64,000 bases of DNA from Histomonas meleagridis 2922-C6/04-290x (taxonomy: Eukaryota > Protista > Parabasalia): NCBI GenBank assembly GCA_020184695.1, contig JAANOX010000081.1, forward strand, positions 248,001 through 312,000, given 5' to 3'. This document shows positions 1 through 64,000 of the stretch, one piece after another (within the stretch, counting starts at the first letter, position 1; the number at the start of each line of letters is the position of its first letter). The translations under genes were made by a program, and so were the position numbers. The notes beneath the pieces were generated by a model that had not been told where the DNA came from, searched no databases, and saw only the letters and a list, made by a program, of their open reading frames with translations.

Positions 1-2507
1 TGCCATAAATTTGGATCAATTTTGATAAGTTCTTCTTCATTCGAGAACAGGTCCAAATAAATTGTCACCAGGAACTCAAAGAACTCTCTTTGGTCATCAT
101 TTTCAACTAAATCGTCCCAAATACTATTTAATATCTCCATTAGTTGATCTATGTTACAATAAGAAGGGTAGAATTGCCTAAGTGTTACAAGGCAACACAA
201 AATCTCTCCAGACATTTGTTTTGGGAGATGTTCCAACAAAATATTCCAAAGCTGTATCACCAAAATTTCGGGAAGTTCTGTACAACAAACAGCAGAAATT
301 AATGTTACAACAATTTTTTCGAACATTACATTGGATACTATTGGTAACCAATCGATCATTTCATGAATTATATTTAATGAATTTTGTGGGAACTTATTTA
401 TATACTTTGTCAAAAAATTATAAAACTTAAAGTTCTCTGACTCATATTCAGTTGCATAGTTATGATCCAGTAATAAAATCCTTCCTTGAATTGTCGAATA
501 TAATAAATCGTTAACATATGGCAATGTTAAATCTGGTATTTTCTCCATGAGTTTAATGCATAACAAATATGATTGGTTTACAAACAAATGATTTTTCGTC
601 GCTTTTGCTGTTTCGATAATTTTTGCCAAAATTTCCAAAATTACATTTTGGTCATATTGTTGAAACACATTCTTAAACAAGCGAACGGAATATGTTTGAT
701 ACAATGGATCATTTGTCAATAAAAATGTTTTAATAATATCCACTGGAAATATCAATGTTTTATTATTCTTTAAAAAGCGCTCATTTGATGAAATTGCTGA
801 AAAATATGAAATAATTCTTCGTGTTGAGTCATTCGTAGGTATTTTACCAGCTGCAATATCAAACAATCGCACTAATAATTCATCTGGTATTAAGTTATCG
901 GCTTCAAGATTTAATAAAATGTTTGTTGATATTTCATAAGTTTCGACGAATTCACTGAAGATCAAACTTTTACATAGGTTTACGAAAAACTCCTTTGTTT
1001 CGTTAAAAATTTCTTTATTTGCTTTACGTAATTCATTAGCTAAATATAATACATGAGGAACATATGGAGGAGGTAATTGACTATCCGATAGAAGGTTATT
1101 AACAAATGTGAATAATGTTGAGAAATCAAATGATTCATCTTCTTGAACAATTGTTATTAATACTTTAAAATAATCTTTTAATGATTCAGGCGGAATGTTT
1201 TTATAAATACTTAAATAATCATTTAAGAAAACAGATGATTTTGTTGTTTTTTCTTTCATTAAGGAAACAAATGCTTTAGTAGCAAAATGTATCATTAAGA
1301 AATCATTTGTTAAAATACATTTTATTAAAATTGGGATTATTGATAAATTTAAATTTTTGGAAAAACTTAAATATAATCGAGAAATCTTTGAGATAGCGAA
1401 GCATAACATTGACTTGTTGGAGTTGATATTTGCAAATGAATATTCAATCGACCTAACTAAAATAGATGCGCAATCTTTGATGTAATCACTTAGTTGATCA
1501 TAATAAAATGAAAATAAATATATGTATGTGGAATCATTGTTCTTTTGAACACATTCATGAAAGCGATCAACTAAAAATTGAATTTTCTCTTCTTGTAGTG
1601 GAACATCAAGTGAATCAGTAATCGATTCATTAAATGCTTTGATTACAGATTTTTCTTCAGAAAGAAAATGCTCAACTGACATAAAAACATCTGTAAACAT
1701 ATTAAAACTCAAAAATGGCATTAAGCGAATAAGACCAAAGATATCTAAAGAACAATCTTGGAGATTAATTTGATCAAAAAAATCAGGATATACATTACAA
1801 AAGTCAAAGAGTGGTGACGTAAGAGAAAAATAATCTTCTTTTTGTGAAATAACTGTGAAAACAAAGTTAATAATTGATGGAGAAAGATTTTCAAATGATT
1901 CAAAGGCAGAAAATGGCAGTTGCATTCTTGTAATAATCATAATTAAAGTAATACAATGTGTTGTTTGTGGGTAGCTTTGGAATGTTGAAGCAATTATTGG
2001 AAATAAAATTTTCGAATGAACACGATAAAAATCTTCTGGAATATACTCATATAAAGATACAAGCAAGAGAGCTTTTATTTGATTGATTTGTTCAGTGGTG
2101 CTTTCAGAAAGAATAAACTCAAATATTAATGGATGAATTATATGTAGTTTTAATGTAAGCTCTAAAACAGAATGCACATATTCAAATGCATCCGTTTCCA
2201 TATTTATAAGAGGTGGAAGTTGAACAAGTATAGATGAAAATTGATCAATTTGTTCTTTTGTAAAGTTAATAAAATGCTGGAAAATGTATGCTGGTAATTC
2301 AAAGCAAATCCCCATAATTATCTCTTTATTGTTTTGTTGAATTCCAATGATACAATTATTAATAAAATCTTGAGTTGGCACTAATAATGGGGCAGTTGCA
2401 GTGAATGGTCCTTTTTGCTTTACATCTTGTGCAATTTGGAAAAAAGACTGAAGAATGTTTTGTTCGCCCATCTTGGTGACTTCGGGTGCCCTGAAAACGT
2501 TAAACAT
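1..2507 (-). CDS. Large helical (ARM/HEAT-like) hypothetical protein, 3' end beyond the window edge
   Basis: Manual translation: ATG at 2507 (MFNVFRAPEVTKMGEQNILQSFFQIAQDV...) stays open for about 835 codons to position 1. Missing from the ORF track because no stop falls inside the window. Leu/Ile/Phe-rich amphipathic pattern; the fold assignment is a guess. Confidence 0.7.
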   Translation of the reverse strand, partial: MFNVFRAPEVTKMGEQNILQSFFQIAQDVKQKGPFTATAPLLVPTQDFINNCIIGIQQNNKEIIMGICFELPAYIFQHFINFTKEQIDQFSSILVQLPPLINMETDAFEYVHSVLELTLKLHIIHPLIFEFILSESTTEQINQIKALLLVSLYEYIPEDFYRVHSKILFPIIASTFQSYPQTTHCITLIMIITRMQLPFSAFESFENLSPSIINFVFTVISQKEDYFSLTSPLFDFCNVYPDFFDQINLQDCSLDIFGLIRLMPFLSFNMFTDVFMSVEHFLSEEKSVIKAFNESITDSLDVPLQEEKIQFLVDRFHECVQKNNDSTYIYLFSFYYDQLSDYIKDCASILVRSIEYSFANINSNKSMLCFAISKISRLYLSFSKNLNLSIIPILIKCILTNDFLMIHFATKAFVSLMKEKTTKSSVFLNDYLSIYKNIPPESLKDYFKVLITIVQEDESFDFSTLFTFVNNLLSDSQLPPPYVPHVLYLANELRKANKEIFNETKEFFVNLCKSLIFSEFVETYEISTNILLNLEADNLIPDELLVRLFDIAAGKIPTNDSTRRIISYFSAISSNERFLKNNKTLIFPVDIIKTFLLTNDPLYQTYSVRLFKNVFQQYDQNVILEILAKIIETAKATKNHLFVNQSYLLCIKLMEKIPDLTLPYVNDLLYSTIQGRILLLDHNYATEYESENFKFYNFLTKYINKFPQNSLNIIHEMIDWLPIVSNVMFEKIVVTLISAVCCTELPEILVIQLWNILLEHLPKQMSGEILCCLVTLRQFYPSYCNIDQLMEILNSIWDDLVENDDQREFFEFLVTIYLDLFSNEEELIKIDPNLW

Positions 2508-3378
2508 AAAACAAATAAACTGTTGATAATTTTTTGCACTTAATTTTTATTGGAGTAATATGACATTTTTTATTGGTGTAATATGACCAAGTAACGATTC
2601 AATTATAAAATTTTATAATATTTTTAATATCTTCTCATAGATACATATTCATCTGATAACACAAAGAAAATTGAAGTAACTTATGATAGAGATTATAACT
2701 ATGATTTATATGTAATGTTCATTTATTGATTCTCAACTAATATTTAAATTTATCATATAGAGATTTCAATATATATTTTTAATGCTGAAATTCCATATCT
2801 GGACTTTTGGCTCCAACATTTTTCAATTAATTTTCATTTTAAAATTTCGAAAAGGTGAAATAACTTCATGAATTCTTAAATTTACATAATATAAATAGAA
2901 ATTAATATAATAGATTCGACAGCGAATAATTGCTATTGACCAAATTTTTGATTATTATTCTAAATATGAAGATGTAAATATTTGGTATAAGTGAGGTGAA
3001 ATCCAAATTTAAACCTCATTATGCATTTTATTAATTCTCTCATAAAAATAATATTATACAGAAGATAAAACTTTCTGAAATAATATATATAGATATTACT
3101 AATTGTCTTATAACTAAATGGAATAATTATATTTTATTTTGGATTTTTAATTGAAAGAAATTGAAAACACTTTCAAAATTATGACATATTTAATCGTTGT
3201 GCGATCAAAATGAATTCAAAATTCAATAGTAGAATGCATTCCCTTAATGTTCAACGTACAACTTTTACAACTTTTTGTGGCCGGCACTGGATGTAGTTAT
3301 AAATCTATAAATTTATTTTTAAAATGTATTCAAAGTAACTTTTGTTATGAGTTATTATTTACAATGTAACAATTATGG

Positions 3379-3960
3379 TTAAAAATGATTATTCGTCATT
3401 TTTGAAATAATCATAATGTTCATTTTTCTCTGTCGTTTGTGTGTTTGGTACTGGAAAATAAGTTGTTGGCACTGCGTTGTCTTGGAATACTTCATCTGAA
3501 AATTGTTTGATTTTAAATAAGCATGCCATCGATTTTTAACCGCGCCAGATGACCTCCCTGGTAATAAGTTGGCAATTCTTGTCCACTGATTTCCAAGTTC
3601 TCTTTGTTGTTGGATAATTACTTGATCTTCCCATGGTTCAAAAGGTCCACGTCTTAACATCGGATTAATTTGATTAAACCATCTTTCTCGACATTGTTTA
3701 GCAGTTCTAGTTGGAACGAACCTTGCAATATCAACCCATTTATTTGGTCCAAATTGAGAAACAGCTAATCTAAGCAAATTATCTTCTTCTTCAGTCCAAG
3801 GTCCTCGTGTTTCGTATGGCATTTTAATTGAATTACTTGTATAATTTAGATCTTGCAATATAGGTCGAAAAATTTCAGAAACATTTGATGAACTTCCTGA
3901 AATTTGATATAGTATGTCATTGTCTTGTGGTATATGGGGGAATTTTTGGGGTTTCATCAA
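3379..3960 (-). CDS. R2R3 Myb-like DNA-binding protein
   Basis: Two Myb repeats: RGPWTEEEDNLLRLAVSQFGPNKWVDIARFVPTRTAKQCRERW and RGPFEPWEDQVIIQQQRELGNQWTRIANLLPGRSSGAVKNRW. Track start is TTG; the ATG is the next codon. Confidence 0.92.
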   Translation of the reverse strand: MMKPQKFPHIPQDNDILYQISGSSSNVSEIFRPILQDLNYTSNSIKMPYETRGPWTEEEDNLLRLAVSQFGPNKWVDIARFVPTRTAKQCRERWFNQINPMLRRGPFEPWEDQVIIQQQRELGNQWTRIANLLPGRSSGAVKNRWHAYLKSNNFQMKYSKTTQCQQLIFQYQTHKRQRKMNIMIISKMTNNHF

Positions 3961-4661
3961 AATTATATAAACAACTTAATTTGTTCGGTCTGAGACAACC
4001 ACTTCAAACGCTAGCGTCACTTTTACAAAAATGGTTATTCAAACTTACCTAACAAATTTAAGAGAAACTCATCAAAGTGAGCTTTTTCAATATACAACAA
4101 TACCTACCTTCTCAAACGAAACAGAAATGTTAACCGCTTTCATCGAATTTTTATCGAACCCGTTGACCCATTCTGGTTGACATGTGAACTTAAGGGTTCA
4201 GAAAAAAAGTGAACCAATGATGGCGGTTGGAGTAATCACATTCAAAAACATGAGGATCCTTCTCAAAAAGTAGGATAACACAGCTTGATTACTTGGTTAC
4301 TTTTTGAATGATCATTCAATTCCAGATATCAAAATTCGCTATCATTGGTAATAGGCATTTGAAAAAAGTAGGTTGATCAACGATTTTTTCTAAATTGACA
4401 TTCAAAAAGTGACCGGAAGAAAATCCGTTATTCGGATAAATTATTTTATTTTCAGCTGAATCATGTTTTTAATTTCATTTTTAATTTTTAACCTTTCGCG
4501 AAATTATTATAACCTGGCTTAAATTCAATCTTTATCAAATAATAACAATTATTGAAAACACTCAAATTATCAATCTAAATTCTTAAGTTTTGCGATAAAT
4601 TAAAACTTTCATATAAAAAGCATGTTTACTGCATCATTGGATATGTGCTTTTATGAATGTT

Positions 4662-4943
4662 TTATTCTGATTCACCTTTTGGAAGCGTTAAACTTATTAT
4701 AGATAGTTCATTGTGGAAAGCACAATAAATAGCTGTCCATGCAATTAATATAAACATTGAAACCCAAAACAAAATTAAAGATCTTATGCTGAGTTTCTTT
4801 AACAATTCACTTTCACTACTTCGATTCTTTGAATAAATCCAGCACATAAACCAAGCAAAGGGCATCAACCCAAATCCTAAATAGTACATTATCTTTGCAT
4901 TATCTTCATATTTATCTAAAGGTTCTTTTCTGTTGGGATCCAT
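4662..4943 (-). CDS. PEN2: Gamma-secretase subunit PEN-2-like protein (93 aa)
   Basis: From the ATG at 4943: YYLGFGLMPFAWFMCWIY ... SIRSLILFW ... W ... LSIISLTLPKG matches the PEN-2 pattern (YYLGGFAFLPFLW ... RSAVGFLFW ... LSFTIPLG). Confidence 0.75.
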   Translation of the reverse strand: MDPNRKEPLDKYEDNAKIMYYLGFGLMPFAWFMCWIYSKNRSSESELLKKLSIRSLILFWVSMFILIAWTAIYCAFHNELSIISLTLPKGESE

Positions 4944-5956
4944 TTTTGTGTTTTTTTTTTTTTCTTTTTTCAATTTTTGGTTTTTGAAAAAATATAAAAA
5001 CAAAGGGAAAAACCAAACTTTCTATAAAGGAAAAAAATAAGTCCTTAAATTTTATTTTTTCAAAATGTTAATATTTCAAAGTTTGATTAAAAATTTAATA
5101 AAAATTATTTCAAGATGTTATTTAATTTTTACTATTTTTTAGATTTCTAGAGATCTTTATTGTTTCCAGTGATTAAATTCACCAACACGTTTCACCCCTT
5201 GCATTAGCATGACATTTTCGTCAAGCCTACATTTCATTAATACTTAATGTTATGTTGTTATATATGTAACATTCAAATTAATACTTTTTCACCATGATTA
5301 CTGTTTTAGTAAATTGGGTGAAATGTCTATATTTGATGTTGGAATAATAATTATAATTAAAATGAATAACTTGGCACCAATTGCAGTCACATTTTCTCCC
5401 ATGATATCTACAATGTTATATTTTAATAAAATATTCAGGGATCAATATAGTAAAATCACTATTGTCTGAATTAAATTTTAGGCTTGTTAGTGCAAAAAAT
5501 TCCAACACACTATTTTCTTATAACTTATTAATAAAGTGTAATATGGCTTCTTTTTTCCCGTCACATACATCATTAATTTAATAATTCCGAAAACAATACC
5601 AAATCTTCATCGAAGATTATTTATCAATCATAAATATAACATATTATTAACATAATTTATATTGTTAAATTTAACTCTTACATTGATTTATGTTGTCTTT
5701 TGCCTATTTTATATCTACAATTTTTTCCAATAATCATTTGCTGAACCTAAGTGAAACATTTCAATTTTATTTGAAGACATCAAATTTTATGATTAGAGCA
5801 TAATTTAAGTTAAGTTCTAAATAATGTTTACACATTCCTATTACAATGCAAATAAGATTTCAACATCTGAAGAACAATTGTAAAATGTAAAACATTTATT
5901 TTCAAACAAACTTTGTGAAAATAATTTTTAAGAAATCAAGTAATTGCATTTGGAGT

Positions 5957-6328
5957 TTACTTGCCGCCCTTCTTTTTGTTCTCAGCAGCAGCCCTCTTTT
6001 CGGCAGCTGCAGTTCTTTCAGCGGCTGCTTTAGCTTCTTCTTCCATAAAAGCGTTAATGATTCTTTCTTTAACGACGGATGCACAGTAAACACCACCGTA
6101 TGGGCGTGAAACTGTGCGCTTGTGCTTTGGTAATCTGGCAAGCTTCTTTGTTGGTAAGTGTTTGATACCTGGGAGTGGTTTTCCTGTTTCACCGCATATC
6201 ATGCCCTTCACGCGCTTTTTGATGTAGTGAGCAACAAGCCTGTTTCCTGGTGTACGAACTGGGACAACACGGTTACGAAGTGTGTGGTAAGGATTGCTAC
6301 GACGAAGTGTATATCTGTTATCACCCAT
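5957..6328 (-). CDS. RPL34: 60S ribosomal protein L34e
   Basis: RTPGNRLVAHYIKK, CGETGKPLPGI and KRTVSRPYGGVYCASVVKERIINAF are L34e signatures; GC-richer codon usage typical of highly expressed genes. Confidence 0.95.
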   Translation of the reverse strand: MGDNRYTLRRSNPYHTLRNRVVPVRTPGNRLVAHYIKKRVKGMICGETGKPLPGIKHLPTKKLARLPKHKRTVSRPYGGVYCASVVKERIINAFMEEEAKAAAERTAAAEKRAAAENKKKGGK

Positions 6329-6537
6329 TTAAAGAGGTCGACCAAACCGCCAAAACCGCAAAACCTCCATTAACTTAACGTCTTTTTTTAAACATGTTTC
6401 AAGAACTCAAAACATACAATAAATAAAAATTTAATATCATTTTGAGATTCGAGTTCGTAGGCAAATGAAAGTTCTGATATTGATATTTAAAATCTTTGAA
6501 ATTGATTTTTCTTCTGTGGGGTTAAATTCAAAGCTTT

Positions 6538-7575
6538 ATGAAAAGTGTGTGTTTTCCTTACAAAAATACCCCATTATCATACGTTAAGGGTAAAATCATC
6601 AAGCCAATAGAAATGGAGCAACTTAAACAGTTAATTCTTGATTTTTACAAGAATCAAACCCCTACTAGTGAGATTGCTTATAAAATACGGCAGTCTTATG
6701 CAAAACTTGTTTTTGATTCAAATCCAAATATCGCATTGCTCCATGAAAAAAATCCAGACAAAAATTCAGCGTTCAGAACTTTGCGAGGTAAAATGTGGGC
6801 CATTTTTTTGTCTTTGCATATTTACAATACATATCATCCTAGTCAGCTAACATCTTCAATAAATCATAACGATTTAGTTGATGTCACTCAACGCGTTATA
6901 AGAGAACAAACAAGACAAGAACAATCTTTACCTCATGGTGTTATTGGAATCGACCAAATGGAGTATTACCAATGGCTTCACTTGTTTGTATTTTATAGAT
7001 GGATTTCAAGTTCACAACCAGCCTCCTTAGAAGACTGCTTAGAACAATCCCATTATATTTTTGGTATTATTTTCCTGAGGAACTTTGATCTTTTAACCTC
7101 TTTTCAAGCATATATTCATCTAACTGATAATTCCATACCAAATCAATTCTTTTCGACTGATGAGTCCAAGAAACTCATTGACTTCATTCCCATGATCCTT
7201 GTCTGCTGTAATGAGAAAGAATTACACGAAAAACTGAAAAGTGATATTCATTACAGCCCAAGTGTTTTATGCTTCCAAAGGATCGCCTCTTTGAACACAC
7301 AGCTCAAGCCACTTGACAACGTCGAAGTTATATGGGATTTTTTGATTATTTACGGAATGCAAAATATTGTATTTATCGAAGCAGCTTGGATCATAATCCT
7401 AAAAGAAGAGATCCTTAATGGAAGCTATAGCAATAATACGTTCCCAGATTGGGATCCATTGGTTCTAATTCGTAAAACGATTGAAGTTTTCAAGAAGACA
7501 TATGAATATTGCAGAAATGAATCTGCAGATCAGACAATTAAAAACAAGATGCACACATTGTTTGCTAATGTTTAG
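6538..7575 (+). CDS. Rab-GAP/TBC domain protein, Bub2/Cdc16-like
   Basis: LRGKMWAIFL, YYQ (Gln finger) and C-terminal LKPLDNVEVIWDFLIIYG...FPDWDPLVLIR, resembling Bub2 NKPLDQVIKIWDFMFAYG...FPDFDADEIIR. Confidence 0.65.
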   Translation: MKSVCFPYKNTPLSYVKGKIIKPIEMEQLKQLILDFYKNQTPTSEIAYKIRQSYAKLVFDSNPNIALLHEKNPDKNSAFRTLRGKMWAIFLSLHIYNTYHPSQLTSSINHNDLVDVTQRVIREQTRQEQSLPHGVIGIDQMEYYQWLHLFVFYRWISSSQPASLEDCLEQSHYIFGIIFLRNFDLLTSFQAYIHLTDNSIPNQFFSTDESKKLIDFIPMILVCCNEKELHEKLKSDIHYSPSVLCFQRIASLNTQLKPLDNVEVIWDFLIIYGMQNIVFIEAAWIIILKEEILNGSYSNNTFPDWDPLVLIRKTIEVFKKTYEYCRNESADQTIKNKMHTLFANV

Positions 7576-7988
7576 TGATAAACATGACATTTATATTTGT
7601 TAAATAAAATTTAATGATTTTCCTATAAATTGTTCTAATTAAGAAAAGAAAATTATAATTTCTGCTTGCATGGATATTACATAATATTAATCGATTAATA
7701 GTTTTGCAGGTTTCTTTAGGCATAACTAAAGTGTTTTTTCATGTACTTGGAAGTAATATCATAAAATATATATTTAAATTGCTGAAATACCAAATTCAAA
7801 TGTACAAAATTTTGAAATCTTATATGAATATTTGAAACACATAAATATGTTGGGCATTATGATATGCTATTATACGTTATTTTAATTAATTCTCGAATTA
7901 ACAATATTTATTTGAAGCTTATCATATAGTACGTAGGGAAATAAGATATAAATATTTTCATGTTATAATATATGAATGGAAATTTTAC

Positions 7989-8016
7989 AAAAAAAAAAAA
8001 AAAAAAAAAAAAAAAA
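7989..8016 (+). repeat. Poly(A) tract (28 nt) in a very AT-rich intergenic region
   Basis: Directly visible homopolymer. Confidence 0.9.
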
Positions 8017-8672
8017 CGAATTAAAAATAATATATATATATTATTTTACTAGCGAAAAAATACGTATCGATAGTATTTTTATGATTATCATATTTATAAA
8101 ATTTGCTTCAAAAATCACATAATATTCTCTTTTCATACATAAAAATATGATTATTTATAGGTAACTTATAAATTTTTCTTCTTTAAAGTCATCTGCATAT
8201 GGAATATTCCATATAATTTCTTTATTATAATATTTATCATAAACATATGTATTATGTTCTTCTTGTTTCTTCATCGCTATATGAAATATAGAAAAAATTT
8301 TAAATAACTATATTATTTTATATATAAAATAAATAGAGATGATATATCATACAAATAATATATAAAATGAACATAAATATGTTTATTTTCGGAATCACTA
8401 ATTGTAATTGAATATGATTTTATAACTGCGTGATAATAAATTGATAATGTTTTCAAAAAAGATAAAAAATAAGTTAATACACACTCATTAACATTTGTAA
8501 AATTATTCAAAATTGTATTCACATATGTCTTCTCATTATTATTTATATCGGTAACGTATTAGACTTCGTGAATGTATTATACTATGTGCGAATAAAATTT
8601 AAATAAAAATTATTTTACATCAAAAACAACCAAGTAATTTAAAAAAAGTTTATTTATATAACAATGTATGAA

Positions 8673-11111
8673 CTAACATATAATCTGTGATACTATCGTA
8701 AAAATGGCGTCAGCCATCATTTTGTTAACATTTCCAAGAATTGAAACTTCGAACTCTTCTCCTATACATTCTATTTGGAAAGCGAATTCTATATCATTAA
8801 TAGTTATACCGAACAGAATTGCTCTAATTATTGTTTTCATGTAACAAAACAAATTGTTTTTCTCGAAAGCTATACACATATCCTCAACAGACTCAATTTT
8901 CACATTAGAAAAAGTATTTGTTATTACATTTTCATTATCTTCCAACAACAAACATTCGAAACGATTTTTCATTCTTTGTAAAACATTTTCATTAATTTTC
9001 TTAATTATAATTTTAGGCGGAATAATAACATCGAAAAATATATAATTTTGATCCTTAATTAAAATTGCGAATTTTAATTTTCCTTTATATTCATTTTCTT
9101 TAAAAGCGTTTTCAGAAGTTTCGAATTTTAAATTTAATTCTTTTGTTTCACCTTTTTTTATTATGAATTTTTCTTGATTTTGTATACTTAACGAAAACAA
9201 ATTATAATCATTAAAAACATTCATTATAATAATTTTTTGGTTATTATTATTCGTAATATTTAATTTCAAATTATTGTTATTATTAAATTTCCCTCTAATT
9301 TCTAAGTTATTATCATTACATATCAAAGGCAACAACAAATCTTTTTTAATGTCAAAACTTTTATTCTTTAAAACGGGTACAAATTCTTGAGGAAATTTAT
9401 CATATATAATCGAAAGTGTACCAATATAAGGGAATAATAAATCGACAAATTTATTATCATCCGAATTTTTTATTTTATTTTTATAAAACGTTTTAGGTTC
9501 GTTTATTATTATTTCCATTGCTTTTTCGGGATATTTCGTAAGGATACAATAATACATATAAGCGCGTTCTCTTAAGTCGATGTTATTTGCTTCATTAATC
9601 GAAAGTGATAAAACATATTGTAACATTTCTTTACCATCGTAAGGATTATTAATGAAATATTTTAAGATCGATGTAAGTATTGCTAATTGTACATTAATGT
9701 TTTCGTTAAGGAAATCATCAAGAAACATTTGTTGTACTAATTCTTTCGAATTCGAAATGATTTCTGAATGTTCACCAAGTATATAAGCTAAAGTGGCTTT
9801 AGCATTCGAATTATCAGAAAGTTGATTCACGTTTTGACATATTATTGAAATTAATCGTTCGAATTGTTGCGAATGTTTACGAAATGAATTAACAGACATA
9901 ATAATACATTCTTGAATTAAATTTGTGTTATTCGTTTGTAATATCATTGATATTGCTTCGAAAAATTCGTTTTGAAATGTTGGAAATGATTCAATAAGTT
10001 TTCCAATCGAAGTTATAATTTTATTTACAAATGTAATGTTTTCAGATTTTATATTTTTTTTAAACTCATTAAGAATTGTTATAACATTTTGTTCATTAAC
10101 TAGTAATAATAAAATATTTATTTTCGAAATATTAAGATAATATGGATCATATAAATCACAATAAAAAAAATCAGGTTGAAAAAAAAGATATTTTTTATAT
10201 TTTTGTATGATAAGAAAAAGCGATTTTAAGACAGTGTATTTAATTCCATCCGAAAAGTTTAAAAGAGTTACAATCGAAGAACGAATTTTAATAAAAATAG
10301 TGCGCATGAATTCGTCGTTGTTTATAAAAGTGTTTATATGTAAAATACAGCGAATTGATGACATTTGAATTGATGGACTCATTTGATATAGTCGATTTGT
10401 GATCTTGTGAATAAGCTCTATGGCGTCAATAGAGTCGGGAATTTTGATTTGGCTGATGAAATCAAGTATTTGGACTTGGTTCCATTCATTTGTTTCTTCA
10501 AATTTGTCAATTAAATTGATGACAGTTTCAATTGGAATGACAATAAATGGTTGCTCAAGTGATAAATTTATCTCTTGGATAACTGTAATAGCAGATATTG
10601 CAACATTGGGGTTTTGGTCTGTCAAAAGAATTCGAAGAATGGAATTAAAATCACAAACATTAAGAATAGAATGATCACTAAGATATGATCTAAGAATTGA
10701 AAAGCCAGTGGTCTTTCGAATATATGGATCTGTTGATGTTACACCTCCAGAAAAAATTAAAAATAATTTTGAAGCAGTATTTGGAGTGCAGAATGAACCT
10801 GCCTGCTTAAGGGCAATAGCTTTAATTTGAGGATTAGGGTTTTCAAAATTTTGTTGAATTTTTTTGATAATATTATCCAAAAAATCTTCTTCTTTTCTAT
10901 TGTATTCAGAATCAAGTATATTTGTAAAACGGTGCATGGTTACATTTTCACCTGCATCAAATAAAGCTATTTGCTTTTGAATAAATTTGCAATCTTTTCC
11001 TTTTGCATACAAAGAAATTGTTTCTTTAAGAGAATCTAATTTCGCCTTTTTATCTGTTGAACTCAGCTTTTGGGATATTTCCTTGAATTCAACAGGGTTG
11101 GATGAGATCAA
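8673..11111 (-). CDS. Adaptor protein complex beta subunit (beta-adaptin); start codon unresolved
   Basis: NPNPQIKAIALK, TDPYIRKT, DQNPNVAISA, EWNQVQIL, YDPYYLNISKINIL, AKATLAYILGEH and NIDLRERAYMY follow the Adaptin_N pattern. The ORF begins at TTG and the first in-frame ATG is at codon 58. Confidence 0.85.
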   Translation of the reverse strand: MISSNPVEFKEISQKLSSTDKKAKLDSLKETISLYAKGKDCKFIQKQIALFDAGENVTMHRFTNILDSEYNRKEEDFLDNIIKKIQQNFENPNPQIKAIALKQAGSFCTPNTASKLFLIFSGGVTSTDPYIRKTTGFSILRSYLSDHSILNVCDFNSILRILLTDQNPNVAISAITVIQEINLSLEQPFIVIPIETVINLIDKFEETNEWNQVQILDFISQIKIPDSIDAIELIHKITNRLYQMSPSIQMSSIRCILHINTFINNDEFMRTIFIKIRSSIVTLLNFSDGIKYTVLKSLFLIIQKYKKYLFFQPDFFYCDLYDPYYLNISKINILLLLVNEQNVITILNEFKKNIKSENITFVNKIITSIGKLIESFPTFQNEFFEAISMILQTNNTNLIQECIIMSVNSFRKHSQQFERLISIICQNVNQLSDNSNAKATLAYILGEHSEIISNSKELVQQMFLDDFLNENINVQLAILTSILKYFINNPYDGKEMLQYVLSLSINEANNIDLRERAYMYYCILTKYPEKAMEIIINEPKTFYKNKIKNSDDNKFVDLLFPYIGTLSIIYDKFPQEFVPVLKNKSFDIKKDLLLPLICNDNNLEIRGKFNNNNNLKLNITNNNNQKIIIMNVFNDYNLFSLSIQNQEKFIIKKGETKELNLKFETSENAFKENEYKGKLKFAILIKDQNYIFFDVIIPPKIIIKKINENVLQRMKNRFECLLLEDNENVITNTFSNVKIESVEDMCIAFEKNNLFCYMKTIIRAILFGITINDIEFAFQIECIGEEFEVSILGNVNKMMADAIFTIVSQIIC

Positions 11112-11180
11112 AACAAATCTATTTAAAGTTTTAAAAGAACGTTAAAAAATTTAAATCCAAAATTTTAATAATACAACTTC

Positions 11181-11387
11181 TTATATGACTGCATCAGCAG
11201 GAGTTTCGGGATTCTGAGTGTTATTAGCAGCCATTTCCATTTTTTCAATCATTTGAAGATTTGGTGATTTTAATGGAAGAATTTTTGGTTTACAGAAAAG
11301 AGTGAGATTTGGTTGCTTTTCGAGATATATTTGTGATGGAGTTGGTGGGAACCCATGAAGTACTTCCTCTTCTTTTTCGTTTTCCAT
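11181..11387 (-). CDS. BBIP1: BBSome-interacting protein 1 (BBIP10/BBS18)-like
   Basis: LFCKPKILPLKSPNLQMIEKMEMAA closely matches the BBIP1 core [24 protein letters not shown]; the small size fits. Confidence 0.8.
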   Translation of the reverse strand: MENEKEEEVLHGFPPTPSQIYLEKQPNLTLFCKPKILPLKSPNLQMIEKMEMAANNTQNPETPADAVI

Positions 11388-12999
11388 CCCAAAAGCTGAA
11401 AGGCTGTATCAAACAAACTAAGTCAAATTCTGTTTTTTACAATAGAATTCTTTTAATCACACGATGTGAACAACTTTATAATTCGTATTTGCAAATTTAA
11501 TTTTTATATACCAAAAGTAATTATTCTCTCATTATCTTTCAATTATCAAAAATCATAAATTTTTTGATTTATTTCAAAAATGTAATTTAATATCCCAAAA
11601 AAGGGACAAACTTATGTGATTCTATTGGTCGTGTTAAATTTTTACCAACAGATTATCAGCAATTTGGAAAAGATGATGTGTAAGTTTTAACGTTCAATAC
11701 ATGAGGCATCTTTATCAAGCGTAAAAAACATATAAATAGACGATAATTATTGTATTAATACAATTCATATTGTGAATTATTTCTTGGACATATAATTTTT
11801 CGAAAATTAGCGTTCAGTGAGAAACGGTTTTGACTGATCTCAACAAGTTCTCTCTTTTTCTTTTAACGTAAACAAAAGAAAAGATAATCATTGAAAATTT
11901 GAATTAAAACCAGAAAAAATTGATTCGTAGCGGCACTCTATTGTCAGATGGCACAATTCAAAATTGAAAGAACTTAACCCACCGCTAAAATATTTTTTGG
12001 TGCTCTCCCGCGTGTGCAAAGGATTACACGTCTCAATCAGCATATTTGTTTTATTTAAATTCGCTAGCTTTAATATAAAGTGACCTATATTCAGATATTG
12101 AAAAGAATTATTGGTTTAATTTCAAAATTTTCAAAAACGTCATATTTACTGTTGTTATTTTACTACGGATGATACTTACTTTTGTTTCTCACTCCTGATA
12201 ATCAACTGCAGTACTTTATAGTTCAATCTTTAAGTTTACATTAATTTTTTCTTAATTTATAATTGGCACAAAGATTACACATGATTTTGACATTTTGATC
12301 TCTTGAATTTATTGACAATATACGAATGATTAATGAATCTGTTATCATAAAACTTAAAAATCAAGATAAATAGCAATCGCGATATTTATTAACATGTTTA
12401 GCTATAACAAGTTGCGTGTGAAGTATCTTTGGTAACTGCATTTTTGACGAAAAAAGATCATATAAATGTATATACATTTCGATGATGTTAATTTTACAGC
12501 GTAATGCGCTTGTTGGAAATTGTTTTTAAAGCATTCTGAGAGCATTGGTGTTATCCTTTAAAGTAGTCATATCACATAAAATTATTAGCATTTTACTCTC
12601 AAATTCAAAAGTTAATATCATTTTAAGTGCTTTAATGGTTAATTCTCACAATCAGTGTTCATAGGTTTTAACTTTCTATACAAGTTATCGAATTTTTTCA
12701 TTTCTGGAATTTTTGTCTCAAATAACCAAAACCGCCAGCTCTCAAAAGTTTACCATTCAAAAACCAGGTAATTCAATATTGGGCGATCAAAATGTTTAAA
12801 CGGCTATTAAAAAGTGACAAAATCTTGTAACGAATAATCACAGAAAATAATCATATGAATTATTAAAATTGAGAGAACACATTGTTTATTTCCACAAATA
12901 TGACGGTTATCCCAAAACAGTCGAAGCACGGTCACAATTTTTTGAAATGTTTACGTCGTATTGTTAATATTGGATTTCCGTCGATCTAAGGATACACCA

Positions 13000-13878
13000 A
13001 TGAACGAAGGTCCAAGTACTCCAGATGAAAAGCCAAAGTGGCCAAAGCCAAAAATAGGAGGCAACCTCAGACATAAATTCACCAAACAAGAAGATGAGAC
13101 ATTAAAGAGAATTGTTCAACAACATGGAGAAGGCAACTGGTCAATAATCGCCTCCTGCATGAAAAATAGAACTGCAAGGCAATGTCGCGAGAGGTACAAG
13201 AACTACTTATCTCCAAACATAAAAAATGATCCTTGGTCTCCAGAGGAAGAATTACTTCTTGAGGAAAAGTATGCTGAACTCGGACCAAGGTGGGCCAAGA
13301 TTGCTTTGTATTTTGAGAATCGTTCCGATGTCAATGTGAAAAATCATTGGACAGCAATGACGAACAGACAAAACAGAGAGAAAATGCTTGACCAAAGCAG
13401 AGAAGAACCTCATCAGCCTCACTTAGTTTCATTAATACCAATATATCCAACTAATCAAATGATTCAAATTCCACAAGCGGCTCTCTACCAGCAACTTCCT
13501 ATGCAATCAATTCAAGCAATACAGGTTAGCTCTTACCCACGAATGGCACCAATTGGCGTACCACCGTCAATGTATCAATATAATCCAAATATGTTTCCGC
13601 AAGGTAACATGCCTCCAGTGGTCCAGCAAAGTGTCCCTCCTTACAAAGGAAGCAACGTTGCTGTGACCAGTCGGGCTGAGGCTCATCATCCAACTCACAA
13701 AATCGCGAGATTGGTTGAGAGTGCCAACCAGCCCATGAACCAACAAATAGAGCCACCCAAAGCAAACGAAATTCACCCCGTGAACGTAGATATTAGAGAT
13801 GAGGACTTTCAAGATTTAGATTTTTCATTCAATTTCGATGCATCATTCGATGAAACCTTTGACATATTCAATTTTTGA
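13000..13878 (+). CDS. R2R3 Myb-like transcription factor with P/Q-rich C-terminus
   Basis: RHKFTKQEDETL...WSIIASCMKNRTARQCRERYKNYL and DPWSPEEELLL...GPRWAKIA...RSDVNVKNHW; first ATG at 13000. Confidence 0.93.
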   Translation: MNEGPSTPDEKPKWPKPKIGGNLRHKFTKQEDETLKRIVQQHGEGNWSIIASCMKNRTARQCRERYKNYLSPNIKNDPWSPEEELLLEEKYAELGPRWAKIALYFENRSDVNVKNHWTAMTNRQNREKMLDQSREEPHQPHLVSLIPIYPTNQMIQIPQAALYQQLPMQSIQAIQVSSYPRMAPIGVPPSMYQYNPNMFPQGNMPPVVQQSVPPYKGSNVAVTSRAEAHHPTHKIARLVESANQPMNQQIEPPKANEIHPVNVDIRDEDFQDLDFSFNFDASFDETFDIFNF

Positions 13879-14261
13879 ATTCGATTACAATAAAGATAGA
13901 ATTCTTAGAAACTTTCACTGTTTTTTTTTTTAAAAAATTCTGATTTTTTGGAAAACATTCCAACCTAGTGCCTTCTCCTGCTTGAAATCGACACTGTGGC
14001 TTCACGCAGCTCAAATTGCTTTTGTTTTTATCCAAACAATTGGAAAATCTTCTTGAGTCAGATGATTCAATTTCATGGCCGTAAAAAAAAAATCAATAAT
14101 TTTGACCAATAACAAACCATTTGCTATTGTGTTAATTACAATAAATATATTCGTTTAGCTTGGGAAAGTAAAATTTTTTACTCTAAAATTGATAACCGCT
14201 GTCAAAATTCGGAAATGGCGGTTTGTACGTTGTGTGTGTGAATTCGTTATTTATTTTTTGA

Positions 14262-17200
14262 ATGGCTGACCCTCGAATTAACTTTCTTTGGGTAAAACTC
14301 AAAGATGTCATGAATTACACGCAATCAGAAGTCGAAAATTGGTCACGAACTATACCAGCCGAAAAAATGAAAATGATATTAGATTTTTTTTCAGATAATG
14401 ATAAGAACGCTCTTTTTATTTTTGTTACATCCCGTTCACCATTAGAAGCTACAATTTCAGATGATCCAAAAGAATATCCTGGAAAAGATTGCATTTTTGT
14501 TCCGTACTTTTTAAAAGTTGAACAAGTTAAAACGGGAATCACGCCAAGTAACATTGAAAATGTTCTATCATGCGGTGTAATTATAGGAGATCCAGTTGAA
14601 TCTTTTCATACGATGTTTACTAATTCATATAAACATGTACTTCAACAATCCATCACACATTGTGACACGGATGTTGATCAAAAAGAACTTAACCAATTAG
14701 TATCAGTCATCGAACGTAAATCAGAAACAGTATCACAAACAATCGCAGCCACAAGGAAAGCCATTATTCTTGAGCCACCAAATCCATTAGGTGTTGGACT
14801 TGATTCCAATTTTATCTTATCAGCCGCACGAGATGATCAAATATGTACACGGTTTGCCGCGTCACTTCAACAATGGTGTTCACAAATCCAATCACTTTTA
14901 TCTGTCACAGAACAAGTTCGACAAGAAGATGAAAACAGTGGTCCACGTGCTGAAATGGATTATTGGCGTGAGCGGATGTCAATTTTTTCATCACTCATTG
15001 AATCCATCAAATCACAACCGACTCGTATCGTCATTTCAGTTTTAAAAGCCGCCAAACATCCCAGCATTACATTATGGAATGAACTTGACATCAAGATTAC
15101 CGAGTCAGCTAATGAAGCGAAAGACAATGTTAAATATCTCTCATCGTTAGAGAAATATACCGAATTATTATATGTTTTAGATCCACCAGGTATTAATGAA
15201 ATAGTACCAGGTTTAATATCAAGTGTATCAATGGTACATAGTATTTCACGATATTATAAATCATCACAACGAATTTGTACATTACTTAAAAAGGTTACAA
15301 ATCAAATGATTAATGCATGTTGTAAATATATTAATAATGGAGGATTACTTCATGAACAAGATCGTAATGAATTAATTAAGAAATTCCAAGAAAGTATCGA
15401 CTTAAATAAGAAATATCAAGAAGTATATGATGGAACAATGAAGAAGAAAGTAGTACCTGAAAATGAAGAAGGGACTGAACGAATCCTTAAAACACATTAT
15501 ATAATATTTGGGAAATTCGATACGTTTTCAGAACGTTGTTCAACATTAATACAATTATTTACTACAATTGATCAATATAATAAATTAAAAGATTGTCGAA
15601 TTGAAGGGATATCTTCAATTGTCGAAAACTTTAAACTGAATGATGATTTTACTATTCGATCGAATAATGAATCATTATTAAATCCACGGAATGAAAAGTT
15701 TAATTCTAATTATGAAAACTTTAAAGTTCAATGTTCAAATGAAGATGTAAAGTTACGGAAATGTATATCAAATGCATTTTCAGTAACGAAAACAGTACAA
15801 ATCGAACTTGAATTATATGAATCATTAAAAAAGACTATGACACGTGAAGAAGGGAAAATCGAATTAGAAATATGGTTTAAACATGCAATACAACGTTATA
15901 ATGAAGATTTAGATAATGTACGAATTTGGTTCACACAACAAAATGAAAACCCACCAATACCTAAGAACTTACCACCAATCACTGGTAAGATTGCATGGGT
16001 TCGCCAATTAATATCACGTATTAATAACCCAATGGAAATAATACGTAAATATGATTCGATCTTTCAAAATGATAAACAAAAGAAAATGGTAACTAATTTT
16101 AATAAGCTATTAACACAATTACTTACATATGAAAAGAAATGTCAAAACCAATTTAATGAAGCAGCATTATTATTAAAGAAAGAAATGCAAAACACTTTAC
16201 TTAAAGTTAATTCGAATAATAATTTAACAGTAAACTTCTCACAAGATGTAATGTCAATATTTCAAGAAGCAAATGTATTCCAACGATTAGGATTTCAATT
16301 ACCAAAAGGATTTGATACTTTATTAACACAAGAACAACATTTAAAGAATTGTCGATTAGAATTAATGAATTTATTAAATCGATATGAAAATATTATTGAA
16401 CAAATCCATGATTCATTTGAAGAATTATTTTCTAATGCTAAAACACATTTAGATAATATAATTGAACCTGGAGGTCAAACATTAACATGGAGTTCATTAA
16501 GTATTGATAAATATTTAGAAACATTAAAAGTCGAAATTAATAAAATTGAAGAAGCTATTAATAAAGTTAATGATATTCGGAAATATTCAATTAATAAATC
16601 ATTACAAGAAATTATTAATACAAGTTTAATACCAGATTTCAAAGAGCCAATTTTAGATAGTAATGATTTAATAGATAAAGTTAAAGTCGATGCAATTGAA
16701 GCAGGCAAACATATTAATGCACATGTACAATCAATACAATCAAGTGTATGTGAAATATTAACAATCATTTCTGAAATATCTGAAATCGGAATTAAAAAAG
16801 AAGATGGTAAAGATTATATATATCAATTATTAAAAGATGATAATATAATGGTAGTATGGACACGTCCAGTTTTTATGTTATTTAAGATGTATGATGGAAT
16901 GACTTATCGAGCAATATTAAAATGTTTTAAGAACTCAATATATAAATTAATTAATATGTTAACTAATAATAATAATAATTATCAAACTTTATTTTATACT
17001 GAATTAAAACCTACTTTTCCTGAATTAACTATTCAACCAAATTTAAATGACTTACAACAAACTTTAAATGAAGTAGTAAAAAGTATGTTAAATTCTACAA
17101 AAGAAATTCAAACTTGGCCTACGACAATGTTTGAAAGTACTTTATTAGAACAAAATAATACTGAAGCTAATTTAGTAGAAAAAGAACATTTAGAACAAGA

Positions 17201-20200
17201 TTTAATTGATGACGTAGATAATAATCAAGAAGAAGATGATTTAATACCTGCACAAGAACATGATATACATCCAAAGAATTATTTCACAATCATTACAAGA
17301 GATAATATAGGTATAGCTTTATTAATATCAATGACAAATAAAATGCAAATATTTGAAACTAAAATTAATGAATATATATTAAAGATATCACAATTTTCAA
17401 AGAATTGGGAAAATGAAAATGAAAATACTAAAGATTTAGATAATAAAGAATTAACAATACGAGAAATTAAAGAACAAATGGATAAATATCTTACGTTAGA
17501 AATTAATATTGAATCAATCGAAGAAAAGAATCGAATTGGACCAATATTATTAAATTGTGAATGTGTTAAACAAGCATTAATTAGTGAAGCCAAGAAATAT
17601 AAACAAAAATATGGTGATTTACTTAATAAAATAGGAAGACAAAATATGATTAAATTAAGTGATTTCATGGAAAAGATGAAAATATCATTATCAAAGAATA
17701 TTACAAGTTTAGAAGATTTACGAATAGCTATGGAATCATTACAACAAGTTCGAAGTATGGAATCTGAAATAGATATTCAAATGGAACCTATTGATGAATC
17801 TTATACATTATTAAATAAATATAATATAATTATACCACAAGAAGAATTAGAACAATATGAAGGATTAACTTATAATTGGAAGAAACTTCGAGATTTAGAA
17901 CAACAACAACAAGAAATATTACAAAAAGTATCGCCACAATTTAAAGATCAAGTAATTGAAGGAATGGATCAATTCTTAATTGACTTTAAAGCATTCATTA
18001 AAACTTATAATGAAGAAGGTCCAATGGTTCCAGGATTAAAACCTGCAGAAGCATCAGAAAGATTAAAAATATTTCAACATCAATTTGATAATTTCCAAAA
18101 GAGATGGGAAACTTATTCTGGTGGACAAAAACTTTTTGGTTTACCTTTAACTAAATTACCCGAACTTGATGAATTATCGAAACAATTTAAATATCTTAAT
18201 CAATTATATGGGCTTTATAATGAAGTTAATAGTTATACTAGAGGTATTCGAGATGTATTATGGGTTAATGTTAAATTTGAAGAAATCGAAGAAATTATGA
18301 GTGAATTCCAAAAGAAAGCTCAACATTTAACTATGAAAGATTGGGCTGCTTATCAAGATTTACAACAAAAAATCGATAATTTCGTGGAAACTATGCCTTT
18401 ATTACAACAATTATCTAATCCTGCAGTCCATGAATGTCATTGGAAACAAATCATTGAAATAACAGGTTGTGAAATAGATACAGATCCTGATGTATTTCGA
18501 CTTGGACATGTATTTAATGCAGGTTTATTAGAACATAAAGATGAAGTCGAAAGTATTTGTAGCGCTGCTATTGAAGAAGCTAAAATCTTTGCTAAACTTA
18601 AAGAAATTGAATCAGAATGGCAAACAACAGAATTTACATTTGCTAACTTTAAAGATATGAAAGATGTATTATTAAAAGGAGCTGAAACTAATGAAATAGT
18701 TACCAAAATTGAAGATTCTGTTATTATATTATCATCATTAAATTCAAATCGTTTTGTAGGTAGATTTAAAAAAGAAGTTGAATTATGGATGAAAAAACTT
18801 ACAACTTCAAGTTCTGTAATAGCAGAATGGTTACAAGTACAATCAATGTGGATATATTTAGAAGCAGTATTTAGTGGTGGTGATATTGCACGTTATATGA
18901 CACATGAAACTAAAGCATTTTCACAAATTAATAAGAATTGGTTAACTGTTATGAAGAATGCTAATGATATTAAAAATGTTATTTCTGTATGTTCAGGTGA
19001 TGAAGGATTAAATAAATTATTTTCACATTTATTAGAACAATTACAAAAATGTCAAAAAGCTTTAGCAGGTTATATCGAGAAGAAACGTTCTGCATTTCCA
19101 AGGTTTTATTTTGTATCTGATCCAGTTATCTTAGAAATATTAGGACAAGCTTCAAATCCTCAAGCAATTCAACCACATTTACAATCAATATTTGATAACT
19201 TAGTACATTTAGATTTCGATCAATTACAATTTAATAAAGTTTTAGGATTCCAATCAGCAGAAGGTGAAAAAGTACAATTTACTAATCCATTTTTAGCTCA
19301 AGGTAATGTTGAAGTATGGTTAAATGATTTAGTCCAAAGAATGAGACAAACTATTAGAGATATTTGTAGTGACATGTCACAACAAGTAATGAAATTTGAT
19401 ACTGAAAAATGGGTATATGGTAAATATCCTACACAAGTATTACTTTTATCAATGATGATCTGGTGGACTGAAAAGACAGAAGATTCATTAAATAGAACAA
19501 ATGGTAAAAATAAGAAAATATTAAATGAAACTTTACAAGAATTCGAAAGTCGATTTAAAGAACTTATTAAAATCTCAGGAAGTTTAGATAAAACTGATAA
19601 ACTTAAATCTTTACATGTCGAAGTATTAATTACATTATTTTTACATAACTTAGAAATTTATCGACAATTAATTCAATCCGGTATTACATCTTCAAGACAT
19701 TTTGATTGGCAAAAACAAATGCGTTATTATTGGCAAGTCGAAGGACGTAAATGTATAATATCTATAACAGATGTTGATCGAGAATATTCATATGAATATT
19801 TAGGTTGTACTTCACGTTTAGTAATTACACCATTAACTGATCGATGTTATATTACATTAGCTCAAGCTTTAGGATTATCTATGGGTGGTTCACCTGCAGG
19901 TCCAGCAGGTACAGGTAAGACAGAAACAGTTAAAGATATGGCTAAAGCTTTAGGTATTATGTGTGTTGTCTTTAATTGTTCTGATCAAATGAATTATCAA
20001 GCATTAGGTCGAATCTTTAGAGGTTTAGCACAATCAGGTGTATGGGGTGATTTTGATGAATTTAATCGTATAGAATTAGATGTATTATCAGTAGCAGCAC
20101 AACAAGTTTCATGTATCTTTAATGCTTGTCGAGAACGTCAACGAATGTTTAAATTTACTGATGGGAATTTAGTCGAATTAGATAATCGAGTTGGTATATT

Positions 20201-23200
20201 TATTACTATGAATCCTGGTTATGCAGGTCGTCAAGAATTACCAGAAAACTTAAAAATACAATTTAGAATGGTAGCTATGATGGTACCAGATGTTCGATTA
20301 ATCATGAAAGTTAAATTAGCTTCAAGTGGTTTTAGTAAGTATGAAGAACTTTCAGATAAATTCGCATTATTATATCAATTATGTAGTGAACAATTATCAA
20401 AACAAGTACATTATGATTGGGGCTTAAGGAATATTTTAAGTGTTTTAAGGTTTTCTAAAGAAGTTCGATCTTCAATTATAGGTAATGTTAATGAACCACA
20501 ATTATTAATGAAAGTATTACAAAATATGAACTTATCAAAACTTGTTGATGATGATGAACCTTTATTTAAAGCTCTTTTATCAGATGTATTTACTGGTATT
20601 AATATTAATCCTTCAGTCCAAGAAATTAAAGAAATCATTAAAAATAAGGCTATTGAAGATGGATTAGAACCATTTAATGAATGGTTAAATAAAGTTATAC
20701 AATTATATGAAACTTGTGAAGTTAGACATGGTATAATGATATTAGGTAATTCAGGAAGTGGTAAAACTTCTATTATTAAAACATTAGTTAAAAGTTTATG
20801 TGAATTTAATGGTCCACATAAATTAATTAAAATGAATCCAAAAGCTATTACATCATCACAAATGTTTGGTATTTTAGATCCTTCTTCTAATGATTGGACT
20901 GATGGAATCTTTTCTGCTTTATGGAGAATAGCTTGTAAGAAAACTAATGAAAATGTTTGGATAGAATTAGATGGTCCTGTAGATGCTATATGGATAGAAA
21001 ACTTAAATTCTGTTTTAGATGATAATAAAACTTTAACTTTAGCGAATGGTGATAGATTACCTATGCCTAACACTGTTAAATTATTATTTGAAGTATCTTC
21101 ATTAGATAACGCTTCTCCTGCTACTGTATCACGTGCAGGTATGATTTATGTCCCTGCTCATATATTAGGTTGGAAACCTTTAGCTCAAGCTTGGATACAA
21201 CGAATTAAGAAAAATATAATTGGACAAAAAGAAGAAATCGAAATTTTAATGAAAGAATATCCGAATTTAATTAATTCTTTAGAAAAAGTATTTAATTTTA
21301 TACCTAAGAATTTACAATTTATTATGAAAACTTCAGAAGTACAAATTATTACAACTTTATTAGATTTATTTGAATCATTAATTACTAATAAAGATGATGA
21401 TGGTTATGGTAAATTAATTATTACTAATCCTGAATTATTAAGGAAATTAATGATATTTTCTACAATTTGGTCAATTGGTGGATTTATAGATAATGAAAAT
21501 CGTATTAAATTATCGAAATTTATATGTAAAGAAAATGTTAATTTATTACCAAATGATATTAATCAAGATAAAATATTTAATTATGTTGTCGATGTCGAAA
21601 AAGGTGATTGGATTAATTGGGAAACTTGTATTAAAGATTATAATTATCCTATTAAAGGTGAAACACCTGAATTTTCTACAATATTAATACCTACAATTGA
21701 AAACACACAAATTGAATATTTATTAAAACTATTATCTAATAATAATAAATCTTGTTTATTATTTGGTGATTCAGGTACAGCTAAAACAGCTACAATTAAT
21801 TCATTTTTAAAGTCATTTAATAAAGATAAATGGACCACTAAAACATTTAATTTCTCTTCTGCTACTACACCTTATTTATTCCAAACTTCAATACAATCTA
21901 TAGTAGAAAAAACTATTGGTTCTACTTATGGACCAATTGGAGGTAAACGAATGGAAGTATTTATTGATGATATTTCTATGCCATTAATTAATGAATGGGG
22001 TGATCAAGTTACTAATGAAATCGTACGACAATTAATGGAAGAACATGGATTTTATTCATTAGAAAAACCAGGAGAATTTATTACTATCATTAAAACACAA
22101 TTTTTAGCTGCAATGTGTACACCTGGAGGAGGTAGAAATGATATTCCAAGTCGATTAAAACGACATTTTAATATCTTTTATTATACAATGCCTGATTCTA
22201 ATTCAATTGAACGAATATATTCAACAATATTAAAAGGGTATTTTACTAATGAACGAGGATTTTCAAATCAAATCATTAGTTTAATTGATAATTGTGTTAA
22301 ATCAATTTATGATGTATGGACTCAAACTAAACAAAAAATGTTACCAACACCAACTAAATTCCATTATGTATTTAATTTAAGAGATTTATCTCGTGTAACT
22401 CAAGGTATTATTCAAGCTACACCTCAAACTATTAATAATTCGGAATTATTTGTTTCTTTATTTGCACATGAATGTATGAGAGTTTTTAATGATAAATTCA
22501 TTAATAATGATGATAAAAATTGGTTTTATAATACATTAATTAAAATTGGTGTCGAAAACTTTGGTGAAAATTATGAAAATGTATTAAGTGAATCAAATAA
22601 AACTTTATTCTGTTCATTTATGTCTGATATTGATTATACACAATATGAAGATATTGATGATAATTTAATACCACGATTATATGAAAAAGTAAATACTTTT
22701 GATGCATTAAATCAACGTTGTATCGAATTTATGAAACAACATAATTCTAAACCTAATACTAAAGGTCAAAAATTAGATTTAGTCTTATTTGATGATGCTA
22801 TGAATCATTTAATACGTATTTCACGTATTATTGGATTACCTTATGGACATGCTTTATTAGTAGGTGTAGGAGGTTCAGGTAAACAATCATTAACTAAATT
22901 AGCTTCAACTATTTTAGGATATACTATATTCCAAATATCACCTGGACGAAATTATAATACAAATGATTTCTTATCTGATATTCGAGATTTATATCGTAGA
23001 ACAGGTGTACAAAATAAACCTACGACATTTATATTTACTGATAATGAAGTTAAACAAGAATCATTTTTAGAATATATTAATAATATGTTAACTACTGGTG
23101 AAATAGCTAATTTATTTACACGTGATAATTATGAAACTTTAATGAGTGATTTACGACAAATATTTTATAAAGAAAAAAGAAATGAAGTTGATACTGATGA

Positions 23201-26200
23201 AAATGTTTGGGATTTCTTTATAAAAAGAGTTAAACGGAATTTACATATAGTATTATGTTTTTCACCAGTAGGTGAACAATTTAGACAACGTAACTTAAAG
23301 TTCCCAGGATTATTTAATTGTTGTACTATCGATTGGTTTACACATTGGCCTCATCAAGGTTTAGTATCAGTAGCTTATAATTTCATATCTTCTATTAATA
23401 TAGTAACATCACAAAATAATGATATTAAAGATAATTTAAGTGAATGTTTTGCTGATATTCATGAATCAGTAAATGAAAGTTGTGAAGATTATTTCTCTAG
23501 ATTTAGAAGAAGAACTTTTGTTACTCCTAAATCTTATTTATCATTCTTAAATTCATTTAAATCTTTATATAATTCACAATTAACTAAAATACAAAATGAT
23601 GCTTCAAGAATGAAAGAAGGTTTAGAAAAGATTCGTGAAGCTAAAGATCAAGTAGCTATAATGAAAGGAGAACTTGTTGAACAAGAAAATCAATTATCAA
23701 TAGCACAACAACATGCACAACAAATGTTAGAAGGTTTAACTGTTAAAAGAAATGAAGCAGAGAATCAAAGACAAGAAGTCCAATTAATTAAAGAAGAACA
23801 ACAAAAAGAAGCCGAGAAAATTAAGAAGATTCAAGAAGAAGCTCAACATGAATTAGAATTAGCTGAACCTGCATTACAAAGAGCTACTGCAGCATTAAAT
23901 TCAATATATCCAAATGATATTACTGAAATTGCAGGTTATGCAAGTCCACCACAATTATTAAAGCGTATAATTGATGGTGTATCTATTTTAAGATATATGA
24001 AATTAGATCCTTATCAAGCAGAAATACAAAAATGTAAAACTCATGATGGAGAAGTCGAGTTTAATTCTATTGTACCTTCTTGGACAGGTTTAGGTCAAGT
24101 AATGTTAAAATCTTCAGACTTTTTAAAGTCATTAAAGACTTATAACTTAGAATTCATTAATGAAGAAATGTGTGATTTATTACAACCTTATTTAAGAATG
24201 GCTGATTTTAACCCACAAATTGCTGCTTCTTCTTCAAATGCTGCTGCAGGTCTTTGTGCTTGGGTACGTAATATGGTTGAATATCATGAAGTAGAGAAAG
24301 TAGTCCGACCTAAGAAATTAGCAGCTGCTACAGCACAAGCTAATTTAGAACGTGCTCAATTAGAATTAGCTACAATCGAAGCACAATTAGCAGAAAAAGA
24401 AAAAGCATTAGAAGAATTACAAAAAGCTTATGATGATGCTATATTACAACAACAAAAGTTTAAGATTCAAGCCGAAAATACACAAAAGAAATTACATTCA
24501 GCACAAAATTTAATTGAAGCATTATCAGGAGAAAAGACTCGATGGGAAAATGAAGCAGAAACATTAAATGATTCAATCTATAAGACTATAGGTAATGCTA
24601 TTATTGGTAGTGCCTTTAATTCATATTGTGGAATGTTTAATCATATATTTAGAAGAACTTTCTTAAATGAGAAATGGCCTAATTTATTAAGTTTACATAC
24701 AATACCATTTGATTCTACATTAAATATTATATCATTATTTACAAATGAAGCTATTTTAGATCAATGGCAATTACAAGGATTACCATCAGATGAATTATCA
24801 CGTCAAAATGGTATAGTATGTACTAATGCACCAACTTATCCATTCTTAATTGATCCTCAAGGTCAAGCACATCGTTGGATTATTCAACGACATAAAAATG
24901 ATCATTTAGTTATTACAAGTTTTGAAAATCGACATTTTAAGATACATGTTGAAAACGCTATACAAAATGGTTATCCTTTATTAATTGAAGATTGTGGTGA
25001 AGAAATTGATCCTTTACTTGATAATGTATTAGCTAAGAATTATATTAAATCTGGTAAATATACACAAGTATCTTTAGGTGGGAGAGAAGTTACTATGGAA
25101 GAAGGTTTTACTTTATATTTAACTACTAAATTACCAAATCCAAAGTTTTCACCTGAAACATTTGCTAAAACAGCAGTCATCGAATTCTCTGTGACACAAT
25201 TTGGGTTAGAAGAACAATTATTAAATTTGGTGATATTACGAGAGAAAGAAAACTTAGAAAATGAAAGACAACGACTTTTAGAACAAGTTGCAGAATTAAG
25301 AAAGACTTTAATTGATTTAGAGAATTTACTTTTAGAACAATTACGTTCTTCTGAAGGTAACTTATTAGAAAACACTACATTAATTACTACTTTAGCTTCA
25401 ACAAAACAAAAATCACAAGAAAATAAAGAAAGTTTAAACTCTGCAATGGAAACAAATCAAAAGATCACAAAATCGAGAGAAGATTATCGACCAGTTGCTA
25501 TTCGAGGAGCAGTAATATATTTCTTAATACAAGAAATGTCATTAGTTAACCCTATGTATCAAGTTTCATTAGATCAATTTTTAAATAAATTTTATGAATC
25601 GATTGAAAAAGCAGAACCTGATAACTTCCCTAAGAAACGTATTGAAAACATTATTAATACATTAACAGAAACTTGTTGGGCTTATATTATTCGAGGTTTA
25701 TATGAGAAAGATAAATTATTATTCTGTTTACAATTAGCTTTAAAGATTGAAATGTCATTACCACCTGAACAAAATCCAATTGATTTTAATGATTATCAAA
25801 CATTTATTAAAGCTGGTTCTATATTAACAGGTAATGTAACAATTGATGAACAATTACCAGAAATATTTGAACCTGTTCGTGATAATATTATTGCGTTAAG
25901 TAAATTAAATTCATTACGTGGATTTATTTCACATATATCAAGTTCACCTTTAGAATGGACAAAATTAATGACATCTCAAACACCTGAAAATGATCCATTA
26001 CCTAATTTCGGACAAACTAAACAAGAAGATGTTAAACCATTCATACGTGCAATAATAATTCGATGTTTAAGACCTGATAGAGCTATAGCAGCATCACAAA
26101 ATTATATACAACAATTCTTAGGTAAACAATATATGGAATTCCCATCAATATCTATCGATGATATAGCTGTCGAAGCAGGTAATAAGTCACCAATTATATT

Positions 26201-28151
26201 CTTATTATCACCTGGCGCTGATCCTACTCCATTAGTAGAAGAAGCTGCACGTAAAGCTAAACAAACATTAAATACAATATCTATGGGTCAAGGAAGAGAA
26301 GAATTTGCTGAGAACTTTATTAATCAATCGAAACATAAAGGCGAATGGGTTTTATTACAAAATTGTCATTTAGGATTAAAATATATGGAAACATTATTTG
26401 AGAAATATAAATCAGATCAAATTAATGAATCTAAACCAGAAAATAACACTACAAATAATAATGAAAATAAAAATAACAATAATAATAATAATAAAGAACA
26501 ACAAAATAAAGTTACTAATCCAAATTATAGATTATGGATTACAACTGAAGTACATCCAAAATTCCCAATTTCTTTATTACAATTATCTATAAAACTTACG
26601 AATGAACCACCCGCTGGTGCTAGAGCTTCAATGAAAAGAACTTTATCTTCAATAACTCAACAAATGATAGATACTATGGAAACTAGTGAATGGCATCGTC
26701 TAATTTATATCTTGTCATTCTTTAATACTACTGTACAAGAACGTCGTAAATTCGGCCCTTTAGGTTGGTGTATTCCTTATGAATTTAACGTTTCTGATTT
26801 TAGTGCATCGCTATCGTTTATGGCAAGTCAAATCACGGAGGCCGTTAAGACGTCAAAAGGTTATTTCGAAGAGTCATTTTGGCAGACGATACGATATGGA
26901 ATATGTGAAATTCATTACGGAGGACGTGTTACTGATGAATTAGATCGAAGATTAATTAGAACTATCGGAGAACATTACTTTAATAATCAAAGAGTGTTCC
27001 CAAGTAATAATGAAACAAATAGTTTCGATGGACCACCAAAACATGAATATTTGATTTATGATTGTTCACAAGTTTCACAATTTATCGAAAAGGCTAATGA
27101 AATACCACAAAATGATCCTCCTGATATCTTTGGTTTACATTCTTTGGCAGATGTTAAACTTCGTCGAGATCAAGCTAATGAGATCTTCCAAAAGATTATT
27201 GATATACAACCCAAAGAAAGCTCAATAGGTGGCCTAACACGAGAGTCTGTTGTCTTACAAAAAATCCATGATTTATTACCATTAGTTCCAGAAGATTTCG
27301 ATATGGATCATGTTCGTAGTCAAGTCGAACTACGCAAATTCAAGCCACTTGACATCTGTTGCAAGCAAGAGATCGAACGTATGCAAATAGTATTGAACAC
27401 ATTACGATCTACATTAACAGATTTAGAATTAGCTATTGATGGCTCAATCGTAATGAACGATTTATTATATAACTCTATGAACTCATTATATGATGGCCGA
27501 ATCCCACAACATTGGCGAAAGATCTCATGGTCAGCAAACAGCTTAAAAGATTGGTTCGATCAAGTCAAACTTCGCTATGACCAATATAACAAATGGATCG
27601 ACAATGGCAAAGTCGATGCGTATTGGCTTGGCGGCATGTTCAATCCTGCCGGCTTCCTCACATCGCTCCGGCAAGAAACATGTCGCGTTGAGCATTGGTC
27701 ATTAGATCAAACATTTCTCATGTCAGAAGTGCAAAGTCCAACACGAAACAATAATAATAATAATAACAATAGTAGTGACAAAGATAACAGGTTCATATTC
27801 ATTAAGGGATTATACTTAGAAGGAGCGCGTTGGGGTAAAGCACAAGGAAATAATAACCAAAGCGGCGCTTGGGGACTCACTGAGTTACTGACATCGACAG
27901 GAAGAGGTAAAACAGGGAAACTGGTCACCGACTTAAGGAACGAAATGCCGCTAATTAAGTTGTGGACAGTGAAAAGAGATAACAATAATAAGGAAATCAC
28001 ATTCAGAACGGACAGCGACACATACGTATGCCCCGTGTACTCGAGCACGCAAAGAACTGACCAGAACTACGTGTTCAGCCTCCCGCTCAAGTCATTGAAC
28101 AATAAGGCAAAGCACTGGGTGCTGCGCGGAGTGTGCATGACAACAGTTTAG
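14262..28151 (+). CDS. Axonemal dynein heavy chain, outer-arm gamma type (DNAH5/DNAH8-like), 4629 aa
   Basis: Long N-terminal tail; P-loops [24 protein letters not shown] and [40 protein letters not shown]; C-terminal HWVLRGV. Single uninterrupted ORF. Confidence 0.95.
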   Translation: [4629 protein letters not shown]

Positions 28152-28250
28152 TAAAGTGATACTTTATGAAGTAATGCAAATCGAAATTTTTGATGAACTG
28201 TAATGCGAAGTAATTAATTGACAAATTACTGATGAATGTTTACTCTATTG

Positions 28251-28770
28251 AAAAAAATGAGTGTGTCATCAAGAAAATGAGTGTGTTATCAAGAAAATGA
28301 GTATGTTATCAAGAAAATGAGTATGTTATCAAGAAAATGAGTATGTTATCAAGAAAATGAGTATGTTATCAAGAAAATGAGTGTGTTATCAAGAAAATGA
28401 GTATGTTATCAAGAAAATGAGTATGTTATCAAGAAAATGAGTATGTTATCAAGAAAATGAGTATGTTATCAAGAAAATGAGTGTGTTATCAAGAAAATGA
28501 GTATGTTATCAAGAAAATGAGTATGTTATCAAGAAAATGAGTATGTTATCAAGAAAATGAGTATGTTATCAAGAAAATGAGTATGTTATCAAGAAAATGA
28601 GTGTGTTATCAAGAAAATGAGTATGTCATCAAGAAAATGAGTATGTTATCAAGAAAATGAGTATGTTATCAAGAAAATGAGTGTGTTATCAAGAAAATGA
28701 GTATGTTATCAAGAAAATGAGTATGTTATCAAGAAAATGAGTGTGTTATCAAGAAAATGAGTATGTTATC
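28251..28770. repeat. Tandem minisatellite, about 26 copies of a 20-bp unit (AAGAAAATGAGTATGTTATC)
   Basis: Directly visible perfect phasing. Only two variable positions (GTAT/GTGT and TTATC/TCATC). Confidence 0.98.
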
Positions 28771-29911
28771 AAGATAATCTTATTAAAACCCTGTTGAAAA
28801 TCTTCTTAAATTATATTTAACCTAGAAATTCAAGAACTTTAATATCGACATTTACTAACAAAAAGATATTGATATCAATCAGCCGCAGTTCAAGTGCTTG
28901 TTCATCAGATGCAATACCACTAAATGTAGCAAACCAGATTTTGCAAGTGAAATAAGTTTTTTAAATAATATAAAAATTTATCCAATTTCAAAAGATTCAA
29001 CAACTCGTACGATAATTCATATTCACTGCCAATTTGTTTGCAGCGGTCAAGGATGCTGTATTACTACACCTAATTCACCAGCTCCTAATTCATGAATTAT
29101 GGCATATGGTACAAAATGTAATTATTCATCAGATTCACATGAATTCTCTTACACTTATGGACTGCGACATGTTAACTTCAAACACGCCACTTCCTTTTCC
29201 TGGAATTACACATGATATTTCAATAAACTTGAAACTTTGGGAGCAAGCAACTTGCCTTCTAGAACTATACCAATCATCATAACGATTCAATGCCACTCAT
29301 TCAAAAGTTTGTTGTCATCATCTTTTTCTCCAAACTTACAGCAGAGACAGCAACAAAGCATTTTCTTTAACTTTATTGCTTTATTCCTCCTGTTCCATCA
29401 TAGAATACCAATAAAACATATCAACGAAATCACTCAGCAACAAAATGATTTTTCGAAAATAACTATTAAGTTTCTGACGCTTATTGACTTAACTTGGCAT
29501 TGATTTATTGCGCCTTATAAAATCTATGACAATAATCAAATGCATTATGATTAATGACACCTTATCATTATTACTATTAATTAAATTATTTGGATGAATG
29601 AATTTTATGGAAGTTGGACGAATATTATCTACAACATTGTTGTAGCATTCGTTGGGAATGCATATGGTGATCATTTTGATGATAAATTGCATTTTAATTG
29701 GCATGAAGATGATATATATTATTTCCAAAGATTTTTCTCATCGAAACTCTAATGACAACAACCAACAAACACTTGCTCCAATATATTTTGGTGTGTCTTT
29801 AGTGTTGTACAAATAACCAGAATTATCATTTCAACTTCGAACATTTTCATTTGTGCCAAGTGAAATACGAATAAGCATGACATACTATAGGTAAAAGCAC
29901 TAAAAATTAAA

Positions 29912-30390
29912 ATGTCATGGGGAGGCGACGATTGGGGAGCACCACATGCTGGAACGTGGGGTTATGATAATGAGGCCGAAGTCAGGCAGAGTGGGCTAAA
30001 AAGCAATCAATCAAATGATTCGATGGATTGGGACCAACCTTATAGCTCATTTCCTGGAACGCTTTTGGATTCGAATCCAACGACAGTTGAACCGCCTCCA
30101 TCGATAAGTTCTGGAAAAAAGATGCTCATATTGTAGGTTCAGTTAAATAGATACCATGAACAAAAAGTTTTACTATTGGAAGCTGATCCTATAAAACGTG
30201 GTACTATGTGCACAACCAATAAATAGTCAAATTACTTCACAAAAAGGAATTGATATTAATGCTAAAGATATTAATTTATTTTATTTAAAATTTATTTTAA
30301 TAATTTTGGATTTCAGAACAATGTTTGGAAATTATTTTTACATTTGAAAGAAGTTTAAAAAATTATTTGAAGTACATCATAAAAAATTGA
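29912..30390 (+). pseudogene. Short ORF (MSWGGDDW..., 74 aa) followed by a frameshifted ankyrin remnant carrying one 51+9+16-nt insert module
   Basis: The ORF has a plausible ATG context. Downstream, ATA GTC AAA TTA CTT [frameshift] CAA AAA GGA ATT GAT ATT AAT GCT AAA GAT (IVKLL..QKGIDINAKD) resembles the repeats of the 36-kb gene. Confidence 0.45.
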
Positions 30391-30489
30391 TAATTTTACT
30401 AATCATATACTGTATGTATAAAAAAATAAAACAAAACATTGAAAAAATATTCATTTCTTAAAATATTTAATACAAACAAAAAATAAAAT

Positions 30490-30906
30490 TCATATTTGAC
30501 TGAATTTTTTCAATTTGTTGACCTCATTTTGAATCAATTTTTGTCTCTTTTGCTTGAATGCTTGTAACTCTGAGTGCTTCTTAAAGTGTATCTTAACAAC
30601 AGCTTGGTAAAGCTTTTCTTCTTGATCAATCAATGGATCGTATTTTGATGCATTTTGTGTATTCGACCATTTTTGCTTAAGTTTCTCAGCCATTTCTCTA
30701 ATTTTTTCTCTGCGGGGATTCTTCCATGATTCCATTTTTGGTTGGATTATTTTAATCGCATTAAAATATGAGTTTACTAAATCCTCTAAATTTTTCATTT
30801 GTTTCCTAATACTTACTTTTTTAGCTTCAATCTGTATTGTAAGTTCCTTGTATCTTGAAAGTTCAATGGCAATCTGTTCTTGAATTTCATTCTGATTGTT
30901 TATCAT
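30490..30906 (-). CDS. Coiled-coil hypothetical protein (138 aa)
   Basis: ATG-started ORF, K/E/Q-rich with a heptad-like pattern. Confidence 0.6.
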   Translation of the reverse strand: MINNQNEIQEQIAIELSRYKELTIQIEAKKVSIRKQMKNLEDLVNSYFNAIKIIQPKMESWKNPRREKIREMAEKLKQKWSNTQNASKYDPLIDQEEKLYQAVVKIHFKKHSELQAFKQKRQKLIQNEVNKLKKFSQI

Positions 30907-31169
30907 TTCGTAAAAATGTACGTTAAACAGTTTGGCAAAAAATTCAAATTTGATAAAGTAAAAAAAAAATTAGTTAACATCATTACAATAGAGGGAGAAT
31001 TTCATCATATGTTTTTTTTAAATCAATATATAAATGTATGCTATGGTTTATAGTAGCTATTCTTTTGATTTCATCATCAAAAATATCTAAAGGTTTCATT
31101 TCAAAATAGAAGTAATAACATAATGAGGATAATGATTGATACAAAAAGAAGAAAATTATTCGATCTAAT

Positions 31170-32180
31170 TTAGTAAGAAATAAGTTGTTCATACAATTTT
31201 TCCACATTATTCATTATTGCTTTTGACGAAGCATATTTTGGAGGATTTGCAATATAAATTGTTGATATTATCTTTTTTAGTTTGTCTGTTGGAATCGAAT
31301 AATTTGAACATATATAACAAACAATTAAAAGTGCCGCAAAAGAAACGCATTGGAACAATAATCCTTCGATTTGCTTTTGAGCTGGTCGAACCTTTGATTT
31401 AATTAATTGTTCCTTTGGAAGAAGTACATCGCTGTGAACCACAACATGACTCTGTGCAAGCGAAATTACTTTTTCCAGAACCCAATCAACTGTAATTTCT
31501 TGTGAATTAGTTTCGTTCATGAAATCAATTTCGTTTTCTGATTTCATTCCTGTCTTTGGATTTAGTTGAAATAAGTACTCGCTTGGAACATAACATGGCG
31601 AATATTCCTTAATAAAAAAGGCAACAAGAAAGAATTTGACGTTGTTTTGAATTCGACTTCCAAGGACTCGACATACTTGAGCAGACCCGATATATGAATG
31701 AAGAATTACTGCTAATGAGCCTATTTCTGGATCAGCATGATCAGCCCTGTGCTTGATAACTGCTGGAGGTGGGTTGGTTAGTATGGGGAGCTGGAAAATT
31801 ATGTTTTTGTTGGGTGATCTTATATTTGGCGGATGTATAATGTTTTGATTTATTTTCTTTTGGCGAAGCTTTGGAGGGAGCTGACATGTGTTGACAATTA
31901 TAGGAGATGGTTGATTGGATATATCATTATTTGATAATCGTGGACTTCTTCTTGGACTCTCTGTTTTAGTATTGAACATTTCACATAGCTGGTCTGTAGA
32001 AATTGATGTGTTTTGTATTGAATGAAAGTATCTTTGAATCAATTTTCGTGTTTCTTTGGGATCATGTTCTGAGATTTCTTGAATTGTTTTATCATCTGGC
32101 TTATTTGGTTCAAGCCCTGTTTGAAGAATTAGGTGCCTTATTGAAGCAAGTTGAGCCACTGTATAAGGTGAATTCTCCAT
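31170..32180 (-). CDS. Hypothetical protein with a possible Tudor-like beta-barrel
   Basis: 336 aa from the ATG at 32180. The segment EIGSLAVIL...QVCRVLG...FFLVAFF...PCYVPSEYL suggests a Tudor-like barrel; the assignment is weak. Confidence 0.6.
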   Translation of the reverse strand: MENSPYTVAQLASIRHLILQTGLEPNKPDDKTIQEISEHDPKETRKLIQRYFHSIQNTSISTDQLCEMFNTKTESPRRSPRLSNNDISNQPSPIIVNTCQLPPKLRQKKINQNIIHPPNIRSPNKNIIFQLPILTNPPPAVIKHRADHADPEIGSLAVILHSYIGSAQVCRVLGSRIQNNVKFFLVAFFIKEYSPCYVPSEYLFQLNPKTGMKSENEIDFMNETNSQEITVDWVLEKVISLAQSHVVVHSDVLLPKEQLIKSKVRPAQKQIEGLLFQCVSFAALLIVCYICSNYSIPTDKLKKIISTIYIANPPKYASSKAIMNNVEKLYEQLISY

Positions 32181-32703
32181 AACCAAATAAACGGACGTTT
32201 ATTAATCAAAAAATGCAAACGGCCTCTAGCATAAATTTCGATTTTCTTGCTATTTAATGTTTATTTATGGAAAATAAATACCAAAAAAATTTAAACATAT
32301 TTAAGTGTATATTATTATGTTAAAAAATATTTAATAATTCTAATATTTGTCTAGTTTTGACAACATAACATTTTTATTGAGAACGTTTAAACGTAAACGT
32401 AATCCATTAACATCGTCAAAACCCCGCCAAAAACTATAAACCAGTCAAATTAATAACGTTCAAAATTTTATGAAGAAAAAAGTCTAAAAGAGCATTAGAA
32501 GAAAAAAAAGAGTTTATTAAAAAGAGTACTTTGGCGTACAAGCCAAAAAAAAGAAAGTATTATTCCAATAAGTGTCACGAAGACATACATAATGGTATAA
32601 TACAAAAAAAACTACACTAGGTAGAAAAAAAAGAGTAAATAATAAGTTGTTTGTGGCTATACAAGCCGATGAAATATATATAATTGCATAAAAATGAAAT
32701 CGA

Positions 32704-33783
32704 TTACATATTGTATGGCACGAAGCCAACAGTAATCGTTGGAGGAACAATCCTCTTTGGACGTAGAAACATTTGATTATTAATTACCTTCTTAGGATTG
32801 CATTCCAAAGAAACTTTAGTCAAATCATTCATAAATGATTCGAGCGAAATTGATGTTTCACATGAAAAGAATGGGTGAGCTAAAATCTCTGAAGCCGTAG
32901 GACGCTTAGATGGATCTAAGCTTAGCATTTTCTCGAGCAAATCAATTATGCAATAATATTGATTTGGTAAATTATCCTCGAGATATTTGTGGAGAACGGA
33001 CTCATTATGGCACAAGCTTACAAAAATTTGAGAGTTTGGGTAATTGGCAAATTCTGGCCAATTGTTAATATTGGGCGATCCACAAATGTTGAAAATTGAC
33101 ATAAGGCGCGAAACCTCGTCTGAACTTGTGGAGTTAAAAAGAGTTTTCCCTGTGATAAGGGTGAAGAATAAGCATCCTAAGCTCCAAATATCAATTGCAG
33201 TTGTATAGTTACTATCATGCATTAGAAGCTCAGGAGCGCGGTAACTCATTGTAACAACATTACATGTTAATGGTTTGCTAGTGTGATCAAGAGATCTTGC
33301 AAGACCAAAATCTGCTATTTTAGCATCGCCGTTGGAATCAATGAGAATATTTGCAGGCTTGACATCTCTATGGGCAATGTTTTTAGAGTGTAAGTAGCTT
33401 ATAGCATTTAAAGTTTGCATCATGTATTTTTTTACACTTTCATAGGAAAGCCCATGACCTCCTTTTAAAAGAGTATTTAAGTCACACTCACAGCATTCTA
33501 ATACCAGATAAACTTGATGACTTTCTTGGCACTTAATAATTTTTTTAAGGGAAACAATATTTTCATGTGAATTATTTAAAAGAAATTTTGATTCCCTATA
33601 ATACGCCATTGGTAGGCCCTGCATTTTGTCAAATATCTTCACTTTTTTTAAAGCAACAATTTCGCCAGTAAATTTATCTCTTGCTTTATAAACAGTACTA
33701 TAGCACCCAGAACCCAATTCTTGTATTATGTCATATTGAGAATCAATTGATCCTCCTCCTGGGTCAGGAATCCGAGAAGACAT
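32704..33783 (-). CDS. CMGC/CDK-family protein kinase
   Basis: LGSGCYSTV, VALKK, GLPMAYYRE (PITALRE-like helix), HRDVKPAN, DFGLAR, VVTMSYRAPE, DIWSLG. Confidence 0.93.
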   Translation of the reverse strand: MSSRIPDPGGGSIDSQYDIIQELGSGCYSTVYKARDKFTGEIVALKKVKIFDKMQGLPMAYYRESKFLLNNSHENIVSLKKIIKCQESHQVYLVLECCECDLNTLLKGGHGLSYESVKKYMMQTLNAISYLHSKNIAHRDVKPANILIDSNGDAKIADFGLARSLDHTSKPLTCNVVTMSYRAPELLMHDSNYTTAIDIWSLGCLFFTLITGKTLFNSTSSDEVSRLMSIFNICGSPNINNWPEFANYPNSQIFVSLCHNESVLHKYLEDNLPNQYYCIIDLLEKMLSLDPSKRPTASEILAHPFFSCETSISLESFMNDLTKVSLECNPKKVINNQMFLRPKRIVPPTITVGFVPYNM

Positions 33784-34115
33784 TTACTTAATTACTTTTA
33801 CAAACCTCCGACCAAACAGAAAAATTTGTGGGCAAAACGGTTTTCGGAAATCTTCACGATTAAAAAGGCTTCAAAGTTTGTGATTTATTATGAAAAAGTT
33901 GATTCGAATTGTGCAAAAACCGTTTTAAATGAATTCCGAAACAAAAAAAATTGAAGCAAACAGACCAAACACTGAGGGGATCATAAAAAATTAATATCGT
34001 AAATGTCCAAAATGAATTACCTTTATGAGATGATACTCTATTCTTTGAATTTATGTGGAAATGTGATATTGTTATAAAAAATAAGAAAGCTTTGAAGAAA
34101 AAGAATACGACATCT

Positions 34116-34685
34116 TTAATCAATTTCTAAACAACTATATTCTAACTTGAATGAATTTCTTTGTCTTACGCACCATCCAGCACTTGTATTATGATCAAAA
34201 TACTCAAACTTACCAATTTCATACTGCGGCGTTACCTCCGTTGGTTCGCCAACTCTGTGAAACCATGTTTGATATTTTGTGTGAAATCTCCATCCGCGTT
34301 GTTTTAATTCTCGACCTGCGAAATACTGTTGTGATGTTCCTTGGAAGTAAAAAAATATGTAAAACAACGTTGATATGTCAAACCGACAGAAAAACTCGGG
34401 CTGAAGCAATTTTACATTTGGCATCTGTGGGAATGTTGATGGTGTATCAACAGGATGTTGTGGCTTGAAATCACATAATTCATAAGGAACATCTGGAATT
34501 AAATCGGCTGCCATAGATAAGGCATGTGCAAATTCTTGTTGAGACATATCTGTTTGCATAAGTTGTTCGGGACTTTTGATTTCAACTTGTTGAAAGAGAG
34601 GTATGCGTTGGTTTTTTGCCCCTTGATTATCATCAATTCCAGATTTTTTATCGAGTGATCTTCTGTTTGCATTCCCCCTGCTCAT
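34116..34685 (-). CDS. CCR4-NOT subunit NOT3/NOT5-like (NOT-box only)
   Basis: STLFYIFFYFQGTSQQYFAGRELKQRGWRFHTKYQTWFHR...GKFEYFD...FKLEYSCLE matches the NOT3 C-terminal NOT-box; ATG at 34685. Confidence 0.88.
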   Translation of the reverse strand: MSRGNANRRSLDKKSGIDDNQGAKNQRIPLFQQVEIKSPEQLMQTDMSQQEFAHALSMAADLIPDVPYELCDFKPQHPVDTPSTFPQMPNVKLLQPEFFCRFDISTLFYIFFYFQGTSQQYFAGRELKQRGWRFHTKYQTWFHRVGEPTEVTPQYEIGKFEYFDHNTSAGWCVRQRNSFKLEYSCLEID

Positions 34686-35179
34686 CCCGATGACAGTTTT
34701 TTTCACAAGTAGTTTATAAAAAGTGTCATTATTAATATCATTAGTTTTTAAAGAGTTTGCATCTTTTTAAATAATTTTTTGGGAATTTTAGGGTATCTTC
34801 ATGCTCTTAAGTACTAAGCATTAATGCATGTTAGTATATATAGAATATTTTTTTTTTAAATTGTAATCAAAATAGGAAATTTGTGAAAACATTAAAAAAA
34901 TTTAATTAAGTTATTTATTTTATTATTTTTATAAATTGAAGCTTGAATAATTGTTTTTAATTTTTTATTGGTCAGATCCTTCGATCTAAGGATTCTCATA
35001 AATCGTTTTAGTTTTGATTTTGTTGATTCCTATATTTTTAATTTCTATGTATAAGAAAAATCCATACATAAATTTTTGAGGGAAATGTGTTTTTGTTTAA
35101 GATACTTTTTGGAAGTATTTAGGTTTTTTTTACTAAAATTTTGAAGAACACACTTTATTAAAATTGACCAAAATAAGGG

Positions 35180-35924
35180 TACGGGTCCTATTCTAATTTT
35201 CTTATGAATTTTATATATTTTATTCATAATTAAATAACATATGATGTATTTCATTATATATATCTTTTTTTATTCCATAACCAATTCTAAATAAAGATAT
35301 TTATATTTTCATTTTTTTGTATTAAAAATGATCGGTGCAATTAGATTTCAGTTTCTAAATCAAATAAACTATTCAAATATGTACATTTGGTAAAGTTGAA
35401 GTGATCCTTTAACGTATAATTTTAGTGAAAAAGTCAACCCTGTCTCAGAAATCAGAAAAAGATTACCTGATTGGCTACAGGTCTCATTTTTATAGATATC
35501 AAATAAATAAACATATTATATAGAAATGCTATAAAAAAACTAATTTTTTAGAAGACAGAATTTTGATATCTATTATCATTATCAAAATAATTGCAAAATA
35601 ATTTTCTGACTTCTCAATTTTAACTAGAAAGTCAATAATTCTCTTATGAAAAATTGATTATTTTTAATATGCAAAATAATATATAATGAAATATATAAAA
35701 CACCTATTATCATATGCGTAAACCAATTTTATATGAAGATATATTTATTTTTAAGTGTCAAATCTTCAAATATAAGTTTTTGTCTTATAAAGATATAAAA
35801 ATATTATCTACTGTTATTATTAATCTTTGATATATATTTTTTAAAAATTAATATAATGAAAACAACGAGATAATTATATTCTATTTGATGTCAAACGACC
35901 GTTTAGAGAATAGGACCCGTTCTT
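35180..35924. mobile_element. Candidate non-autonomous DNA transposon (MITE, Mutator-like by its 9-bp TSD), 745 bp
   Basis: Exact 14-bp inverted repeat ACGGGTCCTATTCT (35181-35194 on +, 35907-35920 on -), flanked by the 9-bp direct repeat AAATAAGGG (35171-35179 and 35925-35933). AT-rich interior without a credible ORF. Confidence 0.65.
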
Positions 35925-38274
35925 AAATAAGGGAACCTCTGTTTTTCATTAAGTATTTTAACTATTTTTCTGTAACCATTTTCGTTTGCTATGCGATATG
36001 CTTTAACAAATAAAAATTATTATTTATAAATATTGTTTTGAAATATCAGAATATTGTAATAAACAATTTATAAAACTAACAAACAGATGAATTATCAAAA
36101 TTCTCATGATCAATAAGTAATTTTACTATTTTTGAATGCCCGTTTTTAGCAGCAAATATTAGTGCTGTATTAAATATAAAAAATATTTTGTAAATATTAT
36201 ATTCCAATTTTCAAATATTGGTACAAACTTTAATTTAAATATTTAAATATCTTTGGCATTAACATTAATTCCTTTATGCGCAAGAAGAAGCTTTGCTACC
36301 TCAGTATGACCTAGTAGAGATGCATGCATAAGAGGTGTTCTAAATAATTTAAATAAATAAAAAATAATATTTACAAATTCTTAATTATTGAAATAAATAT
36401 TGTGTTAATAAAATAAATATCCTTGGTATCAATATCAATTCCTTTATGTTCAAGAAGTAATTTAACAATTTCTGGATAACATTTTTTCGATGCTATTAGA
36501 AGTGGAGAATAAAAAAAATCATATAAATTCCATGTATATTTTTGAAATATTAAACTATTATGATAAATTTTATGTAAAGAAAATAAATGGTTTTAAGATT
36601 TACATTAATTCCTTTATGATCAAGAAGTAATTTAACTATATCTGTGTCACCATGCGAAGATGCAAAATAAAGGATTGTTTCAAAAAAATAAAATGAATTC
36701 CGAATACTATTTTTGAATAGTTTGAAATTAACAAAGCAAATATTAAATGAAACGAACAAATATCTTTATAATTAACATCAATTCCTTTTTGTTGGAGAAG
36801 TAATTGAACTATTTCTGTATGACCAAATAAATATGCATAAAGAAGAGCTGTTTTAAATATTTTAAGTAATTTTGAAATATTATTTTGAAACGAAGAATTA
36901 TTATAATAAAATCCAAATGAAACGAACAAATATCTTTAGAATTAACATTAATTCCTTTTTGTTGAAGAAGTAATTTAACAGTTTCTGTCAACCCATTTCT
37001 AGATGCATACATAAGTGCTGTTGCAAATCATTTAAATGATTTCCAAATATTATTTTAAAATACAATATTATTAAAATAATCACTAAACATAATAAAAAAA
37101 TATCACATGCATTTATATCTACTCCTTTTTGTTCTAAAATATTTTTAACAAGTTCAATGTTTCCCGATTCTGATGAAAATAATAAAATATCCTTTGGAAT
37201 TGGATTGCTTTGAAGGAAATATTTAACAAGATACAAGTTTCCATGTGTTGCTGACTTATTAATTATAGAATCATCAATTTTCATTCCTTCTTTTTCCAAA
37301 AATAATAAAGTACTATAATTACCACTTTGAACACAAAAGATACCCAAACTATTAATGTTTTTTGAACCACCTGATTGAAAGGTAACCCTCGTTAATGGTT
37401 TTAATAATAATGGATTTGGAACTGATAATGTGATGAGACCTGAAATATTTTCAACCAAATTTTCTAATTTATTTTCATAAAGATAATGAAAGATGTCATT
37501 TCGATGAAATTTAATTGCTGCTTCATAGGCACCATCAAATGTTGAATGATTTTGTTCACATAAATGAATGATTTCAAGATTGCCGCCTGCAACAGCATAT
37601 TTACCTGTATTACTTACATTTGCATGATTTAATAATAAATATTTAAAACAATTAACTGATCTAAAAAATGCTGCATAATCAATTAACGAAACATCTATAC
37701 TGTTAATAAAATCACACATTTCATATGGTGATGGTTTAATCCTTTGATTAAAATCGAAATCATTTTGCGATGATATTTCTTGAAGTTTTTGGATTTCATC
37801 ATTTTGAATTATTTTCGCAATTTCAGTCGGATTATGTTTTTCTTTAATTAATTGCTCATGAATTTCAATATTATTCTTTGGAGCTTCACTACAATTTTGT
37901 TTGGAATAAAATTTTTCTTCCATCTTTTTAATATTTTCAATGAATTTTTTTATGATTTTAGAATTGTTTATTTTAATTTCTTCTTCTTTATTTTGAAGTA
38001 TCTCTAAATATTTTAAATATGTTGGTTTGATATCTGCTTTTGTGTAAAACGAAAAATAAATCAAATTGTAAATAACTAGATTAAATGTATCTGGAAAATT
38101 TGCATCAAATAAATTCATTGTTTGCTCAATGGATGTTTCAAGATTTTTTTCATTTAAATTAAATATGATTTGCTCAAGTGATGTGAGCAATTCCATATAT
38201 TTAGATTTTTGATCAGAACCACATCTTGCTTTTGAACCTATAAAATTGGTATGGTCTTGAACCTTTTCTTGCAT
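35903..38274 (-). CDS. DUF3447-type ankyrin-repeat protein (about 630 aa after removing seven non-canonical insert modules)
   Basis: SLIDYAAFFRSVNCFKYLL and YAVAGGNLEIIHLCEQ..AAIKFHRNDIFHYL are typical of the trichomonad ankyrin family. Seven further ankyrin repeats are each split by 51(54)+17 nt. 2372-479=1893 nt = 631 codons with no internal stop. Confidence 0.75.
36008..37101 (-). other. Seven insert modules [51/54-nt insert, 9-nt micro-exon, 17-nt insert] at 37025-37101, 36855-36931, 36682-36761, 36512-36588, 36342-36418, 36172-36248, 36008-36084
   Basis: Counted by hand. Module-to-module spacings are 170, 170, 173, 170, 170 and 164 nt. No GT...AG pair gives the frame-restoring lengths. 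Confidence 0.8.
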
Positions 38275-38731
38275 TCAAGCAATGGATTAAACGTATTTTA
38301 AATATTGAAAATTTTAGTAAAGCTATCAAAATCAAATTTGTATATTATTAAATCATTTGCAAATAAGTAAACACTTGCATATGCTTTTATTACCAACAAA
38401 TAAAATTTTATTCAAAAATTCTTCTCCAGTGATGTTGAACATTTGATATTATCTCAAAAGGAAGAGAAGAAAAAAATTTAATAGTTATCTTTACAAGGAG
38501 TACGAATCACTTGGAAGTCGGCAACGAATGTGTGAGATAGATCTATTAATTATTTTGGAAATAACAAATTAGAAAAATTATGCAATCAATAAAAATTTGA
38601 ACTTGATCAAATAACTGAACAATTACCTTATGAAATTAGTTTCCTCATTGGTTATTTGCATAAATATTTTTTGTATAATCAAAATAGATTTATATGAAAG
38701 AGAGAAAAATAAGAAATGTGATGTGAAATCT

Positions 38732-40261
38732 ATGTCTTCCAAACTCCGCAAAGCAAAATCTCCCAGCTTTCGATCTCATGCAAGTGGTGGGCAGCAAAGA
38801 ATAAGAAATCAAGCAGCCTCTTCACAAAATAAAAAAATTGCGCTTCAACCAATATCACCCAAAACCAATGAAATTGATGATGAAACTCAACCAATTTCTG
38901 ATTTCCCATCTCCTCCTGTTCAAATAGTTTCGTGTAGGCATGGAATGTCTGGTGTTATGGTTCAACTTCCTTCTCTTGCGTCAGCTGCAAAAGGAGAAAT
39001 TCCACAACTTGCATTTAAAAAACTCAAACAATGCTGCCACATTTGCGATTTTTCGGAAGCCGACAGAGATGTTAGTTATAAAGCCACAAAAAAAGCTACA
39101 TTAAATGAATTAATTGATTGTTATTCTAATCCAAAAACATTTTCACGCCTTACACGTGAATGCCATCAACAACTTATAGAAATGTTTTCTGTCAATGTTT
39201 TTCGTCCACCTCCAAGCATTCCACGAGAAATCTTAGTATCTGATGAAGTTACAATCGAAGACACAGCGTGGCCTCACTTACAACTTGTGTACATTCTATT
39301 TCTTAAGTTTCTTGATTGCAGTGTTGATCCACGTATCCTTCAATATCAATTATCACCTAAGTTCATTTCCAACATTTTTGCCGTTTTGGACTTCCCTGAT
39401 GAAAGAGAGAGAGGACAAGCTAAAGCAGTCATCTCGTCCATCTTTAACAAGGTGCCACCACAACGTCAGCTGCTTTTCAACGTGACCGTTAATTTACTTT
39501 TGAGCGTTCCCGACGGTTTTGAACTCAATGCCGCATCAAATCTTCTTGAGCTTTTTTATCTTTTTACGGAAGGTAGTCCACCGCCTTTAACACCTGCTAT
39601 GGTTACTGCTTTCAATAAGGTTTTGTTACCTCTTCATCTTCCTTCAAGATGTCAACGGTATTTTCCACCATTAGTTAAATGTATTTTATTAATGATTAGA
39701 AAAGATGCCAGACTTGGCAATAATTTGTTGTCGTTCTTAATATCACATTGGCCATTAACATTAGATCATAAAGCAGAATTATTTCTGGACGAGATTTTAC
39801 AAATGATTAGAGAAACAGTACCAAAGTTTATTAGCAGTAATATAAAAGGTTTGTTTACATGCGTTTCAATTGCTGCAGAGTCACCTTCAATGAACTTGGC
39901 TGGAAAAGCTCTTAATTTTTTATTGGATAACAAAATTAAAAATTTTATTGTCGAACAGCCACACTTACTTTTGGGAATAGTCTTCCCTGCTTTGTTTAGG
40001 GTAGCTCGTGGACATTGGCATCGAAATGTTCAAGTGACCGCATTAAATGTGATGAACACTCTTATGGAACTGGACCCAGAGTCCTTTAAACAAGTGGCTC
40101 TGGAGTTCAAAATGAGCTCTTTGAATGAGAAATACACAAAACAGATGAAATTGAAATTATGGAAATCTGTTGTCAAAGTTGCCTCAAAAAATGATGACTC
40201 ATTCGACCCTAAGGCTGTAAAGGCAGAGATATCCAACTTTTATACTGGAAAATTTGTTTGA
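38732..40261 (+). CDS. Protein phosphatase 2A regulatory subunit B' (B56)
   Basis: KKLKQCCHICDF, EMFSVNVFRPPP, DTAWPHLQLVY, LDFPDERER, KVLLPLH, HWP, ESPSMNLAGKAL, GHWHRNV. Likely ATG at 38732 (MSSKLRK). Confidence 0.93.
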   Translation: MSSKLRKAKSPSFRSHASGGQQRIRNQAASSQNKKIALQPISPKTNEIDDETQPISDFPSPPVQIVSCRHGMSGVMVQLPSLASAAKGEIPQLAFKKLKQCCHICDFSEADRDVSYKATKKATLNELIDCYSNPKTFSRLTRECHQQLIEMFSVNVFRPPPSIPREILVSDEVTIEDTAWPHLQLVYILFLKFLDCSVDPRILQYQLSPKFISNIFAVLDFPDERERGQAKAVISSIFNKVPPQRQLLFNVTVNLLLSVPDGFELNAASNLLELFYLFTEGSPPPLTPAMVTAFNKVLLPLHLPSRCQRYFPPLVKCILLMIRKDARLGNNLLSFLISHWPLTLDHKAELFLDEILQMIRETVPKFISSNIKGLFTCVSIAAESPSMNLAGKALNFLLDNKIKNFIVEQPHLLLGIVFPALFRVARGHWHRNVQVTALNVMNTLMELDPESFKQVALEFKMSSLNEKYTKQMKLKLWKSVVKVASKNDDSFDPKAVKAEISNFYTGKFV

Positions 40262-40643
40262 TATAAATTTGTATATAAATCTATTTTTAGCGAAATCCAT
40301 TTGTTTTTGATAAAATTTATGTTTGCGTTTGAATCCTTTAGAATATGAAACATGGAATAAATTTTATTGAAAAGAAATTAAATTTCATATTCTTTGTAAA
40401 ATAGAAATTGAAATATTAAATTCGTAAGCTTAATGAGGGCTTTTGCTTTTTTAGTGAATTATTTTTCTTTAGTAATTTTATGAACATTCCATACATACAT
40501 TAAAAATGTAAATTTTATAACAATTTGTCTTCAAAAACAAAATAATCCCAAAAGACATTTAAAGTATAATTTGCCTTTTTCTATAGTATTCATGTCCTAG
40601 AAATAAGCAGAGAGTTCATTCATTTAGAGTACGTTTAAAATTA

Positions 40644-42079
40644 ATGTTTCTTGGGAAAAATATCCCCTCCGAAGAATCTCTCCAAAACTGGAATACGGAT
40701 GATTTACATAAGCACTTACTTTTATGTTTGATAAATGATAATGCACAACAGGCTTATGAAATTTGCGCTAATTTAATTCCTCATTCGACCACATTTGAAA
40801 GTCTTCCATCTGGGTTTAGATGTTTTGGAAGACTTCCAATTCCATTTATAAACATGGCTGCTTCTTTAGGTTCATTTCAATGCGTTTCAATGTTTTTATC
40901 ACAAGGCATTGATATTAATTCAACTGATGGTGTTAGGAATGCTGTTTCTCATTGTGCCTGTTTTTCAGGCAATCAAAGTATTGTTGAAATGTTAGAAGAA
41001 AATGGTGCTGACTTTACTTTAAAAAACATGAATGAAAGTCTTCCAATCCATTGCGCATCGGAAAATAATCAAATAGAAACAATTCAATATTTAATTGAAA
41101 ACGAACTTTCAGAAATTGATGTTCAAAATTGTTTTCAGCACACACCTTTATCGATAGCCATTCAACATGATTATATTGATTTATCCAAATTTTTATTAAT
41201 AAATCATTCAGATCCAACCATATTAGATGAAGAAAGAAATACACTTCTTCATTTTATAGTATCGAATAATTCTATGGAATTACTTTCGTTTATAACTCCA
41301 ACGAAAGCAATTCCAATAAATTCGAAAAATATTAAAGGTGAAACACCACTTTTAATAGCTGCAAAGAATGGAAACATAGAAATCATCCAATTTTTATTGA
41401 ATGAAGGCGCAGATCCATTAATTACCGATTTTAAAAATCGAAACATTTTAATGTATACAATTCTTTCTGGGAACATTGAAGCTGTTTCATTTATAATTTC
41501 ATTAAATATACCGAATGTACTTAATGTGGATTCTTATGGAATTTCTTTTTAAATATATTATTCGCCTCTTCACTATGCTGCTAAAATAAGGTCAATCGAA
41601 ATAATGAAAGCTGTTGCATTATTAGATGATTCACATTTAAATGATGTGTCATCTGGTTTTACACCTCTTCATATTGCTTGTAAACATAATAACTTTGAGG
41701 CTGTTAAATTTCTTTGTTTACATCAAAGAATCGATGGTTTCATCGAAAACTGGTGTTCACAAAATGCATTTCATATTGCAGCAAGAATTCCTAATTTGGA
41801 AATGTTTGTGTTCTTGTATGAAAGATTTCATTATGATTTGTCTATTGCTGATATTAATGGGATTTATTTAATTTGTTTTGGACACCTTTACATTATGCTG
41901 TTGAAAAAGGTTCTCTTAAAATGGTTGAGTTTCTTTTGGAAAATGGAGCTGATCCTTCCCTTACTATAAACGATGATGAAACTAATGCTTGGTTGATTGG
42001 TTTAAAAAGGGAATCTCTAAGAATCGCAAAAGTATTAGAACATTTCGGAGATGAAATGTCAGTTCAATATGAAGAATGA
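40644..42079 (+). CDS. Ankyrin-repeat protein (about 466 aa after removing an 18-nt and a 17-nt insert)
   Basis: Three consecutive ankyrin ORFs in the track join into one when 41541-41558 and 41862-41878 are removed, giving DSYG-Y-SPLHYAAK and DING-W-TPLHYAVEKG. Confidence 0.78.
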
Positions 42080-42808
42080 AAATTTGTTTTTGTAAATGTT
42101 AATATTAATTTTTATTTTTTTATTTTTTTTCCTTGCAAATATTATTATTCATTATTAAAAGAAATGACTTTTCCAATTATTAAAAATTGTAATTACTGAT
42201 TTATAAGTGTTAAACAAGTGACAAAAAATAATAAAAGGTTTCTGCTTTTGTGGTTTCTTCATTTGAGAAAAAATGCATAAAATATTGATTTCTTTACTTT
42301 TGGAATCAAGGAAATTATTTTCAATTAAATTAAATTAAATATAAGATATTTGATTCTTGTGTATATTTATCAAAGAAATATTTTGTGAAATTTTCGAATA
42401 ATTCGGATTTCCATTTATTATTTTCTTCAAATGTTTCAATTACTTTTACAAAAAAATATAAATATATATCCAAATCAATCTTTTTCATAATAAATAATCT
42501 GTATATTATTTCACTAAGGAATCTATTTAATGATAATGGATAAAAAAAGAAACACGAATAAATTAGATCTTTTTTTTAGGCATTAAACTGTGAATCGAAA
42601 ATGTGATAAAACTTTTTGTAAGACAAATTTATTCAAAACAGATCTTTTTTGCTTCATAATTTGGATTTTTTGTTAAAGTCACACTTTATCGTCCAATGAC
42701 ACATACAATTTTCAAATAAAAATTGAATTGGTTATCGAGAAAATTCAATACTTTATATATGAAATGACTCAATCCCATTTTAAGGTTGTTTTTTGAACAA
42801 ATATAAGC

Positions 42809-43435
42809 ATGAAACAAAATGCTTCTTCAGATTTTTGCAAGCAACTTGAATCCCATTTCTTGAATGCTATTAAGTCCGATATACCAACTGAAAGTGTTGA
42901 TGGAATTTTAAAAATTTTATATTCAATAATTGAAATAGTTATCATGCTCAAAGTATCTCCTGTCAACACTACAGTAATTGGTATCTTCATGTTCAATGAT
43001 AGAATCCTTGTACATTACTTATTATTTTCTCAATTTTTAAGGACAAAGGAATCAGTCATCAGATCTATTTTTTCGGACCCGTCATTCAAAGCAGTTCCTT
43101 TAACGCAAAAAGAGTATTCCACACTTTGCATGATGAAATATATTCGTGGAAGTAAATATGATTGGCGTGTTCATGTTTATCCAGGAAATCACACATCAGA
43201 ATTAATCATGAAGTGCTTGAAGATAAATGGCATAGGTTCTTTCTTTTTGTTACCTGAACATGAAATATTTGAAAATACAAAAAAGCAAAAATTAACACTT
43301 TCCACAGTTCCTTTAATGGATTTAAAACCACCACCTTCGATGGAGTTAGCAAACAAGCCAATAGAAAAAATTACATCTTATTTTGCAGAAGATGATCCTG
43401 GAGCAGGAAAATGTTGGCTTCTGTATAAGAATTAG
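42809..43435 (+). CDS. Hypothetical protein (208 aa)
   Basis: ATG-started ORF with coding-like composition; no recognised motif. Confidence 0.65.
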   Translation: MKQNASSDFCKQLESHFLNAIKSDIPTESVDGILKILYSIIEIVIMLKVSPVNTTVIGIFMFNDRILVHYLLFSQFLRTKESVIRSIFSDPSFKAVPLTQKEYSTLCMMKYIRGSKYDWRVHVYPGNHTSELIMKCLKINGIGSFFLLPEHEIFENTKKQKLTLSTVPLMDLKPPPSMELANKPIEKITSYFAEDDPGAGKCWLLYKN

Positions 43436-43611
43436 AATAAAATACAAAATTTGTTTTTAATAAATGTTTTAAACATTTTTTTTTTTATTTTTAAAATCAC
43501 TCATTGCATTGTTTATCTATATGAATTTTTTATATTTAAATTTCTTTGAATTTTTGTTTCATATTATTTTATCAAATATAAAAAATATAAATATTTTTAT
43601 TTATTTATTTC

Positions 43612-45057
43612 TTAAACAATTTCAATAATATCTGAATATTCATCTTCTGACAAGTTCTTTATTTCGTTTACCTTTTCTGCCTTTTTAACTAACATTACTT
43701 CTTTATTCACACTATTTAATACCAACACATTTATATTTTTCTCATCCTCAGCAAGATCACATATAGATAACACAGCCACATTACCCAAATTATTTACCTC
43801 ACATAAAAACTTATCCACATCTGGATAATCAGGGTCAAATATGATACTTCCATTATAAACAATAGAAGGTTCCTTTGCCCCAATAAATTTTCCTATATCA
43901 CTACATTTGGTTTCCGCGAAATTACATGAAACTTTCCAAAACTCAACGCCACACACAGGACATTTAGGATTCGGCTTTTCTAACTCAGTTGGTGTTAATC
44001 TCGGTCCATTTAAATCATGTGATAACCAGACCGCTTTAACATTATTATTCGATGACAAATTTAACATTCTTTCCATTTGCATAACAGAAATACCCGAAAT
44101 TATACTGTTAGTAGTGGAAAGAGAAGGCTCAACAACAGATACAAGACCTTTGGCATCGAACATTGAACACATCCGATTAATGTGAAATGATAACGCTTGA
44201 AGATTAGCTGCAGATGTAGTAAACGCTAAATGTTCAATGTTATCTTTGTCGAATGTTAATGGTGGATTAAGTTTCGTTGAAAGATATTTAAAGACAGAAA
44301 CAGATTCGTCATCACTCCATACATCTGTTGGTCGTGAAATTGGTTCGGCGTTTGGCGGTGACTCATTTTCGATAATTGTAGGTGGAGTTCGCGTTTTCCA
44401 CATTCCTTCGTTCTTTTGAAGATCAAGAATTCGATCTACAAACAAATAATGAAATGGTGTTACATTAGGAGATATCGTTACAACATCGGTAGACTCATTG
44501 TTGCTGTACATAGCGTTAAATAGATGAAATGCCCATGCCGCACAATGTTCATAAGACTCTGGGGTACTACGGATTGTACATGTGATTTTGGGGCCTGTGG
44601 GTTCAACGGTGGGAGTGCAACTAAAACATGATGTAATAAAGGGAAATATTGGAATTGATTGAGCGAACCGACCAGATGAAGCACAATCTATTAATGGTTT
44701 ATTGGAAAATACACAAAGTTTGTTGACTTTTTCACGTGCTGATATATTATCGACTGCACAAAACACAAAATTAAAATTGCCAATAAAAGAAAGATTGAAA
44801 TCATTACTGAGAACATCCATTGTTAATCCCATAATTTGGATAGTGGGGAAAAGACGAGTGACATTCAAGGCTAACACACGCGCTTTTGATTCTCCTATAT
44901 CATTTTCACTGTAAAAAAATTGTCGGCTTAAATTTGAAAGTGAAACTGTGTCAAAATCAATCACGGTAATTTTAAGATATCCTTTAATTGCAAGACATTT
45001 AACTACTTCACACCCAATTCCACCGGCACCAACAACCAATATGGAAAGATCGCTCAT
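43612..45057 (-). CDS. UBA2: Ubiquitin-like activating enzyme E1, UBA2 (SUMO E1 subunit)-like
   Basis: VVGAGGIGCE, SNLSRQF, AVDNISAREKVN, Zn motifs CFSC and CPVC, catalytic TCTIRSTP...HCAAWA (UBA2-type). Confidence 0.82.
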   Translation of the reverse strand: MSDLSILVVGAGGIGCEVVKCLAIKGYLKITVIDFDTVSLSNLSRQFFYSENDIGESKARVLALNVTRLFPTIQIMGLTMDVLSNDFNLSFIGNFNFVFCAVDNISAREKVNKLCVFSNKPLIDCASSGRFAQSIPIFPFITSCFSCTPTVEPTGPKITCTIRSTPESYEHCAAWAFHLFNAMYSNNESTDVVTISPNVTPFHYLFVDRILDLQKNEGMWKTRTPPTIIENESPPNAEPISRPTDVWSDDESVSVFKYLSTKLNPPLTFDKDNIEHLAFTTSAANLQALSFHINRMCSMFDAKGLVSVVEPSLSTTNSIISGISVMQMERMLNLSSNNNVKAVWLSHDLNGPRLTPTELEKPNPKCPVCGVEFWKVSCNFAETKCSDIGKFIGAKEPSIVYNGSIIFDPDYPDVDKFLCEVNNLGNVAVLSICDLAEDEKNINVLVLNSVNKEVMLVKKAEKVNEIKNLSEDEYSDIIEIV

Positions 45058-45273
45058 TTTTCTATCGGCATGGTTTCAATGTTTTACAAAATCATGAAAA
45101 CAACCTAAAAATGAAAAAAAAAAAACGATTATATCATCTGTAAGTAATATATAATTTTATGTTAAATTTACTTCCAATCACATGGTATTGCGAAATTATG
45201 AGTTAACTCAAAATGATTAAAATGATGAATTAAAATTAAAAAAAAATTGATATATATTCTTTAACCTAGCGAT

Positions 45274-45597
45274 TTATTGTTTTGCGGTGTACCCTTTGGT
45301 CATTTTATAATAAAGAAAGATTGTTGATATTGTAACCATAATTAATGAGATTCCTGTTTGATTTAAACGAGTTGATGTCCTGCTTCTGTTGATATACATT
45401 GACAAAAGGATAAACCAAGCACCCCAGCTAAACAAAGGATTAGCACGCATCATTCCAAAAGCAGAAAAAGTCATAACAATCATAGCTAAAGAATCTGTTG
45501 GATCTTGATCTGTTTGTAATCTTTTAGTCAGACGCTTTGCTGATTCAAGACATGGTTCTGGAACGAAATCTTTTTTCGATTCTTTGTTTTTTCCCAT
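45274..45597 (-). CDS. PAT complex subunit Asterix/PAT10 (WDR83OS, UPF0139)-like membrane protein
   Basis: DPTDSLAMIVMTFSAFGMM...SWGAWFILLSMYINRS...QTGISLIMV parallels [20 protein letters not shown]...AWVAVYCSFISFANSR...QMMSSFML; 107 aa. Confidence 0.7.
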   Translation of the reverse strand: MGKNKESKKDFVPEPCLESAKRLTKRLQTDQDPTDSLAMIVMTFSAFGMMRANPLFSWGAWFILLSMYINRSRTSTRLNQTGISLIMVTISTIFLYYKMTKGYTAKQ

Positions 45598-47182
45598 TTT
45601 TCTATTTTTTAACGTTCGCCATAAGGACCAACAAAAATTTTTTAAGGAATAAATAAAAACGAAAATTTTAATGTTTATTTAATAAGGATTCACACTTTCC
45701 TGGTCGAGGCATACAAGTGTGATACTGATAAAAAAATTTCATTCGAGATATTTTATGTAATGATTAATCAGATCTTTCTGCATTTGGAATACTAGAAACA
45801 GACACTTGCTTCAAATGCTACACGAATGTTAGTACAATAAACAGTTAAAAATTTTGTAAAACCAACTTTACATATTTTTCAAAAGTATTTAAACACTATG
45901 GATATCACAACAATTCTGGTCAAATAGTTTGCTCAAAATATGAACATGTGTTCAATTACCATGATCGTAAAAATTACGAACTTTCGCATGGAATCTTCAC
46001 AAAATTCTACCTTTCAACAAGAGATCAAAATCTTTTTCACCAGGAAACTCGATTTTTATAAGTTTATTCACCATTTGCTTGATTAAACATGTCTTAATAA
46101 CTTTATTTCATACGCTAACAAATTCCAATGCAATTTCTGCACCGATTTTTTCTGCTATTTTTTTTCCAACACTTTCCGACAACAAATGAAGGAGATTTTT
46201 TATAAAGGACAAATAGCTCTCCTTGTTTTCATTACTTGATCTCTTAATACACCTTGTACCTCCACAAAATGTATTTTATACAAGAATCGCTGAAGTACAA
46301 TAGTGCTCATAGTTGTTTGATAAAAATTTTTAAATTTATAATATGTTTTTTACAATAAAATATGATTAAATCAATAACATGACTTTTATGATTTTTAATA
46401 ATAAATCTTTATATGGTAAGGATAAATGTATATGGTAAGTTACCACTTTAGAAATGATTAATAAACGTCCAATGATGGGTTCGCGAACCATAAACGGTCT
46501 TTTTAAAAGTGAAATATATTTCTACAGTTTACATTTTACAAATTGGAAAACATGAACAAAAGCAACATAACATTTATTGATGGGTTAAAGTACTTAATTT
46601 AAAGAGCCCTTTATAGTAATCATAAGATTGGTACTCACCGAACTAATGACTAACTTATTTAATTAATTAATTTTTGTAAATTTACAACAAGAAAATTTTC
46701 TTTCAGTTTTTTGACTCACATTTTGTATTTTGTGGTTTAATACGTTGAAAACCATTTAAACTGTGTTTTTCATATATATGAAATAAATTACTTCGTCAAG
46801 ATTTCATTTTTACTATCATATGTTTCATCGATATTTGAATCATTTCCAAATTCATTAACTGCGAAATTTGTTTAAAGATAATTCACAGAATTTGTAGTAA
46901 CAATTTCATTGATTAATAAATCATAATCACTTAGATATTTAACTGAATAATACTCATATGGTTTTTGATAAGCTCAACTTCTGTATGGTGTGGTTGTAAA
47001 CCCCATAGAAAAAAACGGTCGTTTTATAAAGATGTTAAGGAAGTCACATTTATTTTTAAATAAATTCCTGCATATATTCTTTTATTCGAGAAGGCAGTGA
47101 TTACTTTTCCGAAATGAGCATTATTTCCGAAAAATCTTAATAAAAATTAATAAATATAATTAATTTATTCACACAATTTATA

Positions 47183-47644
47183 TTATATTCCAATAAAGTC
47201 ATCATATTCTTCTTCATTGTCAATATAAAACAATGATTTTGTCTTTGAGTAAAGAGATTCATTTTCATTTTGAACCCATTCTGTCCCAAGAACATCTTCA
47301 AAGAATGGATGCTCTGCTATCTCTAATGCACTTATGCGCTTTCGTGGATCGATTTCAAGTGTTTTTTGTATTAAATCTTTCATATCTGCATATTGCTCAA
47401 ATATTTTTTCGGCATCATTGTGGATCAAGAATAAAAATATAAGACCATAATCTAATACGTCAGGTGAATATGAAGTTGAATCATTATCAACTAATTTAAT
47501 GGAATTTTCAAAATCAATAATTTGTGGTTTTGGACCTTCATTTTCTATATCATCTACAACTATGTTGGATTGATTAATATTTCTTAGGAGAACGTTGTTA
47601 CTGTGTAATGCTGAAAGAGCAACAGCAATTCGATATCGAATTAG
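47183..47644 (-). pseudogene. Degenerate kinase C-lobe (pseudokinase or broken gene)
   Basis: Open frame YRIAVALSALHSNNVLLRNINQSNIVV...IIDFE...DLIQKTLEIDPRKRISALEIAEHPFF. HRD reads LRN and DFG reads DFE. Upstream sequence (to about 47980) is in other frames. Confidence 0.55.
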
Positions 47645-48064
47645 TTATTATGAAACGAACTGAAATATTACGTAATTTCTAATAGAGTTTCGAAATAATT
47701 CCTTCCAAGATTTTCTTTTGTCATATAATTAATTTGAGTAAATATTTTTTTTGATACTTTGTTGCAATGTACATGCAAGAAATATCAGTACTCCAACAGA
47801 AGTGAGCAAGTTCGTACCCATTTACACTTGAATCAAGTTGGCTAAACATTAAAAAATGATTTTTCCAGAGGAAACACCAATTTAGACAAGCATCTTCACA
47901 ATAGGACTTCACTCTGTTTAATAAAAAGTGACGTTTTTGTTTTTTATTTGTTTCTTCTGTGGTATTCACCATATTTGACAAGATATAAAGGAAAATCTTA
48001 CTAGAATAATTTATAAGTCATTAATAATTAATCATATAAAAACAAAAATTTTTGAAAAATCAAA

Positions 48065-48812
48065 TTATCTATTTTTAGTCCAAGAAACAATTGTTCTATG
48101 CAACATTTGGAGAAGCAAAATCGAATCTGTATATTCTTCGTTATGTAAATTATCAATTACAGCAACACCATCAGCATATGCTTTTTTAACAAATGCCAGT
48201 GCTTCATCAGGATCAGATAATATTTCAAACTTGAAAATCGCCATGTTGAGCATTAAGGAAAGACGCGGTGCCGCTGCTGGACTACAACATGCTACAATTA
48301 AATCTTCAGCTTCTTGATATGCTGCCATTGCTCGATTTGTACTTTCTCGTCTTTCATACCCGCGCTGAATTTCAGCAAGATAACGTTGGTAATCACCAAT
48401 CATCTTGAACATCATTCCGCGCATAGTTGTATCTGATGTTCGTGGAATGAGTTTATTTTGCACCATTTCAACAACGCCTGTTGTGAAATCAGTGATTTTG
48501 CTTTCTAGTTGTTTCCTATATTCTAAGATAAGAGTTGATCTATCATCACGACCTTTACCTCTTTCTTTCTGTTCTGAAAGGTATATAGACTTCCATGCTC
48601 TCCGAAGGGAATCTATCTCGCCCTTGCAGATTCTAGATATTATGTTTTGATCATCAATTGATAGTTCTGATTCCTCAGAAGCCAAACGATTCAAACAAGT
48701 CTTTGCGTCAGAAAAATCAAAATATACAGCTAAATAATGTTGCATCACATAGGTTTGTTGCTAATTTCCGGACTTCTTCAATATTTGAAGATTCAACAAA
48801 ATCAGAAAACAT
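48065..48812 (-). CDS. Divergent 14-3-3 protein (242 aa with a predicted 19-nt GT-AG intron at 48730-48748)
   Basis: CKG..LRRAWKSI, KMIGDYQRYLAE, RLSLMLNMAIFKFEIL and DSILLLQML..W are 14-3-3 motifs. An upstream ATG at 48812 joins in frame via GTGATGCAACATTATTTAG. Confidence 0.8.
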
Positions 48813-48910
48813 TTGAACGTTATTACTGAGACATGTTATGTGAAATAAACATTGTTTAATGATTTAGTTTTTTCTTAAATTTCAAAAACAGTAAAAATAT
48901 TTATTAAAAA

Positions 48911-48915
48911 TCATA
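48911..48915 (+). promoter_or_regulatory. Initiator-like motif TCATA 6 nt upstream of the V-ATPase E ATG
   Basis: Matches the trichomonad Inr consensus TCA(Y)(T/A) at the typical distance. Short motif, so a chance match is possible. Confidence 0.35.
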
Positions 48916-48920
48916 AATTT

Positions 48921-49589
48921 ATGACAACTTCAACAGATGAAATTGTCCAATCAATGGCAGAAATGTTTAAAGAACTTGCTGATAAAATAGCTGAAGAAAA
49001 ACGTGGTAATGCAGAAAATCGAGCAAACGAACTTTATAATGCAGCAATCAAAAATATAAGTGATAAACTTGAAATAGAATTTATTCGTGAAGAAGGTGAA
49101 ATTCAGAAAGAACTTCTTATTCATGAAGCACATATCAAAAATAATGTTAAACTTGAAATCTTAAAGTCACAAGCAGAAGCAATACACAAAGCATTAAAAG
49201 AATCGATACGTAAGATAAATGAGTTTTCAGAAGGACCGAATTATCCTGATTTACTCAAAAAATTAATTGCCGAAGGACTTAATATATTGAAAGAATCACG
49301 GGTTATATTAATGGTTCGCAAATCTGATCAAGAGGTTGCATCAAGAATCCTTCCAGACGCTGTTGAAATAGCAAAGAAATATAATTCAGCAATTGATTTT
49401 AATGTTAAAATTAATGATAGAATATTTTTACCTCCTGCACCAGTATGTGCTGGAGGAGTAATTCTTATGTGCCACAAAGGTAAAATTCGTGTTTCGAATG
49501 TTTTAAATGATCGTTTAAGACTTGTGTACGAAAGAATTTTACCTCAAATTAAGGCATTAATTATTGAAAAAAGAGAAGTTAATAAGTAA
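48921..49589 (+). CDS. V-type proton ATPase subunit E
   Basis: N-terminal coiled coil, YPDLLKKLIAEGL, C-terminal CAGGVILMCHKGKIRVSNVLNDRL; 222 aa. Confidence 0.9.
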   Translation: MTTSTDEIVQSMAEMFKELADKIAEEKRGNAENRANELYNAAIKNISDKLEIEFIREEGEIQKELLIHEAHIKNNVKLEILKSQAEAIHKALKESIRKINEFSEGPNYPDLLKKLIAEGLNILKESRVILMVRKSDQEVASRILPDAVEIAKKYNSAIDFNVKINDRIFLPPAPVCAGGVILMCHKGKIRVSNVLNDRLRLVYERILPQIKALIIEKREVNK

Positions 49590-50012
49590 ATTTTTTGTTC
49601 ATTTTTATTTCAACATGGTTTTTCTCGCATTTGATAAGATTTTCTGAAATGAAAAATATTTAAATAAAAACCAATGATTGCAAAAGTGTGAATGTATTAC
49701 AATATCTAACTAAATTGATTGATCTATATCAAGAAATAATGGATATGTTTGCATTGGAATTTCGTGATGTTTTTTGATTTTGATTCCAAACTCTTTGTAA
49801 CTTTTTGGAACGGTAAAAAACGTTACCGTTTAGTAACTGATTGAATTTTTTTAGGGTGGGTCGCAAACTGTTTTAATTCAATTAGCAATTACTTTTGAAT
49901 AATCAATGAAAAAATTAAAAATGGATTGAAAATTTGTGGGCTTAACCCTCCCTTAAAAATTCCATACATTCAGATAGCAACCGTTTTAGTTTGACCTGCT
50001 CCATTTTCCTGA

Positions 50013-52244
50013 ATGTTTACCATGTTAAACATCACAGTTTTACATTTAATCAGAAGCTCAGTGTTGTCTCCAATGGTATTTACAGGCTCTAATAATTTTA
50101 TAATTTCTCATTGCAAAATTACACGTTCATTAGGTAATTTATTATTCCAACCAAAACAATTCAAAATCGAAAGTTCTTCTTTTTCGGCATTTCAAAAAGC
50201 AGTTGTCTATATGGAAAAAGATGCACCTTCTCAAACATGTACTTCAACTCAAATTAATCAAGTTTCAAACTGCTACTTTACAAACATAAGGGCTGACTGC
50301 CTTATTAAATACATAGAAGAAAATGGTGACATCAATATTGAAAACGTATTAATTTCAAATTGCACATGTGAAGAATCTCTTATCATAACAATCACAGCTT
50401 CATTCTATGCTAAAATGGTTTGCGTTGAAAGTTCTTATTCACTGCAAAATCATGTTTTTGAGTCTGAACTTAAATCTAATAATATCGCACAATTTATTTC
50501 GAACTCTATTTTCCAGTCACCACTTAACCAACCCTGCAAGTCTCCAATATGCTTTTCAGGAAATGGCAACTTTAATTTTAGGGATACAAATTTCACATAT
50601 AATGTATGTGATTCTCCGGACTCTATCTCTGCAGCAGAGGTGTCTAGTTCAAGAGCAACTTCTTCTATTATGTATTGCGCATTTGCTTATAATAGGGGAA
50701 GTGAATTACTTCATTTTACATTTTACAGTGCTGAAGAATCCAACTTTAGAATTGAGTACTGTAGCTTCTATAACAACACAGAGCTCAATGGAAACCTTCT
50801 TCACTTTGATTTTTATCAGCCGATATCAATGATTGTTCACTCATCGGTTTTCAAGGAAAACACTGAAAACATTTTCAATGTGGAGGACGATCAAAGTGTT
50901 ATCACTGTACAAAATTGTATGTTCAGCACTGATAGAATCAATGATGAAAAGTTGGAAATGAAGACAGGAAATGAATTTAATTACACTGGCCCAACATTAA
51001 CAATAACTAATGAAATTCCATATTGCGTAGTGAGTTACATTCAGCCGCCAACAGAGATTATTAGTCCGTCAAATACATTTTCACAATCAAATACATATGT
51101 GCCATCAAATACATTCACACAATCATATGAAATGAACACTACAAATACATACGTGCCATCAAATACATTTACTAAATCATATGAAATCAATGCAACAAAT
51201 ACATTTTCATTATCAAATACATTCACACAATCATATGAAGTTAATATTACAAATACGTATATTCCATCGAATACATTCACCAAATCTTATGAAATAAATT
51301 CAACTCATACATTTGCGCAATCAAATACATTCACACAATCATATAAAGTTAATACAACAAATACATATACATTATCGAATACATTCACACAATCATATGA
51401 AGTTAATATTACAAATACATATATTCCATCGAATACATTCACTAAATCATATGAAATGAACACTACAAATACATTTGCGCAATCAAATACATTCACACAA
51501 TCATATGAAGTTAATATTACAAATACATATATTCCATCGAATACATTCACTAAATCATATGAAATGAACACTACAAATACATATATTCCATCGAATACAT
51601 TCACACAATCATATGAAATGAACACTACAAATACATATATTCCATCGAATACATTCACTAAATCATATGAAGTTAATATTACAAATACATTTGCGCATTC
51701 AAATACATTCACTAAATCATATGAAATGAACACTACAAATACATATATTCCATCGAATACACATACACTATCAAATTCATTTACTCAGTCAAGTGCATAC
51801 ACTCAATCAGATATGTATACATTATCAGATATGTTCACTCAATCAAATATGTATACATTATCAGACACATTTACTGAGTCGCATGAAATAAGCAGCACAG
51901 TTACAGTTACAATTACGTCATCTCAAGTGCACACTGAATCGTACTCTCTTTCCAATACATTTTCAGGCACATATTCATCAGCAGAGCAGAAGGCCGGTAT
52001 GCCCTCGTGGTCCATTGCAATCATTGTGTTGGGCGCTGTTTTATTGGCAGTTGCTTCATTTCTAATAATATTCTGCTGTTGTCTCGCCAAGCAAAAAGAT
52101 GAGGAAAAGCAGAAACAAGTGTTCAACAACTTATTATCAGATGATTCATCAATTATTAACTCAAACCCATTCAACTCTATAGATATCCAAGAAGATGATC
52201 CTTTCATGTTTGAAAACGATGAGCCAAAACAAATTGTTCTTTAA
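50013..52244 (+). CDS. Type I membrane surface protein (Pmp-like/beta-helix-like ectodomain, S/T-rich repeat stalk, TM helix, short tail)
   Basis: Repeated F.N/C.F.NN motifs in the ectodomain, 12x18-aa repeats, TM WSIAIIVLGAVLLAVASFLIIFCCCL, and an acidic tail with NPF and DPF motifs. Confidence 0.8.
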   Translation: MFTMLNITVLHLIRSSVLSPMVFTGSNNFIISHCKITRSLGNLLFQPKQFKIESSSFSAFQKAVVYMEKDAPSQTCTSTQINQVSNCYFTNIRADCLIKYIEENGDINIENVLISNCTCEESLIITITASFYAKMVCVESSYSLQNHVFESELKSNNIAQFISNSIFQSPLNQPCKSPICFSGNGNFNFRDTNFTYNVCDSPDSISAAEVSSSRATSSIMYCAFAYNRGSELLHFTFYSAEESNFRIEYCSFYNNTELNGNLLHFDFYQPISMIVHSSVFKENTENIFNVEDDQSVITVQNCMFSTDRINDEKLEMKTGNEFNYTGPTLTITNEIPYCVVSYIQPPTEIISPSNTFSQSNTYVPSNTFTQSYEMNTTNTYVPSNTFTKSYEINATNTFSLSNTFTQSYEVNITNTYIPSNTFTKSYEINSTHTFAQSNTFTQSYKVNTTNTYTLSNTFTQSYEVNITNTYIPSNTFTKSYEMNTTNTFAQSNTFTQSYEVNITNTYIPSNTFTKSYEMNTTNTYIPSNTFTQSYEMNTTNTYIPSNTFTKSYEVNITNTFAHSNTFTKSYEMNTTNTYIPSNTHTLSNSFTQSSAYTQSDMYTLSDMFTQSNMYTLSDTFTESHEISSTVTVTITSSQVHTESYSLSNTFSGTYSSAEQKAGMPSWSIAIIVLGAVLLAVASFLIIFCCCLAKQKDEEKQKQVFNNLLSDDSSIINSNPFNSIDIQEDDPFMFENDEPKQIVL
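51105..51752 (+). repeat. Coding tandem repeat, 12 x 54 nt (SNTFT[Q/K]SYE[V/M/I]N[I/T]TNT[Y/F]..)
   Basis: Read directly from the translation; followed by degenerate 6-aa units. Confidence 0.92.
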
Positions 52245-52615
52245 ATAAATGTTTGTGTAATCTTTTGCATATTTTTATATTTTAATGTTGAATATAAATC
52301 AATTAAAATTTTTTACGTTTGTAATGAGCTTCAGATAATAAATTCCATTGAATTGTTTATTTATTAATGATTATGATTTTATAAAAAAAAAATTATTCAG
52401 TAATGCACATTATGTGCTTTTTTTTAATCATGATATTTTTTTGTATACAAATTTAAATTAAATGAAAAGTATTGCAATTTTTTATATAATAATTTTAGTA
52501 GCATTATAATGCATTTCATGAAATTTAATATTACTTAACAACTTTTATCAAAATGATTGCAAATTTAAACTGAAATCATCAAAACTGTTCTTCACTTCAC
52601 ATGGATTGACTATTT

Positions 52616-52620
52616 TCACT
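52616..52620 (+). promoter_or_regulatory. Initiator-like motif TCACT upstream of PRP3
   Basis: Inr consensus 11 nt before the ATG at 52632; short motif. Confidence 0.35.
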
Positions 52621-52631
52621 TAACATGTCAA

Positions 52632-54230
52632 ATGGATGGGGTGAGACTTGATCAGCTCAAAATCAAAAAATTTTTGGAACCATGGATTGACGAAACAAGT
52701 AGGAAATATCCAGTTCTATTGGAACCTGTTGTCCGCTCCATTATAATTTCTAGTGCTAAGAAAGGTAGTTCTCTTGAATCACAAATTCAAAATTTTTTCC
52801 CACGAGAAAAAGATTTAAGACATTTCTTAAAAAAATACAATCATGCTGTACGTAAATTTGCACAAAAAGATGTAAATTCTTTCATCACTTCATCAGAAAA
52901 AAGGAAAACATCTCCTCCACGAAAATATCGACAACCAAGAGAAAACCCGTTTCGAGACCATCATTCACACCAAAACGTTAGACCAGTTGAACAAAATATT
53001 AATCTTCCACCACAAACCCCAACTATTCCAACAAACAGCTCTTCACCAGCTCCATCATATTTTCTTGATTCAGCATCTGTATCACTCCGTAAAGCAGATC
53101 AAAAAATCAAACCGTTACTTTTTAATTCAGAAGGCAAACGCGTTGATGAAGAAGGCAATCTTATAAAAGATGAATTTGTTCATAGGAAGGTTGAAGTTGC
53201 TAAAGTACCAATTGATAGGCGTATTCCCACTGTTTCTAGACCACTAAATCGTGATTTTCGATTCATTGAACCCGGTGAAATTATCCAAGAAACAGAAGAA
53301 AAAAGAAATGAATTCCTTGTAGACATGTCTGTTGTCAATGGTCTTTCTATTTTTGACACGATCGCACTTGCAAGGAATTTCGAGAAGCCGTTTATTGATT
53401 GGTGGGATTTACCGTTTGTGGAGCTTGACGATAACAACCGTCCTATCGTCGATGATAACGGTTTATGGGTGCCCAATTATTCGACCGTTAACAACGAATA
53501 TGAAAATGCTGCTCCTGTCCCATTCCACAAACCGATTGAAAAAGAAGTTCCTACTATATTGACTCCTAAGGAACGAAAGCGATTACGTCATATTAACAAA
53601 CTTAACAAACAGAATGAAGAACGGCTTATGATCAAATTAAATCTTAAACCAAAAGAACCTTCACGTATTAAAATGAGCCAAATGATTAAACTAAATGGTG
53701 GAAAGTCTGTTCTTACTCCAACAATGGTTGAACTTGAAATCAAGAAAAATAAAGAAGATCGAATACAAAAACATATTGAACACAATCAAGCAGCTAAACT
53801 CACTCCAGAGCAGCGTCATGATAAGAACGTCAGTAAGAGAAAAGCAGACTCTGAGGAAAATGTTACAATTACTGTATTTGCAATTAAAAACCTGAATAAC
53901 CCATTACACTTCGCCAAATTGACGAGCATGGGTAAGAAGTGGTTTATGACAGGAGGCATTTTCGTTGTTGATCATCCACAAATGAGTTTTGTAATTGCCG
54001 AAGCAGGACCAAAGGGCACTCGCAAGTATTGTGCGCTCATAAACCAGCGAATAAAGTGGAGTGAAACCGGATCAGAGGCAATAATGACTTTCCAAGGATA
54101 CACATCGAGGAGACATTTCTATAACTTCAAGAAATATAAATTCGACGTTGCAACCCAGTGTAGAAAGTTCTGTGGCGAAAATGGGTGTGAGTCTCTTTTC
54201 GATTCTGCGAGCCAAGTATTCAATGGCTAA
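52632..54230 (+). CDS. PRP3: U4/U6 snRNP protein Prp3
   Basis: IDWWD, LTPKERKRLR, PKEPSRIKMSQM, PTMVE, HIEHNQAAKLT, and the C-terminal ferredoxin-like domain (LNNPLH...IAEAGPKGTRKY..RIKW). Confidence 0.88.
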   Translation: MDGVRLDQLKIKKFLEPWIDETSRKYPVLLEPVVRSIIISSAKKGSSLESQIQNFFPREKDLRHFLKKYNHAVRKFAQKDVNSFITSSEKRKTSPPRKYRQPRENPFRDHHSHQNVRPVEQNINLPPQTPTIPTNSSSPAPSYFLDSASVSLRKADQKIKPLLFNSEGKRVDEEGNLIKDEFVHRKVEVAKVPIDRRIPTVSRPLNRDFRFIEPGEIIQETEEKRNEFLVDMSVVNGLSIFDTIALARNFEKPFIDWWDLPFVELDDNNRPIVDDNGLWVPNYSTVNNEYENAAPVPFHKPIEKEVPTILTPKERKRLRHINKLNKQNEERLMIKLNLKPKEPSRIKMSQMIKLNGGKSVLTPTMVELEIKKNKEDRIQKHIEHNQAAKLTPEQRHDKNVSKRKADSEENVTITVFAIKNLNNPLHFAKLTSMGKKWFMTGGIFVVDHPQMSFVIAEAGPKGTRKYCALINQRIKWSETGSEAIMTFQGYTSRRHFYNFKKYKFDVATQCRKFCGENGCESLFDSASQVFNG

Positions 54231-54505
54231 ATTTAGTAAATATTTATAACGAATTAAATCAAAAAAAAAAATTGGATTTTTTCCATTAGAATTCGAAAAT
54301 CGGTTGTTATTTGCTGGTTATTATGACGTTAACACTTAAAAATCAAATGTGAATTTGAATGATAATCTATAAGAAATGTGAAACAAACTGATATGCGATT
54401 TCTAATCAGTAAAGAAATTATTAGGGAATATTAGGATACATACAATTGGAGTTAGAAAGCTATGTTAGTATGTATGAAAGTAAACGGTCTATCTAAGTAA
54501 CCAAA

Positions 54506-55879
54506 ATGATAGAGAAAGAAAAACAAACAAAAATAGACAAATTCGAACATTTAGACATAACTTTTGGTCCAGAAATTAAATTACCAAATGAGTCTTTTGA
54601 AGAAGCATTTTCATTTGCAATTAATAAAATTTTTAATCAAACAGATCCTAACATAATTATAAAATGTTTAAGCACAATTCTTTGTTCTATATCCATAAAC
54701 CCAGAATTAAAAAGCTTCGTTACAAATCTTCAATTTTTTGAATTTTGTAGAATACATTTTTCTTCAGATAATCCCATTCCATCAATCACAAGCTTTATAA
54801 TTCAAATTTTAACACATCTTTTTACAATCCAATTATTTGTAGAAAATGAGCAAATTTGGAATGTTTTGATTACTCTAATAATTTCCAAAATCCCAATGAA
54901 AGCATCCATTAAATTTTTTAACAATATTCTAGGTATTGATATCAATTTTAGCAGACTTTTAATAGAACGTTTGAATCTCATCAATTTATTAATCAAATCA
55001 CTTTCCTTTTTTTCCCAATTCCAATTTTTCCAGAAGTCAACGATTAAGCTCCTCCAACGCTACCAACACCTTTACAGATTAAACAAACAACAATGTGAAG
55101 AAATGATTCAACTTTTTTATATTTCGCTTCAACCCAAAGAAAGACTTCATCGTGATGCGCAGAAACCGTTTGCGATGTTTTTCTTAACGTACCCCGATCC
55201 AATTCTTATGGATATGTTTCTTCAGTCGGAAGCATTTTTTTTTATTTGGCATAACTTTAATAAGCCATGTTTTTCGATAGCGAGGAAGTTAATTCTAAGA
55301 TATCTTGATAAAATTCTTACGTCATCACCTGAGAGAGCACTTTTTTTATTGAAAAGTGACGTGCGGGGATTCATTATTACTGGAATGAATTCTATCCCAA
55401 ATTTACCTGAATACTTTATGCAGTTAATATTAAATATATCTAAGCTATCACAAGAAATTTGCTTTGACTTCTTTAACAAAGAATTAAATGAAATAATTGA
55501 AAATGTTTTTGCAGAATCAACTTTTAAAGTGAAATCATTGATATGCGAATATTTAATTCTTCTTGTCTTAAATTGTCCAACAAATCTTTTAGTATTGAAC
55601 TCAATCGAAAAATATTCAGAGAGCTTTTTGTTAACAGTTGATGTAATTTTTGACGAAAAATCAAATCTTCAATTAATTAAAAATTGCTTAATGTTGTTTA
55701 ATTCTGTTGCATCATTGTTCCAAAAAGATGAACAGCAACAAATGCACCCAATTTATTCTAAACTTTATGAGTATATATGTGGTATTGATTTTAGAGAACA
55801 TTTAAGTGAATTGATTTCATATGAACAACCTGAAATTCAACAATTGGCTTGCTATCTTTTGGAAATAGATTCTGATTGA
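54506..55879 (+). CDS. Helical-repeat (ARM-like) hypothetical protein (457 aa)
   Basis: Long ATG-started ORF with an amphipathic helical pattern; no specific family recognised. Confidence 0.7.
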   Translation: MIEKEKQTKIDKFEHLDITFGPEIKLPNESFEEAFSFAINKIFNQTDPNIIIKCLSTILCSISINPELKSFVTNLQFFEFCRIHFSSDNPIPSITSFIIQILTHLFTIQLFVENEQIWNVLITLIISKIPMKASIKFFNNILGIDINFSRLLIERLNLINLLIKSLSFFSQFQFFQKSTIKLLQRYQHLYRLNKQQCEEMIQLFYISLQPKERLHRDAQKPFAMFFLTYPDPILMDMFLQSEAFFFIWHNFNKPCFSIARKLILRYLDKILTSSPERALFLLKSDVRGFIITGMNSIPNLPEYFMQLILNISKLSQEICFDFFNKELNEIIENVFAESTFKVKSLICEYLILLVLNCPTNLLVLNSIEKYSESFLLTVDVIFDEKSNLQLIKNCLMLFNSVASLFQKDEQQQMHPIYSKLYEYICGIDFREHLSELISYEQPEIQQLACYLLEIDSD

Positions 55880-55969
55880 TAAATAAATGTTTAATATGGT
55901 GAAATAATTTAAATTTTTTTCAATGTTCAGAAATTTTTAAAATGGCATAAAAATTGTGTGAAAATCGAA

Positions 55970-56473
55970 ATGCCAATTATAATGAAAACAGAAAAAATTA
56001 AAAAGCCTCCAAATGCATATCTCCTTTTTTGTTCAGAAAATAGAGAAATACTTGGAAAAGAAAATCCATTTCTTACAAATAAAGATATAACTCAATTACT
56101 TGGAACAAAATGGGCGTCCATGACAGAAGAAGAAAAAGCTCCATATAAAGACTCTGCAAGTATTGCACGTGCTCAATTTAAAACAGAACATCCTGATTAT
56201 TGTTACGAAAACTGTAGGAAAAAGAAAAAAATTGCTCAACTCAGAGAGGAAAATGCAAAATCAAACGAAAATAATCAAAACTCTTCATTGCCAGAATCAG
56301 ACCTTTCAAATCCTTCCCAATTTTTAATATGGGTTGGAACTCAACTTTTGTTGGGTAATTTTGATTATGTTCAATCAAATCAAGTTGACCAAACATCAAT
56401 TTTCAACCCTGAACATACGCTTATACCAGCAAGACAAGATAATGATATCCAAAGCGAAACAAGCTTTTCGTAG
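55970..56473 (+). CDS. HMG-box protein
   Basis: KIKKPPNAYLLFCSENRE..NPFLTNKDITQLLGTKWASMTEEEKAPYKDSA...FKTEHPDY; first ATG at 55970. Confidence 0.92.
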   Translation: MPIIMKTEKIKKPPNAYLLFCSENREILGKENPFLTNKDITQLLGTKWASMTEEEKAPYKDSASIARAQFKTEHPDYCYENCRKKKKIAQLREENAKSNENNQNSSLPESDLSNPSQFLIWVGTQLLLGNFDYVQSNQVDQTSIFNPEHTLIPARQDNDIQSETSFS

Positions 56474-57046
56474 AATAATTATTGTCCAACAAACTGCCCT
56501 TATTTCATCTAGTTCAGGACCACTTTTGAGAGAAATTCCCATGGGCACCAAATCCACTTTTTCATATAAAATAAAGTTATCAATAAATTTGTAAATTAAA
56601 CAAATTTTACTTTTATGTGCTTGATTAAGCAAAGAGTTAGGCGTGCCTTCAAAAAAGTCCAGTTTGACCTCATCCAACCATTATTTAGTTGGTTCAAGTT
56701 CAAAGGCACTGGGTTTGTATCATTTTTGTGACTGTGAAATAGATTTTCAGCGATATTATAACATAATTGAAATCAATTTTTGAATGATATGCATAAGAAA
56801 TCTGTTACTTCATGGTGGTGTTGTCAGGAATTCCATTTTTTTCATTATTTTCACATTATCGATTTGTATCTCCGTATTACACAAAAAAATTATAAACTAT
56901 TCAAAAACAGTGATCACTGTTTCGGTTAATATATATAGAATTATTTTTAAAAACATAAACTTCACAAAATTCAATAGGAAATTTTGAATCCATTAAAAAA
57001 GTGAATATTACTAAGTTGCGAAAGCTTTTATTGAAAGCTCAGCTTC

Positions 57047-57754
57047 TTATGCCCAAGCTTGGTCAGCCAATGTGTAATCATCGACGTATGGGTTTCTGTT
57101 ACCTTGTGTTTGGTTGATTCTATCGTTACGGGTGATTTCTTGTTGGTTAGGTGGATATTCTCTGTTCCATTTCAAGAATGTTTGGAGGTTACCAACTTGG
57201 GAAATGTCATAGCTGTCGTACATTGTGTAGAAGTAGAGAACGCCACGAGCAATTTGACCACGGTCAGCTTTTCTTGGCATCCATCTGTTGCCTTGGAGTA
57301 AGCAAGAGTATTCATCTGGGTTAGATGGTTTTGAGGTTGAGCATTGAGAACCTTTGCAGAACTTCTTGCATTGGCTATAGTCATCTTCTTCGAATGGGAA
57401 GTTAGATCTAGCACTGTTAACCTTTGAAGCAGATGGGTAAAGATGGTGGATATCAGAAACCATGGGTGATTTCTTTCCGAAGAAGCTTTGTGGAACGCTA
57501 TGTTCGCAGTTAATATCGTTAGCAGATGGTTTTGAGGTTCTTCCGCACTTCCATGGGTATGTGGTTCCAGAGTAGATTAAGAACATTTGACCATCAGTGC
57601 AATCAATGTCGTTATACATGTAGACACGTGCAGTGCTGTATGAGAATGCAGTGTGATCTTTGTATTCCCTCTTAAGCTTTTGACGGAGTGATTCTCCCTT
57701 AAGTCCGTTTGTAGGGATGTGCTTGTTAATGAGGCACAAAAGGAAAGCAAGCAT
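57047..57754 (-). CDS. Endonuclease I family (His-Me finger) nuclease of bacterial type, probably secreted
   Basis: INCEHSVPQS, SDIHHLYPS...VNSARSNFPF, PRKADRGQIARGVLYF, WNREYPP..E..RN..I...QGNRNPYVD. Short hydrophobic N-terminus MLAFLLCLI. Confidence 0.88.
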   Translation of the reverse strand: MLAFLLCLINKHIPTNGLKGESLRQKLKREYKDHTAFSYSTARVYMYNDIDCTDGQMFLIYSGTTYPWKCGRTSKPSANDINCEHSVPQSFFGKKSPMVSDIHHLYPSASKVNSARSNFPFEEDDYSQCKKFCKGSQCSTSKPSNPDEYSCLLQGNRWMPRKADRGQIARGVLYFYTMYDSYDISQVGNLQTFLKWNREYPPNQQEITRNDRINQTQGNRNPYVDDYTLADQAWA

Positions 57755-58615
57755 TTAAAAATGTGGGCTCCAAAAGTGGATTTTAAAGCATTGAAAATTG
57801 AATAGTTGTTAGTGTATTGATTTGAATGCAGCCCCAACCTAAACTGTCAAATTTGAATGCATAGTTTTCGCAACAAACCGAAATTGAAATGTTCATGGAC
57901 AAAAATGTATTTTTTCCGTTAACATCAAAGCACTTTAAAAAAATAATTTAAAGTAAATAAATAAATATATTATTTATTATTTAGAGAAGTTAAATAATAT
58001 TAATACAAAATGTACACGAATTTATTTCTATTTATTAATTTGAATACCTCAGAAAATTAAGTCATATGACTTTTAACCACGTTTTTGAGCTGTTTATGGG
58101 TTTTATCGTAAAAAATGCGTTCCCTTGGTGTGCCAAACAAGTTTCCATGCATCATATGAATAAGATTCTTCATCACCTTATTGTTCTTTTTATTTATAAC
58201 GATTAGTCATCATCACATTAAAAGATAAATGTGTTTATAACCAAATATGTGATTGTAAAATTCACTTTCTGTAGTTTACATATGTTTGCTTGGCAACCGG
58301 GGAAGGTGTTTTGCAGCTGTGATGGTTAAAAATGAAATTGCATGACTGAAAATGATGTTTTGTTTATAATAAAATTAGGGAATAATTTTTTGTTATTAAA
58401 AATCTGAGTGAGATTATACTAATAAACCATGGTACTGTTAAAATCCTTAGCAATTAATTTCTGAGATGATGAATTTATGTTCTAATTCTCGTTTCTTTAA
58501 CTATACTCCACTTAATGATATCTTAATAAATGAAATAATGTAATATGCATATCATCTTTTGAATCTTTATAATACTCAGTTACATCTTCCTCAACCACAG
58601 TTCCATCACGAAGAC

Positions 58616-58877
58616 TTTATCAGAATCTGGAGATTGTGTTGATTCTGCATATTACTATGAAATTGAATATGTCCCAATCGAAAATGTTTTTAACACTGAA
58701 ACAAAAATTTAATCCGAAAGTTTATGTGTTTTCAGTGCAAAATGTGTATATGAACTTATAATAATAAGGATAGGATTCAAAAATGAAACTGAGTTGTTTT
58801 TGTCGGAAGAAAGACTAAACACATTAAACGCTGACTTTATATCAGGAGAAATAATAAATAGTGCTATAAAACGATAG
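58616..58877 (+). pseudogene. Possible decayed coding fragment with an in-frame stop
   Basis: TLSESGDCVDSAYYYEIEYVPIENVFNTETKI*SESLCVFSAK...; the ENVFNT motif recurs in the 63.3-kb ORF. No start codon. Confidence 0.25.
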
Positions 58878-59376
58878 CAGCTTATGCCAAAAATCCAAAA
58901 ATAAATAAATCAACTGTTTCGGTTATTTTTCCAAAAAAATGAATTTTATATTTGAGCGTTCATGAGTTTGATTTATTTGAAACTTATTTTATTAAGTTAT
59001 ATGTGATTTATTTCATTTTATTTGTTATATTTGTTTCTATCTCCCAGTTTTTCATATACGAATTTACTCATTTTGCACAGTGATACTATCCTATTTTTTT
59101 GAACTGAGTTTTCAAGAACTTTTCCATATCATTTAATGAAGCACTGAATGATGAAATTTCATTATTAATTTTATGTTTTTTGTTCACACATTTACATATT
59201 ATTCAACATAATTTTATATATTTCTTTCAAAATCTATTGAACCCTTCCATGGATATTCTAAAGTCCTTCTTCAAATGGATGCGATTTCCCAATTGACATG
59301 AAAATGATTTGTGAAAAGTAATACAAACAAAACGCATAATTACATATATCATTTTTACAAACACAAAATGGATATT

Positions 59377-62304
59377 TCAAAATTGGCAATCGAAGCTCGT
59401 CAAAATTGCCTGCACGTTTGCTCTTAAGAACTCGTCATCAGATTTTGCGAATTTCTGCAAGAACTGCAGCACGCCGACTGACTTAATTATTTTTCTAGTT
59501 TCGTCGAACACGCAAAACACAGCGAATGGTTGGATCAACATTTTCAACATCTCTTCGCCGCTCATCATTTTCTTAATCAATTTTTCCAATGCTCCAATTT
59601 TGATCAAGTTTAAAACTCTTTTTTCATTTTTTCGTATATAATTTGCGATTACATAACATGTGAACTCGACCATTTTCATATCTTTCGAATCAATTAAGTC
59701 GACTAAAACTGAAACAATTCCATTAACATATATAGAGATATCATCCGAATAATATAATTCATTCCCTAAAATCATCAAAACAAATTTATTAACATTAATT
59801 TCATTAATTAATATCGGAATTATTATGTCAACAAATTCGTTTGGTATTTGAACATATTTTGTAATGTTAGCTAATAAACTTGAAACTCGAACATTTAATG
59901 TTTTATTATTGAACTTTAATATGTTAATAATTATATTATATATATTAAAATTAATTAGTTCAGTTACATATTCATTTGAAATCCGTGCTAAATGTGAACA
60001 TATTATTAATGAATATTCGATAATATCATCAATAGAGAAAATTGTTGTTAAAATTTCGTTTAAATTATTTGTTATTGTTTGGCATTTGTTATCATATGAT
60101 AAAATTATATAACTAAGTAAAATGATTAATGAATTAATAGTATTAATTTCATTAGTTTTAGTAATTGTTCTACAAATTACTGAAATTGCTCCTGCGTCAC
60201 TAATGTTATGTAATATTTCGTTATTAATTTCATTCGATAATATATAATTACTAATCATCTCTGAACATATATTAATATTAAACAATGTTAAAAACATTGA
60301 AAGATTTGAGTTGATGACTTCGGTCGGTAATTTTAAGATCGATTCTAATAACGATGGAATATGTATAGGTAATAAATATGATATTCGTTTGATACATATA
60401 TCAAACAGTAAGTCATCAATCGTAATACTTTTAAATGGAGATTCGCCAATACATATATAACTAATGACATCAAGTGTTTCATGTGGTACTTGTGTTCCAA
60501 TTGTTAATATAGTTTCAATGTTTTGTTGAACGAATAAGAAAGTGTTGATAAAATTGTTGAATTTGGTTAAGTTAATCTGTGTTGGAATACGACGTTGGAA
60601 CTCGGGATTTTGTTTAAGAATAAAAAATGTTTTGGAACAAAATGATATAGCTGAAGAAAAACTGGAAAATTGTTGTATGCTTTTGGGTATATTTTGTAAG
60701 AGCAAAAATAAACTATCTAAAAATGTTGGTAATGGAATAATATATTGAAATGACGTGTTGTTACGTTCAATGATTCTAGAGAGAACCGTTAAGGCCGAGG
60801 CGGTTACTATCGGTAGGTGGCGGTTAATGGCTGATGTGATCAAAGGAACATATTGGGACGAATTGGAGCCACAAAGTGTATCAAGAAAAGTTTCAGAACA
60901 CTCAGTAAGATAACACATAAAAGAATATGATTTTGAGAGTGATTCCGAATTTGAAACATAAAAGATGGAAAAAAGAGAGTTGCGGAGACGAATAGAAAAT
61001 TGACTAGAAAGTATGGGAATTTTTACAGGTGATTCACTAAGATAAATTTTAGAGATTGAATATGGGATGATTAAAAGTTCGGTATAAAAGTCAATGAGAG
61101 ACGTAGTAAGTTCTATGTTAGAATTAGTAAGAAGTGATACGCCAGAAGAAAGAGGTGTTAAGTATTGCTTAGAATTTTTTTGAAGAAGATATGTTGCAAT
61201 GTGAATTGAATCTTCAACTGCACCTGGTATCGAAATGAAATCAGAGAAATGAATTGCAAATGATGAAAAAAGAGCGCTTTTGTCTGTTTGAGATTCTTCT
61301 TCCAAAATTTTGGATAAATATTTTACAGATTTGACAATGTTTTCATGTGTAAAATTCGACGGGTTTGCAAATACTGATTGATAATTTATTCCAATTTCAT
61401 TTGGATGAAAATTTGATATTTCTGGATCTTGAAGTGCACTTGAAAATTGATCGGATTTATATTGAAAAAACGTATCGTCAAACGGTTGGAGCTTAACGTT
61501 CGCAATGAATGGGTGTGAAAGAAGTTCTTTGCAGGAAGGACGCTTCGTGGGATCCTTTTGAAGCATTTTGGATAGAAAATCTTTGAAACTATCTGAGATT
61601 GGATCAATCCAAGCAATTGATTCCTTTGAAATCATTTGTATTAATGTATATATTGAATTAGTATAAAATGGTGGCTTACCATAATATAGCTCATAAAGAA
61701 TGATACCAAGTGACCAAATGTCGATTTTCTCGTCATAAGGTTGCTCTTGAACAAGTTCAGGAGCCATGTATAATGGTGTTCCTTTAATTGACGTAAGAAC
61801 AATGGTGTTGGCTGAAAGTGCTCTGGCAAACCCAAAGTCACAAAGTTTTACTGATTCATTTGCACAAACTAAAATATTTTGTGGTTTGATATCCCTATGA
61901 ATTATATGATTTTCATGAAGATTTCCAACTGCTGATACAAGCTGGGCAGCAATATGAGATAAAACTTCCTCTGGAAGCGTTTGGTTGTCATCAACAATTT
62001 GAAATAAATCACCTCGAGCAAGCTCTGAAATAACACAAAAATCTGTTTTTGTTTCTAAAACATCTAGCATTCTCATCACATGAGGGTGATTAACTTTACG
62101 TAGGATATCTATTTCTCTACGGAATGAGATTATATCTTCTGGCGTTTGCCCAAGCTTATTAATCATTTTAATAGCAACGAATCTACCCGTATACTTTTCT
62201 CGTGCTTTGAATACTCGCCCAAATGAACCTTCTCCAATTTGGTGGAGAAGGTGGTAATTTTCCATTGCTGACAGATTGTTTTTTGTGAGAAAATATTTTG
62301 GCAT
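59377..62304 (-). CDS. STK36: Fused/STK36 (ULK family) kinase with C-terminal ARM/HEAT region
   Basis: MENYHLLHQIGEGSFGRVFK...HRDIKPQNIL...LCDFGFARALSANTIVLTSIKGTPLYMAPELVQEQPYD closely follows the Fused signature. The true start may be the Met at 62265. Confidence 0.9.
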   Translation of the reverse strand: MPKYFLTKNNLSAMENYHLLHQIGEGSFGRVFKAREKYTGRFVAIKMINKLGQTPEDIISFRREIDILRKVNHPHVMRMLDVLETKTDFCVISELARGDLFQIVDDNQTLPEEVLSHIAAQLVSAVGNLHENHIIHRDIKPQNILVCANESVKLCDFGFARALSANTIVLTSIKGTPLYMAPELVQEQPYDEKIDIWSLGIILYELYYGKPPFYTNSIYTLIQMISKESIAWIDPISDSFKDFLSKMLQKDPTKRPSCKELLSHPFIANVKLQPFDDTFFQYKSDQFSSALQDPEISNFHPNEIGINYQSVFANPSNFTHENIVKSVKYLSKILEEESQTDKSALFSSFAIHFSDFISIPGAVEDSIHIATYLLQKNSKQYLTPLSSGVSLLTNSNIELTTSLIDFYTELLIIPYSISKIYLSESPVKIPILSSQFSIRLRNSLFSIFYVSNSESLSKSYSFMCYLTECSETFLDTLCGSNSSQYVPLITSAINRHLPIVTASALTVLSRIIERNNTSFQYIIPLPTFLDSLFLLLQNIPKSIQQFSSFSSAISFCSKTFFILKQNPEFQRRIPTQINLTKFNNFINTFLFVQQNIETILTIGTQVPHETLDVISYICIGESPFKSITIDDLLFDICIKRISYLLPIHIPSLLESILKLPTEVINSNLSMFLTLFNINICSEMISNYILSNEINNEILHNISDAGAISVICRTITKTNEINTINSLIILLSYIILSYDNKCQTITNNLNEILTTIFSIDDIIEYSLIICSHLARISNEYVTELINFNIYNIIINILKFNNKTLNVRVSSLLANITKYVQIPNEFVDIIIPILINEINVNKFVLMILGNELYYSDDISIYVNGIVSVLVDLIDSKDMKMVEFTCYVIANYIRKNEKRVLNLIKIGALEKLIKKMMSGEEMLKMLIQPFAVFCVFDETRKIIKSVGVLQFLQKFAKSDDEFLRANVQAILTSFDCQF

Positions 62305-62432
62305 ATTATTTTTTTATGTATTTCAAACTAATCTAAATATTTCTCGTTTTTCGATATTGTTTTCAATTTGCGATTTGCATTAAATTCAAAAATTGTTAAA
62401 AATTTTCAATGATGTATTTATTTATTTTTTCT

Positions 62433-62729
62433 TTAGTCAATATATGATATTTCAACCCTGCTCATTAATGGTTTAATTAAATCGAGATTTACATCAAACC
62501 ATCTTATTAATAATGGTTTTAATCTTTTTTCGCATCGTTTAAGTTTGATATTTAAATATTTTGAAAACATTGTTGCTATAATAAGGATGTCACTTAGTTT
62601 TAGTGTATCCCAACCCAATTTTCGAAATTCTTCCCAAGCAGGCGAATTTTTATAATCAAACAAATTATAACAATCCATCCGAGAGTATCTTTTTTCTTCT
62701 TTATTTAGGGGATGATCAACATCAGCCAT
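62433..62729 (-). CDS. Small basic hypothetical protein (98 aa)
   Basis: ATG-started ORF; the L..IA..F...LNIKL.R.EKR.K..LIRWF..N pattern looks like a small trichomonad family, function unknown. Confidence 0.6.
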   Translation of the reverse strand: MADVDHPLNKEEKRYSRMDCYNLFDYKNSPAWEEFRKLGWDTLKLSDILIIATMFSKYLNIKLKRCEKRLKPLLIRWFDVNLDLIKPLMSRVEISYID

Positions 62730-62933
62730 AAGTTTAAAATAGTTTTTGTGTTTCTAAATCTTTAGTTATATGACTGAATTTGTGGTTTAACTTTCCAAAA
62801 TTTCTCTGGGTCTGCAACATTTTGTCGATATCTGCTTGTGAAAGACATCCTTTCTCACTCTTCAGGTTACCTGCCGAAACATTCTGTGGTACGCCGCGTG
62901 GTGCTGGCGGAATACCTGTTAAAACGAATGCAA

Positions 62934-63709
62934 TTAAATTTCATCGAAAAGATGCAAAAAGTTTTCAAATGAATTCCACGAAAAATTCATTGGTGCAGTA
63001 GGCGCTTGCATATATTATGAAATTCTTTCTTTTTTGGAATCACTTGGATATGGGATGTATTCTTACTCATATTTTGAAAATTCAATTGAAAAAAGTAATG
63101 TGTTTCTCTTTAAATATTTCCAAAGATTTGGAATACCACCTTCAAAATCATTAATTATGGCTGTGCAGCAAAGAAATATGTAAATAACTCGTTACGTTTT
63201 CAAGCAACCAGGAGTTAATATAAATGAAGTATATAATATTTTTATAATTGCTTTGCAGTTTTCATTTTATGTTTATTACAGCACTTCACAAAGCAATTGA
63301 ATGGAATAACATGGAAGCAGTAAGTTTAAGCATTATATTGTTACCAAGTAAATATCCAGATGAATTCAATGAGAACGTATTTAACACAACAGCGAAAGAT
63401 CGCATCAGTATTTGTTTACCAAACAGAGATTCATATGATATTTATGAAAAAGACTGCAACAGCGAAAAATATTGGAAAGGAATTAATATCGAAATTGATG
63501 ATAATTTAGAAGACAAATGTAAAACATACAGTGATTTCACGAAATCTTTAGATATTAAAACTATCATCATAGTTTCGTGTGTTGCAAGTGTTGTTGTGGC
63601 ATCAGGGTTTGTTATACTTTTTTGTTTGTATAGAAAGAACAAAAAAGAACGCGAAACACTCGAAAATACACCGCACTTAAGTATATCCATAGTCTACTCT
63701 GTCATTTAA
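62934..63709 (+). pseudogene. Chimeric remnant: ankyrin-like fragment (with in-frame stop and insert) joined to a membrane-protein C-terminus
   Basis: FIGAVGACIYYEILSFLESLG...SLIMAVQQRNM*ITRYVFKQPGVNINE [insert] TALHKAIEWNNMEAV, then ENVFNT...TM helix IIIVSCVASVVVASGFVILFCLY. Confidence 0.4.
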
Positions 63710-63812
63710 AAAAAAAAAAAATTTAATCTAACACATATTTATGCCATCAAATTTAATCGAAATTTTAATAAAAAATTTTATTACAATTAATTTTATCTCT
63801 TTATCGGATAGT

Positions 63813-64000
63813 TTAATATACATTACATGCTTCCTTGTTAGTTTTCTTTTTTGGTTTCTTATCTTCTGCAACTTGCGCTTGCGCTTCCGCTTCTTCTTTC
63901 TTTTCCTTGGCTTCTCTTTCCTTGCGCTCTTTTATAATTTTTCCTGCTTCAAAAAAAGTTTCATTAACATTGATATTGGACTTTGCTGACATTTCAAATA
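63813..64000 (-). CDS. C-terminus of a Ras-superfamily small GTPase (5' part outside the window)
   Basis: FEMSAKSNINVNETFFEA (G5 motif), a charged hypervariable region, and CaaX-like CNVY followed by a stop at 63813. Confidence 0.8.
   Translation of the reverse strand, partial: FEMSAKSNINVNETFFEAGKIIKERKEREAKEKKEEAEAQAQVAEDKKPKKKTNKEACNVY

Follow-up and report, generated by a model that had tools for sequence, protein, structure and literature searches.

Genes in the window

The window, a 64-kb stretch (64,000 nt) of Histomonas meleagridis DNA, contains two ankyrin genes that are interrupted by short inserts. Gene 1 (35903..38274, minus strand) encodes a DUF3447 and ankyrin protein and is defined by its ORF, Pfam matches, an open spliced model and RNA contig cover. 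Its longest ORF (36988-38274) matches DUF3447, Ank_2 and Ank, and the Pfam matches of the gene comprise PF11929 at 9e-8 together with Ank_2, Ank_4 and Ank. DUF3447 followed by ankyrin repeats is the domain order of the DUF3447-ankyrin family of trichomonads, to which the gene is assigned. A protein search returns named homologues from H. meleagridis and Tritrichomonas foetus, which terminate in T-rich read-through. Searching at the protein level yields no transcript-derived full-length gene 1 product, only paralogous genomic ORFs that end at the first insert.

The ankyrin pieces of gene 1 lie on the minus strand at 37021-36932, 36851-36762, 36678-36589, 36508-36419, 36338-36249, 36168-36085 and 36004-35903. 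The gaps between pieces measure, in order, 80, 80, 83, 80, 80, 80 and 80 nt, and the tandem period is 170 nt. The reading frame rotates across every gap, and gaps 4-7 contain in-frame stops. Removal of 68 nt per gap produces a single 631-aa open frame: taking out 28 17-mers shortens the gene from 2372 nt of genomic sequence to 1896 nt (631 aa plus stop), and this spliced model is open throughout, with one stop only, at its terminus. The first-pass annotation of this DNA had described seven minus-strand ankyrin repeats interrupted at the same codon by a gap of 80 nt, once 83 nt, which the coordinates confirm, and stops in gaps 4-7 with one 631-codon ORF once the inserts are gone, which the spliced model reproduces.

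Gene 2 (40644..42079, plus strand) is a second ankyrin gene, encoding 466 aa after two inserts are removed, and is defined by ORFs, Pfam ankyrin families, an open spliced model and an RNA contig covering 40688-41930. The first insert, ATTTCTTTTTAAATATAT (41541..41558, plus strand, 18 nt), lies between GGA (Gly) and TAT TCG CCT (Y-S-P), and the second, ATTTATTTAATTTGTTT (41862..41878, plus strand, 17 nt), between GGG (Gly) and TGG ACA CCT (W-T-P). A scan of the whole window for other 17- or 18-nt segments with an RTT start whose loss fuses long ORFs identifies only the segment at 41541 as convincing, and no case outside ankyrin genes. A ciliate code or germline for this DNA was rejected on account of its long standard-code ORFs, one of them 4629 aa.

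Anatomy of the gaps

Each gap of gene 1 consists of four 17-nt inserts with one kept codon after each (4 x 20 = 80). The 83-nt gap of module 3 is best read as the same layout plus one additional codon, since all four inserts then stay at 17 nt. All gaps lie on the minus strand, and with single codons between the 17-mers the loops read as given here. The module 1 gap (37022..37101, 80 nt) has 17-mers at 37101-37085, 37081-37065, 37061-37045 and 37041-37025 and keeps AGT TGT GGA GCA (SCGA). In module 2 (36852..36931, 80 nt) they occupy 36931-36915, 36911-36895, 36891-36875 and 36871-36855, and GGA TTC CAA AAA (GFQK) is kept. Module 3 (36679..36761) has them at 36761-36745, 36741-36725, 36718-36702 and 36698-36682, leaving AAT, CAA ACT (two codons), GGA and GAA (NQTGE). 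All four start with ATTT both in module 4 (36509..36588, 80 nt; 36588-36572, 36568-36552, 36548-36532 and 36528-36512; AAA AAT GGA TAT, KNGY) and in module 5 (36339..36418, 80 nt; 36418-36402, 36398-36382, 36378-36362 and 36358-36342; AAT AGA TTT AGA, NRFR). Module 6 (36169..36248, 80 nt) contains 36248-36232, 36228-36212, 36208-36192 and 36188-36172 and keeps AAA AAA ACA AAT (KKTN), and module 7 (36005..36084, 80 nt) contains 36084-36068, 36064-36048, 36044-36028 and 36024-36008 and keeps ATT GAT ATA GTT (IDIV).

The 17-mers share the consensus RTTT-N9-ATTT and are in phase 0 in all cases. By position, the consensus is followed by 46/53 at R1, 43-46/53 at T2-T4, 39/53 at A14 and 40-44/53 at T15-T17. 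Length is nearly invariant: within the window 29/30 inserts are 17 nt and 1/30 is 18 nt, and outside it all 24 inserts on paralogue contigs and all 3 of an orthologue are 17 nt, so that the inserts fall in the very narrow 15-17 nt range of minimal introns. The inserts had been described as strongly diverged; their pairwise identity of 0.67 is in fact close to the 0.69 of the exons, against a chance level of 0.43.

The same DNA had previously been parsed as a 51-nt (once 54-nt) insert, an IFG-like 9-nt micro-exon, a 17-nt insert and one codon. That parse is in frame arithmetically, leaves the ORF length unchanged and places Gly at the same position in four modules. Against it, RTTT starts peak every 20 nt within the gaps (offsets 0, 20, 40 and 60), hence also inside the supposed 51-mer, and gap slots 18-20 and 38-40 are T-poor and codon-like (24/78 T versus 322/585 elsewhere, p = 6e-5). 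The 'IF' of the micro-exon stems from the ATATTT with which the third 17-mer closes, and is present in every paralogue. Scoring of the loops by log-odds also prefers the 17+3 parse, with a reference of 16 uninterrupted homologue ankyrin loops, too few to carry weight. The 17+3 model predicts loop peptides such as ...NLKTKNGYSPLLIASK and KNGYSPLLIASK, and junction peptides proposed earlier for mass spectrometry, such as DIFQK, do not exist under it.

Removal of the inserts from transcripts

The RNA data are public assembled contigs, not single reads or long molecules, from four runs of one study that are typed 'RNA?'. These runs behave as RNA: contigs begin and end at gene ends (neighbouring gene 38728-40295) and intergenic depth is near zero.

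In gene 2, the 18 nt at 41541 are missing from an X1 contig of 1403 nt that is otherwise identical to the genome, and are retained in an X3 contig. The 17 nt at 41862 are missing in X4 (depth 12.7 of 40.2) and retained in the X1 contig. Neither junction can be slid, which makes the placement unambiguous, and no microhomology, flanking TA or pointer repeats are present at these verified junctions. A deletion of 13 or 73 nt between direct repeats (ATTT...ATTT) was considered and rejected; it gives the wrong frame and conflicts with the RNA junctions, which unambiguously place losses of 17 and 18 nt. An artefact, whether reverse-transcriptase skipping, mis-assembly of RNA contigs among paralogues or a faulty genome assembly, might be suspected in a large and highly expressed family with many chimeric joints among its RNA contigs. 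It is nevertheless scarcely credible: the lack of microhomology makes template switching by reverse transcriptase unlikely, the contigs from which the 18 and the 17 nt are missing show no further differences over 1243 and 355 nt, and the frame logic and the conservation in paralogues and an orthologue, which come from independent DNA assemblies, stand without the RNA data.

In gene 1, module 1 contigs from 4/4 runs end their alignment at 37101, where the gap begins. In module 4, an RNA joint at 36511/36588 occurs in 4/4 runs at depth 44-67 and fits the loss of all four 17-mers, the letters between being unreported. In module 6, the contig pieces 36381-36248 and 36211-36085 are joined with 2 letters between, a net loss of 34 nt, from which it follows that the first two 17-mers are removed and the last two kept; an X2 contig that begins exactly at 36191 fits removal of the third. 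In module 7, the joint 36028/36085 skips 56 nt with 5 letters between (4/4 runs, depth 52-65), and the resulting net loss of 51 nt, together with the 5 non-matching letters, fits retention of ATT and GAT. The junctions of modules 6 and 7 thus agree with the 17+3 model base for base. Among the junctions listed there are none from the locus itself for modules 1, 2, 3 and 5, and among the gene 1 contigs listed none has all four 17-mers of one module gone with the letters visible. Contigs from paralogues carry 11-13 letters between exons, and one, reverse-complemented, reads VNAKD-YFGR.

These contigs settle the earlier parse. A net loss of only 34 nt with AAA AAA kept in module 6 makes a 51-nt unit impossible, and in module 7 the contig has 5 letters that mismatch the genome where a 9-nt micro-exon would match, so that parse can be set aside with very little doubt, and the IFG-type micro-exon with it.

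Some inserts stay in the RNA. The fourth 17-mer of modules 6 and 7 is retained in the contigs shown, as is the third of module 6 in X1/X4; all three of these 3'-end 17-mers are without the RTTT start, and their retention would end translation prematurely. Such retention, and the loops GFQK, NRFR, KKTN and IDIV, which are without the canonical Gly, are what might be expected if this copy of gene 1 were a decaying pseudogene whose inserts are not productively removed and whose open exons are inherited from recent tandem duplication. We consider this improbable, as the exons are only 62-80% identical in nucleotides, yet all seven have an open ankyrin frame and the exact 90-nt length, the gene is transcribed with most of its 17-mers removed, and the last two repeats are open even though they lie downstream of retained inserts.

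Sampled sequence words of 36005-37101 are recovered at 0.93 and 0.75 in DNA runs (two samples) versus 0.21-0.30 in the four RNA runs. That the inserts are present in DNA and removed at the RNA level is well supported, and the first-pass annotation's claim of precise removal holds, with RNA contigs that are without inserts and DNA runs that have them. Because the contigs are without the 17-mers, translational bypass or programmed frameshifting, which would leave the gap in the mRNA, is excluded; editing-created splice sites, another route suggested earlier, have no support, with no edited letters listed in the RNA contigs. Removal at the DNA level in part of the cells, as in ciliate-like elimination, or RNA derived from insert-free gene copies would suit the small size, AT-richness and precise excision of the elements, as well as the coexistence of insert-free and insert-bearing forms in the RNA runs. 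Such an explanation is very unlikely, given the difference in word recovery between DNA and RNA, partly processed forms (some 17-mers out and their neighbours in) that are typical of RNA processing, and the verified junctions without TA or pointer repeats; nor, to our knowledge, do parabasalids have nuclear dualism. A minor insert-free DNA fraction may exist alongside the insert-bearing DNA. Like introns, the 17-mers are thus part of the DNA and are taken out of the transcript; they differ from ciliate-type internal eliminated sequences, which are absent from somatic DNA and have TA or pointer repeats.

Paralogues and relatives

Gaps of 80 nt, with 17-nt units at the same sites, recur in paralogues that lie on independent metagenome contigs. 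Their loops read HDGS, IAGK, HFGN, HEGR, YDGK and RAGY, with Gly at the canonical position in all. In an orthologue of gene 2 with 55% aa identity, both sites known from the window are occupied by 17-nt inserts of different sequence, and there is one further insert; taking the inserts out leaves a colinear ORF. Unit length and position are therefore shown to be conserved in the paralogues and one orthologue. In a T. foetus homologue the loops are also broken, but its gaps (31-66 nt) cannot be parsed into 17-mers.

Taken with the transcript data, we think it probable that each gap is a series of four phase-0 ultra-short introns (17 nt, rarely 18; RTTT-N9-ATTT) that are removed from the transcript. 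The four codons of a normal ankyrin loop (x-x-G-x before T/S-P/A-L) would then be encoded singly, the 17-mers in the genomic DNA would be excised one by one from the transcript, and the joined product would be an ordinary 631-aa DUF3447-ankyrin protein. The arrays probably expanded by tandem duplication at two scales, that of the 20 nt formed by a 17-mer with its codon and that of the 170 nt formed by a repeat with its gap.

Comparison with known introns

At their 5' ends the 30 inserts of the window begin with AT (20/30), GT (4/30) or AA (4/30), and at their 3' ends they have TT in 19/30, AC in 1/30 and AG in 0/30. No trichomonad branch motif (CTAAC) is found in the 30 inserts, CTAA occurs in 0/30, and none matches the extended trichomonad 5' motif GYAYGY/GTWYWD. 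The earlier statement that these are not GT-AG introns is accordingly upheld by the ends and the branch motif. A single GT-AG or AT-AC intron per gap was rejected, as no consistent placement exists. Nine folds across the gaps give z from -1.39 to +0.68 relative to shuffles, none above shuffled sequence, and an Rfam scan of the 64-kb window returns no match.

U12-type (AT-AC) introns have a 5' ATATCC, a 3' AC and a TCCTTAAC branch site; the inserts begin with ATTT rather than ATATCC, and the AC end is the single case given above. Euglenid nonconventional introns are nuclear pre-mRNA introns without GT-AG ends, and have end-joining base pairing and variable length, whereas the inserts here are of fixed length, in gaps whose predicted folding does not surpass that of shuffled sequence. 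The micro-exons of animals and plants demonstrate that exons of a few nucleotides can be spliced; they are flanked by long canonical introns, and no counterpart of four 3-nt exons parted by 17-nt introns was found in the searchable literature. HAC1/XBP1 (IRE1 plus ligase) and tRNA-type introns, of which XBP1 and tRNA introns are non-spliceosomal (PMC5435141), resemble the 17-mers in being small and without GT-AG, but they depend on defined stem-loops or a bulge-helix-bulge with one intron per substrate, whereas the 17-mers have no predicted structure and number dozens per gene family. The conserved structure of the structure-guided classes (bulge-helix-bulge, IRE1 twin hairpins and euglenid pairing) is thus not seen here.

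In trichomonads, spliceosomal introns carry extended motifs (GT...ACTAAC...AG) and do not fall below 23 nt in length (PMC12316389, PMC13548475). Those of type A and type B share the Parabasalia lineage with the 17-mers, and the type B introns of T. vaginalis are also short (23-25 nt) and T-rich, being mostly poly-T between the motifs (PMC12316389). Their GT/AG ends, GYAYGY/GTWYWD motif, ACTAA branch site fused to the 3' site and minimum of 23 nt set them apart from the 17-mers, which are without any such motif and so do not fit the trichomonad U2 type. The introns of Stentor coeruleus (15-16 nt) and Mikrocytos mackini (16-17 nt) are closer: like the 17-mers they have a narrow minimal length, are AU-rich, have an A in the 3' half as a possible branch point and are incompletely spliced in RNA data (PMC9505925, PMC10245619). 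Stentor introns are mostly GU...AG, however, ends that the 17-mers do not have, and Mikrocytos introns have highly conserved sequences. Both are spread across many gene families without tandem 3-nt exons, whereas the 17-mers all lie in ankyrin loops. No published description of 17-nt codon-separating inserts was found in the searchable literature, and the 17-mers look like ultra-short introns of a kind not described before.

Removal machinery

No machinery is known to us whose demonstrated substrates include 17-nt segments that have AU...UU ends and lie between 3-nt exons. Given removal at the RNA level, we put roughly an even chance on a spliceosome acting at the minimal intron length on unusual A/G-U...U-U ends. 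A separate endonuclease and ligase route would be appreciably less probable, and some other machinery less probable again.

A dedicated non-spliceosomal route is possible but doubtful. In it, a U-tract-guided or length-measuring endonuclease would cut upstream of RUUU and downstream of AUUU, with the ends then joined by an RNA ligase of the RtcB or tRNA-ligase type; to the same tentative degree, such a route would act on unstructured sites, tolerate 3-nt exons and serve an expanded gene family. No such enzyme system is known to us for mRNA with unstructured sites, which counts against it, and recognition of a bulge-helix-bulge or an IRE1-type hairpin is unsupported because the gaps fold no better than shuffled sequence. 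It would suit the missing AG 3' end and branch motif, the few GT starts, and the strict 17 nt, phase 0 only, 3-nt exons and, in the window, confinement to ankyrin loops, as well as the contrast with the long GT...ACTAAC...AG motifs of trichomonad introns (PMC12316389, PMC13548475). On the other side stands a likeness to the minimal introns that the spliceosome removes in Stentor and Mikrocytos, seen in R at +1, U at +2, a centre rich in A and a length in the 15-17 nt range (PMC9505925, PMC10245619).

Implications

If the putative introns are spliceosomal, the 17-mers break three supposed rules together, which concern the intron ends (GT-AG or AT-AC), the presence of a branch site that can be recognised and the size at which an exon is workable, and provide a natural system for probing the minimal spliceosome substrate. 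If they are not, they represent a new route of mRNA maturation and a new class of nuclear mRNA intron. In Histomonas and its relatives, gene models for a large family of ankyrin genes are truncated at the first insert. Published trichomonad intron pipelines drop junctions without canonical motifs (PMC12316389), so that elements like the 17-mers would be systematically missed. H. meleagridis is a poultry pathogen for which neither treatment nor prophylaxis is available (PMC8529796), and an RNA-processing step specific to the parasite would have applied interest. The arrays also offer a seemingly clean case of intron multiplication via short tandem duplication.

Repeat and gap structure of gene 1

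The DUF3447 and ankyrin gene at 35903..38274 (-), referred to as gene 1, starts with an ATG at 38274 (-) that opens a 428-aa ORF encoding the DUF3447 domain and the first ankyrin repeats. Seven more ankyrin pieces follow 3' of this ORF in rotating frames, each with the pattern T/S-P/A-L...KD and a length of 90 nt except for the sixth (84 nt). The gaps that split these repeats (modules 1-7) measure 80, 80, 83, 80, 80, 80 and 80 nt in order; 80 nt is not divisible by 3, and the upstream frame meets stops in gaps 4-7. Tandem Repeats Finder detects the 170-nt period. The measurements of the first-pass annotation are therefore correct.

The proposed division of each gap into 51 + 9 + 17 + 3 nt is replaced by 4 x (17 + 3), in which four successive 17-mers (#1-#4) are each followed by one kept codon. 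The earlier split fails on the 20-nt spacing of RTTT starts, the codon-like triplets within its '51-mer' and a 34-nt loss from RNA. RTTT starts lie at offsets 0, 20, 40 and 60 within gaps, and their counts modulo 20, summed over 13 gaps, are 28 (offset 0) and 25 (offset 13). RTTT-N9-ATTT is the consensus of the 17-mers. Triplets 18-20 and 38-40 have a T content of 24/78 versus 322/585 in the other 45 positions of the '51-mer' (p = 6e-5) and are also richer in G+C, as codons would be. In the 83-nt gap, all four 17-mers are preserved when one kept piece is read as two codons (CAA ACT). The resulting gene 1 product has 631 aa and the loops SCGA, GFQK, NQTGE, KNGY, NRFR, KKTN and IDIV, and the 'IF' residues previously placed at these joints come from the ATATTT that ends the third 17-mer.

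Excision from RNA

The inserts are excised from RNA. The evidence is taken from four public runs (X1-X4) of one study and consists of assembled contigs, not single molecules. The runs behave as RNA, with contig ends that coincide with gene boundaries (e.g. 38728-40295 for the neighbouring B56-type gene) and a depth of about zero between genes.

In gene 2, a second ankyrin gene at 40644-42079 (+), the 17-nt-class unit occurs singly, as an 18-nt insert at 41541-41558 (+) flanked by Gly and Y-S-P-L-H and a 17-nt insert at 41862-41878 (+) flanked by Gly and W-T-P-L-H. Removing both gives a 466-aa ORF. Exactly 18 nt are missing at 41541 from a 1403-nt RNA contig that is otherwise identical to the genome, and exactly 17 nt are missing at 41862 from another gene 2 contig. 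Neither junction can be slid, microhomology is absent at both and insert-retaining contigs exist for each insert too.

In gene 1, a 403-nt contig (X1, same in X4) matches 36381-36248, continues with 2 letters and then matches 36211-36085, as predicted if module 6 loses #1 and #2 but keeps AAA AAA (net -34 nt). After 36085 this contig carries 5 letters before the match restarts at 36028, as predicted if module 7 loses #1-#3 and keeps ATT GAT, with the last T of GAT absorbed by base 36028; every one of the four runs contains this joint. A unit of 51 nt is incompatible with the 34-nt loss and would leave no unmatched letters in module 7. A joint at 36511/36588, seen in contig alignments from all four runs with the letters between its two sides unreported, fits a module 4 from which all four 17-mers are gone. 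Contigs of every run stop matching at 37101, where gap 1 begins, and the contigs listed include no own-locus junction for modules 1, 2, 3 and 5. In chimeric alignments of paralogue transcripts, 11-13 letters separate the exons, and one such transcript, reverse-complemented, reads VNAKD-YFGR, i.e. four loop codons. The precise removal expected by the first-pass annotation is thus borne out for RNA by the exact gene 2 junctions and by the losses of 34 and 51 nt in modules 6 and 7. Translational bypassing, which it had also offered, is excluded, as the inserts are missing from the RNA.

31-mers sampled from the insert-dense interval 36005-37101 are recovered at fractions of 0.93 and 0.75 in two DNA samples versus 0.21-0.30 in the RNA runs, where about 0.35 is expected with every insert removed. 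Elimination from DNA is unlikely, since the DNA samples hold insert words and the RNAs are partly processed.

Retained in the contigs shown are #4 of modules 6 and 7 and, in X1 and X4, #3 of module 6; an X2 contig begins exactly at 36191, as removal of the latter predicts. These three 17-mers (36188-36172, 36024-36008 and 36208-36192) start with AAAT, AATA and ATTG, deviating from RTTT, a hint that the efficiency of removal depends on the 5' tetranucleotide. Their presence in the transcript would stop translation prematurely and reflects either slow removal at weak sites or a decaying 3' end of this gene 1 copy.

Conservation in related genes

Searched against proteins, the 428-aa ORF matches paralogues with 34-52% identity on metagenome contigs as well as named Histomonas meleagridis and Tritrichomonas foetus homologues, and nearly all matched ORFs end right after '...KDI', which marks the first insert. 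The 90 + 80 nt architecture recurs on three paralogue contigs, and the paralogue loops given by the 17+3 parse (HDGS, IAGK, HFGN, HEGR, YDGK and RAGY) all place Gly at the canonical ankyrin position.

A gene 2 orthologue (55% amino acid identity) on a 10.8-kb multi-gene Logan contig, L006, has 17-nt inserts at 1220-1236, 1438-1454 and 1557-1573, two at the window sites and one extra. At the shared sites the sequences differ, with GT starts versus AT in the window, and 17 nt stand where gene 2 has 18 nt; the following codon (TAT, TGG) is kept. The extra 17-mer follows W-C-G, where gene 2 is uninterrupted, and without its inserts the orthologue forms an ORF colinear with the gene 2 protein. Together with the paralogue architecture, this comparison shows conserved unit length and position, drifting sequence and single inserts that related organisms have gained or lost.

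Public gene models for two H. meleagridis proteins, P0016 and P0018, have odd hydrophobic tails (e.g. ...GLFIIYIF) that look as if translation ran on into the first 17-mer, so annotation probably truncates this family systematically. In the T. foetus TRFO_30524 region (L008:3686-4440), the annotated protein ends at the first T-rich gap, in which GT starts recur each 22 nt. Six further ankyrin pieces lie there in shifting frames, with gaps of 66, 46, 31, 47, 43 and 62 nt. T. foetus may have a related system with other unit lengths.

Comparison with known introns and possible mechanism

Trichomonad introns are of the GT/AG type and at least 23 nt long; their 5' motif is extended, and their branch site, ACTAA, is directly joined to the 3' site (PMC12316389, PMC13548475). 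Their 3' AG and CTAA are absent from all 30 window inserts, which measure 17-18 nt and start with GT in 4 cases and AT in 20, in agreement with the initial description of the inserts as non-GT-AG. According to the H. meleagridis genome paper, on a virulent-strain assembly, introns are scarce and no gene has more than one (PMC8529796), and T. vaginalis intron pipelines discard junctions without canonical motifs (PMC12316389). No description of such 17-nt elements was found in the searchable literature on Histomonas, parabasalids (including Dientamoeba) and very short introns. Predicted folding of the gaps does not exceed that of shuffled sequences, which leaves hairpin-guided or bulge-helix-bulge cutting and end-pairing introns without support.

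It is a little more probable than improbable that the 17-mers would be removed by the spliceosome working at its minimal length. Counted for this reading are R at position +1 and U at +2, with GT/AT interchange between orthologues; the A-rich positions 9-11, whose distance of 7-9 nt from the 3' end approximates the spacing between branch point and 3' end in the trichomonad motif RCTAACACAYAG (PMC12316389); and the likeness to the 15-17-nt spliceosomal intron classes of Stentor and Mikrocytos (PMC9505925, PMC10245619). Against the spliceosome stand the UU at the 3' end, exons of 3 nt and confinement to a single protein family; the main rival is removal by a separate endonuclease and ligase.

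Surrounding genes

The window has a G+C content of 29%. An uninterrupted single ORF of 4629 aa (14262-28151, +) shows the rest of the window, as read from its sequence, to be intron-poor and to use the standard genetic code. For the neighbouring B56-type gene, a 543-aa ORF at 38630-40261 (+), RNA contigs run from 38728-38815 to 40291-40295. Translation therefore probably begins at an internal ATG near 38732 (M-S-S-K-L-R-K), and the gene has very short UTRs.
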